Source: Candidatus Bathyarchaeia archaeon (lineage in GTDB: Archaea; Thermoproteota; Bathyarchaeia; 40CM-2-53-6). From it: 64,000 nucleotides of DNA. The stretch lies in NCBI GenBank assembly GCA_049517415.1, contig JBEKSC010000005.1:33746-97745 (forward strand), written 5' to 3'. Of this stretch, positions 1 through 64,000 are shown piece after piece. The translations under genes and the position numbers were made by a program. The notes under the pieces are model-generated. The model did not search any database, was not told the origin of the DNA, and saw only the letters and a list, made by a program, of their open reading frames with translations. How positions within the stretch are numbered: the first letter of the stretch is position 1; each line of letters starts with the position of its first letter.

Positions 1-106
1 ACCAGCCCTCACGTAGTTGCCTATTTTATAGAATCTGAAACAAAAAAACATTGAAGGGAATCAGTAGGATTGGGGCGTCTCGGTCACAGAACTGTGTCCT
101 TTTATA

Positions 107-796
107 ATGAAAGGAATGCCTACTATCTTGGCGGTCTCAGAGATGTACGAGTACCAAAATGTCAAACTGACCTGGTTAGGACACGACGGCTTCAGAATTC
201 AGGACGGGCAAGTCCTATACATTGACCCGTATCAAATCGAAGGCGGGCCCAAAGCAGATCTTATTCTCGTCAGCCACGAGCATGATGACCATTGCAGCGT
301 CGATGACTTGAAGAAGATCATCACTCCCAACACAACGATCGTCGCGCACGCCCAATCCAAGAACGAATTATCTAAGCTGAAAGTGAAAGAGATCAAGATC
401 ATAAAACCGGGCGACAAGGTCAAGTTCGGTGATATTGAGGTTGAAGCCGTCCCGGCTTATAATCTGAACAAGTTCCGTGAACCAGGAAGAGTCTTCCACC
501 CGAAAGAGGATGGGAAATTAGGGTTCATCGTAACCGTGAAGGGAGTTCGCATTTACCACGCGGGTGACGCGGATCATATTCCTGAAATGAAGAACATACG
601 GGCTGACGTCGCTCTCATCCCGGTGTCAGGCACTTATGTAATGACTGCGCAAGAAGCGGCTGAAGCGGTAGGGTCAATTAATCCAAAAGTCGCCATTCCC
701 ATGCATTACGGCGCAATAGTAGGCAGCAGAAAGGACGCTGAAACCTTTCAAACGCTCGTTAAGTGTGACGTCAAGATCCTGGAAAAAGAACGCTAA
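107..796 (+). CDS. MBL-fold metal-dependent hydrolase (UPF0173-like); true start possibly ATG 143
   Basis: WLGHDGF, IDPY, SHEHDDHC, YHAGD and IPMHYG motifs. Confidence 0.9.
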   Translation: MKGMPTILAVSEMYEYQNVKLTWLGHDGFRIQDGQVLYIDPYQIEGGPKADLILVSHEHDDHCSVDDLKKIITPNTTIVAHAQSKNELSKLKVKEIKIIKPGDKVKFGDIEVEAVPAYNLNKFREPGRVFHPKEDGKLGFIVTVKGVRIYHAGDADHIPEMKNIRADVALIPVSGTYVMTAQEAAEAVGSINPKVAIPMHYGAIVGSRKDAETFQTLVKCDVKILEKER

Positions 797-824
797 CCTA
801 TCCGCGTCGGAAGTCATTCCATAA

Positions 825-1607
825 TTATTTTGGCAGTTGCCGCTCAGGTGGCCCTGTGTATACGATCTCATTCCATCGGGCAGACTTGTACGGTTTCTCA
901 CTATACATCTGCTCATAGGCGTGTGCAATCAGGCCTGGTGTTCGACTTACAATGAAGAAAGCCTTTCCCAACCTCCAATCAAATCTCATATCTGATATTA
1001 TGGCAGCGATGCAACCATCTACATTCAATATGAGGTGTTTACCGAAGAACTTCTCAGTCAACGACTCGATGGCCTGAGCAAGTTCAACGTGTCGCCCAAG
1101 GAGCTGAGTCTCTTTCGCAATCTCCAGAAGCCTCATGGTTCTGGGGTCTTTAGTGTGGGTCGGATGCCCAAACCCAGGAATTCGCTCCTTGCGGCTTGTA
1201 ACTTTCCGTAGAATTTTCTCAGCGCATTCTTTCGGTGAGAGCTTTGTGTCCTTCATGTCGGCGATCCCTTCCTGGAGTATTTTCGCCGCCTGCTCTATAG
1301 CGCCGCCGTGCCAATCTCCAATCGCGGTGACCCCGGCAGATACGGCAGATTGCAACGGGACGCCGCATGATGCCACGAAACGTGTCGCGTCGACTGAAGG
1401 CGAGTTCAGGCTATGTTCGAGGCAGACTGTGAGCAAAGCGTCCATCATGCGGGAGTGGTTAGATGATGGAAGTTCCCCTTGCCAGAGAAGATATGTCAAG
1501 TCAGAGTAGCTGTATCTTCCAACAAGATCCGTGAGGTTGTAGCCGCGGACCACGATCTTGTTTGGTTCCACTTTTGAGATTGAGGTTTTCCAAAAGGGTT
1601 CAGGCAT
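825..1607 (-). CDS. Citryl-CoA lyase / citrate synthase-family protein
   Basis: WKTSIS..IVVRGY, HGGA, IPGFGH, LNVDG motifs; short 260-aa CCL-like length. Confidence 0.85.
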   Translation of the reverse strand: MPEPFWKTSISKVEPNKIVVRGYNLTDLVGRYSYSDLTYLLWQGELPSSNHSRMMDALLTVCLEHSLNSPSVDATRFVASCGVPLQSAVSAGVTAIGDWHGGAIEQAAKILQEGIADMKDTKLSPKECAEKILRKVTSRKERIPGFGHPTHTKDPRTMRLLEIAKETQLLGRHVELAQAIESLTEKFFGKHLILNVDGCIAAIISDMRFDWRLGKAFFIVSRTPGLIAHAYEQMYSEKPYKSARWNEIVYTGPPERQLPK

Positions 1608-1637
1608 GTCTTTTGACCTGATTGGTGGTGTAGATTT

Positions 1638-2423
1638 CTACACTTTTGAAAACTTCGGCAGATACTGGAAGGTGTTGTCAGGAAGTTTCGTCTTTGAAAA
1701 GTCCGAGTATAGGAGCGGGTAATCCCGGATGCAAATTTCTGCTACCTGACCGAAAACCTTACGGATTTCCACCTCTGCGCTAGGGTCTGTTCGCATTTCT
1801 ATTATCCACCTCAAGGTTCTATGGTTCGCAGTCCAAATAATGTTGGTCGCAATGCCGTCTGGCAGGATACGGCGCAGGGCCGACGTTACTCGCTTCTTCT
1901 GTTCGAAGCTCATCTTGTCCCAGTCAAACCCCGATTCCAACTCACGATAATGCTTCTCAATATCCTCAACCGTTTCGACAAACCTCTTAGCGACCGGTTC
2001 GATATCAGGCGGAACCCAGACATTGACTTCTTTGGGGCGCACGTAGCGCAAGCTCTCCTGACTCATTGCTGTCCCGGCGCGATGCCTAACCAACTCATGG
2101 GTGAAAATCCTACTCACATTAAGAAAGGCAAAGGTTACTGTCGCGTGTTCGAGGATGCTTCCATCCCCCTTTTCCAAAACGTTTGCGATGTAATCCTCGG
2201 GATTATCGCGAATCTTAGTCACATTAGGGTTGAGACCAACACCGAAACTCTTGTAGCAAGCACGGCCCGAGAGTTCAATGAGAAACTCGGATTCGTTTGG
2301 TTGAAGTTTCTTTGCTTTTTCCAACCACTCCGTTGCGCCGTAGTGCTTCGCTAATCGTTCGACACCCTTTGGGTCGAGCCGCGTTTCAGCGAGTTTAATG
2401 ACCGTAGGCTCAATACGAGTCAA
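1638..2423 (-). CDS. thyX: FAD-dependent thymidylate synthase
   Basis: SILEH, SRIFTHELVRHR..SQESLRY ThyX signature. Confidence 0.95.
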   Translation of the reverse strand: MTRIEPTVIKLAETRLDPKGVERLAKHYGATEWLEKAKKLQPNESEFLIELSGRACYKSFGVGLNPNVTKIRDNPEDYIANVLEKGDGSILEHATVTFAFLNVSRIFTHELVRHRAGTAMSQESLRYVRPKEVNVWVPPDIEPVAKRFVETVEDIEKHYRELESGFDWDKMSFEQKKRVTSALRRILPDGIATNIIWTANHRTLRWIIEMRTDPSAEVEIRKVFGQVAEICIRDYPLLYSDFSKTKLPDNTFQYLPKFSKV

Positions 2424-2646
2424 ACGAAGGTCACCATGTCGAGCCCCTTTCTAGGGGGGATGAAGGGCTTCGCTCTTGAATTAGGTTTCGCAAGAACATG
2501 GGTCGTTCGAGCGGTGAGGACTACGGGAGATGCAAACATTAGTCATGTATGGGAGCGACGAATCATGCTGAGCCCATTTCATATCGGGAATAAGGCTAAA
2601 TTACGGCTAGGCGAGTGGAAGTGAATTAGAAGGTGCCTCGAAGAGT

Positions 2647-2976
2647 TTGTCATGGAGTGAAGAACGAACAAAGGCTCTCGACGACATTAAGAAGCTTGAG
2701 CCTGCCGACCGCTTGGGACTCTACGCTTGTCTAATTCGGATGAATTCAGCGCTTTTTGAGAGCGTTCGCGGCTGGGACAGCTGGCTGAGAAACCCATCTT
2801 TCATTGACACGTTCACCGAGGAGGAATTGAAAGACATTTTCAAACAATTCAAGGACGTTTGCCTTCGCTTCTTGGAAGAAGATGTAAAGTGGACTGGAAA
2901 GAAAGAGAAGAGCATACCAATGGCCTCCAAAACACCTAAGGTTGAACGTTCTGAAAGCGAGAGACGATACGCATAA
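2647..2976 (+). CDS. DUF2153-family archaeal protein
   Basis: DRL...S.rGW.sWL.NP....F..EEL pattern recognised by eye. Confidence 0.75.
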   Translation: MSWSEERTKALDDIKKLEPADRLGLYACLIRMNSALFESVRGWDSWLRNPSFIDTFTEEELKDIFKQFKDVCLRFLEEDVKWTGKKEKSIPMASKTPKVERSESERRYA

Positions 2977-3014
2977 ATCACCCAGTCAAGGCGAGGTTCG
3001 GGAAGGTTGAATTC

Positions 3015-3479
3015 ATGAGCATCGCACCTTTTGTTCAAACTCCCCTCGAAGTTGCGAAGAAAATGTTGGACCTATCGCAAATCAAACAGGGAGAAGTTCT
3101 TTACGACCTTGGTTGTGGTGACGGTCGACTGATCATCCTAGCTGCGAAAGATGTTGGGGCGAAATCCACTGGCATTGAGTTGAGGGAAGATCTTGTCGAA
3201 CGAGCCAGAACGGAGATCAAAAGATTGAACTTGGAAGACAAAGTGAAAGTGATTCAGGGAAACTTTTTCGACGTGAACATTTCGGATGCGAATGTGATCA
3301 CGCTGTACCTTACTTCAAGTGCGAACGAGCGTCTTCGGCCAAAGTTAGAGGCAGAATTGAAGCCTGGCGCGCGCGTAGTGTCCCATGACTTCAAAGTCCC
3401 CGGTTGGAAACCTGTCGGGGTTTATGATGAATTGCTCGGGCACACGATATACACATACAAAATCGGCGAGCAGCTCTAA
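3015..3479 (+). CDS. Class I SAM-dependent methyltransferase
   Basis: APFVQTP, YDLGCGDGR, LKPGARVVSHDF. Confidence 0.9.
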   Translation: MSIAPFVQTPLEVAKKMLDLSQIKQGEVLYDLGCGDGRLIILAAKDVGAKSTGIELREDLVERARTEIKRLNLEDKVKVIQGNFFDVNISDANVITLYLTSSANERLRPKLEAELKPGARVVSHDFKVPGWKPVGVYDELLGHTIYTYKIGEQL

Positions 3480-3512
3480 GAGACTCCCGCGCTAATTTCA
3501 TTGATGCCTTAA

Positions 3513-4259
3513 GTGTTTTATAGGAATGCGAAGGACTACGCAAACCCGCCGGTGTTAGAAATGAAGATGGGAAGGCAAGCGTACATAGCTGAATTCATCG
3601 GAACATTCGTGCTAGTATTTTTCGGCTCCGTTTCAGTAACCATCTTCTTTCCAATTACGGGGCTGGCATCGCCTGCTGCCACGTTCATAGGAATTGCCCT
3701 GGCCACCGGTCTAATACTAATGGTGATGGTCTACGCGATCGGCTCCATCTCAGGTTGCCACATTAACCCAGCCGTCACGATTACAGCTGTTGCGCTTGGA
3801 AAATTGGAACTTGACGACGGCATCGCATATGTTATTGCGCAAGTTCTAGGCGCAACTTTCGCTGGCTTAACTCATAAGCTAATTTTGCCCGGTAATGGGG
3901 CCTTAACGGGTTTTGGTTCACCATACCCCTCAGCCTACATAGGACAAAGCGATGCTGTGGCGGTGGTCGTGGAGTTGATTATCACTTTCTTCCTAATGTT
4001 CTCCATGTACGCAGTGTTGTATACGAATAATGTCCCTGTTGGTGCGTCAGGGCTGTTAATCGGCATGACTTTGACTGCAGACATTCTGATTGCGGGACCT
4101 TTGACGGGTGGCGCAGCGAACCCTGCCCGAGCACTCGGGCCCGCAATAGCATCTGGCTCATTCGGGAGTTTGTGGGTGTATTGGGTTGGGCCCATTGTCG
4201 GAGCCCTACTCGCGGGCTTCGTCTACCAATCCCTACTGACCCCGAAAAAGCGAAGATAG
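3513..4259 (+). CDS. MIP/aquaporin family channel
   Basis: Two NPA motifs (HINPAVT, ANPARA), AEFIGT, hydrophobic helices. Confidence 0.95.
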   Translation: MFYRNAKDYANPPVLEMKMGRQAYIAEFIGTFVLVFFGSVSVTIFFPITGLASPAATFIGIALATGLILMVMVYAIGSISGCHINPAVTITAVALGKLELDDGIAYVIAQVLGATFAGLTHKLILPGNGALTGFGSPYPSAYIGQSDAVAVVVELIITFFLMFSMYAVLYTNNVPVGASGLLIGMTLTADILIAGPLTGGAANPARALGPAIASGSFGSLWVYWVGPIVGALLAGFVYQSLLTPKKRR

Positions 4260-4283
4260 AGCGACAACTTGTGGCTGTCGTGG

Positions 4284-5063
4284 CTACTTTCCATAGGCCT
4301 CATTGACATCTAGGTTCCGGTAGACGATATTGACGGTTATCCCTTCTCGTTCGAGGAGTGCCGGTAATCGTCCAGTGGCTGGCCGTCGAATTTCGGTAAG
4401 CATTTTCATTATTGCAGATTTCGGCGGAATTACGTGCTCGGCGCCTGCGCGAATTAGGGCGGTCTCGTAATCGTTCAACGTGGCCTTGATGCTCTTAGCC
4501 CAGTGCTCTTCCCTACCTTTCTGGGCTTTTTCACGCGGGATTTTTCCTTCCAATAGCAGCTTGTAGGGTTCGAAGCCTTCATCCAAAAAGACCGTGCGCT
4601 TGACGCTGGGTGGGTTTATGTCAGGGGGGCGAACGCCAACGAACCTGAAGGATTGTTGAAGTTCGTTCGTTTCGAATGGCACGCCTTCTAGGAAGAGTAT
4701 CTCAGGAGCGAGTGATTCTGCGTGGCGTTGGCCGTTATATGCATTGTACACTGCGTTCGCAATCACGCGGAAGCTATCACTCATTGTGCGCACCATCTCC
4801 TCATCCCCTTCTGAGTAGACTTGAATTGTCCGCATTGCTTCGCGGTAGTTTTTCTCGGAAGGTGAAAATTCGAACATGAGCTCCAATGCTTGCTTGATGA
4901 CATCCAAAGCCGAGTACTTAGCAAGGGACTTCTGGGGGACCCTGAACCTTTTCAGGTTGAGTTGCATCAGGGAGTTTACGGCTCTTCTCATATCTCTGAC
5001 GAGTAATGCGTCGAAAGGGCAACTCTCAGCTATCGCGTAGATCACCTTTGGCTGATTCGCCAA
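4284..5063 (-). CDS. Hypothetical protein
   Basis: 259-aa ORF filling the gap between genes; no family recognised. Confidence 0.6.
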   Translation of the reverse strand: MANQPKVIYAIAESCPFDALLVRDMRRAVNSLMQLNLKRFRVPQKSLAKYSALDVIKQALELMFEFSPSEKNYREAMRTIQVYSEGDEEMVRTMSDSFRVIANAVYNAYNGQRHAESLAPEILFLEGVPFETNELQQSFRFVGVRPPDINPPSVKRTVFLDEGFEPYKLLLEGKIPREKAQKGREEHWAKSIKATLNDYETALIRAGAEHVIPPKSAIMKMLTEIRRPATGRLPALLEREGITVNIVYRNLDVNEAYGK

Positions 5064-5223
5064 TCACGTATCCCCCCTCCCATACCGTTGTCCAAAATCT
5101 GAATTCGGGTGGCAATTTAAGTAGCCGGATTTTCCGAAGATGCAAGATCAGATGTTTCGAGACTCGCAAAGGTCCCGTTCTCTTGCGATTGGCGGAGTTA
5201 CGCAGAAGGCATAAAGAACTGGC

Positions 5224-6276
5224 TTGCGAATAGCAAGCGCAGTTGAGTGCAGCTTGGCGACAATAACTCAGGTGAACGAAATATCGGAGAATGACTATTC
5301 GAAGCATGGCTTGACGAAGGAAATGCTTCACGAAATGCTCCGCAAGATGCTTCTACTGAGGAAGTTCGAGGAGAAAGTTGAGGAACTCTTCATGGTAAAA
5401 GGCCTCTTAATCGGCCCATCACACCTCTATCTTGGCCAAGAAGCAATCGCGGTAGGCGCTATGTCAGCTCTAAGGCCAGACGACTTGACGATAACAACGT
5501 ACCGTGGGCATGGACACGCCCTCGCGAAGGATGTTCCTGCAAAGCTCTGTATGGCCGAGTTGTTCGGAAAATCTACAGGCAACTGCAAAGGCCTAGGGGG
5601 CTCAATGCATGTAGCAATCTACCCCAAGACCGGTTCTTTGTATGCCACGGCGATTGTCGGGAGCGGAATACCCATAGCCGCCGGCGTCGGTCTCGGCCTA
5701 AAGCAACAGAAGAGCGGGAAAATAGCAGCCACGTTCTTCGGGGATGGCGCCTGTAACACAGGCTCGTTTCATGAAGGCGTAAACCTAATCGCGCTTTGGC
5801 ATTTACCCGTCCTCCTCTTCTGTGAGAACAACAAGTACGCTATGTCAACCCCGGTGGAGAAGGCGGTTTCCAGCCCAAGCATAGCCGAGAGAGCCCATGC
5901 TTATGGAATGGAGACCACGGTCGTAAATGGAAACGATGTAGTCTCAGTTTATGTAGCCGCAAAGAACGCTGCTGAAAGGGCGAGGAAACTTTCTGATCCC
6001 ACTTTCATCGAGTGTGTCACCTACAAAATGAAGGGCCACGGCGTATACGACAAAGGCGACTACCGCCCGAAGGAAGAAGTAGCCAAATGGTTAGACCGAG
6101 ACCCAATTCTCACATTCAAGAGTCGAATGCTCCAACTGGGCCTGTTAACGGATAATGAAGTTGTGAAAATGGAGACGGCGGTGAAGCAGGAAATTGAGGA
6201 AGCCGTAGTCTTTGCAATGCAGAGTCCCGTTCTGCCGTTCGAGGAAATCAACCAGTACGTATACGCGGAGAAGTGA
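5224..6276 (+). CDS. Pyruvate/acetoin dehydrogenase E1 alpha subunit (TPP)
   Basis: HLYLGQEA, YRGHGH, GGSMH, GDGA..NN TPP-binding motif. Confidence 0.92.
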   Translation: MRIASAVECSLATITQVNEISENDYSKHGLTKEMLHEMLRKMLLLRKFEEKVEELFMVKGLLIGPSHLYLGQEAIAVGAMSALRPDDLTITTYRGHGHALAKDVPAKLCMAELFGKSTGNCKGLGGSMHVAIYPKTGSLYATAIVGSGIPIAAGVGLGLKQQKSGKIAATFFGDGACNTGSFHEGVNLIALWHLPVLLFCENNKYAMSTPVEKAVSSPSIAERAHAYGMETTVVNGNDVVSVYVAAKNAAERARKLSDPTFIECVTYKMKGHGVYDKGDYRPKEEVAKWLDRDPILTFKSRMLQLGLLTDNEVVKMETAVKQEIEEAVVFAMQSPVLPFEEINQYVYAEK

Positions 6277-6282
6277 TTTGAG

Positions 6283-7260
6283 TTGCGAGAGCTAAGCTAC
6301 GCCGACGCTCTTCGAGAAGCATTGCGCGAAGAAATGATACGTGATCCGAACGTAATATTGTTGGGAGAGGAGATTGGCGTTTTTAACGGCGTCTATAAAG
6401 TCACGCGCGGTTTGCTTGACGAATTTGGCCCTGAACGTGTAAGAGACACCCCGATCTCTGAAGCAGCCATCGCCGGTGCAGCGGTCGGACTTGCACTGGC
6501 CGGCCTTAAGCCGGTCGCCGAAATCATGTATATGGATTTTCTTCCAATCTGCATGGATCAATTATCCACGCAAGCAGCCAAAATGCGGTTCATGAGTGGA
6601 GGACAACTCAACGTTCCAATGGTCCTGAGAACGCAGTACAGCCTGGGGCGACAACATGGCTCGCAGCACTCCCAATTTACACCTGCATGGTTCTTGCAGG
6701 TCCCAGGGTTGAAAGTAGTTCTTCCTTCAGACCCGAACGATGCCAAAGGCCTTCTGAAGTCGGCAATCCGTGATCCCAACCCAGTCCTGTTCGTGGAGGG
6801 CGGGCTACTCTACCGAACGAAAGGCCCAGTTCCCGAAGAGGAGTACACCACCCCACTCGGAAAAGCAGCCGTGAAGAAGAAGGGCGATGACATAACGATT
6901 GTTGCTGTCTCAAGAATGGTTGGTGAATCTCTGAGCGCAGCTAGGAAACTTGAAGACAGGAATGTCTCAGCTGAAGTCATAGACGTGAGAACCCTTCAAC
7001 CCCTCGACCTCGATGCAATCGTCGAGTCGGTAAAGCGAACTTCTAGGCTTGTTATCGCATCCGACGATGTCAAGAGGGGCGGCGTGGGCGCTGAAATCTC
7101 CGCCTCCGTCACCGAGACCGTCTTCGACTATCTAGATGCCCCAATAATGCGAGTCGCTTGCCCAGATACACCCATACCCTTCTCACCTCAACTTGAACAA
7201 CTGTATATGCCGAGCGCCGAAAGCGTGGTTAAAGCGGTTGATACGGTGCTTGGTCGGTGA
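6283..7260 (+). CDS. Pyruvate/acetoin dehydrogenase E1 beta subunit
   Basis: FGPERVRDTPISE, QHSQ, DAKGLL. Confidence 0.92.
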   Translation: MRELSYADALREALREEMIRDPNVILLGEEIGVFNGVYKVTRGLLDEFGPERVRDTPISEAAIAGAAVGLALAGLKPVAEIMYMDFLPICMDQLSTQAAKMRFMSGGQLNVPMVLRTQYSLGRQHGSQHSQFTPAWFLQVPGLKVVLPSDPNDAKGLLKSAIRDPNPVLFVEGGLLYRTKGPVPEEEYTTPLGKAAVKKKGDDITIVAVSRMVGESLSAARKLEDRNVSAEVIDVRTLQPLDLDAIVESVKRTSRLVIASDDVKRGGVGAEISASVTETVFDYLDAPIMRVACPDTPIPFSPQLEQLYMPSAESVVKAVDTVLGR

Positions 7261-7266
7261 TCTGCC

Positions 7267-8463
7267 ATGACTGATGTTGTGATGCCCCGTCTCGATCCTG
7301 GGATGCAGAGCGGAAAAATCGTTGAATGGCTCAAGAAGGAGGGTGATCAGGTGCGCAAAGGCGAGGCGATACTAGTTGTCGAAGGGGAGAAGACAACCTT
7401 CGAGATAGAAGCACCCGATAGCGGCGTGTTAAGCAAGATTCTTGCACAGGTCGGAAACGATGTACAGGTTGCAGAACCTGTTGCGGTTATCGGCGAATTC
7501 GGCAGAACATCGCAGTCAGAAGGGTCATCAAAAATGATTCGACAGGAAGGCGCCAATCAAGGTAGCATGGCTTCCACACAGAGCTACGTTCCCCCAGTAT
7601 CTTCCTCTGCAAAGGCTCCCACTACTGCTGACCGAATAGTAGCGTCCCCAGCAGCCCGGAGACTAGCACAGGAGCATCATGTTGAACTCGCAACTCTTAG
7701 CGGCACGGGGCCCGGCGGCCGCATATCACGAGAAGACGTTATCGCCGCAATCGAGCAGGCTCCAAAGGCTGCGGCCGTAGCCTCCAAGATGGTTCAGCCG
7801 TCGGTTCTAAGACGGGTGAAACTTGAGGGAATCAGAAAAGCAGTTGCTGAAAGGTTGTCTTTCAGCGCGAGAACGTGTGTTCCCGTTACTATTACGATGG
7901 AGGCTGACGCAACGAAACTTGTCGCCATGAAGGAGAAAGAAAGCCATGTCTCCTTCACAGCTTTCGCGGTGAAAGCAGCCGCAAAAGCACTCGAGAAACA
8001 CGCCGCGATTAACTCAACGATAGAGGGAGATGAGATCACAACTTACGCTCAAGTGAACGTCGCTGTCGCAATCCACACTGAAGAAGGGCTCGTTGCGCCT
8101 GTCGTTTCGAAAGCGAACGAGAAACCCCTTAAAGAAATCAACTTAGTGATTGATGAGCTATCGCGCAAGGCTAAGGAAAAAAGGTTGTCAATAGAAGAGT
8201 TGACTGGAGGAACTTTCACAATAACAAACCTCGGCGCCTACGACATTGAATCCTTCGCACCCGTCATCAACCCGCCCCAATGTGCGATTCTCGGGCTAGG
8301 GCGAATTGTTTACAAACCATTTGCGCTGGGCGGCCGAGTGTCAGCAAGGCCTTCCACCATGTTGACCTTGGTCTTCGACCACCGCATCGTGGATGGCGTG
8401 CCAGCAGCGAGATTCCTGCAGGATTTGAAACGCAACCTAGAAGACCCCGAGTCTCTGCTCTAA
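7267..8463 (+). CDS. Dihydrolipoamide acyltransferase E2
   Basis: Lipoyl domain (EGEK), E3-binding ASPAARRLA..GTGPGGRI, catalytic DHRIVDG. Confidence 0.92.
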   Translation: MTDVVMPRLDPGMQSGKIVEWLKKEGDQVRKGEAILVVEGEKTTFEIEAPDSGVLSKILAQVGNDVQVAEPVAVIGEFGRTSQSEGSSKMIRQEGANQGSMASTQSYVPPVSSSAKAPTTADRIVASPAARRLAQEHHVELATLSGTGPGGRISREDVIAAIEQAPKAAAVASKMVQPSVLRRVKLEGIRKAVAERLSFSARTCVPVTITMEADATKLVAMKEKESHVSFTAFAVKAAAKALEKHAAINSTIEGDEITTYAQVNVAVAIHTEEGLVAPVVSKANEKPLKEINLVIDELSRKAKEKRLSIEELTGGTFTITNLGAYDIESFAPVINPPQCAILGLGRIVYKPFALGGRVSARPSTMLTLVFDHRIVDGVPAARFLQDLKRNLEDPESLL

Positions 8464-9530
8464 GAAACGCTCTTCCAACCAGGTGGGCGAAGCGCAATCT
8501 TCAACGCTTTCCCCTCCCCCATCAAACGCAAAGCCTCCTCCGCCTTCTCCAGAGGCATTTCATGGGAAATTAACGGTTCAATCGAAACCTGCCCAGAGAC
8601 TATAAGGCGAAAGCCGCGTTCGACGGCAGCTGGCGTATGGTGGAATGCTCCCTGAATATGCATCTCACCATAGTGGATTTTCTCAGCGTTGAAGGATACC
8701 ATTGTTCCCGAAGCGCAACCGCCAAAGAGAAGAATCTTCCCGCCTTTCCTGACTAAGCCGATAGTTGACTCCCAAGTTTCACGGCGCCCAACAGCCTCAA
8801 CCACAATATCAGCGCCTCTGCCATCCGTGAGCCTCAACACCCGCTCGACTAGGTTCTCGTTTGCAGAATTAATCGCCGCGTCGACCCCGATTTTCTCAGC
8901 TTCCCGTAGCCTTTCCGGAATCACATCGCACATTGCTACCTGCTTCGCACCATTAAGACGTGCGAGTTGCGCGTGAAGTAACCCAATGGGTCCACCGCCA
9001 ATGATGACCGCCGTACCGCCCGGGACTTGGCCAACCAAATCCCAACCATGAACGACGCACGCCAGCGGCTCCAGGCTTGCGGCACTTTCCAACCGCACAC
9101 CGTCAGGCACTTGGAAAGCGTTCTGCCGCACGATTCTTTCGGGAATCCTAACGTATTCTGCATATGAGCCTGGCCAAGTGAAGCCTACAATGCTCTCATC
9201 CAAATGCTCACAGAGGTTCGGTTGATGCATTAAGCAGTAGAAACATTTGTTGCAGGGCGCAGAATTAGCCGCAACAACCCTCATGCCCACCTTAAAATTC
9301 CCAACGCTTGATCCAACCTCCGATATGATCCCCGCAAATTCATGCCCCATGATTTGAGGTGGCTTGGCCAACGGGTGGCCGCGTTTGAACATCTTCACGT
9401 CCGTTCCACATGTCAAGGCAACGTGGCTCTTGACAATCAGTTCCCCCGGGCCAGCTTTTGGGATGGGAACTTGCTCTGCTTTCAATTCCCCGGGTTTGTA
9501 AAAGCGCACTGCGAGCATTGAGTTTGGCAT
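8460..9530 (-). CDS. Zn-dependent alcohol/polyol dehydrogenase (MDR)
   Basis: CGTD, GHEFAG, CxxCxxC..C structural Zn site, GGGPIG. Confidence 0.9.
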   Translation of the reverse strand: MPNSMLAVRFYKPGELKAEQVPIPKAGPGELIVKSHVALTCGTDVKMFKRGHPLAKPPQIMGHEFAGIISEVGSSVGNFKVGMRVVAANSAPCNKCFYCLMHQPNLCEHLDESIVGFTWPGSYAEYVRIPERIVRQNAFQVPDGVRLESAASLEPLACVVHGWDLVGQVPGGTAVIIGGGPIGLLHAQLARLNGAKQVAMCDVIPERLREAEKIGVDAAINSANENLVERVLRLTDGRGADIVVEAVGRRETWESTIGLVRKGGKILLFGGCASGTMVSFNAEKIHYGEMHIQGAFHHTPAAVERGFRLIVSGQVSIEPLISHEMPLEKAEEALRLMGEGKALKIALRPPGWKSVS

Positions 9531-9589
9531 GAGGAATCAGAGCTTACGTAAGGCTATTAAATTGACTTCTGTGACGGCCCGTCACATGC

Positions 9590-10627
9590 TTACTTGTTCT
9601 CAATAACAACCTTGACAACGTTCACGCCTTTCTGAGCTAGGCTGAAAGCCTCTAATGCTTTCGCTAGTGGCAACCGATGCGTGATAAGTTTCGACGGATC
9701 GACCCGCTTTTTCTCGATCAAGTCAATCGCCATTTTCATTTCGGTTTCGGAGGTTGAGTAACTTGATTCGACCTTTATTTCATGTAGAAATAGGCGACTG
9801 ATGTCAATGGAAAGTTGTGCACCTTTTGCTGGGGCTCCAAATAAAACAACTTTTCCGCCTTTGCGAATGGAGCTGAAAGCTTGTTCCGTAGCCCTCAAGC
9901 TCCCAGTTGCAACGATGGCGTAGTCGACACCAAGACTTTGAGTCATCGAAGAAACTGTCTTTGGAACATCGTCAGTTGTGGGATTGAGTGTTCTGTCCGC
10001 CCCAAGCCTAGCCGCAAGCTCTCTGCGGTTCTCAAGGATATCGATTGCGATAATCGGGGCAGCCCCATACAATTTTGTTAACTGCAAATGCATTAGGCCG
10101 ACGGGGCCGACACCGAATATAGCTACGCTGTTTCCGGCTTTGACTCCCGTCTTGCTTAGCGCCCTGATGCAGCAAGCGGTTGGTTCCACTTGCGAACCCT
10201 CTTCGTAGGTCATCGATTCGGGCAGTCGGTATACCGTACCCCCTGCGACTAGTGTTGAGGGTACTCGAAAATAATCTGCGAAACCGCACGGGTCGAGGTT
10301 ACTCTTAGGGTAAGCCTCGCAGAGTGTCTCGAGCCCATTCTTACAGTAGAAACAACTTCTACACGACACGTGATGATGAACTAATACTCTGTCTCCTTTC
10401 TTGATTTCCTGCACCTGTTCCCCTGTTTGTTCAACCTCTCCAGCTACCTCATGTCCCAGGATAGGGGGTGTAATGTTTTCACCATGAATTTTCTCCAGGT
10501 CTGTTCCACATACGCCACAGGCTCGCATGCGAACGAGAACTTCGCCAGGGCCAATGTTGGGTGTGGGTAATTCTTTGAGTTCGACGATTCCCCTGCCAGA
10601 AATTACAACTGCCTTCATCCCACACAT
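9590..10627 (-). CDS. Zn-dependent alcohol/polyol dehydrogenase (MDR)
   Basis: GVCGTD, GHEVAG, CRSCFYC..C, GVGPVG. Confidence 0.9.
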   Translation of the reverse strand: MCGMKAVVISGRGIVELKELPTPNIGPGEVLVRMRACGVCGTDLEKIHGENITPPILGHEVAGEVEQTGEQVQEIKKGDRVLVHHHVSCRSCFYCKNGLETLCEAYPKSNLDPCGFADYFRVPSTLVAGGTVYRLPESMTYEEGSQVEPTACCIRALSKTGVKAGNSVAIFGVGPVGLMHLQLTKLYGAAPIIAIDILENRRELAARLGADRTLNPTTDDVPKTVSSMTQSLGVDYAIVATGSLRATEQAFSSIRKGGKVVLFGAPAKGAQLSIDISRLFLHEIKVESSYSTSETEMKMAIDLIEKKRVDPSKLITHRLPLAKALEAFSLAQKGVNVVKVVIENK

Positions 10628-10701
10628 CCCTGTTTATTCAAAAACCTATAGCCCTGTCTTATCAACTAACGCCATCCGTTCAAAAGGAAGCTGCCTAGTC
10701 G

Positions 10702-11442
10702 TTGGCGTCGAAAGTCCGAGTCTACATTGAGAACGCACCGAAACTTCGCAAGCCGATAATGGTTTGCGGGCTTCCCGATAGTGGAAACGTTGCGAAGTTG
10801 GTCATCGAACACTTGGTGAAGCAGCTGAACGCGGAGAAATTCGCTGAGATCTATTCAAACTCGTTGCCACCGCGGGTTAGAATTCACGAAGACGGAACTG
10901 TTGACGTCATGAAACATTCAATGTTCTTCTGGAAAGATGGAGGCGGAAAGGAGATTGTTTTCTACACGGGGGACGCTCAACCTTCTAATCCAGAAGCTGC
11001 CTATGCCTTAGCCGACAAGGCTCTCGAGATAGGCCAAAACCTTGGAGCGGACACTGTTCTCACAGTTGGAGCCTACATAACGGGTGAATTATCAAAAGAA
11101 CCTAGAGTGTTCGGAGCCGCAACTGACAAGGAATTGCTCAGAGAGTTTGAGGCAATAGGCGTATCTCAGATCAACGAGGGGAGTGTAACGTGGATGAATG
11201 GATTGCTAGTGGGCCTATCGAAACTGCGCAACATGAAGGCTATCTTCATTTCAGGCGAAACGTCAGGGTACATCGTTGATAATAGGGCAGCACGTGCCGT
11301 CTTGCAAGTGTTGAGCAAAATACTCGCAATCCCTATAGACCTTACAGAACTTGATTTGAAGGCAGCGGAATCTGACCACCTGAAGTCAATGGGAGCAAAG
11401 AAAGAGCGCGTTGAGCAGGACAAGAGGGGTTACATAGGCTAG
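10702..11442 (+). CDS. PAC2 proteasome assembly chaperone family protein
   Basis: GLPDSGNVAKL, GDAQP, GET.GY.VD, C-terminal GYIG. Confidence 0.85.
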   Translation: MASKVRVYIENAPKLRKPIMVCGLPDSGNVAKLVIEHLVKQLNAEKFAEIYSNSLPPRVRIHEDGTVDVMKHSMFFWKDGGGKEIVFYTGDAQPSNPEAAYALADKALEIGQNLGADTVLTVGAYITGELSKEPRVFGAATDKELLREFEAIGVSQINEGSVTWMNGLLVGLSKLRNMKAIFISGETSGYIVDNRAARAVLQVLSKILAIPIDLTELDLKAAESDHLKSMGAKKERVEQDKRGYIG

Positions 11443-11506
11443 CTTGAACTTAGTAGCCTTCGCAAACGAATTTAGGCAGCTAACCTGATGAGATGAAGCA
11501 TCCCTT

Positions 11507-11601
11507 GGGCCCGTAGTCCAGCTGGTTAAGACGTCGCCCTCACATTATCGATGATATGGGAACGGCGGAGATCCCCGGTTCGAACCCGGGCGGGCCCACC
11601 A
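11507..11601 (+). tRNA. tRNA-Val(CAC) with 18-nt intron at 37/38 (11545-11562), encoded CCA
   Basis: GGGCCCG/CGGGCCC acceptor stem, GGTTCGAACCC T-arm, CT-CAC-A anticodon loop; BHB: CTCA/TGGG helix with CAT and AAC bulges. Confidence 0.95.
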
Positions 11602-11646
11602 CCCTAACTGTCATGATGGTCCCGTCTCAAGTAGGCAAGAGTCTCA

Positions 11647-14313
11647 TTATCTGAGCTTGAGTTCTACGAGCACGTCTTCGTGTTCTCTCTTTGTTGTGAA
11701 TCCAAGTTTTTCGCAGAGGCGTATCATCTTCAAGTTCTCCCCCATGATTATTCCGTAAATGCTCTCCACACCTTTCTCTTTGGCAACTTCAATTAGCATG
11801 TCAACTAACTTAATTCCAAGGCCCTTCGCTTGATAATTATCAGATACGACAACGGCAAACTCCCCTTTCTTTTTGTTGGGCTCCAGAATCAGGCGGCTTA
11901 CGCCTACCTCCACCTTGCGATCTCCCTCTCGTGTCTCTGCTATGAACGCCATCTCTCTGTCGTAGTCAATATTGCAGAAACGTACCAGTGCCTCGTGAGG
12001 GAGGTCTTTGATGATTTGAAAGAATCTGAAGCGACTTGTCTCCGACGACAGGCCTCGAATGAACTCTAGTTCCATGGGTTCATCCTCGGGCCTAATAGGG
12101 CGAAGGGTCACCTCGGTCCCGTCCTTTGTCCTCCAAAGCGTAACCCACTTCGTCGGGTAGGGCATTATTACGAGGTTGGGATATGCCTCAGTACGATCGA
12201 GGGCATTCTTATCCAGTATAATCCTCGCATCTAGAACGCACAGTCTTCCTTCCGAGACAACTAGCGGGTTAAGGTCCATTTCCCCAATTTCAGGGAAATC
12301 GACGATCAAGTTTGAGAAGCGTACCATTATTTCTTCTAGCAAGCGGAGGTCTAGTGGCGGTTTATTTCTGAGGCCTTTTGAGAGCGCCTGGTAGATTTTT
12401 GTTTCCTCAAGGACCCGCCTAGCTAGGACTTGGTTTAATGGAGGAAGGCCGATTGAAACATCGTGTAGTAATTCCACGCCTATTCCTCCCATCCCAAATA
12501 AGATGACTGAACCGAAATCTCTGTCCTTCTTTGCCCCGAGTATCAATTCGTAATCGATATTACTCATCATATTTTGGACGTACACACCGTCTATCTTCGC
12601 ATCAGGCTTGGCTTTCCGCGCTCGTTCAAGGAGCGTAACATATGCGTCCTTGACTGCGTGCGATGAGTCAATGCCCGTAATCACGCCCCCGATGTCTGTC
12701 TTGTGCAAGATATCTTCGGACGCGATTTTCATAACGATCGGATAGCCGATGTTCGAGGCAACCATTGCAGCCTGTTCCACGCTTTTGGCTAACGAACCTT
12801 TCGCTCGTGGAATATTGTAGGCATCTAGGAACCTATCAACTTCGGGCTGGGTTAACGCTGTTCTATCCTTGGCGGCTTTGCGGATCAAGACTTTCAGGTG
12901 GCTCTTCGGAGGCGCAAAATCGACTGGAAGTTCCTCCGGGGTCTCGTAAAGAAGTTCAAGGTTTCGTTTGTAGCGATACATGTACATGTAGCTCTTGATG
13001 GCTGCTTCTGGGGTTGCGTAAGTGGGTATGTTATTCTTGTAGAACACCTGTCTAGCTTCGAGGACGCTCTTCTGTCCCATCCAAACGGTGAGCATTGGCT
13101 TACGGCGGTCGGCGGCTATCTTCGCCACTGCTTCTGCTACAAGAGTAGGTTGCGTCGTTCCTTGGGGAGTGTAGATGACTAGGAGGCCGTCCACGTTGGG
13201 GTCGGCGATGCAGGTTCTCACGGCCTGCTCGTATCGTTTGGTGTCCGCGTCCCCTAGTATGTCCATGGGGTCTCCATGGCTCCAGTACGGTGGGAGGACA
13301 GCGTCCATTGCGCGAATGGTACTGTCCGAAAACTTTGCCAGTTCGCCCCCATTTGTAATAATCGAGTCTGCCGCTAGCACTGCTGGTCCTCCAGCATTCG
13401 TAACTATTGCGAGCTGAGGGTCCTGGGGTAGAAATCTGGAGTCCAAGACGGTCGCACAATCGAAGAGGTCTGCTATTTCGTCAACCATCACGACACCTGC
13501 TCGTTTGAATGCTGCGTCGTAAACGGCGTAGTCTCCCGCCAATGCGCCAGTGTGGGATGAAGCTGCATTGGCACCTGCTGCATACTTTCCCGCTTTGATG
13601 ACGATAATTGGTTTGGTTCGGGCGAAACCACGAGCAGCGCTCATGAATTTCTTGGCGTTTCCAACGCCTTCCATGTAGATAATTATGCTTCTGGTGTGGG
13701 GGTCTTCACCTAAGTAGTCAATCATATCTCCGTAGTCGATGTCCAAAGTCGAACCAAGGGAGGCGAACATGCTAAAGCCGATTTCAGCACTGACAGCCCA
13801 ATTGAGCATCGCGGAACCCAGAGCGCCGCTCTGAGAAACAAAAGCTATCTGGCCAGGCTGTGGATTATCCCTCAGAAACGTCGCATTCAGTCCGACCTGC
13901 GGCCTTATGAGGCCGACGCAGTTAGGTCCCAGCACTCGAATGCCATGTTTTGCCTGAATGCTCTTGATTTCATCCTCTAGTTTAGCTCCCTCTGGGCCAA
14001 CCTCCCGAAATCCAGCTGAGATTATCACTATTCCCTCAACTCCGGCCTTGGCGCAATCTTCTACCAAGGCGGGGACCGTTTTGGCTGGTGTAGCGATAAT
14101 GGCTAGGTCAATGTGCTCTGGGACTTCAGCAATGCTGGCGTAACATTTCAGGCCCATAATGCTGCTTCGTTTAATGTTGACAGGATAGATCTTTCTTCGA
14201 TCCTTCCCTAAGAGGAGATTCTTCATTAACGATTGACCGACGGACCCCTCCTCTTCAGAGGCACCAATTGCAGCAACAGCCTTCGGGTTGAGCATTCGCT
14301 CAATGTTAGTCAA
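11647..14313 (-). CDS. Acetate-CoA ligase-family/GNAT fusion (Pat/YfiQ-type protein acetyltransferase)
   Basis: CoA-binding (GPNCVG), SQSGA, SHTGALAG, ATP-grasp (HKTDIGGV), C-terminal GNAT (RPIRPED, QAKGLG). Confidence 0.9.
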   Translation of the reverse strand: MTNIERMLNPKAVAAIGASEEEGSVGQSLMKNLLLGKDRRKIYPVNIKRSSIMGLKCYASIAEVPEHIDLAIIATPAKTVPALVEDCAKAGVEGIVIISAGFREVGPEGAKLEDEIKSIQAKHGIRVLGPNCVGLIRPQVGLNATFLRDNPQPGQIAFVSQSGALGSAMLNWAVSAEIGFSMFASLGSTLDIDYGDMIDYLGEDPHTRSIIIYMEGVGNAKKFMSAARGFARTKPIIVIKAGKYAAGANAASSHTGALAGDYAVYDAAFKRAGVVMVDEIADLFDCATVLDSRFLPQDPQLAIVTNAGGPAVLAADSIITNGGELAKFSDSTIRAMDAVLPPYWSHGDPMDILGDADTKRYEQAVRTCIADPNVDGLLVIYTPQGTTQPTLVAEAVAKIAADRRKPMLTVWMGQKSVLEARQVFYKNNIPTYATPEAAIKSYMYMYRYKRNLELLYETPEELPVDFAPPKSHLKVLIRKAAKDRTALTQPEVDRFLDAYNIPRAKGSLAKSVEQAAMVASNIGYPIVMKIASEDILHKTDIGGVITGIDSSHAVKDAYVTLLERARKAKPDAKIDGVYVQNMMSNIDYELILGAKKDRDFGSVILFGMGGIGVELLHDVSIGLPPLNQVLARRVLEETKIYQALSKGLRNKPPLDLRLLEEIMVRFSNLIVDFPEIGEMDLNPLVVSEGRLCVLDARIILDKNALDRTEAYPNLVIMPYPTKWVTLWRTKDGTEVTLRPIRPEDEPMELEFIRGLSSETSRFRFFQIIKDLPHEALVRFCNIDYDREMAFIAETREGDRKVEVGVSRLILEPNKKKGEFAVVVSDNYQAKGLGIKLVDMLIEVAKEKGVESIYGIIMGENLKMIRLCEKLGFTTKREHEDVLVELKLR

Positions 14314-14442
14314 TTTTCATTCGACCTGTTGAAGCATGACGGTCAGATAAGCGAATTCGCTGGTTCTTGTGAGCGGCAATGTGTGGAACAGAGGAGCTTC
14401 GGTTCCCAAAGATAGGAATAAATTCGTTGACGGTCAGTAGGC

Positions 14443-15441
14443 ATGGACCGTGCTTTGGACAGAATCGCAATAGGTTTCAACCCGACTATTTCGGGAAATG
14501 AGGCTGCAAAGTACGCGCAAACTGCGGAGTTGCATGGTTACGAATCCTTTTGGGTTCATGAAAATCCCTTCATAAAAGACGCAGTTTCCCTCCTCTCAAG
14601 CGCGATATCCGCAACCAGTAGAATCAAACTAGGTTCTGGTTGCGTAAGTGTGGTCACTCGTCATCCTCTACTCGCAACTACCACGTTCTTGTCCCTGAAC
14701 GATATTTCAGAGGGAAGGGCAATCATGGGTATTGGCCTAGGGGGGTTCCCTTGGCTTCCCAAACTTGGCGTTAACGTTTTCCCCGTGCAGGAAACTCAGC
14801 CTCTGAAGAGAATCAGAGAATTTCTGAGCATAACCAATGGACTGCTCAACGGCGACACGGTCTCGCTTAACGGGGAATTCTTCAGGGTTCAAGATATCAA
14901 GCTTGAGCCAAAACCTTCTAGAAAATTTCCAATTTACCTCGCAGCGTTCGGGCCACTATCCCTCAAAATGGCCGCCAAGTTTGTCAGCGGAGTAATCATC
15001 TCCCCGGCCTTGATGACGCCTGAAGTCACTGGTGAGAAAGTTAAGTTTGTCAGGCAAGGAGAAGTAGGAGGTAAGAAAGTTGATGTTGCCTCATACATTC
15101 TATCCGCGGTCTCAAATGATGCTCAGCAGGCCCGCAAGCTGATGAAGTCATACTACTTCCTACAATACCAAGTCGCAGAGGTTCTCAAACCGGAGATATT
15201 CGAAATCTACGGGCTCAAAGAGAAAGATCTTGAACCCATAAAAGAGGCTTGGCGCAAGAGGGACTTTGCCGCGGCTGCTAAGGTCATGCCTGATGCGGTC
15301 GTCGATGCCCTGACGCTGGCTGGGAGTGCAGAGCATTGCGTTGGGCGGTTAAAGGACTACAGGAAAGCTGGAGTGGAGTTGCCGATAATAATGCCAATCG
15401 GAGACATCAACGCAGCGGTACGAGCATTCGCCTCAAAATAA
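14443..15441 (+). CDS. LLM-class flavin/F420-dependent oxidoreductase (Mer-like)
   Basis: AE..GYESFWVHE, TSRIKLG, RHP, SEGRA.MGIG, PIYLAA. Confidence 0.85.
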   Translation: MDRALDRIAIGFNPTISGNEAAKYAQTAELHGYESFWVHENPFIKDAVSLLSSAISATSRIKLGSGCVSVVTRHPLLATTTFLSLNDISEGRAIMGIGLGGFPWLPKLGVNVFPVQETQPLKRIREFLSITNGLLNGDTVSLNGEFFRVQDIKLEPKPSRKFPIYLAAFGPLSLKMAAKFVSGVIISPALMTPEVTGEKVKFVRQGEVGGKKVDVASYILSAVSNDAQQARKLMKSYYFLQYQVAEVLKPEIFEIYGLKEKDLEPIKEAWRKRDFAAAAKVMPDAVVDALTLAGSAEHCVGRLKDYRKAGVELPIIMPIGDINAAVRAFASK

Positions 15442-15466
15442 GTCAGAACTCAGCCGCCGAGTAATT

Positions 15467-16090
15467 GTGGGTCAAGCCTTGCGTGCCACCTCGTTCGAAT
15501 GGGCCGTTCTCTCGCTTGCTTTAGCCGCCAGCTTGTGGGTTCTGGTATTCATTGTCCGCCCCCTCCAATTCTGGATGATGTTAAGCCTCTCTACGCTCGT
15601 TCTCCTAGTTGTTGCGCTCGCCATCAATCGCGGCAAGAAGACAGTTCGCATAAACAGCAGGCTGGTGCTTCTGGGCGTTGTAAGTGGTTTACTATTGTAT
15701 TTTCTATTCTACTTTGGTTTTCAAGCGACTAAGTCAAACCCGATCTTCAGTGAAGGCGTGGGCCGAGTCTACGAACTCCGAACTGTACCAACCTACCTTA
15801 TCGCGTTAGCTTTAGTTTTCCCAATCGGACCTGGTGAGGAAATCTATTGGCGGGGATTGATTCAGCGCAGATTCTCGGAGCGACTGGGATCCAGCGCTGG
15901 ACTCCTAGCTGCAACTTGCGCTTATGCTTTGGTTCATCTTCCTACGCTGGACTTGCCCCTGATCATGACCGCATTTATCGGAGGCCTTGTGTGGGGATAT
16001 ATTTACGAAAGGACAGGGAGTTTGCTTGCGGTTATAGTTTCACATGTCTTGTTCGATTTGCTAATCTTCGTGATCGTTCCATTAGCCTAA
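15467..16090 (+). CDS. CPBP (CAAX/Abi) intramembrane metalloprotease
   Basis: EEIYWRG, YALVH, SHVLFD motifs. Confidence 0.9.
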   Translation: MGQALRATSFEWAVLSLALAASLWVLVFIVRPLQFWMMLSLSTLVLLVVALAINRGKKTVRINSRLVLLGVVSGLLLYFLFYFGFQATKSNPIFSEGVGRVYELRTVPTYLIALALVFPIGPGEEIYWRGLIQRRFSERLGSSAGLLAATCAYALVHLPTLDLPLIMTAFIGGLVWGYIYERTGSLLAVIVSHVLFDLLIFVIVPLA

Positions 16091-17043
16091 CCGATCAGAA
16101 GGCCTAACGTGAGCAGCAGGCCGAAGACTACCGAGAGCGCGAAGGTCGTCTGGGTTAATTTCACGTAGTGCAGAGGGGAATTCGCGGGGGTTTGGTACAA
16201 TCGGATTTGAATCAAGTAGAGGGGGAGGGTTAAGAGAACCAAACCCGTAGACGCGGGGAGGAACCGCCAGAGAATAGCTCCAAGTATTATTGCATATGCG
16301 ATTAGAGTTAGCGCAAAGGAGGTGACAACTGCCTTCTTGCGCCCCACGGTAACCGTGTAACTTTTCTTGGCACTCTTCTTGTAAGCTTCGAAGAAGATTT
16401 GGTCATGGTTGATGAGGACCGTCGTGGTCAGGCACCCTAACGGTAACCCTGCGAGCGCGGGCAGTGGAGATACGTATCCAGCCTGCACATAGAAACATCC
16501 GATTACGGGTAGGACGCCGAACGATAGAAGAACTCCAAGCTCACTCAAACCTAACCCTCGGTACCCTAGTCTAAGAGGCGGAGCGACATGAAAGTATGCA
16601 AAGAACAGACCAATTGCACCAAGCAACAGGATAAACGGACCTGTCAGAAGAGTCAAATAGAGACCCACAATTATGGTCAAGATGAAAAACATATAAGCGG
16701 TAAACTTCGCTTGGCCGTAACTCATCAATCCTCGCGGCAAGACCTTCCATCCGCCAAAATCGGGTGGGAACATATTGTTTGACACAACATCCACTTGGCT
16801 CTCAAAATCGTAAACATCATCAACCGTGTTTGCGGCCAGATGGATCGAAATGCTTCCTAACACAACTAACCCAAACAGGTACGGGCTGAAAGTGCGGTTG
16901 GTCCACCATGCGAGTGCAGTGCCAACAAGAACTGGCGAGAGAATCACCGGCAGGAATTGGGCGCGGCTTAACCTGAGTATTATTGATGCTGTGGTCACGA
17001 TCGAGTTCCTCAAACTCAAGAAACGTGCGCTGTCGAGAGTCAA
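16087..17043 (-). CDS. UbiA/MenA-family prenyltransferase
   Basis: NTVDDVYDFESQVD, PPLRLGYRGLGLSE, multi-TM. Confidence 0.85.
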   Translation of the reverse strand: MTLDSARFLSLRNSIVTTASIILRLSRAQFLPVILSPVLVGTALAWWTNRTFSPYLFGLVVLGSISIHLAANTVDDVYDFESQVDVVSNNMFPPDFGGWKVLPRGLMSYGQAKFTAYMFFILTIIVGLYLTLLTGPFILLLGAIGLFFAYFHVAPPLRLGYRGLGLSELGVLLSFGVLPVIGCFYVQAGYVSPLPALAGLPLGCLTTTVLINHDQIFFEAYKKSAKKSYTVTVGRKKAVVTSFALTLIAYAIILGAILWRFLPASTGLVLLTLPLYLIQIRLYQTPANSPLHYVKLTQTTFALSVVFGLLLTLGLLIG

Positions 17044-17044
17044 A

Positions 17045-17299
17045 TTATAACTGAGAGGGAGTTATCTGACCGTTCCTCGGGAGTTTAAGTTGCAGGATCC
17101 CAGAGTAATTAACAGCCACACCATTATCTACCTTGACGTAATCGCCTTTCTGAACAGGCTTTACCAGGTTTCTGTAGTTGTACCTGACGAAAGTTCGGCC
17201 TGACTCGTCGTCAAGAACGAGCATGAATTGGTTCATGTCGACGATCTTGCCCTCGATGTGTATGTTCCTCATACCGTTGCGGATGTCTTCAATTCTCAC
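17045..17299 (-). CDS. Single OB-fold nucleic-acid-binding protein (SSB-like)
   Basis: MRIEDIRNGM.NI.IEGKI, LDDESG, Y.G.LQL pattern of crenarchaeal SSB/RPA OB folds. Confidence 0.8.
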   Translation of the reverse strand: MRIEDIRNGMRNIHIEGKIVDMNQFMLVLDDESGRTFVRYNYRNLVKPVQKGDYVKVDNGVAVNYSGILQLKLPRNGQITPSQL

Positions 17300-17404
17300 G
17301 TAACCGAGCCCCCAGGGTAATGCCGACTTTAGACCGCCATAGGCGGGCTAGCAACATTAAGGCCTAATCCTTCCGTTCTTTCCGGTCCTCCTTGGATGGG
17401 TTAC
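17300..17404 (-). promoter_or_regulatory. Structured 5' leader of the OB-fold gene
   Basis: Nested stems on the mRNA strand closed by GTAACC/GGTTAC, ending at the GTG start. Confidence 0.5.
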
Positions 17405-17725
17405 CTTCCCGACGCCAATACCAATAACTGCTTTTCAAATCATTCACCACCGCAAGCCCGCTTCAGGATTGAATGCCATACAAGCTGAGGGTAGATGTAA
17501 TCTTCACGGTTTTTCCTTAGGAATTGCCCTGTTTAAGGGTCCCTTACAGCAGAAAACAGCCCTTTTGCGTGGAAAAACGTCAATTTCACTAAGCAAGGGC
17601 TCAGGATGGGTTTCTGCTATAGCTTTAATTACGGTTAGGTGCTTCCTAGGGTTCGGTACGCTGCGGATTCTACTTTTGAGTATTATCTTGGGCGTAACTA
17701 ACCTGTAAAGTGGTGTAAGTGGATT

Positions 17726-17869
17726 ATGAGTCAAGAAGGATACGGCGGCCGAACCATGTACAAAGTTACGTGTTCTGATTGCGGCGCTGAAACTGAAGTG
17801 CCGTTCAAGCCAACACAAGGCCGACCAGTATATTGTAGGGCATGCTACCAGAAGCACAGACGATACTAG
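17726..17869 (+). CDS. CxxC-x17-CxxC zinc-ribbon protein, 47 aa (missed by ORF track)
   Basis: MSQEGYGGRTMYKVTCSDCGAETEVPFKPTQGRPVYCRACYQKHRRY. Confidence 0.9.
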   Translation: MSQEGYGGRTMYKVTCSDCGAETEVPFKPTQGRPVYCRACYQKHRRY

Positions 17870-17973
17870 GTTCTAAACCTGCAGTTATCGTCGTCCTCTT
17901 TCCTTTCTAATTTTTCATTGCATTTTTTGCAATAGTTCAAATCCGAATGTGAACAGTAACTTAACGATTCCAA

Positions 17974-18567
17974 TTGGAATTTGAGAAGCTAGTTCGAAAA
18001 CGCAGAATGGTGCGCAATTTTCGACCAGACCCAATCCGCGCTGATTTGATCAACAGCCTATTTGAGTTGGCTCTTCATGCGCCAAGTGCCGGTTTTAGCC
18101 AAGGCTGGGCCTTTGTAGTAGTAACCGAACATGAACTGAAGAAGAAGATTGGTGAGCTTCAGGGAGAGCTTGATTATTACGCGTCCAGTCGTTTTCATAA
18201 GTTCGTTTCAGAGGCGCCAGTGCTGGTCGTTGCCTGCATCAGCGAGAAGATCTATCACGACCGTTATCGAGAACCAGACAAGCTGAATGAAGATGGAACC
18301 GAAATTGAATGGCCAACTCCTTACTGGTTTTTCGACATCGGATGCGCTTGCATGTTGATCTTCCTCGCAGCCGTCAACAAAGGGTTGGCCGCAGCCTTTA
18401 CAGGCGTCTTTCGCGTCGACCAGATGAAACAGCTTCTCGGGATCCCAAACCACTTCCACCCAGTCGGAGTCCTCTCTTTAGGCTACGCCGCAGCGGATGT
18501 GAAATCCTCGTCCCTTAAGCGGGGTCGAAGGCCCATCAAAGAAGTCGTTCACTATGAACATTGGTGA
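17974..18567 (+). CDS. Nitroreductase family protein
   Basis: RRMVRNF, APSAGFSQGW, LAAVNKGL. Confidence 0.9.
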   Translation: MEFEKLVRKRRMVRNFRPDPIRADLINSLFELALHAPSAGFSQGWAFVVVTEHELKKKIGELQGELDYYASSRFHKFVSEAPVLVVACISEKIYHDRYREPDKLNEDGTEIEWPTPYWFFDIGCACMLIFLAAVNKGLAAAFTGVFRVDQMKQLLGIPNHFHPVGVLSLGYAAADVKSSSLKRGRRPIKEVVHYEHW

Positions 18568-18594
18568 CGGGCGTACATACGATCCACAGCCTGA

Positions 18595-19404
18595 TTAGAA
18601 GAGTTCAAAGACTGGTGAGCTGAGGCAAGTCACGCCACCATCACCCTTCTCAAACTCTGAGACATCGATTTCGATGGGCCTGTAACCCGCATCTTCCAGT
18701 TTTGCTACGGTGGTAGGAAAACCGACGGGTATGATGACCTTGCCTCCACCGATGTATAATGCATCGGCAGCATAAGCTTCATGCTCAGGTATTCTGATGA
18801 ACCTGAAACCCGGGAATGAATCAGGATCTACTAAGTCAGGCGCTATTATCATCGTTCCATTGTTTAGGTATGAGCATCCGCATAAGAGGTGCATAAGCTC
18901 CGTCCTTACCCCGGTTACAAGTTGATTGGCAAGGAAGTTCTTGAACTGCTTAATGCCGTCTGAGTTAGTTCGTTTGGAGTCACCCACAAAAATGCCCTTG
19001 TCAGTAACCACCACGTCGCCCCCTTCCAAAGTACCGGGAGCGTTCACGAAATTCAGCACGCCAACTTGGGCTCTTTGGCTTGCTAGCTCGTCGGTGAGAG
19101 CTTTCGCCTCACCCCTGCGAGTATCTTCTCCGAACCGGCCCATTACGGAGCGAGAGGTACCTAATATGGCTGGGTCTTGCATGAAAACCGAATCTGGGTA
19201 CGCTTCTAATGGCTGAAGCGAGATTACTTCAACGCCCGCTTCTTTCAGGATTGAGCTATACGTTCGGTGTTGTTCTCTCGCTAGCGTTACGTCGATATCG
19301 CTTTTGCTTGGGTTCGTAGAGACGCAGTTAATGTAACTGTCGGACGGAGGGCGAACGAAGGCAACATCGAATAATCTATCAGACTCGCTCATAGCGTTCC
19401 CCAT
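18595..19404 (-). CDS. Dimethylarginine dimethylaminohydrolase / amidinotransferase
   Basis: PDSVFMQD, RRGE, LEGGD, H, EFEKGDGGVTCLS. Confidence 0.9.
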   Translation of the reverse strand: MGNAMSESDRLFDVAFVRPPSDSYINCVSTNPSKSDIDVTLAREQHRTYSSILKEAGVEVISLQPLEAYPDSVFMQDPAILGTSRSVMGRFGEDTRRGEAKALTDELASQRAQVGVLNFVNAPGTLEGGDVVVTDKGIFVGDSKRTNSDGIKQFKNFLANQLVTGVRTELMHLLCGCSYLNNGTMIIAPDLVDPDSFPGFRFIRIPEHEAYAADALYIGGGKVIIPVGFPTTVAKLEDAGYRPIEIDVSEFEKGDGGVTCLSSPVFELF

Positions 19405-19438
19405 CGCTTAGTATTTTCCCGGTGACAATTCGTGTATG

Positions 19439-20617
19439 CTACTCTTGGATTCTAGGGAAGTTCGATAGATATTCGGTGCCCTTTTCCGTATCTAGTATAT
19501 CATCTTCTATTCTGATTCCGCCAATCTTTGGGCCGTAAACTCCAGGTTCAACACTGTGTACCATTCCAGGTTTGAGGAAGTCACTTGACTCGACGTGTAA
19601 TGCGGGGATCGGTTCGTGAACTCCCACGCCAATTCCGTGCCCAAGCCGATGCACCAAATACTCTCCAAGTCCGTGGCGCCGTATGACATCTATCGATACT
19701 CGTGCAATCTTCGCTGCGCTGACTCCAGGTTTTATTGACGCTATCGCTGTGCTTTCCGAATCGAGAACCGCTTCAAGAAGTGATGTCTGTTTTTTGTTAG
19801 GTTTTCCGACAACGAAAGTTCTTGTGGTGTCAGAACTATAGCCGTCCGCCACCACATCAAGTTCCAATAGTGCGAGGTCGCCGTGCTTCAACTTGCGCCG
19901 CGTATTCCCAACAACGTACTTGTAGGCTTCCGAGGTCGACGGCCCTGATACTACGAAAGCGCACGCGACGACACGATTAGCCCGGTGCTCCATCACACCT
20001 CGCGTGACTATCTCGTGCTCAATCTTGGTTGATAACTCAATTTCGGTGAGGCCCGGTTTTAAGTATCGTTCGAATGTTTCCAGTCCGATGCGTGCGATTC
20101 GATTCGCTTTTTTGAGGGCTTTCACTTCTTTCACAGTCTTTATTGAACGTGCTTGGGTCAGAAGCCCAGAAGCGTCCTTCAACTCATACTCTTTGAGTTT
20201 CGCCCTAAGAGCCGTCAGCGTCTTTTGGCCAATCACGTTCAGTTCATACCTTAACGGTGAGGATAGGATGAATTCCCAGGCCTCCTCAACTCCAATGGCG
20301 CCGGAACCTATTCCGATGTCGGTTAGTGCCTTGAGAACCTGTTCCGGCCCCACGTTAAGAGCGCTCCCTAGATGTTCGAATGTCTCCCACTTGTACAACC
20401 TAACATCCGAAACCCAAGTAGGTGGCAGCGTCTCTCCTACAGGGTGTATTAGGACTGGATCTCTTTCGAGCGGGAAAACTAGGTAACTTAGGCCCCTGCC
20501 GCTCCAAGCATCCGATAAGTACGTGACGTTTTCAGGCAGGCGCAAGACTAAAGCCGCGAGGCCTTCCGTGCGCATCATTTCCCAGACACGTTTGAGTTTC
20601 ACTTCGTCGCGAACCAA
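19439..20617 (-). CDS. Xaa-Pro peptidase (M24)
   Basis: DGYSSDTTRT, HRLGHGIG, HE, EPGVY, GIRIED. Confidence 0.92.
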   Translation of the reverse strand: MVRDEVKLKRVWEMMRTEGLAALVLRLPENVTYLSDAWSGRGLSYLVFPLERDPVLIHPVGETLPPTWVSDVRLYKWETFEHLGSALNVGPEQVLKALTDIGIGSGAIGVEEAWEFILSSPLRYELNVIGQKTLTALRAKLKEYELKDASGLLTQARSIKTVKEVKALKKANRIARIGLETFERYLKPGLTEIELSTKIEHEIVTRGVMEHRANRVVACAFVVSGPSTSEAYKYVVGNTRRKLKHGDLALLELDVVADGYSSDTTRTFVVGKPNKKQTSLLEAVLDSESTAIASIKPGVSAAKIARVSIDVIRRHGLGEYLVHRLGHGIGVGVHEPIPALHVESSDFLKPGMVHSVEPGVYGPKIGGIRIEDDILDTEKGTEYLSNFPRIQE

Positions 20618-20725
20618 ACCTGCACCACCGAAACGGGTTGTGATTGTTTTAGAGTTAATAGGTTTCCCGTAAACGGAAAAGAAAAATTCACGCGACCTCG
20701 AAGATAGCAGTGTTGGAATGATTTC

Positions 20726-21589
20726 TTGGAAGATCGAAAAGTCGAGATGCCACAGGAATGGGCAGGCGTCGTCCCTACCCAGGTCTTTATCGATGAAGGC
20801 AAGCGTTTAGTCGACGAAGCTGCGAGACGAGAAATACCACTTAGGCTTCTCGGAGGCGTAGCAATTCGCATCCACTGTTTAGAATTCCTAGATTTCGCTG
20901 GAAAACTTATGCGACTAGGAGAGGGTCAGCAGGAGTATACCGACCTGGACTTTATGTCTTACATGAGATTCCGAAAAAGTAAGATGAAAGAATTCTTTGG
21001 AGAGATGGGTTATGAGAAAAGGCCTACAACAATGTCGACCGCCGCTACCCAGAGGCACATTTACTTCCACCCCAAAGGTTGGTTTTACGTCGACGTCTTT
21101 TTCGACAAATTGCTTGCCGCTAACCATCCGTTGGATTTCAGAGGACGATTGGAGCTAGATTCGCCAACCATAACGCCCGCAGATTTGCTACTCGAAAAGT
21201 TACAGATCGTATTCCCCGCTGAGAAGGACATCAAGGATCTACTCTTAGTTCTCAGGGCGCATGACATTTTTCGGGCGGAAGAGAAGAATAAGATAAACAC
21301 GAAATTCATCGCCTCCAAACTTGCTTCAGATTGGGGTTTCTGGTATACCGTAACGTCAAACTTGACCGGTCTGCTGCAATACGTCGAAGAAGCTCAGAGT
21401 CTCACAGTTGAGAAGCAGGACCTCACCTCGAAGATAGACCGCCTTCTCCGAGCTATCGAGACCGAGCCCAAGAGCACAGGTTGGAAGATGCGCTCAATCG
21501 TCGGTAACAGGAGGAAATGGTACAACCCTGTAGAAACCTCTCAAACGGTTGGCGAATTCGGAATCTGGAGACTGCGGGAACGGAAATGA
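20726..21589 (+). CDS. Nucleotidyltransferase-fold hypothetical protein
   Basis: LRLLGGVAI..DLD, VDVF, DLLLEKLQI, KD..D Pol-beta-like pattern. Confidence 0.65.
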   Translation: MEDRKVEMPQEWAGVVPTQVFIDEGKRLVDEAARREIPLRLLGGVAIRIHCLEFLDFAGKLMRLGEGQQEYTDLDFMSYMRFRKSKMKEFFGEMGYEKRPTTMSTAATQRHIYFHPKGWFYVDVFFDKLLAANHPLDFRGRLELDSPTITPADLLLEKLQIVFPAEKDIKDLLLVLRAHDIFRAEEKNKINTKFIASKLASDWGFWYTVTSNLTGLLQYVEEAQSLTVEKQDLTSKIDRLLRAIETEPKSTGWKMRSIVGNRRKWYNPVETSQTVGEFGIWRLRERK

Positions 21590-21664
21590 TCGCGCCAGCC
21601 TCTTGACAGGAGTATATATTGCCGTCCAAATGCGATAGCTGCTTCGAACCGGAAGCCTCACGAC

Positions 21665-23065
21665 ATGGATGACCTATTGAAATACTCAGTCGCCCGAGCA
21701 AGTGACTTGGGCGCTCAATATGCCGACGCCCGCTTTCAAGACCTGAGGCAGACACTCATCATCGCGGAGAATGGTTCTCTACGGACCTACGAGTCGGACC
21801 GTTCGACTGGGATCGGGATCAGGGTTCTCGCAGGAGGGGCATGGGGCCTCGCATCATCAACCCTTCTAGAGAAAAGGAATCTGCGGCAGATGGCGTCGGA
21901 AGCCGTCAGGCTGGCGAAAGCCACTAAGAAGTTATCCGCTCGCGTACAGCTCGCCAAAATTAAGCCCATGGAATCAACGGTAAAGATTCCCGTGAGAAAT
22001 GACCCAGACAATGTACCGCCTGAAGCAAAAGTTAGGCTCCTTTTGGAGGCTAACAAAGCAGCTCTCACAATAGCAGGCATCAAGAACTCAACTTCGCGAT
22101 TAGGATTTATGCACGACGTCCGAGTTTTCGTTTCATCTGAAGGGACAAATGTAAAGACGGATGTTACGACGTCTGGGTTCAGCCAACTTAGCGTCGCCGC
22201 TGCCAACGGCTCTATGGAACGCGTACCCGAGCAACGGTCCCAATGTGCCGGATACGAATTCATTGAGAGTACGGATTGGAATACATTCGCAGCCGATGTC
22301 TCTCAACTTGCATCCAAGGTCGTTGCGGCACCTATGCCCCCATCTGGAACCTACCCAGCGATACTCGACCCTGAACTCATAGGGCTATTCCTACACGAAG
22401 CCTTGGGACATGCGTCGGAGGGAGACCTCGTCGCCACCAAGGAATCAGTCCTAGAAGGAAAGCTTGGCGCCCCAATTGCAAGTGAAGCCGTGACGGTCTA
22501 TGATGACGGTGGAATCGCAGGCGGGTACATGGTTCCATTCGATGATGAAGGAGTACCAAAGGGCAAAACAACTGTGGTACAGAAAGGTAAGCTGCAAGGT
22601 TTCCTTCTATCGAGAGACACGGCAACCGAATTAGGGCTTAAACCAACGGGAAACGCCAGAGCACAGAACTTTGAACATAAACCCATAGTTCGCATGACGA
22701 ACGTCTACATGGAGCCCGGTGACCTATCCTTCGAAGAACTTGTGAAAGGCATTGACCACGGATTCTACATTCGTGGAAGAGGCAGCCTCGGCGGCCAGGT
22801 TGATGTCGGCGGTGGGACGTTCACATTCCGAGCCGGCCCATCATATCTAATCGAGAAAGGAGAAGTGAAGCACATGGTTCGAGCGGTGAACTTCGCGGGG
22901 AAAGTTCTGGAAACCTTGAAAACCATCAATGCCGTCGGAAAGGACTTCTCCATTTCAACCAGCGTATTCGGCGGGTGCGGGAAAGACGGCCAAATGGCGA
23001 AGGTCGGCGACGGCGGCCCACACGTACGCCTCGGGAAGATCACAATAGGCGGAAGGGCTGAATGA
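21665..23065 (+). CDS. tldD: TldD family protease
   Basis: HEALGHASEGD, FDDEG, TGNAR, RMTN, CGKDGQ..GGPH. Confidence 0.92.
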   Translation: MDDLLKYSVARASDLGAQYADARFQDLRQTLIIAENGSLRTYESDRSTGIGIRVLAGGAWGLASSTLLEKRNLRQMASEAVRLAKATKKLSARVQLAKIKPMESTVKIPVRNDPDNVPPEAKVRLLLEANKAALTIAGIKNSTSRLGFMHDVRVFVSSEGTNVKTDVTTSGFSQLSVAAANGSMERVPEQRSQCAGYEFIESTDWNTFAADVSQLASKVVAAPMPPSGTYPAILDPELIGLFLHEALGHASEGDLVATKESVLEGKLGAPIASEAVTVYDDGGIAGGYMVPFDDEGVPKGKTTVVQKGKLQGFLLSRDTATELGLKPTGNARAQNFEHKPIVRMTNVYMEPGDLSFEELVKGIDHGFYIRGRGSLGGQVDVGGGTFTFRAGPSYLIEKGEVKHMVRAVNFAGKVLETLKTINAVGKDFSISTSVFGGCGKDGQMAKVGDGGPHVRLGKITIGGRAE

Positions 23066-24429
23066 CAGAAATTCTATCAGCCGCAGAGCGCGCAGTAAGG
23101 CTTGCAGTGAACAAAGGGTTCGACGAAGCAGAAGCCTTCGCGACCAAGATTACTCGGCGTGATATCATCTTCCGCAACACTATCGAAGCAACAAGGCGCA
23201 GCACAGTTGCGGGGCTGAGCGTCAGAGGCATCGTTGGCCGGAGAATAGGGTTCTTCTCAACATCCTCACTCGAACGCTCGGACGTCGAGACAGCGGTTGA
23301 CGAATCTCTTAAGATCGCAAGAGCGAACAACGAGGATCCAGCATGGAGGTCACTTCCGCGAAAATACGGAAAGGCCAGCGTTCAGAAAATTCGGGACAAG
23401 AACATCGAGCATGCCACCGCAAAGGACCTTGTTGACGAAGTGCGTCTTGCAATCAATACCGTACATGAGGTAGGTTCAGCCGACATTACGCGAGGGTTCC
23501 TCCTAACTAACGTCATGTCGAACGCTATCGCAAACTCCCATGGATGCAGACTGGAAAGAAAGGAGACATTCGCCGCAATGTCACTTGCCGCAAAAGCGGG
23601 CACAGCGGACAAGAAGGGAGTTAGCAACGAATTCAGCGTGACACGCCTATGGAAGGGACTCAAAACAAAACAGCTCGCACACGCAGCCGCCGAAAGGGCA
23701 GTCAAAATGGTGGACGCGGTTCAGATTCCGAATGGAAAATTGAACACTGTTTGGCGAAACGACGCATTCTCAAGCATAATTGACGCTATGCTCACCCGCA
23801 CAATCACAGCAGACGCCATTCAGAAGAACAGGTCACCATGGACTGGGAAAATTGGCCAACACGTAGCTAGCGAAGGCGTCACGATTGTCGACGAAGGCAG
23901 AATGGAAGCTGGAAACGGAACACGACCGTTCGACGACGATGGGATCCCACAGACACGCACGCCAGTTATAGAGAAAGGAGTTCTGAGGGGATTCCTATAC
24001 GATAACTATACCGCGAGCAAGGAAAGCCGACTCTCCACGGGAAATGCCCACCGAGACGTTGGAACCTTCGGCTCCCAAGCAAATTACATGAGAACTCCGG
24101 CCCCGTACCCGAACAACCTAGTACTTGAACCCGGAGATGCCACTGCCGAGGAACTAATCAAGGAAACTAAGAATGGTCTCTATGTTGTGGAAACCATAGG
24201 GGAATGGCTGTCAAACCCCATTAGCGGAGAGCTAAGCGCGACCCTCAGCAGCGGTTTCCTAATTGAGAACGGGGAACTCACGAGGGCCGTCAAAGGTGTG
24301 ATAATTGCGTCGAACTTCTTTGATATTCTCAAAGGAAAGATGGACTTGCGCGCAAATGACCTTCACAGCGCAGGAGCAGTGTACGCACCGACCACGCAAG
24401 TCAATGACATGACTGTTGCTGGAGAATGA
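23062..24429 (+). CDS. PmbA/TldE family protein
   Basis: FDDDG, STGNA, NPISGE; lacks HExxH; 4-bp overlap with tldD. Confidence 0.9.
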   Translation: MTEILSAAERAVRLAVNKGFDEAEAFATKITRRDIIFRNTIEATRRSTVAGLSVRGIVGRRIGFFSTSSLERSDVETAVDESLKIARANNEDPAWRSLPRKYGKASVQKIRDKNIEHATAKDLVDEVRLAINTVHEVGSADITRGFLLTNVMSNAIANSHGCRLERKETFAAMSLAAKAGTADKKGVSNEFSVTRLWKGLKTKQLAHAAAERAVKMVDAVQIPNGKLNTVWRNDAFSSIIDAMLTRTITADAIQKNRSPWTGKIGQHVASEGVTIVDEGRMEAGNGTRPFDDDGIPQTRTPVIEKGVLRGFLYDNYTASKESRLSTGNAHRDVGTFGSQANYMRTPAPYPNNLVLEPGDATAEELIKETKNGLYVVETIGEWLSNPISGELSATLSSGFLIENGELTRAVKGVIIASNFFDILKGKMDLRANDLHSAGAVYAPTTQVNDMTVAGE

Positions 24430-24600
24430 ACCCGCCTGACAAACCGGACCTGAGCTTCAGATATTTGGTGGACGTTCACACTCTGCGATGTTGAAGCCAA
24501 GATCCTTCGCACGCAGTCAGGATTGCTGCGGGTTCTCCCGGTTCATGTGCGCGAGTTAAAATAACTAAACAAGCTGGCACAATGTGGGGGAAGCCTAGAT

Positions 24601-24756
24601 TTGGTGGAATGGGTCACCCTTTATTGTGAAAAGTGCAAGGCCGAGACTAAACACAATTTAAGTTGGGAAAGGAAAAAACCGATGGTGGGCAAACCTTACC
24701 GGGAGGCAACATGCGCGCGTTGCCGGAATCGCACCAAATACTACAAGAGATGGTGA
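24601..24756 (+). CDS. Zinc-finger micro-protein, 51 aa, TTG start (missed by ORF track)
   Basis: MVEWVTLYCEKCKAETKHNLSWERKKPMVGKPYREATCARCRNRTKYYKRW; two CxxC pairs. Confidence 0.6.
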   Translation: MVEWVTLYCEKCKAETKHNLSWERKKPMVGKPYREATCARCRNRTKYYKRW

Positions 24757-24981
24757 GCCAAGGTTCGCAAGTTGCTAGGTATCACCTTTGGCTATAACGA
24801 GGCTTTCTTTAGCGGTTGGTAACCTAGTTGAGATCGCTGGTATTCTCTTCGCCCTAATACCTAATTGTGTTGGCTCCTGCGATTGCCCTCGTTCCCCTGA
24901 AGCTGATTATGTACTTGGTTGCAGCTCAGATTGGTACCGCTTTAATATGGCCGCCTCAATCTGGGGGATCGTGAACAAGTT

Positions 24982-25959
24982 ATGAACTATAGGCGTCTTG
25001 GTAGCGCAGGGCTGAAGATTAGCGAGCTTTCTTTGGGAGCTTGGGTTACGTACGGAGGCCAAGTCGGCGAAGATGCCGCGCTGAAATGCATGTCTGCCGC
25101 CTACGATGCTGGAGTGAATTTCTTCGACAACGCTGAAACTTATGCACAGGGAAACGCCGAGAAGGTCATGGGAAACGTACTCAAGAAGATGGGTTGGCCA
25201 CGTGAGAGTTTCATCGTGTCTAGCAAAGTCTTCTGGGGTGGAGAAGGCCCTAACGATAGGGGGCTCTCCCGCAAACACGTCTACGAAGCTTGCCGGAAGT
25301 CCCTGAAACGCCTCCAGCTCGATTACCTAGACCTATTCTTCTGCCACCGTCCCGATCCGACTACTCCAATTGAGGAAACAGTTCGGGCGATGGACGATTT
25401 GGTCCATCAGGGTTTGATCCTATACTGGGGTACCTCAGAGTGGAGTGCAGCTGACATAATGCGAGCCTACGGCATTGCAAGAGAACAGCACCTGACCACG
25501 CCGCAAATGGAACAGCCGCAGTACAATATGTTGCATCGGGACCGAGTGGAGAAAGAGTACATTCCCTTATACCGTGAAATTGGTTTGGGCACAACGATCT
25601 GGAGCCCGTTGGCGTCTGGGTTGCTATCAGGCAAATACAACAAAGGCATTCCAGCAGGCACTCGAGGATCGCTTCAAGGCTACGAGTGGATGCGTGAATT
25701 CATTCTCACACCGCAGAACATTGACAAAGTGAAACAGTTGCAACCCATTGCCTCTGAACTGGGTTGTACGATGGCGCAATTGGCTTTGGCATGGTGCCTG
25801 AAGAACCCGAATGTGAGCACGGTAATTACGGGCGCAACCCGACCGGAACAAGTCGTAGAGAACATGAAAGCCCCAGGGATAGTTTCAAAGCTGGATTCCG
25901 AGGTTACGGAGCGAATCGATAAGGTCCTGGGAAACAAACCGGTTATCGAAGAAGACTAG
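24982..25959 (+). CDS. Aldo/keto reductase (Kv-beta-like)
   Basis: FDNAETY, SSKVFWG, HRPD, WGTSEW, WSPLASG. Confidence 0.92.
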
Positions 25960-26531
25960 CCCGCTGCAGAGTCGAGAAGTGCACGCAACTTCCTGAAATC
26001 CTCCAGCATCACCTCCCTCAAACTGAAGGTGTAGAGGGCAGCAGCGGGGTGGTACATAGGAAAGTACGTCTTTCCACCGACCTCGAAGGGTATACCGTGA
26101 ACTTCCGTTACGGGGTCATCTGACTTGACTAGTGCATGTATTGCTGAGTTGCCCATCGGACAGATTACGCTTGGTTGAATGAGGGCGATCTGTCGTTCAA
26201 GGTATGGTCTGCAAGCTGCCGCTTCATCCTTTCTGGGCGGCCTGTTGTTCGGGGGCCTACACTTCGCAAGGTTCGTGATGTAAACTTCTTCTCGCTTCAG
26301 ATCTACGGACGCAAGGAGTTCGGTGAGAAGTTTACCAGCAGCCCCAACAAATGGGCGACCTTGAAGATCCTCTTGCTCTCCTGGGGCTTCCCCGACAAAC
26401 ACCAGCCTCGTCTTTGATGACCCCTCACCGGGAACTGCTTTCTTCCTAGTCTCACAAAGCCGGCACTTCCTGCAGGAGACCACTTCGCTTGAGATCTTAT
26501 CCAGGGAATCTTCGGTTTCCGTCGAAATCAC
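25956..26531 (-). CDS. udg: Family-4 uracil-DNA glycosylase
   Basis: CxxC, GEAPG, GRPFVG, KCRPP.NR, HPAA. Confidence 0.95.
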
Positions 26532-26583
26532 ATCCGGGTGAGTTGGATTGCGCTTACCGGAATTTTGTTAACGCACGGTATAT

Positions 26584-26594
26584 ATTCCTCTTTT
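26584..26594 (+). repeat. attL core ATTCCTCTTTT
   Basis: Identical to 33866-33876. Confidence 0.7.
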
Positions 26595-26638
26595 TAACTT
26601 ATCGGTACGGTGTATAATAGCGCAGACTACTATGCGGC

Positions 26639-26800
26639 CTACCATTCGAACGGACATACCGGATTCTCGCATTGATGTAGCCCCGCATGTCCCTTTTCTC
26701 GCCCGCAAATATGCTCCTTGTGTAGGCCAGCAATGGCTCCGCATTTCTCCGCTTTCTCACGCCACGAAGTTATAGTTCCTGCTGCTGGGATATCTGACAA
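26639..26800 (-). CDS. Cys/His-rich micro-protein, 53 aa (missed by ORF track)
   Basis: MSDIPAAGTITSWREKAEKCGAIAGLHKEHICGREKGHAGLHQCENPVCPFEW; GGTGA SD-like motif upstream of TTG. Confidence 0.65.
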   Translation of the reverse strand: MSDIPAAGTITSWREKAEKCGAIAGLHKEHICGREKGHAGLHQCENPVCPFEW

Positions 26801-26805
26801 ATTCC

Positions 26806-26952
26806 CTACTCACCCTCATGGAGTGGCAGACCGCATTTAGGACAAATCGCAATATACACAGGCCCTTGTCTCCCATCAGGTAGCCTGACATATTCCCCGA
26901 ACCACGCCGGATAATCGAATTCCTTTTGGCATCCAAATACACAAAGCACCAT
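26806..26952 (-). CDS. CPxCG zinc-finger micro-protein, 48 aa (missed by ORF track)
   Basis: MVLCVFGCQKEFDYPAWFGEYVRLPDGRQGPVYIAICPKCGLPLHEGE; GGTGA SD 6 nt before ATG. Confidence 0.65.
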   Translation of the reverse strand: MVLCVFGCQKEFDYPAWFGEYVRLPDGRQGPVYIAICPKCGLPLHEGE

Positions 26953-27635
26953 CTTCTATCACCACAAAGAGAACCCCAACGGGATTGGGTATAAGTCTTG
27001 TCACCTAACTATCGACCTAAATTAGCCTTATTTTGCTATAGAGATACGTGAAAGCTATTTTGTTTGCCAAAAGAAGGTAAGTTTGGCCTATATATGACTA
27101 AAGGAACAAGAAAAGCATACGAGAAAAAAATGAGTTACTACTACTGTATATGTATTCGTATATAATATAATATAGGTATTGTACTTGGATGGTAGCAAGT
27201 AGCTAATGGAATATGGCGAGCAAGATGTTGCGAGCATATCAGTATATCAGATTGCAGTGATATATGATATTATATATTATTGTTTCTTAATTGATTAGAT
27301 GTATTCCGCCGCCCCCCCTTCGGGGCCTCCAAAAATGGGGGGGCAGTATAATGAGGATTTGGGGGGGCATAACCGAATAACCAATTTAGAAAGGCATAAA
27401 GCTATAATTTTCTATACTATTCTGTCTAAAACTATTAAAGTGCACTACATGGTATAGCGACAGCCTCCATATATAGAGAGTAGAAGGATATAATCATAAT
27501 TAGGCCAAAATTCGACGATATTAATAAATGCGGCAATCTGCACGCAAATAAGAATCATATAATGATAATCTGAGACATATAGAGTAAATAGAGACTAATA
27601 TGAGATGATTACATATATTAGTAGGGGGCCATAAG

Positions 27636-27983
27636 TTGGAACAATACATATTCAAGCAACTGAATGATAAATTAGATATCATAGACCTATTGCTCTACGA
27701 TAATTGGAGTATAGGAAGATTTTATGCTTGCCCCAAATGCGGGGCCAGAGGCAGACTAGGCATGGGAAAAACCCCTCGCTATGGTGTGTACTGTGTATAC
27801 ATGCTTCATCATAACTCAGAGGAATGTCACTTAGGAAGATTTGACTTGAGAGCATTGGGCCCTGAGAAGTTAAGGGACAATGCGAGGAAAATAACCACTA
27901 TCATAAAGACTAGAAGAGCAGAGCGACTAAATAAGAAAAATAATATCGAGAGATTGATAAATGGAAATAAAGATGAAACTTAG
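27636..27983 (+). CDS. CPKCG zinc-ribbon protein, putative DNA-binding
   Basis: CPKCGARGRL...H....CHLG plus basic C-terminus. Confidence 0.65.
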   Translation: MEQYIFKQLNDKLDIIDLLLYDNWSIGRFYACPKCGARGRLGMGKTPRYGVYCVYMLHHNSEECHLGRFDLRALGPEKLRDNARKITTIIKTRRAERLNKKNNIERLINGNKDET

Positions 27984-28042
27984 ATATAGAGCACATAAAA
28001 GAGGTATATTATATCATATATTACATAGAGGCAAGCATAAAC

Positions 28043-28189
28043 ATGAAAGATAAGCCATTAATAACAAAGGCTGAAAGAGAACTTCTAGCTAAACTTAAGG
28101 ATAAAATGTATAGCCCTAAAGATAAGAAAAAGTTGGAAAAGTTAGAGGATATATATGAAGAAAGCAGTACGGAAGAAGAAGCCCGATAA
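28043..28189 (+). CDS. Small charged protein, 48 aa
   Basis: MKDKPLITKAERELLAKLKDKMYSPKDKKKLEKLEDIYEESSTEEEAR. Confidence 0.45.
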   Translation: MKDKPLITKAERELLAKLKDKMYSPKDKKKLEKLEDIYEESSTEEEAR

Positions 28190-28287
28190 AGCAAAAATGA
28201 GTAATTCAACTATTGACCACTTCTATAATAGCGTAATATATACCGATGATAATGAGTATAGTAATAAAGATTAAGAGATAATATAAT

Positions 28288-28533
28288 ATGAATCCTTTAA
28301 ACTACTCCCAAACGGCAACACTAGCTAATTCGCAAGCAAGAGCATCTGTTGCCAGTGCCACATCTAGCGCCGCAAATAGCCCCAATGCTTCGGTCAATCA
28401 AGGGACGAGCAAAACTACAGCCGCATTGTCCGGTGCAAGTGTTACCAATAAGAATCCGAGCACAGGTACAACCTCAAGCAAATCGCTCAGTGCCGCTAGT
28501 GGCTTCACACAAGGCGGTTTCTACGGAGAATAA
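28288..28533 (+). CDS. Ser/Ala/Thr-rich low-complexity protein, 81 aa
   Basis: ORF track; locally higher GC than flanks. Confidence 0.6.
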   Translation: MNPLNYSQTATLANSQARASVASATSSAANSPNASVNQGTSKTTAALSGASVTNKNPSTGTTSSKSLSAASGFTQGGFYGE

Positions 28534-28568
28534 AACGAATACAATTAGCATATAAGGAGTGATATATA

Positions 28569-28718
28569 ATGACAACATATTATACTGATACAACATATAC
28601 AAGCGCAAGAGAAATGCAAGCGGCCATAAATGCTATGGATACATCAGTAACAACCATAGTATTTATTTTCAAAGGCGGATTGGCGGATTTTCACCTAATA
28701 ACAATGCCAGCAGCATAA
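28569..28718 (+). CDS. Micro-protein, 49 aa
   Basis: AAGGAGTGA SD; MTTYYTDTTYTSAREMQAAINAMDTSVTTIVFIFKGGLADFHLITMPAA. Confidence 0.65.
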   Translation: MTTYYTDTTYTSAREMQAAINAMDTSVTTIVFIFKGGLADFHLITMPAA

Positions 28719-28752
28719 CCTATGATATATTAATAATATAAGGAGATGATAT

Positions 28753-28854
28753 ATGATGGCACATCCAGATACAGCAACCGTTGACCGTGTTGTTCCTGAA
28801 AGACGTAGACGAAGGCAATATGCACCTGTCAACAGTTATAATCTAACGAGTTAA
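28753..28854 (+). CDS. Arg-rich micro-peptide, 33 aa
   Basis: AAGGAGATGA SD; MMAHPDTATVDRVVPERRRRRQYAPVNSYNLTS. Confidence 0.55.
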   Translation: MMAHPDTATVDRVVPERRRRRQYAPVNSYNLTS

Positions 28855-28906
28855 TTATTATAGTTTTATACTATAAATATATAATATAAAAGGAGATGAA
28901 TATCAT

Positions 28907-29593
28907 ATGAATGATATAAAAGAACAAATGCAAAAAGATAAGAAAGACAGACTATTAAGACAGACTAAGAGTGAATACCACCTCGACCAAGGTTTAGACC
29001 AAACTAAATTTGCTGGTCAGCCAAATGGTTATATTAGCGAATCTACCAACAACCCCAATCCCGTATTAGTAAGCCATAGCATTATCGAAGCTAAAGAGGA
29101 TAGAGTTAAAGACATGTTGGCAAAAGAGGCTATGAATAAGAAAATAGCAATACAAGAAGCATATAATGACTATAGTACACCTAATACCATTATGGACACG
29201 GGACAGCATGTAGATTTGGCTTATGGACGGTCTAAAGCTCCAAATGATAGGGGATTTAAACATATTTCAGACAGTACACGTAGATATGCACAACCTAAAC
29301 TTATAAAGAACATACTACAAGGCCATGCATCTATATACTATTGCACAAGCCATGATGAGATATTAGGATATAACAATAGGTCAGTATTTGATAATAGACT
29401 ACATACAAAAGAAACGCATTGTGAAGTAATGAAACTATCTGATGCACAAATACTATCAGAGTTCCCAGAAATTCGAACCCTCTTGGCAAACATTAACAGC
29501 CTGAGTACGAATTTGAGTGTAGCGCAGCCAAGCTCCAATTCCGACATATCGGAGTCAGGATGCTATAATCCCCTTAAGCGGAAAAGAGCATAA
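28907..29593 (+). CDS. Hypothetical protein, 228 aa
   Basis: AAGGAGATGA SD; possible CxxH...H....C metal site. Confidence 0.7.
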   Translation: MNDIKEQMQKDKKDRLLRQTKSEYHLDQGLDQTKFAGQPNGYISESTNNPNPVLVSHSIIEAKEDRVKDMLAKEAMNKKIAIQEAYNDYSTPNTIMDTGQHVDLAYGRSKAPNDRGFKHISDSTRRYAQPKLIKNILQGHASIYYCTSHDEILGYNNRSVFDNRLHTKETHCEVMKLSDAQILSEFPEIRTLLANINSLSTNLSVAQPSSNSDISESGCYNPLKRKRA

Positions 29594-29743
29594 ATTCCCT
29601 ATATTTTTTAATATATAGGTAAAATAACGCAAAATAATGCGAAATAAGGTGAGTATATAAAATAAAAGTTGCGGTATGGAGCCTTATGCATCCCACGGCA
29701 TAAGACTCTGTACCAATACATTAATCCATATAGGTGTGTCTAT

Positions 29744-30616
29744 ATGAACAGTAGTATATATAGTAAGAACGGATATATAAATATATCGGACAGACATAAT
29801 AGACGTTCCAAAGGAGCATACTTTGAACGTATAGTATATGACTTTTTATATGATTTAGATAATAAAGAATTAATACATAATCAATTTAATGATAAGATAG
29901 CTGATATTATATATAAAGATAATTATATTGAATGTAAGAATTGGGAGAATACGACTAACTTAACTGGCTTGCTCATAGCTACTCAGATAACGCCCAAATT
30001 TAATGACAGCAAAAACAAGCACCGGATAGCCCTATTCAAGAATAAGATGAACCTAACCCGTAAGGCTAAAGACTTGCTCGCCAAGCACAACATAGCGTAC
30101 ATGGCTTGGGACACATTCAAAGCATGGATTAGAGCTAAGATTAAACCAAAAACAGCCAGTTTAAGGCAGGTCATTTACCGTAGCTATAATGATAGATACA
30201 GTAGATGTAATAGCAATGATGGACAGCCTGCGTATGGTATGGCTAACTGTGATAGGACAATACCTATAAATGGCTGTTCTAATGAAAGAGATATTATATA
30301 TATTAATTATTTATCTAATCCTATTGACAGCCCCCCCAAAAACCCTGAATTAGCCGAATATGAAAGCAATCTCGGTATATTGTCTCGATTGAAGCTATGG
30401 AAATCATATTGGCCTTTAAAGAAAGAATATGAGAGGTATTTAGAGGTTTTGGGCGGGTATTATAATAGGTTTGAGGGTCATAAAGATATAACTATAACTA
30501 AAGAACAATATGGTTATAAAGTCAATGATAAAGTCTACTTCTATTCATTCTATGAAGCATTAGAATACATATATAGGGTATATGGAACAGATATTAGTAT
30601 TCATAGATTAGATTAA
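29744..30616 (+). CDS. PD-(D/E)XK (restriction-endonuclease-like) nuclease; ATG 29744 preferred over TTG 29669
   Basis: KGAYFE (motif I), ADII (II), YIECKNW (III); AGGTG SD at 29732. Confidence 0.75.
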   Translation: MNSSIYSKNGYINISDRHNRRSKGAYFERIVYDFLYDLDNKELIHNQFNDKIADIIYKDNYIECKNWENTTNLTGLLIATQITPKFNDSKNKHRIALFKNKMNLTRKAKDLLAKHNIAYMAWDTFKAWIRAKIKPKTASLRQVIYRSYNDRYSRCNSNDGQPAYGMANCDRTIPINGCSNERDIIYINYLSNPIDSPPKNPELAEYESNLGILSRLKLWKSYWPLKKEYERYLEVLGGYYNRFEGHKDITITKEQYGYKVNDKVYFYSFYEALEYIYRVYGTDISIHRLD

Positions 30617-30668
30617 TATATCATATTCCCACACAGACAAAAGACATACAAAGGGATTAGTCGATGAA

Positions 30669-30923
30669 GGGTGGTCGGTCAGTCTCACCTCTCCGATGAA
30701 CACCCAGAGGCTTTTCCCCTCTCAAATTATGCTCATATGAACGGAATACATGTGAGGGCCGTGCCTGTATTGAATAGCATTATTCAACCTAGTAATGCCT
30801 TTCCTTACCCACGTTTGGAATAGATGCGGGGTTAAACACGGTCGAACGTCCGGCATATGAAAGTATGCCATAAGAAGGCGGCTCAGTTAGTAAGGCAGAT
30901 ACCCCTTCGGCTGCAGCCGTCTT
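30669..30923 (+). ncRNA. Candidate structured RNA of unknown family
   Basis: At least seven helices including G-U pairs on the + strand, a GAAA tetraloop and a potential pseudoknot; GC-richer than flanks; no ORF. Confidence 0.6.
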
Positions 30924-30955
30924 ACTTCTAATAATATAATAAAGAGATATAATAT

Positions 30956-31363
30956 ATGACCTATTATACTCATACTAAGTATACTACTATTATTAGACAA
31001 TATCTTGAGAAACCAGAAGGTGCATATCCAATAGAAGAACCTCTAAATCAATATCAGGTTTATGAGTTAAATAAGGTCATTAAGAAACTTAAGCTATATG
31101 ATTCTATAAGGACGTTCACGGTTAAAGGCACTCCATTCATTAGGCGTATAGGCATAGGTATTATCCCCTCTTGGTTCGATTTACCAGAGCCGAGAAAGAG
31201 GCATGTTAAGCCTATAGCTCCCCCAGAAAACTATTCTGTAGTTGGTCAAGAGAAAGAACCATCATATATGCCTATAGCTAATCCATCCGGTTCAATGAGT
31301 GAGGTAGCTAATTATTATGATACTGCTTGGGCACGGTTGAAGCGTAGGCAAGCCTCATACTGA
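30956..31363 (+). CDS. Hypothetical protein, 135 aa
   Basis: ORF track; leader resembles that of 28288. Confidence 0.6.
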   Translation: MTYYTHTKYTTIIRQYLEKPEGAYPIEEPLNQYQVYELNKVIKKLKLYDSIRTFTVKGTPFIRRIGIGIIPSWFDLPEPRKRHVKPIAPPENYSVVGQEKEPSYMPIANPSGSMSEVANYYDTAWARLKRRQASY

Positions 31364-31760
31364 AAAAAGAATATAACATCATATAAGTGGTATCTCCCAT
31401 ACCACCCTAATGACTTTTGGAAAGCAGTTTTTCCTATAATAGCGATAGCCTTACACGCTATCAGGTGTAATTAATAGTATTAAGAAGAGAGAGAATTATC
31501 ATCTATAAGTCTTATCTTCTATGTATATCATATTATATATAGGCGTTTTTCTGCTTTATTGTTGTTTTGGGGGGGTAAAGATGTGGTTAAACCTATTCCA
31601 TACAGTCAGAGGGGGGCATTACCACAATTAGTAAGATAAGATATATAATATACTATACCATAGTTATAAATCAATTCAGTTTGGAGTAAAGAATATCACC
31701 CATTTATGAGGACTTTGGGGAAGAGACTCACACAAGCACGCACGCACGTATTTCCAATCA

Positions 31761-31910
31761 ATATCACTAATGGTCATGGGTAAATTGCTATATATCACTA
31801 ATTCTATGTCTAATATCCATAATTTAGGTATATGAAAAACGCTAATATATACATAAATCCCTATTATTGAGGCTCTAATACCACTAATAGATACTTATAA
31901 TATCACTAAT
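31761..31910 (+). repeat. Four ATAYCACTAAT direct repeats (iteron-like)
   Basis: Copies at 31761, 31792, 31878 (ATACCACTAAT) and 31900. Confidence 0.6.
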
Positions 31911-32017
31911 ATGACCTACGGTATAGCCTATAATATGGGTTATAAACGGACATAATATAGATTATAAGAGGATACAACATAAGGATAAGATGGGGCGTGA
32001 TACCAGCCCCAAAGGGT

Positions 32018-32338
32018 CTATACGGTGTTTCGCATCTTTCCTTTCTGAGCCTTACCTAATGCTGTGACTCTATCCTTTTGTGTTTGTAGCGCACGCAATT
32101 CCTCTTTGTCTAAGGCTCGTATGTCAACGAAAAATCGGCCAGTAGCCTTATCCCGTTTCTTGATTGCCTTATAGCCTAACCATTTCAAAGCCTGTAGCAA
32201 TCCTGTATATTCCCTGTTTGAAGACAAGAAGTATGCTTCTTTGCCTTGCTTCTCAATGATGCTCTTGGCTGTCGCCTTGTTTGGTGTTTCTCCGGTCTTT
32301 GCTTGCTCAGACTGAGTAGGCCATTTCTCAAATCCCAT
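32018..32338 (-). CDS. Basic hypothetical protein, 106 aa
   Basis: AGGTGA SD; co-directional downstream of the integrase-like gene. Confidence 0.7.
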   Translation of the reverse strand: MGFEKWPTQSEQAKTGETPNKATAKSIIEKQGKEAYFLSSNREYTGLLQALKWLGYKAIKKRDKATGRFFVDIRALDKEELRALQTQKDRVTALGKAQKGKMRNTV

Positions 32339-32396
32339 TCTATATCACCTGCCTTTGGATATTGGCCAGAGATAGATATGATATAAGATATAAGGA

Positions 32397-33593
32397 TTAT
32401 CTATTTAGAGCCTTAAGTTGTTTGTCTATTGCCTCAATTTTGAGCCTTATTCGTTTCATTTCCTCAGATTCTTCAAAACCTGCCATGCCTACAGTATCAG
32501 GCCTAGAAATACCCGCTTTAATGGCTTTCTCTTGCAATTCTTGATATTTAGCTTGCCATTGTCGCTTTTCTTCCTCTAATCTAGGAATGACGACTTCTTC
32601 CAGCGCCCTATATTTCTGTTCGAGTGTTTCAACGTCCTTCTTAGTTGGCGGTGCAGTGTATGACCATAGCTTCTTTAGCTCATTATACACGTTTGTTTCC
32701 TCATAGTATTCCCTTCGATACCCGAATTTGTCTCCCCCTACAGAATGGCCTCTTACATATTCGATAGTGCCACTATCTACCTTGGCTAATCCGGCTGTGC
32801 TTTCGAAGGTTGATACTAGGACATGGCAACCTAGACCAGCATACCACAGTTTAGCCTTCTTAGCTCCCCTTCTGAAATTCTCCCGTAGGTCATATGCAGT
32901 AATTGGTGTGCCCCCTCTTTGTTGTTTGTTTGTTGGCTTGCCCTTCCTATCAAGACCGCCTACGATATGTGTAAGTAATGGGAGTGTTTTGGGGAATAGG
33001 CTCTTAGGTATCAACGTGTAGAATACAGTTGTACCGGACTTACGGGGTTTGAGGTCAATTCTGATATAGTCTTTCGTATTGTTCCATTGTTCTTTGATAT
33101 TCTCGATTAGCTCGGAGTTGGTGTTTAGTTCTTCTATCTCGTCTGCTCCCATGCCTGATATTCTCATAACTCGGTATAAGGTTCTATAAGGCTCATCTGT
33201 TTCTATGATAATCTTCTCGGAATCGTCAAAATTTAGATATGCTTTTCTTCGTTTTTCCTTTACATTTAGCTCATCTAAATCAATGGTAATGTTCTTGATT
33301 TTATGCTTCTTTAGGAAGCTCAGTATAGCATAGGCTGTTTGGTTGGCCTTAGAAGTGCTTCGTTTCCATAGAACACTGAGTTTGTCGTCTATGTCTGAAC
33401 CGGCTTTTTCTGGGTTATCTTTGCATTGTTGTAAGAATTCGGCGGGTGCTTGAGTGCCCAAGTATTGCATAAAATATTTGGAGTAGAGGTTGAATGTGCT
33501 TTTCTCGCCTTTGAACTTCGCTTCCCATATTTCTATTTCTGGTATCTTCTGAAATTGTTCTAATCGTTTTTTCGTGCCGTTACTTGAGGCCAT
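32397..33593 (-). CDS. Tyrosine recombinase/integrase-fold protein (atypical active site); ATG 33593 has GAGGT SD, ORF opens at 33614
   Basis: SGMGADE, PRK, FYTL, HVLV, RGH....DKFGY layout of archaeal integrases; C-terminal coiled coil. Confidence 0.75.
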   Translation of the reverse strand: MASSNGTKKRLEQFQKIPEIEIWEAKFKGEKSTFNLYSKYFMQYLGTQAPAEFLQQCKDNPEKAGSDIDDKLSVLWKRSTSKANQTAYAILSFLKKHKIKNITIDLDELNVKEKRRKAYLNFDDSEKIIIETDEPYRTLYRVMRISGMGADEIEELNTNSELIENIKEQWNNTKDYIRIDLKPRKSGTTVFYTLIPKSLFPKTLPLLTHIVGGLDRKGKPTNKQQRGGTPITAYDLRENFRRGAKKAKLWYAGLGCHVLVSTFESTAGLAKVDSGTIEYVRGHSVGGDKFGYRREYYEETNVYNELKKLWSYTAPPTKKDVETLEQKYRALEEVVIPRLEEEKRQWQAKYQELQEKAIKAGISRPDTVGMAGFEESEEMKRIRLKIEAIDKQLKALNR

Positions 33594-33837
33594 TCTGAAT
33601 GACCTCTTGCTCATTTCCTAAGACCTCATCTAATTTCGAAAGTTGAGACTTGTAGGCTCGGCCATGATTTGCATGATGGCACTGGCAGGTACACTTAAAT
33701 TTCTTAGCTCGCTCACAGCGCCCATTCCCACAGTGACAGGCGACAGAGGCAAACATCTGAGGCTCAACTGGCTTGACTTCAAAAATTTCAAACCATTCAA
33801 GACCTTCCCCACGTTCACGTTCAATTCGAGTTTCCAA
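33580..33837 (-). CDS. Cys-rich protein (CxC..C..A....CxCxC...NHG), 85 aa from TTG 33837
   Basis: CHCGNGRCERAKKFKCTCQCHHANHG; the longer track start crosses attR and overlaps rpl40e. Confidence 0.7.
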   Translation of the reverse strand: METRIERERGEGLEWFEIFEVKPVEPQMFASVACHCGNGRCERAKKFKCTCQCHHANHGRAYKSQLSKLDEVLGNEQEVIQNGLK

Positions 33838-33865
33838 ATTTATACACGCTATCGGTATAAGAAAG

Positions 33866-33876
33866 ATTCCTCTTTT
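33866..33876 (+). repeat. attR core ATTCCTCTTTT
   Basis: Identical to 26584-26594. Confidence 0.7.
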
Positions 33877-33910
33877 CGCTTGTAGCGAATTCGCTTCAAG
33901 GTAATCGCAA

Positions 33911-34075
33911 ATGCCCATCACCGACGTTGTGAAGAAACAGCTCGCGCAGAAGGTAAGGCTGCACTACAAGGTCTGCCGCGACTGCGGCGCACGCAACCCG
34001 GGACCGTCTAATCGGTGCAGAAAATGCCACGGCCACAACCTGCGCTGGAAGAAACGTGAGTTGGGCGCCAAGTAG
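33911..34075 (+). CDS. rpl40e: 50S ribosomal protein L40e (missed by ORF track)
   Basis: MPITDVVKKQLAQKVRLHYKVCRDCGARNPGPSNRCRKCHGHNLRWKKRELGAK. Confidence 0.95.
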   Translation: MPITDVVKKQLAQKVRLHYKVCRDCGARNPGPSNRCRKCHGHNLRWKKRELGAK

Positions 34076-34112
34076 AGCAACTCGCACTTGTTCGCGTAAT
34101 CAACAAGCACAC

Positions 34113-34155
34113 TTGGCACCGTTTGGCACCACCCCCTCAATGGGTGGATCCACCC
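34113..34155 (+). repeat. Dispersed palindromic repeat, copy 1
   Basis: TTGGCACCGTTTGGCACCACCCCCTCAATGGGTGGATCCACCC; near-identical to 63656-63697. Confidence 0.85.
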
Positions 34156-34246
34156 GTTTCCACACGTGCCGAGCGTTTATTCTTGCAGAGAACTGTCCGC
34201 CTGAATTTCAAAGAGGAAAAGAGAAGTAAAAGAGGGTTGGCCTAGG

Positions 34247-34549
34247 TTAGGCTATTCCCATCTGTGCTTTTGCTTCTTCACTCATCTTGTCTGGTGACCA
34301 GGGCGGTTCCCACACAAGATCAACCTTCGCATCCTTGACGCCGTTCATGGCCTTGATCTTTGATTTTACTTCTTCAGCAATCATTCCACCCATCATGCAG
34401 CCTGGAGCGGTTAGCGTCATTTTGATCCCCACGTTACCATCATCTAGAACGTTGATGTCATACACTAATCCTAGGTCCCAGATGTTGATTGGGATTTCGG
34501 GATCGTAGCAATCTTTTAGCACAGTTATGATTTCATCTTTAGTAACCAA
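34247..34549 (-). CDS. DUF59/SufT (MIP18) Fe-S assembly protein
   Basis: DPEIPINIWDLGLVY, MTLTAPGC, WEPPW. Confidence 0.92.
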   Translation of the reverse strand: MVTKDEIITVLKDCYDPEIPINIWDLGLVYDINVLDDGNVGIKMTLTAPGCMMGGMIAEEVKSKIKAMNGVKDAKVDLVWEPPWSPDKMSEEAKAQMGIA

Positions 34550-34655
34550 TCTTCAATTCACCTCCACGTTCGGGAGCGAACAAGTCTTCCGCGATAACTC
34601 GGCATTTGCCTCCCCTATTAATCTTAGTCTGTTCTCTTAAACCCGCGAGGCAACC

Positions 34656-35897
34656 CTAAGCCTTCTGTTCAGACCAAGCTATTGGCATGGCGCCGGGAAT
34701 CGGTTCGAGCAACCTGTTTGCGTTCAGCCTCACAGCCCTTGTAACGTCTTCGAATAGTGGGTTGGCGTATTCCTCTATTTTTCCCTCGTCAGCTAGCTTT
34801 GCAATTTCAGGGTCGATTGGGACGGCGCCCAAGAACGGTATCCCAGCCTTCTTTGCAGCGTCCGCTGCTCTGGTCCGGCCGAAGACTTCGATCCTCTCAC
34901 CGCAGTGTGGGCAAACCATGTAGCTCATGTTTTCGATTAGGCCGAGAATCTTCACAGAAACGAGTTGCTCGCTGAGCGTCTTCGCCATATTGATCGCTTT
35001 CCCTACAACCATTAGTGCGAGGTCCTGCGGCGTCGTAACCACTACAACCCCCTGTAATGGGAGCGATTGGAAGACGGTCAACGGGGCGTCAGAAGTCCCC
35101 GGAGGGAGGTCCACGAGAAGAAAGTGTAGGTCTCCCCATTCGATGTCTTGAAACATTTGGCGAATCACGCTGTTGATGATAGGACCTCGTACGATTACAG
35201 GCATCTGTGGTTCTTCGAGAATGAGATTCATCGAGACGACTTTGATTCCCAAATGCGACGTTGCTGGGAGGACATGTTTGTCGGGTGTTACGAAGAGTGG
35301 GCCTTTCAGCCCGAACATTTTCGCTATGCTTGGGCCCGTGATGTCTGCGTCGAGTATGCCTACCTTGTAGCCCAGCCTTGTTAGTTGAACAGCCAGGAAG
35401 CCTGTTACGAAGGATTTTCCGACTCCGCCCTTGCCCGACATTATTGCGATGACGTTTCGAATCCCTTTCCGTTCCAATCGGTTAATTCCAGGAGGCATGC
35501 CTCCAGGCCCTGCCTTTTGCGTTTGGGCCGCAGCCATCTGGGACTGAATTTGCTTGCGCACTCCTTCAAGTTCTTGCTTCGTCATCACACTTGTTTCAAC
35601 TTCAACAGCGGTGACGCCCGGAAGTTTCGTTACTGCCTTTTCGATGTCGCTTGAGATTGTCTTGGAGAGTGGACAACCGCCGACTGTGAGCGCGACAAGA
35701 ACCTTCACCCTGTCTCCTTCAATGTCAACTTTCTTGACCATTTGTAGGTTGATTATCGAAATGTGCAGCTCCGGGTCCATGACGTCTTTGAGTGCCGCCA
35801 TGACCTGGTCCTTTGAAACCACTCTTGCATTCCCCAGAGTTTGTCGCGGTATCACGGAACAGTGGCAGATAACCGTTGTTAATTTTTCATGTTCCAA
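34656..35897 (-). CDS. Mrp/NBP35 Fe-S carrier ATPase with N-terminal DUF59 (start probably ~25 codons downstream)
   Basis: SGKGGVGKS, DADITGP, DLPPGTSD, ENMS..CPHC. Confidence 0.92.
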   Translation of the reverse strand: MEHEKLTTVICHCSVIPRQTLGNARVVSKDQVMAALKDVMDPELHISIINLQMVKKVDIEGDRVKVLVALTVGGCPLSKTISSDIEKAVTKLPGVTAVEVETSVMTKQELEGVRKQIQSQMAAAQTQKAGPGGMPPGINRLERKGIRNVIAIMSGKGGVGKSFVTGFLAVQLTRLGYKVGILDADITGPSIAKMFGLKGPLFVTPDKHVLPATSHLGIKVVSMNLILEEPQMPVIVRGPIINSVIRQMFQDIEWGDLHFLLVDLPPGTSDAPLTVFQSLPLQGVVVVTTPQDLALMVVGKAINMAKTLSEQLVSVKILGLIENMSYMVCPHCGERIEVFGRTRAADAAKKAGIPFLGAVPIDPEIAKLADEGKIEEYANPLFEDVTRAVRLNANRLLEPIPGAMPIAWSEQKA

Positions 35898-36135
35898 AAC
35901 TCTGTCTGTTTGGTAAGAAACCTAACACACAGGCATAGAGAGGCGGGGAAGCTAATTTTGTGGGGAAAAAATGGCGCAGTTACTTCGGGCAGAGAGGTGG
36001 GTTTTCGTCTGCCGATAATCCGGTTTTCGTCCGACGGAAACCCTTCAAGAATTTGGCGGATTATGGACTAGTGTCGTGTAAAGAAACAGGCCGCCGCGAA
36101 AGCTGTCGCAAAAACCAGCAGTGTTCCAATGTAGG

Positions 36136-37107
36136 TTATGCCGGGAACGCTCCGCAGATCCTGCAATAGTTCATAACCTGCATGAGCCACGCCCCGCATC
36201 CTTTACATTTCTTAGCGCCTTCACCCATTCCGCGTGGTATTCCGAATTCTTCCTTGAATGCCTCATAATACGCCAAGTGTTCCTTATCATTGATGCGTAC
36301 ACCATCGCGCTCGAGGCAATTCTTTTTCTGGGCTTCGAATTTATCATCAGACATCCGTGATGCAAAGTATTCTGGAAGTTTTGACGTCCCTGAACCTTGC
36401 TCTATCGGCATTTTCATGCGCCAGACCACATTGTCTGGCAGCGATCCCTCGAACGCCTTTCTCAGTATCCACTTACCATAGACCCTCCCGTGTTCTTCGT
36501 GAACTTTCAGTTTAGGATTCACGCTCATGGCGAACGCTTGGAACTTGTCTTCGAGAAAGGGCAGCTTAGCCTCCATCCCGAGGCTTCTTGCGAGTGGAGC
36601 TGACGAGAATCGCATAGTCTTCCACATGTTTTCAAGTCGCTGACCGAGTTGATCATACCCCTTCTCGAATAGGAAGCTGTATCCCGCAAATAGTTCGTCT
36701 CCTGCGTCGCCCGTGAGAACTCCACTGAGTCCTTCTTTTTTTGCGGCTCGTAGACCAATCAGAAGAGTCACGTCGTTCCTTACTTCCATAGGATCGAAGG
36801 TCCTCATGACTTCAATGACCTCTTGCGTAGCGTCCTCAGCCGTCTTCAGGTCGATCCTTACGATGGTGTGTTGCATACCAAAGAGATCTGCGACTGTTGT
36901 CGCGTAGGATAAATCCGGAGCGTCTTCTAGCGCTACCGTAATGGCTCTTAGCTTGCTAAACTTTCTTGCAGTTGCCGCAATTACCGATGTGTCCAAGCCG
37001 CCGGAAAGCAAAATGCCGTCCGTCAAGTTTCTTTGAACTGCTTTGTCGAATAAGCCTCGTAATTGTCCGCACGTTTGAGTGATGAGTTCGTTAGCCAAGG
37101 TTTTCAC
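36136..37107 (-). CDS. Asparagine synthase-related protein (synthetase domain only, C-terminal Zn ribbon)
   Basis: LLSGGLDTS, TGDAGDELFAGY, KWILRKAF, CKGC..CRIC. Confidence 0.85.
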   Translation of the reverse strand: MKTLANELITQTCGQLRGLFDKAVQRNLTDGILLSGGLDTSVIAATARKFSKLRAITVALEDAPDLSYATTVADLFGMQHTIVRIDLKTAEDATQEVIEVMRTFDPMEVRNDVTLLIGLRAAKKEGLSGVLTGDAGDELFAGYSFLFEKGYDQLGQRLENMWKTMRFSSAPLARSLGMEAKLPFLEDKFQAFAMSVNPKLKVHEEHGRVYGKWILRKAFEGSLPDNVVWRMKMPIEQGSGTSKLPEYFASRMSDDKFEAQKKNCLERDGVRINDKEHLAYYEAFKEEFGIPRGMGEGAKKCKGCGAWLMQVMNYCRICGAFPA

Positions 37108-37278
37108 CTAGCAACTCCGGAGGTTTCTCTATTCCTTTAGCTATACCAGAGCCTACTCCTAGTAAGTCTTGGAGTTGTAGTTCAAGCTGATTCGGGTTGG
37201 GTTCGTGGTCCATCAAATCCCGTTTTAGTACGAGTTCGACTGAATGGGACGATTGACATGCCTCGATTCTACTAATCC

Positions 37279-38412
37279 CTACTCACTGGGCATGTCTGAG
37301 AGAAAACGTTTGTTTAAGGCATAGTAGACGGTCACCATGAAAACTCCGACGAAAGCAAGCAATACGCTGATGACTCCCAGCACCATGAACCATGGAACCT
37401 GCACGTAAACGTTCATGAATGTCGAAGGGCTTAACCCGGAATTTCCCAGTAGCACCAAGTATGGGTATCTACCTGCATCATTCATGAATTCCCCAATCGT
37501 TGCCACCATAATCGCCACGGGACCTAAAGCAAGCGTATACCTTGGCACGCTTCCATTTCCATGGTTAATGCTCCTCCAGACTTTAACCGAGGTGACAACT
37601 AGGAACGCGATCAAGGAGAGCTTCAAAGCGAATAGTGGAGCTACGTCAAATGTTGATCCAGCTAAACCAAGAATATTCGAGTACAGCAATGGCGCCTTAC
37701 TGCTCAGGTTCAACAAGTACCATGGCCCGAGTACACCCTGCGCGCAGAGGAAGAGTACGCCATGCCAGAGCCCTATCCACGCATACTTCGGGCTCGCGTT
37801 ACCCTTAATGGCGAAAAAGGATGCTACTATGAATCCCCCGATCGACAAAGCACCAAACCAAGTGTGCAGCAATAGCCAGGGATAAAGGGGGTTGAAGAAT
37901 ACGGCTGTGCGCGCGGCCTCCGTCATACCCTGCAATGCCATCGCTAACGCGTACGGGTAAGTTATCTCTGCGAAGATATACCTGAAACCGAATGGGACAC
38001 CGAAACCGGATATAGCCATCACGAAACCGAGCGTAGTGTGCAAGCTGGGTCGAATTTTCCCCCAAGTATACCAGAATAGAGCAATTGATGGAATGCGGAT
38101 GAGTATAGAAGAGAGGGCTATGAGTATTGGTAGGAAGATTATGTCCGTTGCAGTTGCCATCAACGTGGGAAAAAGACCGGCGAGTATGACCGTTATGATT
38201 GTACCCCAAACTCCGCTGAACAATTCATGAATTATCAGAATCTTGAACACCCTCCTAGACATGACCTCCAAACCCGGTTTCCGTTGGAACCATGCGAGGA
38301 ACCTTGCCATTGCGGAAATCCAGCCCGTTCCAAGCGTGATGTTCACGATTATGATGTGAACGATTACAGCAATACCAAGAATCGTGAAACCTAGAAACTC
38401 CGTGTTCTCCAA
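37279..38412 (-). CDS. CydA'-like second subunit of bd-type oxidase (CydA paralogue)
   Basis: TM1 His (IVH), SGVWGT, LHTW, GEFMNDAGRYPY resembling CydA GRQPW. Confidence 0.75.
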   Translation of the reverse strand: MENTEFLGFTILGIAVIVHIIIVNITLGTGWISAMARFLAWFQRKPGLEVMSRRVFKILIIHELFSGVWGTIITVILAGLFPTLMATATDIIFLPILIALSSILIRIPSIALFWYTWGKIRPSLHTTLGFVMAISGFGVPFGFRYIFAEITYPYALAMALQGMTEAARTAVFFNPLYPWLLLHTWFGALSIGGFIVASFFAIKGNASPKYAWIGLWHGVLFLCAQGVLGPWYLLNLSSKAPLLYSNILGLAGSTFDVAPLFALKLSLIAFLVVTSVKVWRSINHGNGSVPRYTLALGPVAIMVATIGEFMNDAGRYPYLVLLGNSGLSPSTFMNVYVQVPWFMVLGVISVLLAFVGVFMVTVYYALNKRFLSDMPSE

Positions 38413-38413
38413 C

Positions 38414-39979
38414 TCACTCCACTCCTCCCCCCTTCTTCAGGAGCTCAATGAACTTCAAACGTCTAGTCGAAACCACGTAAATCCCATAAATTCCTACTAG
38501 CGCGACAGCAACAAAGAGTACCGCGAAGAGTATGAAGACTGGTCCGATGGGGACGGAGGTCGCCAACTCTTCAGGATAGAGCAACCCGTAGACGGTCCAA
38601 GGCTTTCGACCATCCTCACGAACGAACCAGCCAATACCGCTAGCGAAGACCGATGCCACGACGACGAGCAACGAAAGCAGAAAAACGCCCTTCTGCTCAC
38701 CCAGACGGCTGAGCACACGCCGTGTAAGCTTGGACAATGGGCCAAGGTTAAAGTTCAATGCAACCAGCCCCACCAGCGCAACCAAGTCCACTATTCCAAA
38801 AGCAATCTTCAGGTAGTAGATCGCGTTGATCAGAGGCAAACGTGACTCAGACCTAGATAGGTCGGATAGGCAGACGGATTTCACGCTCACCGACGAGAGG
38901 GAGCCCAATGTTACGTTCGGGGCTAGGGAGGTTAGATTTCCGAGTGTTGCATTACCAAGTGAGTTACATTGATTTCTGAGTGCATCGAAGCCCACTATGG
39001 GGTGCTGAGGATTCCCATATGCCAAGAAGGCCACCAAAGGATTTTGCGTTGTGTTGGACGCGCCCTCCATCAAGGCGAACTTCGTAGGCTGCTGAATTGC
39101 AACCTCCTTACCCATGAAATCGCCAAACACTGTGGGCTGGAGAATCAATAAGATGAGAAGAATCGGAAGGAACGCTTTCATAATTCTCACGTACTTGGCA
39201 TTGCCCGTCTTCAGAAATCTATACGCATATGCAACTAAGGCAAACGCCATCCCAACAATTATTCCCGCGGTCACATTATGAAGCGCGCTGGCCCATGCGT
39301 ATGGTGACGCGAATGCTACGAAGGGGTCAGTAACCGCTACCCCAATTACCTTCGCTAGGTCAGGGTTCTGCAAGACCTGAGACGCAGTTCCCGTAGCAAG
39401 ATAATTCTTGACCAGCTCAAGCTTCAGGCTGACGAGGGCGGTGGGATTAGCCGCGTTCGGGCCGTACTGTGGCAGAAACGGGTACAGGTTCGACGGCAAG
39501 CTACTCGTTCCCCATGGAACGTTAAGCCAACTATTCACAGTAGTAATTAGAACGCCCGAAAGTGCAGCCATCACAGCATAGGACAATATGATCCCTAAGC
39601 ATACAGGCGGCCGAACCTTACCGAGCGTAACGATAAACAGCACTAGCAGCACGATTTCGCCTATGAATGCTACGAGCTCCAATGTTAGAGGCATCAGGCC
39701 GAAGGTTGCGATTACGAAGATTGAGCCAGGCCAAGCCTGAACAAGCCCAAATTCAACTAGGGTTCCCGTTATGGCACCAAGCGCGAAGTTGAGGCCGAGG
39801 ACAGCAGTAACGTTTCGTGCAGCAACATAATATTCCCGGTCTTCGGTTCTCCACCACTGGAACAGTAGTCCTCCGATAACCCATGGAAACCCTAGGGAAA
39901 TGGTTAGAAAGAAGGCGTGAATGAAAATTCCTAAAGCGCTGATCGGAAGCAACATTGAGGTTGCAACCACGACCGTCAA
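38414..39979 (-). CDS. cydA: Cytochrome bd oxidase subunit I
   Basis: TM1 His, FALGAITGT.VEFG, ALHN, QPTKFALMEG Q-loop, GWFVREDGRKPW. Confidence 0.92.
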   Translation of the reverse strand: MTVVVATSMLLPISALGIFIHAFFLTISLGFPWVIGGLLFQWWRTEDREYYVAARNVTAVLGLNFALGAITGTLVEFGLVQAWPGSIFVIATFGLMPLTLELVAFIGEIVLLVLFIVTLGKVRPPVCLGIILSYAVMAALSGVLITTVNSWLNVPWGTSSLPSNLYPFLPQYGPNAANPTALVSLKLELVKNYLATGTASQVLQNPDLAKVIGVAVTDPFVAFASPYAWASALHNVTAGIIVGMAFALVAYAYRFLKTGNAKYVRIMKAFLPILLILLILQPTVFGDFMGKEVAIQQPTKFALMEGASNTTQNPLVAFLAYGNPQHPIVGFDALRNQCNSLGNATLGNLTSLAPNVTLGSLSSVSVKSVCLSDLSRSESRLPLINAIYYLKIAFGIVDLVALVGLVALNFNLGPLSKLTRRVLSRLGEQKGVFLLSLLVVVASVFASGIGWFVREDGRKPWTVYGLLYPEELATSVPIGPVFILFAVLFVAVALVGIYGIYVVSTRRLKFIELLKKGGGVE

Positions 39980-40231
39980 GCCTCGATTACAGAAATGCGG
40001 ACCAAGAAACCGGTCCGCTGAATTTTAAGGAACGGTATTTAGAGTAATGCCGTATGTCGCCAAAAACAAGTCGCGTCGTAAAGGATTGAGCTGTATTCCG
40101 CTTAATAATGCGAACTCGCGCATATTTTCAGCTGTGAAAAAACGTCGAGATGGCTTATCACGATGTTCGATTGAGCAAGCACGAGAGCTGCCTATGAATG
40201 AAATGAGCGAGTGCAAAGGTTGAGTTACTAA

Positions 40232-41425
40232 ATGGTGTCGCGAGAAATTTCTGGGCTTGATAGGTTGCGCACGTTCGCCCACTCATTCGGACCCGCTTGG
40301 ATTGTTATGATAGCGGATGTTGAAGCTGCAAGTATATTGACGGCAGCTGCGGATGGAGCGATCTACGGTTACTCACTCGTATGGTTCCTAATGCTATTGA
40401 CTGTACCACTGTTCCTTATCCAAGAGGCTGCTGGAAGAATTGGTGTTGCGACAGGTAAGGGCCTGGGTGAGATAATTAGAGAGAATTATTCGAGGAGAAC
40501 CGCGTTGCTCACGAGTGTTCCGATGGCGTGTACGGACATTCTGAGTTACGTTGCTGAGTTTACGGGGATAGCGATAGGCTTTCAACTGCTGGGTCTAGCC
40601 CCGATTCTCATCCTGCCCGTGATTTACGTTGCTTACCTACTTTTTGTGTGGAAAAGAGGTTACGTGACGGTTGAAAGAGTCTTGTTAGCGATTTCTGCCG
40701 TTCTGATCGTTTCGTACGCTGGGTCGCTATTTCTCAGAGGATTGCCTCCGGTGCGTGAATACATGTACTTCTTCTGGAGTTGGAAACCTGATTTCCTTTA
40801 CCTGATGGCGGCGACCGCGGGGGCGGTGGTCATGCCTTTCATGCTTTTCTACCAAGCGTCCGCAACCGCGGAGAAGCAGGTTAAGAGCCTATGGAGTATG
40901 CGTCTAGAGACGTTGACCGGCGCCGTAGCGAGCGAGGTCGGTATGGTGGTGATACTGTTAGCCACGATTGGATTGAACGGGACTCTTCTTGGAACTATTT
41001 CTCCTGAGAAACTTTCGCGGGCTCTATCGTTCCTTGCCGGACCGTACGCGCCATATATTTTTGCTATGGGCCTGATAGCGGCGTCGTTCCTTGCCCTTGT
41101 TGTGATTTCTCTTGGTAGCGCGTGGGGGGTGGCCGAGGCAATAGGTTGGGGTCGGCGTAGGTTTTTTTGGATTTACCTGATTGAATCTCTTCCAGCTCTT
41201 CTTGTTCCTATGTTCTTCCCGGACTTGTTCAATCTAGCCATTGACATGATGGTTTTGTTCGTGTTTGTTCTGCTTGTACCAGGCGTGATGGTTGGGTTGA
41301 TAGCTAGGAAGAAGCAGGTCATGGGAAAGTTGACGTCCACTTTCGGTTGGAGTGTTGCATATTGGTTGAGCTTGACACTTATAGTCGCCTCTGGCTTCAT
41401 CGCACTGGTGGCCGCCTTTATTTGA
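40232..41425 (+). CDS. NRAMP-family divalent metal transporter
   Basis: GPAWIVMIAD, QE..GRIGVATGKGL, GAVVMPFMLFYQ. Confidence 0.88.
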   Translation: MVSREISGLDRLRTFAHSFGPAWIVMIADVEAASILTAAADGAIYGYSLVWFLMLLTVPLFLIQEAAGRIGVATGKGLGEIIRENYSRRTALLTSVPMACTDILSYVAEFTGIAIGFQLLGLAPILILPVIYVAYLLFVWKRGYVTVERVLLAISAVLIVSYAGSLFLRGLPPVREYMYFFWSWKPDFLYLMAATAGAVVMPFMLFYQASATAEKQVKSLWSMRLETLTGAVASEVGMVVILLATIGLNGTLLGTISPEKLSRALSFLAGPYAPYIFAMGLIAASFLALVVISLGSAWGVAEAIGWGRRRFFWIYLIESLPALLVPMFFPDLFNLAIDMMVLFVFVLLVPGVMVGLIARKKQVMGKLTSTFGWSVAYWLSLTLIVASGFIALVAAFI

Positions 41426-41529
41426 GAAGAATTAGAAGCGGAAGAGGAAGGATGCCATGATTTCCACATCGTAAGAATCAAAGTGCCCGTTCGGTGCAAC
41501 TGTAGGAATGCTTTGATCGGATTTAGGCT

Positions 41530-42216
41530 TCATCTTCCACTGAAGTAGCGCCGAAGCCAAAGTGGAATTATTGTGGCGTCTGAGGCAATGCACATCGCGA
41601 CCATCGCCGCACCCGCCTCAGCTTGTTCATAGTAAGGAAAATAACTGTAAAGGACCGCCGGTGAGATAAGCAGATATGCACCGAAGATAGCCATACCCTT
41701 ACAACCCAAAAGGTACGATAGAAGTCGCATGTTCGACGACAGTCGCCTAAATCCCACGAAAATGAGACCCCCCGCAAACAGCAGGGACACATGCATCAAG
41801 ACATGCAACGCAAACTGAAGAAGAACAGCATTCAAAATTGCAGGAACATACCAAAGGGCGATTATCAAGAGAGCAACGCTCAAACTGACCAACCCCTTCC
41901 GGTTGAACGACCGATTCACGCGACCCAGCCCAGAGTATACGCGGGCTAGGAAATCCGATAACAACCCGCCCACTAAGAGAAACGCGTTGAATGAACTTGC
42001 AAGCCAGTACCCCGCGATCAGAAGCAGTATGTCGGAGACCATGATCAAAGCAAACGGGGCAACGTTAAGACTCGTTGATAGGGCCGCGAAGAGGTAATCG
42101 ATTGGTTCAAGTGGCGTGAGCATGGAGATTATCAGGACTGAACTTAACACTAGAAGTAGCATGCCCCTCCTCATTGTGCGCCTAACCATCACAATGTTCG
42201 AGTTATCCACTTCCAA
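41530..42216 (-). CDS. DUF1404/CtaG-like membrane protein
   Basis: WYVP....A......HVLMH motif, EQAEAG, multi-TM. Confidence 0.7.
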   Translation of the reverse strand: MEVDNSNIVMVRRTMRRGMLLLVLSSVLIISMLTPLEPIDYLFAALSTSLNVAPFALIMVSDILLLIAGYWLASSFNAFLLVGGLLSDFLARVYSGLGRVNRSFNRKGLVSLSVALLIIALWYVPAILNAVLLQFALHVLMHVSLLFAGGLIFVGFRRLSSNMRLLSYLLGCKGMAIFGAYLLISPAVLYSYFPYYEQAEAGAAMVAMCIASDATIIPLWLRRYFSGR

Positions 42217-42309
42217 TGGCCGACTACCCCTGCCGATTACTGCATAACAATCCCCTGAAAAACATAGTTGAGCCTGTGAACGGCGGAAGTTTCGTGGCTG
42301 CGAGTTGGC

Positions 42310-42786
42310 CTACGTGTTGGGCTGAACGACTAATCGCGCGACCATGAAAACGTGAACTGTGCAGAAAATGTTGCAGTACATAACGAACGTTCCCGGCACG
42401 GTGGCTGTGAAGACGATCCTGTAGGCTTCGCCTGGCATCATGGCTATGCCGGTAGGAAAGTAGGTGCTTATCGCGAAACCGTGCGGTTGCATCGTGTCCT
42501 TATTGCAGACGAGGATGCGAACCACATCACCCTGGTGCACTCGAATGACCGGCCAGGGATTCGTCGGAGCTCCATGGCTTATGCTATCGTTGAACCCTGA
42601 AAGGTCAGCTATGATCAGAAAGAAGCCGGGCGGTCGATCACAAGTCGACCTAGTAACAACGGCGGGAATGACGACGTTGGACGAATGGGGCGGGGGAACG
42701 ACAACGATCCCCGTAACGAAAGCAGCGACAGCGACGATTAACCCCACCAACAGAACGACTGCAGATAATTTCCTACGAGAGACCAT
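42310..42786 (-). CDS. Membrane-anchored cupredoxin (CuA-like)
   Basis: N-terminal TM, PVIRVHQGD.V, HGF, CNIFCTVHVFM. Confidence 0.8.
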   Translation of the reverse strand: MVSRRKLSAVVLLVGLIVAVAAFVTGIVVVPPPHSSNVVIPAVVTRSTCDRPPGFFLIIADLSGFNDSISHGAPTNPWPVIRVHQGDVVRILVCNKDTMQPHGFAISTYFPTGIAMMPGEAYRIVFTATVPGTFVMYCNIFCTVHVFMVARLVVQPNT

Positions 42787-43062
42787 TCAGGCCACTTGCC
42801 CCCACGGTTTTTGAAGCACTTATGGGTGAAACATAACCGCGCCATAAAGGCAGAGGAATCCGGTCAAAACGGTTAACACCATGTTGACGTACCGTGAATA
42901 GATCAGGCCGCCTAGTCGCACTTAGCTCCCTTAAAGCAAGATAGGCATGCAAACTGCGGAAGACTGACGCCAGGCCATTCAAGATGATTCTCACAACAAC
43001 AAACAAAGAAAAAACATTGGGAAAAGAAGAGGTTTAGCTGGACGAACGTGTTGGTTCGACTT

Positions 43063-43614
43063 CTACTTTAGGAATTTTGATACGAATGGTGACGTTTCGC
43101 CTTGCCTCATGAAGTGTCCTGATGGTCCTTCTCCAAGGAATTCGCTGAACCATGATTCATGTTCCACTTCCTCGTTCAGAATTGCCAAGGACAGGTCGTA
43201 TGTGCGATGGTCTTTGCCTGCGGTGATGTTGCAGACGTGCGAGTATCCCGCTACGGCGCATCTTTCCGCATTTACCAGCACCGTCAACATTGCTTTGATG
43301 TCGGTTGGGTCTTTGGGCAGTCTAGCTGGGGGACATGCAGACATGTCATGGAACACTTTCATATCATCCGGGAGCTTGCCTCCAAGCTCGTATATGCGTG
43401 GGGTCAATGCTTCGAAGTGATTTCGATCTTCGATTCGAGCTACTTCAGCGAGTTGCTTGATTCCTTCTCCTTCCAAGCCGATTAGATTACAACGTAGGAT
43501 TGTATAGTAGTAGAATGTTGTCAGTTCAGCGGCCGCGTTTCTGACCAGTAGATCGACAAGTTGGTCGACGTTTACGCCAGCCTTCACCACCATCTCGCGT
43601 GCTACTCTAGCCAA
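43063..43614 (-). CDS. DPS-like (DPSL) ferritin-superfamily protein
   Basis: AAAELTTFYYY, EDRNHFE, SACPP, AERCA, EEVEHE, GHF; AGGAGGTGA SD. Confidence 0.92.
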   Translation of the reverse strand: MARVAREMVVKAGVNVDQLVDLLVRNAAAELTTFYYYTILRCNLIGLEGEGIKQLAEVARIEDRNHFEALTPRIYELGGKLPDDMKVFHDMSACPPARLPKDPTDIKAMLTVLVNAERCAVAGYSHVCNITAGKDHRTYDLSLAILNEEVEHESWFSEFLGEGPSGHFMRQGETSPFVSKFLK

Positions 43615-43683
43615 TATTTCACCTCCTTCACGATGCTTTGTTTGATGTCTTCGGTCAGAAGGAATCTTGATGCAGAGATGGCT

Positions 43684-43851
43684 TCAGCGTTCCTTTTCTA
43701 GATAGTAGAGGACGAATCTATCTGAAGATGGCGCGGGATTTACGAGTCCCGTCGGTTCGATTATTTGTTCCAGTCCTATTGGGATAGCATTGTTGGGGAG
43801 CTCTATCTCCTTATCCTTCCGAACTTCGACAACCCTCAATTTGCTCTTCAT
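43684..43851 (-). CDS. Small protein, 55 aa, upstream of DPSL (missed by ORF track)
   Basis: MKSKLRVVEVRKDKEIELPNNAIPIGLEQIIEPTGLVNPAPSSDRFVLYYLEKER. Confidence 0.55.
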   Translation of the reverse strand: MKSKLRVVEVRKDKEIELPNNAIPIGLEQIIEPTGLVNPAPSSDRFVLYYLEKER

Positions 43852-44322
43852 AATTGCTCAGGTGTTATTTGTTAAACGGCGGATGGATTACTTTCGGCCG
43901 ATTGCTACATCTGATAATCATGTCTTTGGCTGCTCCTACATACGCAACCGGCCAGTTTCGTGTGCGTAAATGGATGAAGAGGCTCAAGTTCTAGCGTGTG
44001 CGTATTCCGTAAAATGAATTCTCCCTATAGGCAAGCCAAAATCTCAAAAGCAGCGCTTCCTCGTATTCTCTTGGCCAAATTCAGTACATATTCTTCTGTA
44101 AACTCCACCCGATGTCTTATGGAGTTTCGAACGCCACCTTCCTGTCAAGCGTGCACCGTGGCACAATTCGGCCCTAGGCCTTTCATTATGAAGAAGCTCA
44201 TTAACAGTAACGTTGCGTGATTGTTGTCAATTCTAGTCGCCAAGGATCTTTGGGCGTACACTCTTCCCTGCGTCTAAACACTTTATCAGAACTTTCAAGA
44301 ATCTCCCTAAAAGATTGGTCTC

Positions 44323-47259
44323 GTGAAAATGCGCTTTAGATCAGTAGCAAAAATAGCTAGCTCTATGCTAGTTTTCCTAATGTTGATTGGACCGAACCTG
44401 TACTCGAGCGGGTATGCGTACCCGGTTCATTCGATAACAGCATCTACGCCTCTAGCTACGCCCTCACTGCCGCTTCCAGCTATCGGCTACGCACCACCTC
44501 AATTCGGATCCGCATGGCCTCATCCCGTCTCAGGAGTCATACGGGTCCTCATAATCGCGGCCACATTCCCAGACGTCAGCCCCACGTTAACTATTGCCCA
44601 AGTAAAACAGAATTGGTTTGGAGCGGTCGCCTCATATTACCACGAATTATCGTATGGTGCATTGACAGTTCAGGGCGACATTTACGGGTGGTACAAGCTT
44701 CCGTATACCGAATTGCATTACGGAATGTCCTGCAACGGGATCAACTCCTCCGACTGTAGTGGGGAGGACCAGTCATTTCACGTTGCCCAAGACGCCGCAA
44801 CATTAGCGCAGAAGGACGTTGACTTCAGCAAGTATGATTACTTCATCTTCATCCATTCCGGATATGGCCAAGAATCAAGTGGAGTGAAGAACGACATTTG
44901 GTCGGTTACGTACATGAGCGGCGTTTATTTTGAAACAAAAACGGAAAGCATCCAATTGTTTAGCATCGTTCCAGAACTGGAAGCCGGCGGATTCTCCCCA
45001 GGTGGGGTCTACTGCCTCGAATTCGGGCACGACCTGGGTCTACCGGACTTGTATAACACCAACACGGGGCAGTCGATTCTAGGCCCGTGGGAGTTGATGG
45101 ATAAGGGGGCGTGGAACGGCAACCCCCCCGGGACAAGCCCCGCCCACATGACAGCTTGGGGGAAAATCCAACTCGGGTACATTAGCGGTCTCACACTAGC
45201 CACCGCCCAAGATCATACAACCTCCACGTATACAGTCGACCCGACAGAAATCGCGTCAACTAACATTCACGCGATCAAGATACCGCTCGTCCTCCCAAGC
45301 CAATACTACTTGGTCGAAGTGAGGGCACAGGTCGGCTTCGACACAGCCCTGCCCGCCGCCGGGGTCCTAATCACAATTGTGGACAACAATGTTGTTGTCG
45401 GCAAAGTGCATGTGATAGATGGCCATCCCAGCGTTCCCGATTTGAACGATGCTGTTTGGACGGTGGGGCAAACGTTCACGGACACCCCGAATAACGTGGC
45501 TGTCACGGTGACAAGCAAGAACGGGAACTCGTATCAAGTCACTGTGAATAGAGGTGGTGGTCCGCCTCCTCCGCCCCATAACCAAAACCAGACCACCGCG
45601 TTCATTCAACTCGCCATAACCGGTATCAATGCACAACCCCCAGTCATAATCAACCCGAACATGACAGTTACGATTAGCATCCAAATCTCGAACCTCGGCA
45701 CAATGATGGCAACTAACATCCCAGTCCTAGTCACGCTCGACGGAAAGAACTTCACGAATCTACAAGTCTCGAGCGTGGCTGCAGGTTCGTCAACGGAGAC
45801 CAGTTTCACTTGGATTTCTACGGTTGGAAGTCACGTCTTCCAAGTAACCCTGGATCCTGGTCACACGATAAATGAACCGAGCAGGGCGAATAATGTCGCG
45901 TCGTTTACCGTGAACGTTGGGCCAACTCTCTCCATCAACATCCCAGCGAACATCGCATCCTCGGGCAACATCTGGGTGTTGATCAACGGAGTCAGGTACA
46001 ATTTCACTTCGACCCAGTTGATAGCGAGCGTTCCAACCGGACTAGTCACGGTCCAAATCCAATCCCTGATCAATGCGTCGCTGGGCGTGCGCCAAATATT
46101 TACGGGTTGGTCGGATGGAAGCTCGTCCAACCCCCTGCAGCTCACAGTAATCTCAAACATGACAATCCAAGCAGTGTACGCGACCCAGTATCTTCTCTCA
46201 ATAAACCAGAACGGAGGCTCAACAACACCCGGCGGCTGGTATGTCGCGAACAGCGTCGCAACGATCTCCGCCAGCACCACTTCGGGCATGGTTCCGAACT
46301 GGTCCAGACTGCTTTTCACGAGTTGGTCCGGCGACTACAACTCACCCTCACCCTCCCTCTCCATCATCATGACCAAACCGGTCACTCTCCAGGCTAATTG
46401 GATACGTCAGTACTACGTAACAGTCGTGTCCCCGACCGGGATGCCATCTGGAGCAGGTTGGTACAATGCGGGAACCAATGCCAATGTAGCTGTACAACCG
46501 ATCGTTCAATTCTCAAACGGTACCAGAGCCTTGTTCACTGGCTGGAATCTGACCTCTTTAGCTCGAGCTCCTAACTTCCAGTTTCCAGTAAATTCACCCA
46601 CAAGACTGCAGGCTCTGTGGAAGCTTCAATACCTGATCCAAGCTGTGTCGTCCTATGGCACGCCTCAGGGATCAGGTTGGTATGATGCTGGATCTTCGGC
46701 GCGACTTTCAATTCAACCTGAAGTTGATTACAATAACGAAACGCGCCGAATATTCGCAGGGTGGGCAGGCGACGTCTCCGGTACTAGCATCAATTTCACA
46801 TTGACTGCTAACAAACCGATAAACGTTGTAGCACAGTGGATAACGCAATATCAAATCACATTCAATGTTGCCGGCCTTCCGAGCTCCATAGATGTCACAC
46901 TGAACGTCAATAATCAAGATTATCAGATCGCCACGAATCAACCCTATTCAGCCTGGTACAATCAAGGTCAGACATTGGATCCAACCACTACCCAAACCAT
47001 ATTGACGTTCTTCCAATTCGCAAGTTGGCGCAACTCAGCCGGTTCGAACGTAATGATGCCCATCACAGTGACGGGTCCGTCGGAATATACGGCAATCTAT
47101 GTGTTTGCCTTTCCGGTGCTATTAGCGAATCCCAGCCAGCACATCGTATTGCTTACCCAAGGCTCTTTGACTTCTGAGGGATCGGGTGAGAATTTCCGTT
47201 TCATAATTATCGAGCTCCACTATGTCTCGAAGTTGCCAGTTCTTATTTCTGCCACGTAG
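44323..47259 (+). CDS. Secreted M6 (InhA-like) metalloprotease with CARDB and repeated beta domains; Zn motif reads LEFGH
   Basis: Signal peptide, HSGYGQE, DIWS, EFGHDLGLPDLY, WELMDKG.W, YYLVE.R, NN-ending CARDB, GWY..G repeats. Confidence 0.88.
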   Translation: MKMRFRSVAKIASSMLVFLMLIGPNLYSSGYAYPVHSITASTPLATPSLPLPAIGYAPPQFGSAWPHPVSGVIRVLIIAATFPDVSPTLTIAQVKQNWFGAVASYYHELSYGALTVQGDIYGWYKLPYTELHYGMSCNGINSSDCSGEDQSFHVAQDAATLAQKDVDFSKYDYFIFIHSGYGQESSGVKNDIWSVTYMSGVYFETKTESIQLFSIVPELEAGGFSPGGVYCLEFGHDLGLPDLYNTNTGQSILGPWELMDKGAWNGNPPGTSPAHMTAWGKIQLGYISGLTLATAQDHTTSTYTVDPTEIASTNIHAIKIPLVLPSQYYLVEVRAQVGFDTALPAAGVLITIVDNNVVVGKVHVIDGHPSVPDLNDAVWTVGQTFTDTPNNVAVTVTSKNGNSYQVTVNRGGGPPPPPHNQNQTTAFIQLAITGINAQPPVIINPNMTVTISIQISNLGTMMATNIPVLVTLDGKNFTNLQVSSVAAGSSTETSFTWISTVGSHVFQVTLDPGHTINEPSRANNVASFTVNVGPTLSINIPANIASSGNIWVLINGVRYNFTSTQLIASVPTGLVTVQIQSLINASLGVRQIFTGWSDGSSSNPLQLTVISNMTIQAVYATQYLLSINQNGGSTTPGGWYVANSVATISASTTSGMVPNWSRLLFTSWSGDYNSPSPSLSIIMTKPVTLQANWIRQYYVTVVSPTGMPSGAGWYNAGTNANVAVQPIVQFSNGTRALFTGWNLTSLARAPNFQFPVNSPTRLQALWKLQYLIQAVSSYGTPQGSGWYDAGSSARLSIQPEVDYNNETRRIFAGWAGDVSGTSINFTLTANKPINVVAQWITQYQITFNVAGLPSSIDVTLNVNNQDYQIATNQPYSAWYNQGQTLDPTTTQTILTFFQFASWRNSAGSNVMMPITVTGPSEYTAIYVFAFPVLLANPSQHIVLLTQGSLTSEGSGENFRFIIIELHYVSKLPVLISAT

Positions 47260-47458
47260 CTTTCTGCCAAATTCAGCGAAGATTCTTTGTGGCTTAGCGT
47301 TCTCTTGCGACAACTTATGCGTCTCAACCCTGTCTACTGCTCTCGTTTGGAGTTCGTCTAGGAAGCTTTCTTTTCGGGCGATTAATCGGCCGTTCTCTAT
47401 GACAGTTGTTATTGTGCTCAGACTCGCGGGGCTAGTGGGATTTGAGCCCGCCAATTCT

Positions 47459-48775
47459 CTACGGCAAGAGGCGTTCTGGTGTTCGCGGGAAGAGGGTCGT
47501 TTCTTTCACGTTTTCCTTCTTGAGTAAGGCCATCGTGAACCTCTCAATGCCCAGGCAGAAGCCGCCGTGGGGTGGGACACCGAACTTGAAGGGGTCGGTG
47601 AACCACTTCATCGCTTCAGGGTTAACATTCTTCTCCCGTAACTGGGCCATGATCTTCTCGTGTCGGTGTTCCCGTTGGCCACCCGATGACTGCTCGATGT
47701 CCCTGTACAGGAGGTCGACGCCACGGGACCATTCAGGTTCCTCGTCGACGCGCATAACGTAGAAAGGTTTGACTTTGAACGGGTACCTATCAATGAAAAA
47801 CATGTCGGACTTATGTTTCTCCTGAACGTGATTGCTCAGCAGGGTTTCGCTTTCTTTGTCTAGGTCGCTTCCGTATGGTAACTTCTTGCCATACTCAGCA
47901 AGTATCCCATAGACCTCGGGAAATCTCATTACAGGGAGCGGCGTCTTGGGAATCTCCACTTGAATTTGCAAGAGTTCGAGTTGTTTCGTGCAATTCTCTT
48001 CAACCTTCTTCATTGCGGCCACAATCATTTCTTCTTCAACTCTCATCATATCGGCCTCGTCGTTCATGAAACCAAATTCAACCGCCATCCCTCTATGTTC
48101 GCAAAGATGGCGAGGGGTGTGGGAGAGTTCAGCCCGCCAATTTGGTCCCAAGTCGTAGATTTTGTCGAACCCCGCTGCTATGCACAACTGCCTGTGGAGT
48201 TGTGGGTCCTGTCGCAGAAAGGCTTCTTTGCCGAAGTAGTCTAGTTTGAATACTTCCGCGCCGCCCTCGGACGTTCCACCAAGCAGGCAGGGTGTGAATA
48301 CTTGCAGGTACCCTCCCTGTTGGAGGTATTCTACCATTCCCTCAACGAGTTTTGATTGGATCTGGAAGATTGCGAGGTTTTCCCGCCTCCGTAAGTCGAC
48401 CACGCGCCAATCAAGGCGCGCGTCCAAGTTAGACTCAATCTTACCCGAAATGTCCAGTGGGGGTGCTGCTTCTGCTTTGACGACGAGTTCAATCCTCGTT
48501 GGTGTAATCTCGGAGCCGACTTTAGCGATCCTTTCTTTGACGGGAGTACCTTCAACCATGATGACATCTTCCTTACCCAGGCTTCCTGATACCTTCATTA
48601 TCTCAGGCGTTGCGGTTGCTTTGATTATCGTGACCTGCGCGACACCTTGCCTATCCCTCAGCCAAATGAATCTCGCCCGAGCGAGGTCCTTAATGTCATG
48701 GACCCACCCAGCTAGGACGATTGATTGGCCTTTCGCGTTTTCTATTTCGTCCGTGTAATGCGTTCGTCTCAACAA
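47459..48775 (-). CDS. aspS: Aspartyl-tRNA synthetase (archaeal type)
   Basis: RTHY, GWVH, RLDWR.VDLR, EGGAEVF, RAE.SHT.RHL, GVPPHGG..LGIER. Confidence 0.93.
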   Translation of the reverse strand: MLRRTHYTDEIENAKGQSIVLAGWVHDIKDLARARFIWLRDRQGVAQVTIIKATATPEIMKVSGSLGKEDVIMVEGTPVKERIAKVGSEITPTRIELVVKAEAAPPLDISGKIESNLDARLDWRVVDLRRRENLAIFQIQSKLVEGMVEYLQQGGYLQVFTPCLLGGTSEGGAEVFKLDYFGKEAFLRQDPQLHRQLCIAAGFDKIYDLGPNWRAELSHTPRHLCEHRGMAVEFGFMNDEADMMRVEEEMIVAAMKKVEENCTKQLELLQIQVEIPKTPLPVMRFPEVYGILAEYGKKLPYGSDLDKESETLLSNHVQEKHKSDMFFIDRYPFKVKPFYVMRVDEEPEWSRGVDLLYRDIEQSSGGQREHRHEKIMAQLREKNVNPEAMKWFTDPFKFGVPPHGGFCLGIERFTMALLKKENVKETTLFPRTPERLLP

Positions 48776-48862
48776 CTGAAACTACCATCCCGAGCTTTGT
48801 TTCAGTTGCAGCGTTATTAATTCGATATTCAAGAAAACGTTAGGTGGAGAGAAGGGTGTTAC

Positions 48863-49729
48863 TTAACGTCGTTTGAGGAGTTTCGCTATCTCGCCAGGTT
48901 TGAGAGCGATCTTCACTCCTGCGTGTTTGAGGGCTGCGATTTTCGTTTCGGCTGTCCCAGCCTTCCCGGTGATGATCGCACCTGCGTGCCCCATGCGCTT
49001 TCCTGGTGGGGCGGCACGTCCAGCAACATAGGCGGCGATTGGCTTTGGGTATTTGGTCTTCCTTACGTATTCTGCAGCCATTTCTTCGGCGTTACCTCCA
49101 ATTTCGCCGATCATCGCAATCGCCTTTGTTGCAGTGTCCTTTCTGAACATTTCAAGGACGTCTACGAAGCTCAAACCTACAACTGGGTCACCCCCAACTC
49201 CGAGGCAGGTGGATTGTCCAAGGCCGGCGTTGGTGAGGCTCGCCGCGATTTCGTATGTTAACGTTCCACTCCTAGAAACTAATCCTACCTTGCCGGGTTT
49301 GAATATGTGCCCAGGCATTATGCCCAGCTTGCATTGCCCCGGAGTTATGATGCCAGGCGTATTTGGTCCGATGATGGTGGTTCCCTTCAGCTTGGCGACT
49401 TCCATCATCTGAATTTCATCCTTGACAGGAATTCCTTCTGTAATGACTATGACCGGGTTAAGGCCTGCGGCGATGGCTTCGAGAGTGGCGTCCTTGGCGC
49501 CTGGGGCTGGAACGAAGATGATAGACGCGGTGGCTTTGAACTTCTCAACAGCTTCCTGGACCGTGTCGAAAACCGGGATGCCGTGCACTACAGTTCCGCC
49601 TTTACCGGGTGTGGTTCCTGCAACTATCTTGCTTCCATATTCAAGCATCAGCTTTGTGTGAAAGGTTCCTTGTGAACCAGTAATGCCTTGGACGATCGCC
49701 TTGGTTTTCTTTCCCACTAGGATTGGCAT
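48863..49729 (-). CDS. sucD: Succinyl-CoA synthetase alpha subunit
   Basis: [27 protein letters not shown]. Confidence 0.95.
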
Positions 49730-49730
49730 T

Positions 49731-50957
49731 TTACTTCGCCTTCGGAATTAACTCCACAGCTTTTGCCGCAGATTCTTCCATGCTATTCAGTGAGGGTATG
49801 TTAGCCGCGGCGAGAATCTTCTGTCCTTCTTTCTCGTTGGTTCCTACTAATCGGATGACCATGGGTTTGGTGATGCCTATTTTCTTCTGAATATCAAGAA
49901 TTGCTCTCGCAACGTCATCGCACCTTGTAATTCCACCCATAATGTTGATCAGAAGCACATTCACTTTGGGGTTGGCGAGCACGATCTCAAGGGCAGCGGC
50001 AATTCTTTCTTCGCTGGCACCGCCGCCCACGTCGCAGAAGTTCGCAGGCTTACCCTTGTAATCCAATATCATATCCAATGTAGCCATGACTAGGCCGGCG
50101 CCGTTTCCGATAATTCCAACGTCGCCATCGAGCTCAACATAGGCCAAACCTTTCTCCCGTGCCTTAATCTCAAGTTGTGTCATATCAGGTTCAAGCGTTT
50201 TCATGCGCTCGAGGAATTTCTGATGTCTGAAAAGCGCGTTATCATCTAAGAGGATCCTGAGGTCAGCTGCGATTAGCTCTCCGGCCTCAGTTTCAATTAG
50301 CGGGTTAGATTCGATTAGTTCAGCGTCGTAGTCGAGCATGATTTTGAAGAGCTTGTTGATGATGGAGGCTACCTGGTTCATCTGCTTACCAGAATATCCT
50401 ATTCCCTTCGCGACGGCTCTGCCCTCAAAATCCTGCAGCCCAATTAGTGGTTCAAGCTTGTGCCGGATGATTCTCTCAGGGTGTTCATTCGCGACCTGTT
50501 CGATGTCTGCGCCACCGTCCGTCGAGCACAGAATCGTGTAGCAACGCGACGCTCGGTCGACAACGATACTGACATACCGCTCATGTTTGCTGGCTAGTTT
50601 CTGTTCAACAAGAACCTTAGCAACTTTCTCACCCTTCACTGACATTGAAAGGATTACCCTTGCAACCTCCTCTGCCTCCTCGGGGCTCGAGGCTGGTTTG
50701 ATTCCCCCCGCCTTGCCCCGGCCCGCAACCAGAACCTGAGCCTTAATCATTGAAGGCTGGCCGAGCTTCAAGTAAGCATCCTTTGCTTCTTCGGGGGTTG
50801 ACGCGACTAACCCCTTTGGAACAGGAACGCCGTACTGTTGCGCGATTTCCTTCGCTTCATATTCGAAGAGCTTCAAATCGATCCTTATCCATGAATCCCG
50901 TAAATCTGTGCCCAAGACTGCTTGGATTCCGTAATAAAACAACGCTTGGACTATCAA
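49731..50957 (-). CDS. sucC: Succinyl-CoA synthetase beta subunit (true start likely at LKLFEYEAK)
   Basis: [36 protein letters not shown]. Confidence 0.95.
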
Positions 50958-51034
50958 TGCTTGTGGAGATGTAGAACATGGTTAGACCCGACAACATATA
51001 GATGCCCCAATTGTCAATAGTTAGGTAAACTACA

Positions 51035-51922
51035 ATGAGTTCCAGTAAATTGGAAACCGATACGAAAACCGGTCCGCTATATGGAAAGGTTTGCTTAGTA
51101 ACGGGGTCAAGTTCTGGTATTGGAAAAGCAACTGCAAGGGGACTTGCTTTACTTGGAGCTACTGTAGTGCTTGCGTGCCGAGACTCTGGTCGGGGAGAAG
51201 CGGCTAGGCAGGAGATCGTCAGAGAATCCTATAATGAAGACGTGAGCGTAGGTTTGGTGGATCTTGCTCGCTTCGAGTCTGTCCGCTCTTTTGCGGATGA
51301 CTTCCGACAGAGGTTCTCCCGGCTCGATGTTCTCGTTAACAATGCGGGAATTTACGCGAGTAAGCGTGTTGTCACGGCCGATGGTTTCGAAGCAACATTC
51401 GCTATCAACCACTTAGCTCACTTCCTTCTTACCAATCTGCTGTTGGATTTGTTGAAGGCAAGTGCACCGTCAAGAATCGTGAACGTCAGCTCTGCAGCGC
51501 ATAGTGGGGGACATATCAACTTCAATAATCTTCAAGGCGAGCGAAAGTATAGTGGATGGAAATCGTATCCCCAATCGAAGCTTGCAAACGTCCTCTTCAC
51601 TTACGAATTGGCTAGGCGATTGGAGGGAACTGGAGTTACGGTCAATTGTGTTCACCCAGGAACTGTGAGAACGAACTTTGCCCGGAACAACGGAGGCTTC
51701 ATGGGTTTAATTGTGAGAGTCTTCGCCCCCCTGATGCTAAGCCCGGAGCAAGGCGCAAAGACAGTGGTATGGTTGGCATCATCCCCTGAAGTTGAGCATT
51801 CGACCGGTAAATACTTCGCAAAGCAGTCCGAAATGAAGTCTTCAAAGGTATCCTATGATTTGGAAGTTGCAAAACATCTCTGGGAGGTCAGCCGTGAACT
51901 CACTGAACTCGGTCAGGTGTAG
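51035..51922 (+). CDS. SDR oxidoreductase (retinol dehydrogenase-like)
   Basis: TGSSSGIG, NNAG, YPQSK, HPG.V.T. Confidence 0.92.
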   Translation: MSSSKLETDTKTGPLYGKVCLVTGSSSGIGKATARGLALLGATVVLACRDSGRGEAARQEIVRESYNEDVSVGLVDLARFESVRSFADDFRQRFSRLDVLVNNAGIYASKRVVTADGFEATFAINHLAHFLLTNLLLDLLKASAPSRIVNVSSAAHSGGHINFNNLQGERKYSGWKSYPQSKLANVLFTYELARRLEGTGVTVNCVHPGTVRTNFARNNGGFMGLIVRVFAPLMLSPEQGAKTVVWLASSPEVEHSTGKYFAKQSEMKSSKVSYDLEVAKHLWEVSRELTELGQV

Positions 51923-52087
51923 AGTAACCCAGTCAGGTCTTAGCAATAATTGAGTTTTCAACTTCGAACTGCTTGAACGGACAATATCTTCAAATAGTTT
52001 GCTCGACCTCGTTGACGGCGATGACGCTGGGAGCGCAAACGCGCAGCCAGCCGACGATCGTTGGGACCAAGATATAGTTGAAAGTGA

Positions 52088-52603
52088 ATGGTAAAGACAA
52101 TTCTGGACGCATTTTGCGTGAAGTCCGGCATTCTATGCCGACGTTGTGAAGAGAAGGTCGAGAAGGGTCAGGTCACCGAGTTAGACCTTAAGGTAATCCA
52201 GCGGATAGTTGAACTCGAAAAGGATAACCCAATTCTCCAAGACGTTACTTATCATAGGGCTGTTGAAGCTGACGGCGTCATGGCCGTACTTGTGGACAAG
52301 AAGGACATGCCGAAGCTACTAGGCGGTGGAGCGAAAATCGTTAAGGATCTCGGAGACACCTTTGGCAAACGAGTGAAACTTATCAGCTACGGCGGGGACG
52401 ACCGAGAATTCCTGGAGGACCTCTTCAGCCCACTCTCAATTCTTACCATAAACACGGTTTGGATTCCAGATGGAACCCAAGAAACAAAAGTCATACTAAC
52501 CGGGAGAGAACCTCGGAGAATGCCGGTCGACTTGGAAAAAGTCCGCAAGATCGCCGAGGAACTAAAGGGCATGACGCTAAGGGTTGAGTTCGAGCGCTTC
52601 TAA
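52088..52603 (+). CDS. Archaeal NusA-like KH-domain protein
   Basis: FCVKSGILCRRC N-terminus, KH-like LLGGG, N.VW.PDG. Confidence 0.8.
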   Translation: MVKTILDAFCVKSGILCRRCEEKVEKGQVTELDLKVIQRIVELEKDNPILQDVTYHRAVEADGVMAVLVDKKDMPKLLGGGAKIVKDLGDTFGKRVKLISYGGDDREFLEDLFSPLSILTINTVWIPDGTQETKVILTGREPRRMPVDLEKVRKIAEELKGMTLRVEFERF

Positions 52604-52606
52604 CCC

Positions 52607-53947
52607 TCATGCGCCGAGTTCGTACCTCCGGCCCCTCAAAGGAGACTCTATTATTGCTAAGTCGGCAACGTATTTAGCGTAAAGACCGGGATGGTCTGTG
52701 TGAATAGGAAACAGTTTTCGTGGTTTGATTCGTTGAATGTTTGTTTTCAGTTCGCTGGGCATTATGTGCCCCGAGCAATGTATGTGGTACATTGGTAGGC
52801 CGAAATGGTCCAGCCAATTCTGTAATCGCTCGAACTCGAATTCCTGTTCCTCGTTGAATGGTTCTGATGTTGAGAGTACGAACACGCTCCCGGCCTTCGG
52901 CCTAATATCGACGAGTTCTTTGAAATCTGGCATTGAGAAGGCTACTACGAACTTATCCTGCTGCTCTCTCAACTCCTCGCTAGCAATCGTCTTTGCCTTG
53001 TCCATCACGGCCTCCTCCCAATCGTAGTACCGTTTCTTGGACCGTCTGAATACCGCTATGTTCTCGCTAGCGTCGAGAACCTTAGGAAGCCCTAGCTTTG
53101 GGTCCGATGACAGTTGGTTGAGGAGGTACGCCTGTTTCAGAGAGATGGCAAGCATTCTGTCGTTCTCTTTTGCGACTTCGTAAAATGTCCTTATCCGGTC
53201 AATATCCACATTGGAGAAGTTGGCTAGGACGAGGTTTTTTGTCGTCGAGATTAGTTGGTTGACTTTAGACTTAACTTCGGGTTCACTTGTGACATATCCG
53301 CCAAGAATATTTGTTCCCTCAGCCAACAACGCCTCGGGATTGGATTTGGCAGCGAGTTCGACGAAATCGTCTGTCAACTGCGGTTTGGTTCCGTGGACTC
53401 TAAAATCAGCCGTATAAACTATGGAACCTTGCGATGTCCTTATGATGAACCCGTAGGCTCCTGGGATGGAATGGTCAACGTGACATGGCGTTACATCTAT
53501 GTCTCCCACTTTGATCGTTTTCCCGGTTCTGAAGGTTTGAAAGTGAAGCCCGCGAATATCTGATTCGAAATGCCTCACCTTTGTGGCTGATATTGCTTCT
53601 AGAATTCGAGCGCAAGTTTCGCCGCAGTGGAGTGGTATCTCTCTCTTGAGGAATGAGATGTAGCCCCAGTGGTCTCCATGGGCGTGTGAGAGGAAAACTG
53701 CGTCGATAGACGGCTTGGACTCCTCGAATTCGTAAATGCCTTTGATGTTCGGAAGAATTCCAAATTCAAGGAGGTCTCGCTCGTCCCCCGGTGAAAGCAT
53801 CGGGTCAAAGAAGAACTTACGCCGGTCAGAATAACTCATACCGAAATCAAGTACCACCCGCGTCCCTTTGTCTTCGATGAGAATCTTGTTCCCTCCGATT
53901 TCACCCACGCCACCATGAAAAACGATCCCAGTCGAATCGGAAGGCAT
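52607..53947 (-). CDS. RNase J-like MBL/beta-CASP hydrolase
   Basis: GGVGEIGGN, DFG, SHAHGDH, DHS.PG, ADFR.HG, HCSGH, PIHT. Confidence 0.9.
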   Translation of the reverse strand: MPSDSTGIVFHGGVGEIGGNKILIEDKGTRVVLDFGMSYSDRRKFFFDPMLSPGDERDLLEFGILPNIKGIYEFEESKPSIDAVFLSHAHGDHWGYISFLKREIPLHCGETCARILEAISATKVRHFESDIRGLHFQTFRTGKTIKVGDIDVTPCHVDHSIPGAYGFIIRTSQGSIVYTADFRVHGTKPQLTDDFVELAAKSNPEALLAEGTNILGGYVTSEPEVKSKVNQLISTTKNLVLANFSNVDIDRIRTFYEVAKENDRMLAISLKQAYLLNQLSSDPKLGLPKVLDASENIAVFRRSKKRYYDWEEAVMDKAKTIASEELREQQDKFVVAFSMPDFKELVDIRPKAGSVFVLSTSEPFNEEQEFEFERLQNWLDHFGLPMYHIHCSGHIMPSELKTNIQRIKPRKLFPIHTDHPGLYAKYVADLAIIESPLRGRRYELGA

Positions 53948-54031
53948 GCCGCACACGATGTTCCAATTCAGGGTACGCTCTTTTATAACACGTGGATAGA
54001 CGCGCCACATCAGCGCGGCTAACAAAGAGTT

Positions 54032-54844
54032 ATGTGCTTCTCCCAGCTGCAAGAACATGAATACGTGGTTTCGTTGCTCAATGCTGTGTTGCTCGACTTA
54101 GGGGATACCCTTGCCTATATGAGCAGGCCTTGGGACGACGTATTCAATGACAACATAGAATCACTCCACGTTTACCTCAAGAAGTTAGGTCTTCAGTTAG
54201 ACTATCCACAATTCGCAGAGACATTCATTCGTATCTTCGATGACGCCGCGTCCAGAGCAGACCTCTTTAAGGTGGAAATCCCGATGGCGGATATAATTGC
54301 AAAAACACTTCGTAAATCTAGGTTAGAAGTTCTAGGCGTCGATTTGATTCGAAACGCGGAAATTGAATTCTTCTCGCCCGAGGTTGAAGCTTGGCACCTA
54401 TACCCGGACACCGTTGAGACATTAACGAACCTCAGAGATGAAGGGTTCAAGATGGGGCTAATCTCAAACGCCAAGAGCGACTGGGCAGTTCGCGCAATTC
54501 TGGAGAAAAATGATATCACAAAGTACTTCGGCAGCGTCGTCACCTCGGCTTCTCTGCGAATTAGGAAACCCAGGCCAGAAATCTTCACACGCACACTGAG
54601 CGACTTGGCGGTCAAACCCTCCGATACCGTCTTCGTTGGAGACTCGCTGGAGGCGGACATAAGCGGGGCAAGAATGGTTGGGATGCGTTCGATTCACGTG
54701 CTCCGGAAACCTATAGAAGCTGGACACCACGCTCAGCCGGAGGCAACGGTAACTAGCCTCACCGAAGCAGCTAACCAGATAAACGCATGGAGGAACGGAT
54801 TCCTCAAGGAGCCCCCAACTCTTCCAAGACATGGGCCCCCCTGA
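54032..54844 (+). CDS. HAD-family hydrolase
   Basis: DLGDTL, ISN, RKPRPEIF, GDSLEADI. Confidence 0.9.
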   Translation: MCFSQLQEHEYVVSLLNAVLLDLGDTLAYMSRPWDDVFNDNIESLHVYLKKLGLQLDYPQFAETFIRIFDDAASRADLFKVEIPMADIIAKTLRKSRLEVLGVDLIRNAEIEFFSPEVEAWHLYPDTVETLTNLRDEGFKMGLISNAKSDWAVRAILEKNDITKYFGSVVTSASLRIRKPRPEIFTRTLSDLAVKPSDTVFVGDSLEADISGARMVGMRSIHVLRKPIEAGHHAQPEATVTSLTEAANQINAWRNGFLKEPPTLPRHGPP

Positions 54845-55340
54845 CTTCACAACCTGCGGGCAGAGGTGGCTCATAGACAAGCCAATCTGTTATGTGCGAA
54901 TTTGGGATCGTTTTCATATTGGGTAACGCCCACCTGAACTGTCGCTCTACCACAACCGCAGCTTTTCTGAGAACCCCTCGCCTCCTCGGGTTGAGTAACG
55001 GATAGAAGCCGTTCATCGTATGAGACCAGACGCCGAATCCATTACGCTTGAATCGTCCGAAGTATGGGCTTGAAGTTGCTCGGTGCCGGTCAGCAACGAG
55101 CACAACATAGTTGAATGCTTTTGCGTAAGAACAACATTGCTCTAGTCCTCGCTTTATGGAATCATTTCGTGATTTGTATTCGAAAGCCCAGTAATCTTGG
55201 CCTTTCAGAGCCGCTACGTCTACCCAACAATGCTCGGCGGGGCAGAATACCTCGTTTGGGTGAGGTTTGAATCCTTGTCCTTGCAAGAAGGAGATTAGTT
55301 GTTGTCGGGCGACGGCGTAGCTTCGATTGTTGCTTGGCAT
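54804..55340 (-). CDS. PD-(D/E)XK-fold hypothetical protein
   Basis: EV...VDVAA...AFEYKS...GLEQC..Y. Confidence 0.7.
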   Translation of the reverse strand: MPSNNRSYAVARQQLISFLQGQGFKPHPNEVFCPAEHCWVDVAALKGQDYWAFEYKSRNDSIKRGLEQCCSYAKAFNYVVLVADRHRATSSPYFGRFKRNGFGVWSHTMNGFYPLLNPRRRGVLRKAAVVVERQFRWALPNMKTIPNSHITDWLVYEPPLPAGCEVRGAHVLEELGAP

Positions 55341-55567
55341 GCTTCAATATCCTATGTAGGTGCGTGTAGGGACTTTTCGATTTCATTGGTTTCGCAAAAG
55401 CAATTATATGTATTTTGGGTGTTTGTGCGTGGGTGTTATGCTAATGCTGGGTTCGGTTGGGGGATTTCTGGCTGCTGCTAGGCGTTGCTCTGACTTGTGG
55501 TTTCCGCCCGTCCGGAATCTTGAGGTCGAGAATCGTTCCGTCATGATGGAAACTTTCTAGGCTTGTC

Positions 55568-56620
55568 GTGACCTTGATGACCAACATGCGAATCGTTGAT
55601 CTGAGAAGCGATACTGTCACGCTTCCCACCGAGGAAATGCTTGAAGCAATGCGGACCGCCGAGCTAGGAGACGACGTCTACGGCGAGGACCCTACCGTCA
55701 ACCGTCTAGAGGAACTAGCGGCTAAGAAGATGGGCAAACAAGCTGCTCTATTGACAACCAGCGGAACACAAGCAAACCTTGTAAGCGTAATGAGTCAAGC
55801 CGAACGTGGCGATGAGATTATCCTTGAAAGCGAGGCTCACATGTACTTCTACGAGGTTGGAGCTTTCTCCGTTCTGGGAGGGTTAATTCCTCGTCTAGTG
55901 AAAGGCGATATGGGCGTGATGACGCCTGAGAGTGTTGAAGCAGCCCTCAGGCCTCCGGACATACACTTTCCACCCACAAGTCTGGTCTGTATAGAGAACA
56001 CGCATAACCGGGCTGGAGGAACGATGTGGACGCCAACCCAAATCAAAGCGGTATCCGACATCGCAAAGAAACACAAATTGAAAGTTCACATGGACGGCGC
56101 CAGGATTTTCAACGCCAGCGTTGCACAGAACCTAGATGTTCGCGAGTTTACGAAGCACGTAGATTCCTTAATGTTCTGCCTCTCAAAGGGGCTGAGTGCA
56201 CCTATTGGGTCGCTGGTAGTCGGCGACCAAGCGTTCATTGACAATGCGCGGCGGTATCGAAAAATGCTTGGTGGAGGCATGAGGCAAGCTGGGATAATTG
56301 CCGCGGCGGGTATTGTGGCTATTGAGAAGATGGTGGATCGGCTCAAAGATGACCATGCAAACGCAAAGAGACTAGCGACAGGATTGGCGAATCTGGGCTA
56401 CGGAGTAGACGCTTCGAAAGTTCAGACAAACATGGTCATCTGCGGCGTAAGCGCAGTAGGAACAAACTCGAGAGAATGGATATCGAAAATGAGGGAGCAT
56501 GGAGTGAAAACAGGCCCGGTCGACGCCGGTCGAGTAAGGATGGTAACCCATCGGGGCATAGAGAAGGAAGACATAGATCTTGCGATCAACGCCGCAGAGA
56601 AAGTTGTAAAACAGGCCTAA
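55568..56620 (+). CDS. ltaE: Low-specificity L-threonine aldolase
   Basis: DLRSDTVT, GDDVYGEDP, ENTHN, DGARIFNA, CLSKGL, GGGMRQAG. Confidence 0.93.
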   Translation: MTLMTNMRIVDLRSDTVTLPTEEMLEAMRTAELGDDVYGEDPTVNRLEELAAKKMGKQAALLTTSGTQANLVSVMSQAERGDEIILESEAHMYFYEVGAFSVLGGLIPRLVKGDMGVMTPESVEAALRPPDIHFPPTSLVCIENTHNRAGGTMWTPTQIKAVSDIAKKHKLKVHMDGARIFNASVAQNLDVREFTKHVDSLMFCLSKGLSAPIGSLVVGDQAFIDNARRYRKMLGGGMRQAGIIAAAGIVAIEKMVDRLKDDHANAKRLATGLANLGYGVDASKVQTNMVICGVSAVGTNSREWISKMREHGVKTGPVDAGRVRMVTHRGIEKEDIDLAINAAEKVVKQA

Positions 56621-56804
56621 TATCGCCCGAGCTATCGTTTCACTAGCCGTTTTGGTCGTGATCGCGGCAACGGTAGGTATACTCCGCTTTTACTTGGGAT
56701 TGTTAGGATACACCTTCACATTTACCATACCCGCACGTATACTGATCAAGTAGGACAAAAGAAAACTCGCCCTCACCCCACTGAACCTGAGGGCGTTCGC
56801 CAGG

Positions 56805-57482
56805 TCAAACGAGCTCAGCGATTATTTTCATCAAAATACTTCGCGCAAGCACAATTGGCTTTTGGGTACGTTCACGGACAATATCTTTCATCTTCGTAGA
56901 GTACCCCATGCAGTCCATAACGATCAAGCTTGGATTTGCTTGGGCCAAACGCGCAGCCGCATTTTCGACCCCACTCAGGTCCTCGTAGGGGTTTGCGGTC
57001 TCAATGTGCGGCCTAAGTCCCACTTTGGACCAGCGTTTCTTGACCTGAATGAGTTGGTCTGGAGACGGAACCATTACACCCAGCAACCCCTTTTTCATGA
57101 TTCCTGGGACGACCCCGTCAAGAAGGCGATTAGGCTCCAGCAGAGGGATTTTGGACTCTAGCCCGGCAAATTCTCCCGTGCAAAGTAAGGCCACTGCGGC
57201 AGCTCCGTCATGAGACATTTTATCAAGTCGTTTCTGAACTAGCGGAGCAATCCGTTGTCTAGCAACCATAACATCCGAACCGTCTCTCATTCTAGTTACG
57301 AGGGTATACTCACCCTTCTTTGGCGCAAGCTTAGCGATTTCATCTCCAGTAAGGCCATCCAGCGCGCCAGCTTCAATTGTCTCCAGATTAGCTGGCAAAT
57401 TTTGTGTCAGTTCGGGAATAATGTCAGGGCGAGGCGATTGCCCAATCGTCACGAACCCAATCTTCAAAACAGTCAACTCCAA
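56805..57482 (-). CDS. AroM-family protein
   Basis: TIGQSPR.D, LVTRMRDG, LCTGEF, MDCMGY. Confidence 0.9.
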   Translation of the reverse strand: MELTVLKIGFVTIGQSPRPDIIPELTQNLPANLETIEAGALDGLTGDEIAKLAPKKGEYTLVTRMRDGSDVMVARQRIAPLVQKRLDKMSHDGAAAVALLCTGEFAGLESKIPLLEPNRLLDGVVPGIMKKGLLGVMVPSPDQLIQVKKRWSKVGLRPHIETANPYEDLSGVENAAARLAQANPSLIVMDCMGYSTKMKDIVRERTQKPIVLARSILMKIIAELV

Positions 57483-57802
57483 CTGTATTCATGATCCAAA
57501 GCAGATAAAACCTCTCTGGCTAACATCCCCCGCGACGCACTATCTCTGAGAGAACTTGGTGGGGCCAATCTGATTTGACTCCAAGAGTCGTGGGACTAAT
57601 GGCCATTCCGAAAGTTCGAATGCATATTCTTTAAACTCCCTTTTGAAAGAATCTCGTCTGCGCTACAACGCGTTAAGATGCATCAGAGACGGCCGAATAC
57701 TCCAAAATCCAGAAATGGGAGGAGGGGCACAAATATGGTTCCAGGAAGAAGTGGTGGCGTGACGTTGAAGAGAGATCACACTAATGGAGAAGGGCGACGC
57801 AG

Positions 57803-58723
57803 ATGAAGGTCGTTGAGAAGAGTAAGGAGCTTTCGGAAATTGTCGACTGTACCTTCAGTCCACACAACAAACCTACTATGAAAGTGCAGCCTGGCGAAGA
57901 GGTGCGAATAGAAACTCGCGACTGCTTCGCCGATGTCATCAGGCCGGGTCGTGATTTGGCGAAAGTCCTGCAGTCTGGGGAGAGGGTACTTGATAATCCA
58001 GTGACAGGTCCGATTTTCATTGAAGGCGCAGAAAAAGGCGACACATTAATCGTTGATATAATCGACATTCAAGTGCCAGACATTGGGTTGACCACGATTA
58101 AGCCAGGTTTCGGGGCTTTGGAAGGATGGCTCAGCAAGTCTCCTGCGCTAACGAAATTCAGCAGCATAAGAAATGGTAAGGTCCACTACAAGACAGACCA
58201 CGGAAAAGAAATATCCTTTCCCATCAAACCCTTTGTAGGAACAATTGGAGTAGCCCCGCCCTTCGAGTCCACATCCACCCTGACCCCTTACAAGCACGGA
58301 GGAAACATGGACGTCCAAGATGTCTGTTCCGGGAATAGGCTCTACCTTCCCGTCGGTGTCGAAGGAGCGCTCTTCACTGCGGGAGACGTTCATGCAGCGC
58401 AAGGGGACGGTGAAATCTGCGGAACGGCAGTGGAAGTTCCGGCCGCGCTGACAGTAAAGTTTGATCTTCTGAAGAGCAAATCGATTGAATGGCCCAGAAT
58501 AGAGTCAACGGAAGAAATAATGGCTGTCTCAAGCGCAAGACCTCTCGAAGACGCGGCGCGTTTCGCATTCAGAGAACTAATACAATGGCTCAACGAGGAT
58601 TACGGTTTTTCAGTGTATGACGCTTACATGCTGTTGAGTCTGACAGCACGAGCGAGAATCGCACAAATAGTGGATCCTCTCTACACCGTAGTCGCGAAAT
58701 TTCCGAAAGAGTATCTAAAATAG
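57803..58723 (+). CDS. Acetamidase/formamidase family protein
   Basis: NPVTGP, HGGNMD, GDVHAAQGDGE. Confidence 0.92.
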   Translation: MKVVEKSKELSEIVDCTFSPHNKPTMKVQPGEEVRIETRDCFADVIRPGRDLAKVLQSGERVLDNPVTGPIFIEGAEKGDTLIVDIIDIQVPDIGLTTIKPGFGALEGWLSKSPALTKFSSIRNGKVHYKTDHGKEISFPIKPFVGTIGVAPPFESTSTLTPYKHGGNMDVQDVCSGNRLYLPVGVEGALFTAGDVHAAQGDGEICGTAVEVPAALTVKFDLLKSKSIEWPRIESTEEIMAVSSARPLEDAARFAFRELIQWLNEDYGFSVYDAYMLLSLTARARIAQIVDPLYTVVAKFPKEYLK

Positions 58724-58961
58724 AATCTCCGAGCAGTCCAATCCAAGAACGTGTCTGAATATCGAAATATATCGCAACTTCAGATGATTAGGTGACCACA
58801 TTACACTTCTGAAAAACTCAACGATCTTTTGCCATACCCTTTCTTGAAACCTTGCACTGGACGCGCGCGATGGCCTGATTCTCATAAATGATGTAAGAGC
58901 AAAAGCGAGAAATCCCCCTCAGGTACTAATTCAAAGAGATCAATTAGGGTCGAAGGATAAC

Positions 58962-59945
58962 ATGGAGTACCGTCAACTCGGCCGCACAGGCATGCGCGTT
59001 TCAACAATTAGCTTTGGGGCTTGGCCTATTGGTGGAGGCTGGGGAAATGTCGAGGATTCGGAATCATACGCGGCTTTGAACCGTGCGATCGATTCGGGTG
59101 TGAACTTCATCGACACAGCCGATGTATATGGTGATGGCAGGAGTGAACGATTAATCGGAAGGCTCCTCAAGGAACGAAAAGAGGAGATATTCGTAGCAAC
59201 AAAGGCAGGAGGGCGGCTTCAACCCCAATCCGCTGACGGCTATAATCTGAAGAACCTTGAATCCTTCGTTGACCGAAGCCTCAGCAACCTAGGCGTCAGC
59301 TCACTCGACCTACTTCAACTACATTCTCCGCCTAGCGAAGTCTACTACCATACAGAGACCTTCGACGCTCTTGACCAACTAAAGCGGAAGGGCAAGATCA
59401 AACACTACGGCGTAAGCGCCGTGAAAGTCGCCGAAGCTCTAAAGGCAATGGAGTACCCCGGCCTTGAGAGTGTTCAAATCATCTTCAACATGTTCCGCTT
59501 GAAGCCTGCCACGGAGTTTTTTCCGCAAGCCAAGCGAAGAAACGTCGGTGTTATCGTCCGCGTCCCGTTGGCGAGCGGTTTGCTCACAGGAAAGATGACC
59601 GGCAAGGAGGAATACCCCAGGGATGACCATCGGAATTTCAACCGTCACGGAGAAGCCTTCGACAAAGGTGAAACCTTTTCGGGAGTCGACTTAGACACAG
59701 GACTAGTGGCTGTTGACGAATTGAAGAAATTTACGCCAAGCGACTCAACGCTAACTCAGTTTGCGCTCCGTTGGATACTTATGTTCGACGCCGTCAGCTG
59801 TGTCATACCTGGGGCGAAGCGGCCCAGTCAAGTGGAGGAGAATGTGGCGGCGGCGACCCGTGCTCCGATTGACCCAGTCGTTATGAAGCAAGTTGAGGCA
59901 GTGTACGATCGCCTCATCCGCGAACAGGTTCACGCGCTCTATTGA
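58962..59945 (+). CDS. Aldo/keto reductase
   Basis: DTADVYG, ATK, QLH, RVPLASG. Confidence 0.92.
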   Translation: MEYRQLGRTGMRVSTISFGAWPIGGGWGNVEDSESYAALNRAIDSGVNFIDTADVYGDGRSERLIGRLLKERKEEIFVATKAGGRLQPQSADGYNLKNLESFVDRSLSNLGVSSLDLLQLHSPPSEVYYHTETFDALDQLKRKGKIKHYGVSAVKVAEALKAMEYPGLESVQIIFNMFRLKPATEFFPQAKRRNVGVIVRVPLASGLLTGKMTGKEEYPRDDHRNFNRHGEAFDKGETFSGVDLDTGLVAVDELKKFTPSDSTLTQFALRWILMFDAVSCVIPGAKRPSQVEENVAAATRAPIDPVVMKQVEAVYDRLIREQVHALY

Positions 59946-60075
59946 CACACTGCGATCGTGGAATACGGCGCAAGTTCATCTGTCGCGCCCACCCGTTTTC
60001 AATTTGAAGCTTCGAACGGTAGAAGCATCCGAAAGCTCCCAGCAGAAACTGTCGAAGCTTAAATAGAGCACGGGC

Positions 60076-61590
60076 TTGTCTTCCCCCATTCTAAGAGTGA
60101 GTTCCATGTCTCAAGCTCCAGCATACGGCCGAGCCTCTCAACAAGTGTCGGTAAACCGTGTTGACAAGTACGTCTGGGAGATTCCAAAAGACTCCCAGCC
60201 CGGAATGCGTGTACCCGGAAGAATATACGCGGACGATGCGTTAATCGAAAAAATGCGAACCGACGCTACGCTACAGCAATGCGCAAACGTAGCCACCCTA
60301 CCCGGCCTCTACAACTGGTCAATAACCATGCCCGACGGCCACGAAGGATACGGATTCCCAATCGGCGGCGTAGCAGCAAGCGACTACGACGAAGGCGTAG
60401 TAAGCCCCGGAGGGATCGGTTATGACATAAATTGTGGAGTAAGATTGATCCGCACAAACCTGATGGAGGCTGATGTTCGGCCGGTTCTTGGGAAATTGCT
60501 GGATGCGTTGTTTGTGAATATTCCGTCAGGGCTTGGGAGTCGGGGGAAGGTTGGCAGGCTTTCGCAGGGGGATTTGGAGAAGGTAACTAGTGAGGGCGTT
60601 GAATGGGCTGTTGACCATGGTTATGGTTGGGCTGAGGACCAGAAACATTGCGAAGAAAATGGGTGCATGCAGACCGCTAACCCAGACAAGGTATCCGGGG
60701 TTGCCAAGCAACGCGGTGCACCGCAACTTGGCAGCTTGGGGAGCGGCAACCATTTCCTCGAAATTGAGAAAGTGGATAAGATCTTCGACGCTCCCGTTGC
60801 CAATAAATTAGGTATCCGGAACGAAGGCCAAGTCCTCGTCTTAGCCCATACCGGGAGCAGGGGGTTCGGCTACCAGGTGTGCAGCGACTACCTGCGAGTA
60901 ATGGAACGTGCCGTGGAAAAATATGGAATCAAGTTACCGGACCGGCAATTGGCTTGCGCCCCCGCGAAGAGTAACGAGGTTGAAGATTACATTGGCGCCA
61001 TGTCGTGTGCGGCGAACTTCGCATGGTCGAATAGGCAGATGATAACCCATTGGACGCGAGAGTCTTTCGAGAAGACCTTTGGGAAGTCGGCTGACCAGTT
61101 GGATATGGGTTTGATCTACGATGTCTGCCACAATATTGCGAAGATTGAGGAGCATGTAATCGACGGTGGAACCAAGAAGGTCTATGTCCACCGAAAGGGA
61201 GCAACCCGAGCCTTTCCGCCCGGTCATCCAGCCGTCCCAGCTGAATACCGGGAGATTGGCCAACCCGTCCTGATCCCAGGGAGTATGGGCACAGCGTCTT
61301 GGGTTCTCATCGGGGCACCCAAATCCATGGAACTCAGCTTCGGAACAACGGCGCACGGAGCTGGCAGGTTCATGAGCCGAGCAGCTGCAAGGAGGCGGAA
61401 CCCAGCACGGACGGTCGAAGACCTTCTCTCTAAGAAGGGGATCATGATTCGAGCGGAGAACATCGGGACGGTAAGCGAAGAAGCTCCAGAAGCCTACAAG
61501 AACGTTGACAGCGTCGCCGAAGTAAGCCACCAACTAGGCATAGCAACCAAAGTGGCGAGACTCGTCCCGATCGGAGTAACCAAAGGTTAA
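60076..61590 (+). CDS. rtcB: RNA ligase RtcB (no intein evident)
   Basis: PDGHEGYG, GYDINCG, GSGNHF, HTGSRG, HN, HRKGA, HGAGR. Confidence 0.96.
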   Translation: MSSPILRVSSMSQAPAYGRASQQVSVNRVDKYVWEIPKDSQPGMRVPGRIYADDALIEKMRTDATLQQCANVATLPGLYNWSITMPDGHEGYGFPIGGVAASDYDEGVVSPGGIGYDINCGVRLIRTNLMEADVRPVLGKLLDALFVNIPSGLGSRGKVGRLSQGDLEKVTSEGVEWAVDHGYGWAEDQKHCEENGCMQTANPDKVSGVAKQRGAPQLGSLGSGNHFLEIEKVDKIFDAPVANKLGIRNEGQVLVLAHTGSRGFGYQVCSDYLRVMERAVEKYGIKLPDRQLACAPAKSNEVEDYIGAMSCAANFAWSNRQMITHWTRESFEKTFGKSADQLDMGLIYDVCHNIAKIEEHVIDGGTKKVYVHRKGATRAFPPGHPAVPAEYREIGQPVLIPGSMGTASWVLIGAPKSMELSFGTTAHGAGRFMSRAAARRRNPARTVEDLLSKKGIMIRAENIGTVSEEAPEAYKNVDSVAEVSHQLGIATKVARLVPIGVTKG

Positions 61591-61632
61591 ACTAGCCAAG
61601 ATGAAACCCACCTCAGCGCACTCGCGCGGGGA

Positions 61633-62313
61633 TTGTGGATGCTCTCAGCCATAACATTCGATTGTTATGGGACGTTAGTGGATTGGGAGGCGGGAATTGC
61701 AGGTTTTCTCAATGAAGTACTGCGAGAGAAGGGAGCCACGGCAAACATACCTGAAGTAGTTAGGGTTCGTGAGGACATTGATTTCGAATTGGTTGAGGGC
61801 CCTTACAAGCCCTACAAAGAGATTCTTCACTTGAGCCTGAGGGAGACTTTCCACAGGTTCCAAGTCGCCTACAAAGACAAAGATGGTGATAGGCTCGTCC
61901 AATCAGTCCCTACTTGGCCAATATTCAAGGAGACCAGAATAGCGCTTGAGAGGCTCGCGAGAAAACACAGGTTGGGTATAATCTCAAACATTGATAAAGA
62001 CATAATCGAGAAAACGAAAGCTAACCTTGGCGTTCAGTTCGCCATTACCGTAACCGCCGAGGAAGCAGGTTCCTATAAGCCTACATTAGCGCCATTCCAA
62101 CTTGCTCTTAAGAAGCTGCGCACCGAACCAGCTGGCATTCTGCACGTGTCGTCGGGGTTCAGGTATGATGTTCCCCCAGCTCGTCGGCTGGGATTCAAAA
62201 CAGCTTGGGTCAACCGAAAATCTGAGCCGGCTCCGCCAAGTGGGCGAGCTGACCATGTATTCGAAAACCTCAGTCAACTGGCCGACTTTGTCGAGCGTCA
62301 GCTTACGGAATAA
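61633..62313 (+). CDS. Haloacid dehalogenase type II-like HAD
   Basis: FDCYGTLVDW, ISN, YKP. Confidence 0.88.
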   Translation: MWMLSAITFDCYGTLVDWEAGIAGFLNEVLREKGATANIPEVVRVREDIDFELVEGPYKPYKEILHLSLRETFHRFQVAYKDKDGDRLVQSVPTWPIFKETRIALERLARKHRLGIISNIDKDIIEKTKANLGVQFAITVTAEEAGSYKPTLAPFQLALKKLRTEPAGILHVSSGFRYDVPPARRLGFKTAWVNRKSEPAPPSGRADHVFENLSQLADFVERQLTE

Positions 62314-62330
62314 CGGAAAGTGTTTCTCGT

Positions 62331-62843
62331 TCAGGATTTCTGAGCTTTCAAATGCTTGGGCACCTCGCTCTTCTCCATCATTTCTTTACCTCGTTCTATG
62401 ATCTGATTGCCCGGACTAATCCGCAGAGCCCTTGCGATTGATTCTGTCGATGCAACCGCATCTCCCGCCAAATACTGAGCCCAAGCAAGATTGTACCAAG
62501 AATATTCATTGTTCGGGTTGGCTCGAATAGCTTCCTGTAAGACAGGAAGCGCTTCATTCGCTCTACCAAGGTCGATTAGAGCCCAACCCTTACCTGTCAG
62601 GGCAAGGTCATCGTTTGGGTTCAAAGCCAAGGCGCGATCCGCATACTCTAACGCTTTCTGCGAATACTTCCATTCACGGTGGATGTTTGCAAGTTTGTTT
62701 AGGGCGTAAGCTTTCAGGGCTATTGCTAAGCTGTTTTCAGGGGCGGTTTTGATGATGGTGTTCAGGTGTAGAATTGCTTCTTCGGTTTTGTTCTTCGAGT
62801 AGATTAGATCGAATATTCTTTCACGAAGGTCAGAGGAGCTCAT
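62331..62843 (-). CDS. TPR-repeat protein
   Basis: AL.LNP, KG.AL..LG, WYNLA repeats. Confidence 0.85.
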   Translation of the reverse strand: MSSSDLRERIFDLIYSKNKTEEAILHLNTIIKTAPENSLAIALKAYALNKLANIHREWKYSQKALEYADRALALNPNDDLALTGKGWALIDLGRANEALPVLQEAIRANPNNEYSWYNLAWAQYLAGDAVASTESIARALRISPGNQIIERGKEMMEKSEVPKHLKAQKS

Positions 62844-63045
62844 GCCTGAGATCTATGTTGCGCTTGGCGGCTGATTTCCTTTTAGTTCCCTTCAGTAGCC
62901 TGTGTATGGCCATGCTTCAGCTGAGACGCCTTGGATTGGATGCTGGAATGATTATGACTCTGTTCCATTATCAGAATGGTATATGTTCTCTATTGAAGAA
63001 CATTATTTGGGATTAGGACTCCGAAGTTATGGTGCTGGCCTGTGA

Positions 63046-63492
63046 ATGCCCCTGTGCTTGGTTGCTCTCGTAGTCTTCTCAGTGATGAGCATATGGTCAG
63101 CGAAATATCGCAGGCTCGCAAAGGAAGCGTTCAAGTGCGTTAGGAAAACCCTGATGCTAAGTCCGTGCGACATGGCTTTTGAGCAGAAGGTTAAGGCCAA
63201 AGTCACCGCAAAATTGCTCAACATCTCCCCAACATTGGCGAGAGGTTTCTACCAGAACTTTAGAATCTTCGCGTGGGCCTTTACCGCCTCCTTCTTTGTC
63301 TCACTTTTCATTACAGCCTATTCCTTCTACAACTTCGCAGTTTACGGTTCATGCGATCCAGGTGAACCATGCTACATGACAGCGCTCGGCGTGAGCATTG
63401 GCGTGTTCGAGAAATACATCGTATACGCCGTCGTCGCCATACTAATCGTGTCAGGACTCTACGTTCTAGTGAGCAAAATTAGACGACGATGA
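63046..63492 (+). CDS. Hypothetical membrane protein
   Basis: Hydrophobic segments, C...LxPC pattern. Confidence 0.7.
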   Translation: MPLCLVALVVFSVMSIWSAKYRRLAKEAFKCVRKTLMLSPCDMAFEQKVKAKVTAKLLNISPTLARGFYQNFRIFAWAFTASFFVSLFITAYSFYNFAVYGSCDPGEPCYMTALGVSIGVFEKYIVYAVVAILIVSGLYVLVSKIRRR

Positions 63493-63655
63493 TCCAGATC
63501 CTTTAGCAATTACACTGGTTCGCATAGTCAACCAGTGTATAACATATGCTAGACAAGAACTGACGCGGATTAATCGGGAATTCGTTTAGGAAACGTTTGC
63601 GATTCACGCCTTGTCCGCCTTTCGAAGCGGATTTTGGGTTGCTCCGCCAGCACTT

Positions 63656-63697
63656 TTGGCACCGTTTGGCACCACCCCTCAAAGGGTGGATCCACCC
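63656..63697 (+). repeat. Dispersed palindromic repeat, copy 2
   Basis: TTGGCACCGTTTGGCACCACCCCTCAAAGGGTGGATCCACCC. Confidence 0.85.
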
Positions 63698-64000
63698 CAC
63701 GGGGGGCGTAGTTTTGTGCGGAATCCGCGTCACTCTGAGCTAAACGCACTAGACAATTAATGTCCCCAATAGCGACGGCTCAGATGCACTAGGTACTTTT
63801 GGCGTTTGGGATAGTACCCGTTTTGGCCTAAGTACTGTGTAGACGTAATTGACTAATGCTCAAAACTTGAGGAACCCGCTTTAAGTGTTCGGCTCGTATC
63901 GCAGTCCTGAGTAACAACTGGTGAGGACTAGGGTCGCTTATTCTACTGCATCACCGCTTAGACTCAGCTTTGCCGATTCCTTCCCAACATAGGTTCGTAG

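Follow-up and report, generated by a model that had tools for sequence, protein, structure and literature searches.

What is encoded in the GC-richer patch of DNA that follows a candidate nuclease gene in a small mobile element of a Bathyarchaeia archaeon from peat? The patch lies in a window of 64,000 nucleotides (the whole stretch of DNA that was analysed). A first-pass annotation had described it as a multi-stem, probably pseudoknotted RNA downstream of a PD-(D/E)XK nuclease gene, and had proposed an undescribed nuclease-RNA complex, a ribozyme or a replication RNA; all the sequences it quoted are present where it placed them. From an abstract perspective, the question may be partitioned into three parts: whether there is an RNA, whether the neighbouring protein is a nuclease, and whether the two belong together.

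The Integrated Element

The patch is part of an integrated element (Table 1) whose end repeats sit in the eL40 promoter. The UDG and eL40 genes adjoin in all five same-genus genomes in which both were mapped, and in nine of nine genomes read nothing interrupts the 150 nt ahead of eL40; a tenth, G004, gave no eL40 match. Direct repeats, an integrase-like gene and an empty site in relatives, the hallmarks of a cryptic integrated element, are thus all present, and the element contains the sole stretch of the genome below 40% GC. Its integrase-like gene, which we take to be tyrosine-recombinase-like on the basis of its motifs, has relatives in 9 of 104 genomes of the order. It encodes Val where both aligned relatives keep the Arg of the H-x-x-R motif; all three proteins lack the usual first Arg and have a PRKS motif in common. 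Because the H-x-x-R Arg has been lost, the element may have become stranded. Its make-up matches that of the cryptic integrated elements described in Thaumarchaeota, which are likewise small, carry an integrase-like gene and cargo without assigned function, and have direct repeats that are short, but it differs from them in having an integrase that lost one catalytic Arg; the main text of that source uses the term non-coding 0 times (PMC6563490).

In one metagenome scan we found two near-identical copies of the locus (L002, L003). Both lack 29972-30023 (52 nt, a frameshift in ORF290) and 27009-27050 (42 nt), which reflects either a variant or an assembly fault. The region 29400-31400 is intact in one contig and free of differences in four of four sequencing runs, which may be the source DNA. 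A search of sequencing runs returned 20 DNA runs that carry the locus, with no RNA run among the matches listed.

Table 1. Positions of the features discussed, in window coordinates
Feature	Position	Strand	Description
Left direct repeat	26584..26594	+	11 bp
Integrated element	26595..33876	.	7,282 bp, 38% GC, between UDG and eL40 genes
Inverted repeat before ORF290	29673..29714	.	16 bp, interrupted
Start-codon hairpin	29727..29746	+	7 bp; ORF290 start codon in 3' arm, part of SD-like site in loop
ORF290	29744..30616	+	N-terminal PD-(D/E)XK-type motif (E28, D54, E63, K65), small C-terminal alpha/beta domain
Predicted structured RNA	30653..30923	+	271 nt, five adjacent domains; fold-inferred ends
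Domain I	30653..30718	+	basal helix 30653-62/30709-18 (tandem U.U); kink-turn; helix 30669-78/30693-705 (3-nt bulge); apical loop of 14 nt; p 0.94-1.0
Standard kink-turn	30659..30712	+	C helix 30659-62/30709-12 (-1b:-1n C:G), bulge GAU 30663-65; from sequence and predicted fold
Apical loop of domain I	30679..30692	+	pyrimidine-rich; 7 nt (UCACCUC) common to host 16S 3' end
Domain II	30732..30756	+	8-bp hairpin, 9-nt loop; p 0.99; z -2.4 (+), -0.2 (-)
Domain III	30757..30843	+	7-bp closing helix, helix 30764-70/30824-30, hairpin 30777-98; p 1.0, 0.7, 0.99; z -2.3 (+), -0.8 (-)
Candidate pseudoknot	30803..30895	+	six Watson-Crick pairs between 30803-08 and 30890-95; at chance level
Domain IV	30852..30869	+	7-bp hairpin, GAAA tetraloop; p 0.99; z -3.7 on both strands
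Domain V	30875..30923	+	9+3-bp helix, 24-nt inner region; p 1.0; z -3.2 (+), -1.0 (-)
ORF135	30956..31363	+	protein without assigned function, alternative RNA partner; starts 32 nt after the RNA
Tyrosine-recombinase-like gene	32397..33614	-	no Pfam hit
Right direct repeat	33866..33876	+	11 bp

A Predicted Structured RNA on the Plus Strand

The patch is indeed GC-richer than its surroundings: at 49.4%, against 35.7% for 27000-32000, it is the top 255-nt window of that region, where the ORF81 region reaches up to 49.0%; the host flanks have 50.3%. It is free of overlapping ORFs of at least 60 aa, as had been noted, but shorter ones of 50 aa (+) and 49 aa (-) do overlap it.

Measured between 30669 and 30923, the plus strand folds better than shuffled sequences (z -3.81, 0/200 shuffles), and other choices of its ends gave z -3.41 (2/200 shuffles), -2.96 and -3.0 (0/60). 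The minus strand of the region reaches z -0.46, and folding as DNA only z -1.92 (+) and -0.11 (-), which agrees with the earlier preference for a plus-strand RNA over a DNA cruciform. Sixty pairs exceed p 0.9 in the fold, a number equalled by 4 of 316 shuffles, and 11 of the 81 pairs in the centroid are G.U. For comparison, the same folding test assigns z -4.5 to the SRP RNA of the host and z -1.7 to its RNase P RNA. The z-score of the region is not decisive by itself, because six of the 94 strand-windows examined elsewhere in the island also have z <= -3 (15 shuffles each); a gap window with z < -2.5 likewise occurs in four of seven other integrase-flanking segments. The fold is real on the plus strand only, and the strand asymmetry seen in four of the five domains, together with the kink-turn described below, supports a structured plus-strand RNA beyond the evidence of the first-pass annotation.

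The 255-nt RNA proposed at 30669-30923 therefore stands as a folded RNA but not with its start, which now lies 16 nt earlier, at 30653 and 36 nt behind the ORF290 stop codon on the same strand; at the other end, a 3-bp extension to 30927 is possible. Five of the seven helices described hold at p 0.96-1.0 in three sequence contexts (30669-78/30693-705, 30732-56, 30757-63/30837-43, 30852-69 and 30875-83/30915-23), but two are out-competed. The AGAGG/CCTCT pairing at 30706-22 drops to p 0.00-0.01 once 30653-62 is included, which pairs with 30709-18 instead, and TTGAATA/TATTCAA (p 0.0) is displaced by 30777-84/30791-98 at p 0.99. Domain I has z -1.5 on the plus and -0.1 on the minus strand, and about 25 nt of domain III (30799-823) are poorly paired. 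The pseudoknot fared less well: both 6-bp pairings are present, yet 8.8% of partner-strand shuffles give one of equal length. In 250 of the 316 folds of shuffled sequence, a loop-loop match equals that of the real centroid in length, and pairing with TGCCTT would take up bases that belong to a firm helix. A pseudoknot is accordingly only possible. As a side observation, domains II and III (30732-30759, 30764-30833) resemble an internal duplication, each having an 8-bp arm followed by GAA, with a run of GGAATA ahead of the 3' arm.

A Predicted Kink-Turn in Domain I

The upstream extension of the RNA contains a standard kink-turn, which had been missed. Judged by sequence and predicted fold, it has the C helix, 3-nt bulge, tandem G.A/A.G pairs and NC helix of the published definition (PMC8191799): the G.A and A.G pairs are formed by 30666-67/30707-08, 3b:3n is A:A and the NC helix, which is rich in G-C pairs, is 30669-73/30701-05. 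How readily might such a motif arise by chance? By sequence it turns up in 32 of 1000 shuffles, and none of the 1000 has it within the predicted fold. Across the whole genome (5.29 Mb, both strands) there are 879 raw motifs and 24 fold-supported sites, of which three, that of the RNA among them, remain under strict terms (C:G closure, L3 = U, non-Watson-Crick 3b:3n). The genome scan sets the expected rate at about 0.001 per 283 nt. The odds from shuffles and genome alike are generous, since we drew up the rule only once we had seen the motif. As a fair positive control, 1 of the 24 sites falls on the rRNA-bearing contig C22, downstream of a 23S mark. Another of the three strict sites, G000:C2:134996, is located just before another integrase-like gene of the genome.

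Many archaeal kink-turn RNAs are bound by L7Ae, and the same GAU bulge is found in the kink-turn of the S. acidocaldarius l7ae leader (PMC5539422). The host genome encodes two L7Ae-family genes. In its standard kink-turn, GAU bulge and C:G closure, and in the presence of a host L7Ae, the RNA thus resembles the L7Ae-bound RNAs of archaea, that is, C/D, H/ACA and RNase P RNAs and the l7ae leader (PMC5539422, PMC8191799), but it belongs to none of the guide RNA classes among them. Neither a C box (UGAUGA) nor a D box (CUGA) occurs in 30617-30955. H/ACA guide RNAs place an ACA 14-16 nt from the kink-turn; here there is no pocket below the kink-turn, and the first ACA after domain I, at 30748, lies 29 nt on and inside domain II. 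The RNase P and SRP families (RF00373, RF01857) do not match the RNA and have single host copies on C19 and C7. We also considered a bulge-helix-bulge splice site for domain I and rejected it by eye, since its bulges would be on the wrong side of the helix.

Is ORF290 a Nuclease?

The neighbouring gene had been taken to encode a PD-(D/E)XK nuclease. The E, D and E-x-K of the catalytic motif are there, but no profile hit is significant. ORF290 has no Pfam or PADLOC match, and neither it nor ORF135 has a Pfam family at E up to 1. ESM Atlas assigns ORF290 Mrr-like/PDDEXK features at 0.84-0.87, under the 0.9 bar, with ten of its ten best family hits in one clan; a PHROG match to a resolvase family (E 0.018) is under the bar of that tool. 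A structure model reached pLDDT 38 and its fold search came back empty, and the C-terminal part, modelled separately at pLDDT 56, had no usable fold match; this part may be akin to the DNA-binding motifs of homing endonucleases.

We found only two independent relatives of ORF290, P0002/P0005 and P0004/P0006; no further ones appeared in viral contigs, in GTDB or in 400 genomes of the class. P0005 is 52% identical to ORF290, and P0006 shares the C-terminal 55 aa (E 7e-14) and the E-C-K motif. E63-C64-K65 is invariant in the three proteins, at identities of 24-52%, and D54 is retained in P0005 and one column off in P0006. Judged by this pattern of residues and by the sub-threshold Atlas and PHROG leads, ORF290 is likely of the nuclease class. 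The observation that the neighbour is not IscB or TnpB was borne out, as no TnpB, IscB, HNH or RuvC profile was found for ORF290 or ORF135. No methylase-like match was found among the element ORFs scanned.

The DNA before ORF290 has hairpins of its own (29531-65, 29598-619, 29673-714 and 29727-46); 29472-29747 as a whole has z -3.7 (+) and -4.7 (-). Because 29665-29750 folds equally on both strands (z -3.8 on the plus, -4.9 on the minus strand), the inverted repeat in it is perhaps a DNA site.

Relatives of the RNA

A search with cmscan against Rfam 15, which had been named as a test of novelty, returned no family at gathering score, the best match over the RNA being SNORA14 (E 7, 13 of 36 bits). 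By sequence and model comparison, then, the RNA belongs to no Rfam family and is uncatalogued. BLAST with 30600-30960 gave 0 matches in 100 related genomes. With 27000-32400, 14 of 400 class genomes matched, none of them over the RNA among the best two candidates per genome. In further searches with the RNA, phages returned five records at E 3 and plasmids none.

A covariance model, R1, was built from one sequence and is limited in reach accordingly. It found no second copy in the own genome, and none in 150 relatives or 150 phylum genomes (0/150 each). Five gapped patterns hit 33, 5, at least 117 (80 scanned), 2 and 0 loci in viral contigs, of which R1 accepted 0 of 120; one gapped pattern hit 73 loci in GTDB, with 0 accepted. 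On 12 integrase-neighbour loci R1 likewise accepted 0.

How Might the RNA Act?

A functional RNA of whatever job is probable. Our preferred reading, to which we give a probability of roughly 0.27, is that the RNA would be bound by L7Ae and would itself bind and restrain the ORF290 nuclease. We favour it because of the analogy with AbiFr and with the RNA layout behind TnpB. AbiFr and its nuclease AbiF are a precedent of a nuclease with an adjacent RNA (reviewed in PMC12737573), and a RAGATH-18 RNA with a possible kink-turn lies behind the TnpB gene of IS607 (PMC11061315). We envision a scenario whereby 30653-30923 would be a non-coding RNA of this small archaeal element, transcribed together with ORF290 or from an own start near 30640. 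Host L7Ae would bind the kink-turn and bend domain I, and the folded RNA would bind the nuclease and keep it inactive, as AbiFr does AbiF. Together with the start-codon hairpin, the RNA might keep such a methylase-less nuclease safe and exact a cost when the element is lost, either as an addiction system or as abortive defence.

The RNA may thus work like that of a type III toxin-antitoxin system, with which, as with AbiF/AbiFr, it has in common a cis-encoded position beside a nuclease gene. In contrast, the toxins of those systems are RNases, HEPN in the case of AbiF (PMC12737573), and we obtained no HEPN, ToxN, CptN or TenpN hit. The RNA is also unlike type III antitoxins in having 271 nt and a kink-turn, and there is no tandem repeat of the ToxI type inside it among the 20 largest repeat families.

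What speaks against restraint? Nucleases of the Mrr type cleave modified DNA and do not require an inhibitor, and to our knowledge RNA antitoxins pair with RNases (ToxN, HEPN) and not with the PD-(D/E)XK fold. The weak link is the partnership of RNA and ORF290, for which the evidence is adjacency at a single locus; any RNA would have some neighbour in an element of 7 kb. A sister element of 4.2 kb, located before a uL15-like gene (L022 10645-14880, G011:C1), encodes a related integrase and contains the same small Cys-rich gene; its PD-(D/E)XK-motif gene is unrelated (hhalign 0.2%). No folded RNA was found behind that gene and no kink-turn; such cargo therefore needs no RNA.

A little less tentative is the claim that ORF290, the RNA and host L7Ae might form a ribonucleoprotein in which a 270-nt RNA checks or aims a PD-(D/E)XK nuclease. 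A literature search found no PD-(D/E)XK nuclease with a partner RNA, a weak blank, since the term itself is not searchable; in the accessible part of the Minerva preprint (10.64898/2026.09.22.753630), the word nuclease occurs 0 times. RNA-controlled nucleases of mobile elements such as TnpB, IscB and AbiF are the stock from which CRISPR effectors originated. If true, a nuclease of restriction-enzyme fold with its own structured RNA and a borrowed L7Ae would add a new fold to these RNA-controlled nucleases; should the RNA alone prove real, the gain would still be a kink-turn RNA, absent from the catalogues, in an element of an archaeon. With one locus at hand, RNA and ORF290 are at present a lead, not a system.

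Alternative Explanations

Close behind restraint in rank comes a real L7Ae-bound RNA whose job would be unrelated to ORF290, a doubtful yet serious contender. Conceivably, it could act as a free small RNA, team up with ORF135 or with some other protein of the element, or serve as a structured intercistronic leader that sets ORF135 translation. The evidence of fold and kink-turn applies to it in full, the RNA ends 32 nt before ORF135, and archaeal mRNA translation can be controlled by L7Ae via kink-turns (PMC5539422). The apical loop of domain I, with the 7 nt it has in common with the 16S 3' end, could moreover pair with Shine-Dalgarno sites and mask them, although this is a weak suggestion and the duplexes are weak: among eight element genes the best is that with the ORF290 site (-8.7 kcal/mol), the others ranging from -5.9 to -7.4. 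As for a translation switch, we infer that five domains exceed its needs; in addition, the ORF135 start region is outside the fold and no competing fold appears. For ORF135 itself only a 99% copy was found, and for both ORF135 and ORF228 the 104 order genomes returned nothing except one false hit.

Could the structure instead be a matter of chance, in a scrap of GC-richer DNA that encodes no functional RNA? Its GC content is at host level (49% versus 50%), low z-scores also occur in the other island windows and integrase-flanking segments mentioned above, domain I alone stays at z -1.5, and no search returned an RNA homologue. Against this, five adjacent domains each beat shuffles on one strand, the kink-turn is rare at the rate estimated above, and BLAST found no host source of the RNA region. 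We consider chance structure unlikely.

Less likely again is a ribozyme, or a relic of a self-splicing intron with ORF290 as its former homing endonuclease. The size and multi-helix layout of the RNA would suit it, as would the start-codon hairpin and small C-terminal domain of ORF290, which we take to be reminiscent of homing-endonuclease genes; that domain, however, has no match. No intron or ribozyme family of Rfam appears at E up to 10. Inspection by eye found no P3-P7 core or P7 guanosine site of a group I intron, no group II domain V and no hammerhead stem II, and the GAAA hairpin lacks the lower helix of domain V. The flanks of ORF290 pair at no more than 10.1 kcal/mol, and there is no interrupted gene, ORF135 being preceded by a stop codon that is in frame and two codons ahead of its ATG. 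The ribozyme put forward initially thus found no support.

The idea that ORF290 is RNA-guided, with the RNA as scaffold and a guide at its 5' or 3' flank or at 30799-823, is in our view improbable. Its layout, a nuclease gene followed by a kink-turn RNA, is that of IS607 TnpB and its RAGATH-18-derived reRNA, also a structured RNA that belongs to a mobile element and may have a kink-turn (PMC11061315). However, the effector there is TnpB, whereas ORF290 lacks a TnpB profile and neither an Rfam match nor a guide was found for the RNA; in place of an IS607 transposase, the element has an integrase-like gene and att repeats. HEARO and omega RNAs are multi-helix RNAs beside the nuclease genes of IscB and IsrB, and the size range of omega RNAs takes in an RNA of this length. 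The likeness in size, build and adjoining nuclease gene is set against the lack of an Rfam hit and of an HNH or RuvC profile, and against a pseudoknot at chance level. The longest guide-like matches measure 7 nt (empty site), 8 nt (excised-circle junction) and 11 nt (rest of the element), all within shuffled ranges, and the longest in the host, of 15 nt, does not exceed shuffles either and is inside a coding region. Two matches of 14-15 nt on contig C2 were dropped, both being in coding DNA. The absence of guide matches to the empty site, the circle junction and the element weighs against homing by guide.

The replication reading proposed earlier likewise found no support. An origin of single-stranded DNA replication, or some other cluster of DNA hairpins, is suggested by the mobile-element setting and the hairpins but is very improbable given the poor folding as DNA, a kink-turn and GNRA loop that are RNA features, and the lack of a Rep-like match among the ORFs scanned.

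Further Observations

Several features outside the RNA deserve mention. ORF106 (32018-32338) has a weak match to an AbiEi model (PADLOC, E 0.005). A tRNA gene at 11507-11601 carries an insertion near the anticodon and received no ARAGORN assignment. Before and in ORF115, 27512-27787 folds with z -4.0 on the plus strand (15 shuffles), and a fold-supported kink-turn motif is present on the minus strand at 27777-27817. In same-genus genomes, the gene for the ATP-cone ribonucleotide reductase is preceded by a promoter-like block of 42 nt, to which 12 of 22 such genomes have matches and which also occurs at G000:C4:36315-36356. Ahead of ORF115, 27403-27444 is a copy of this block at 85-91%. The copy points into the element, which may thus borrow the reductase regulation of its host.
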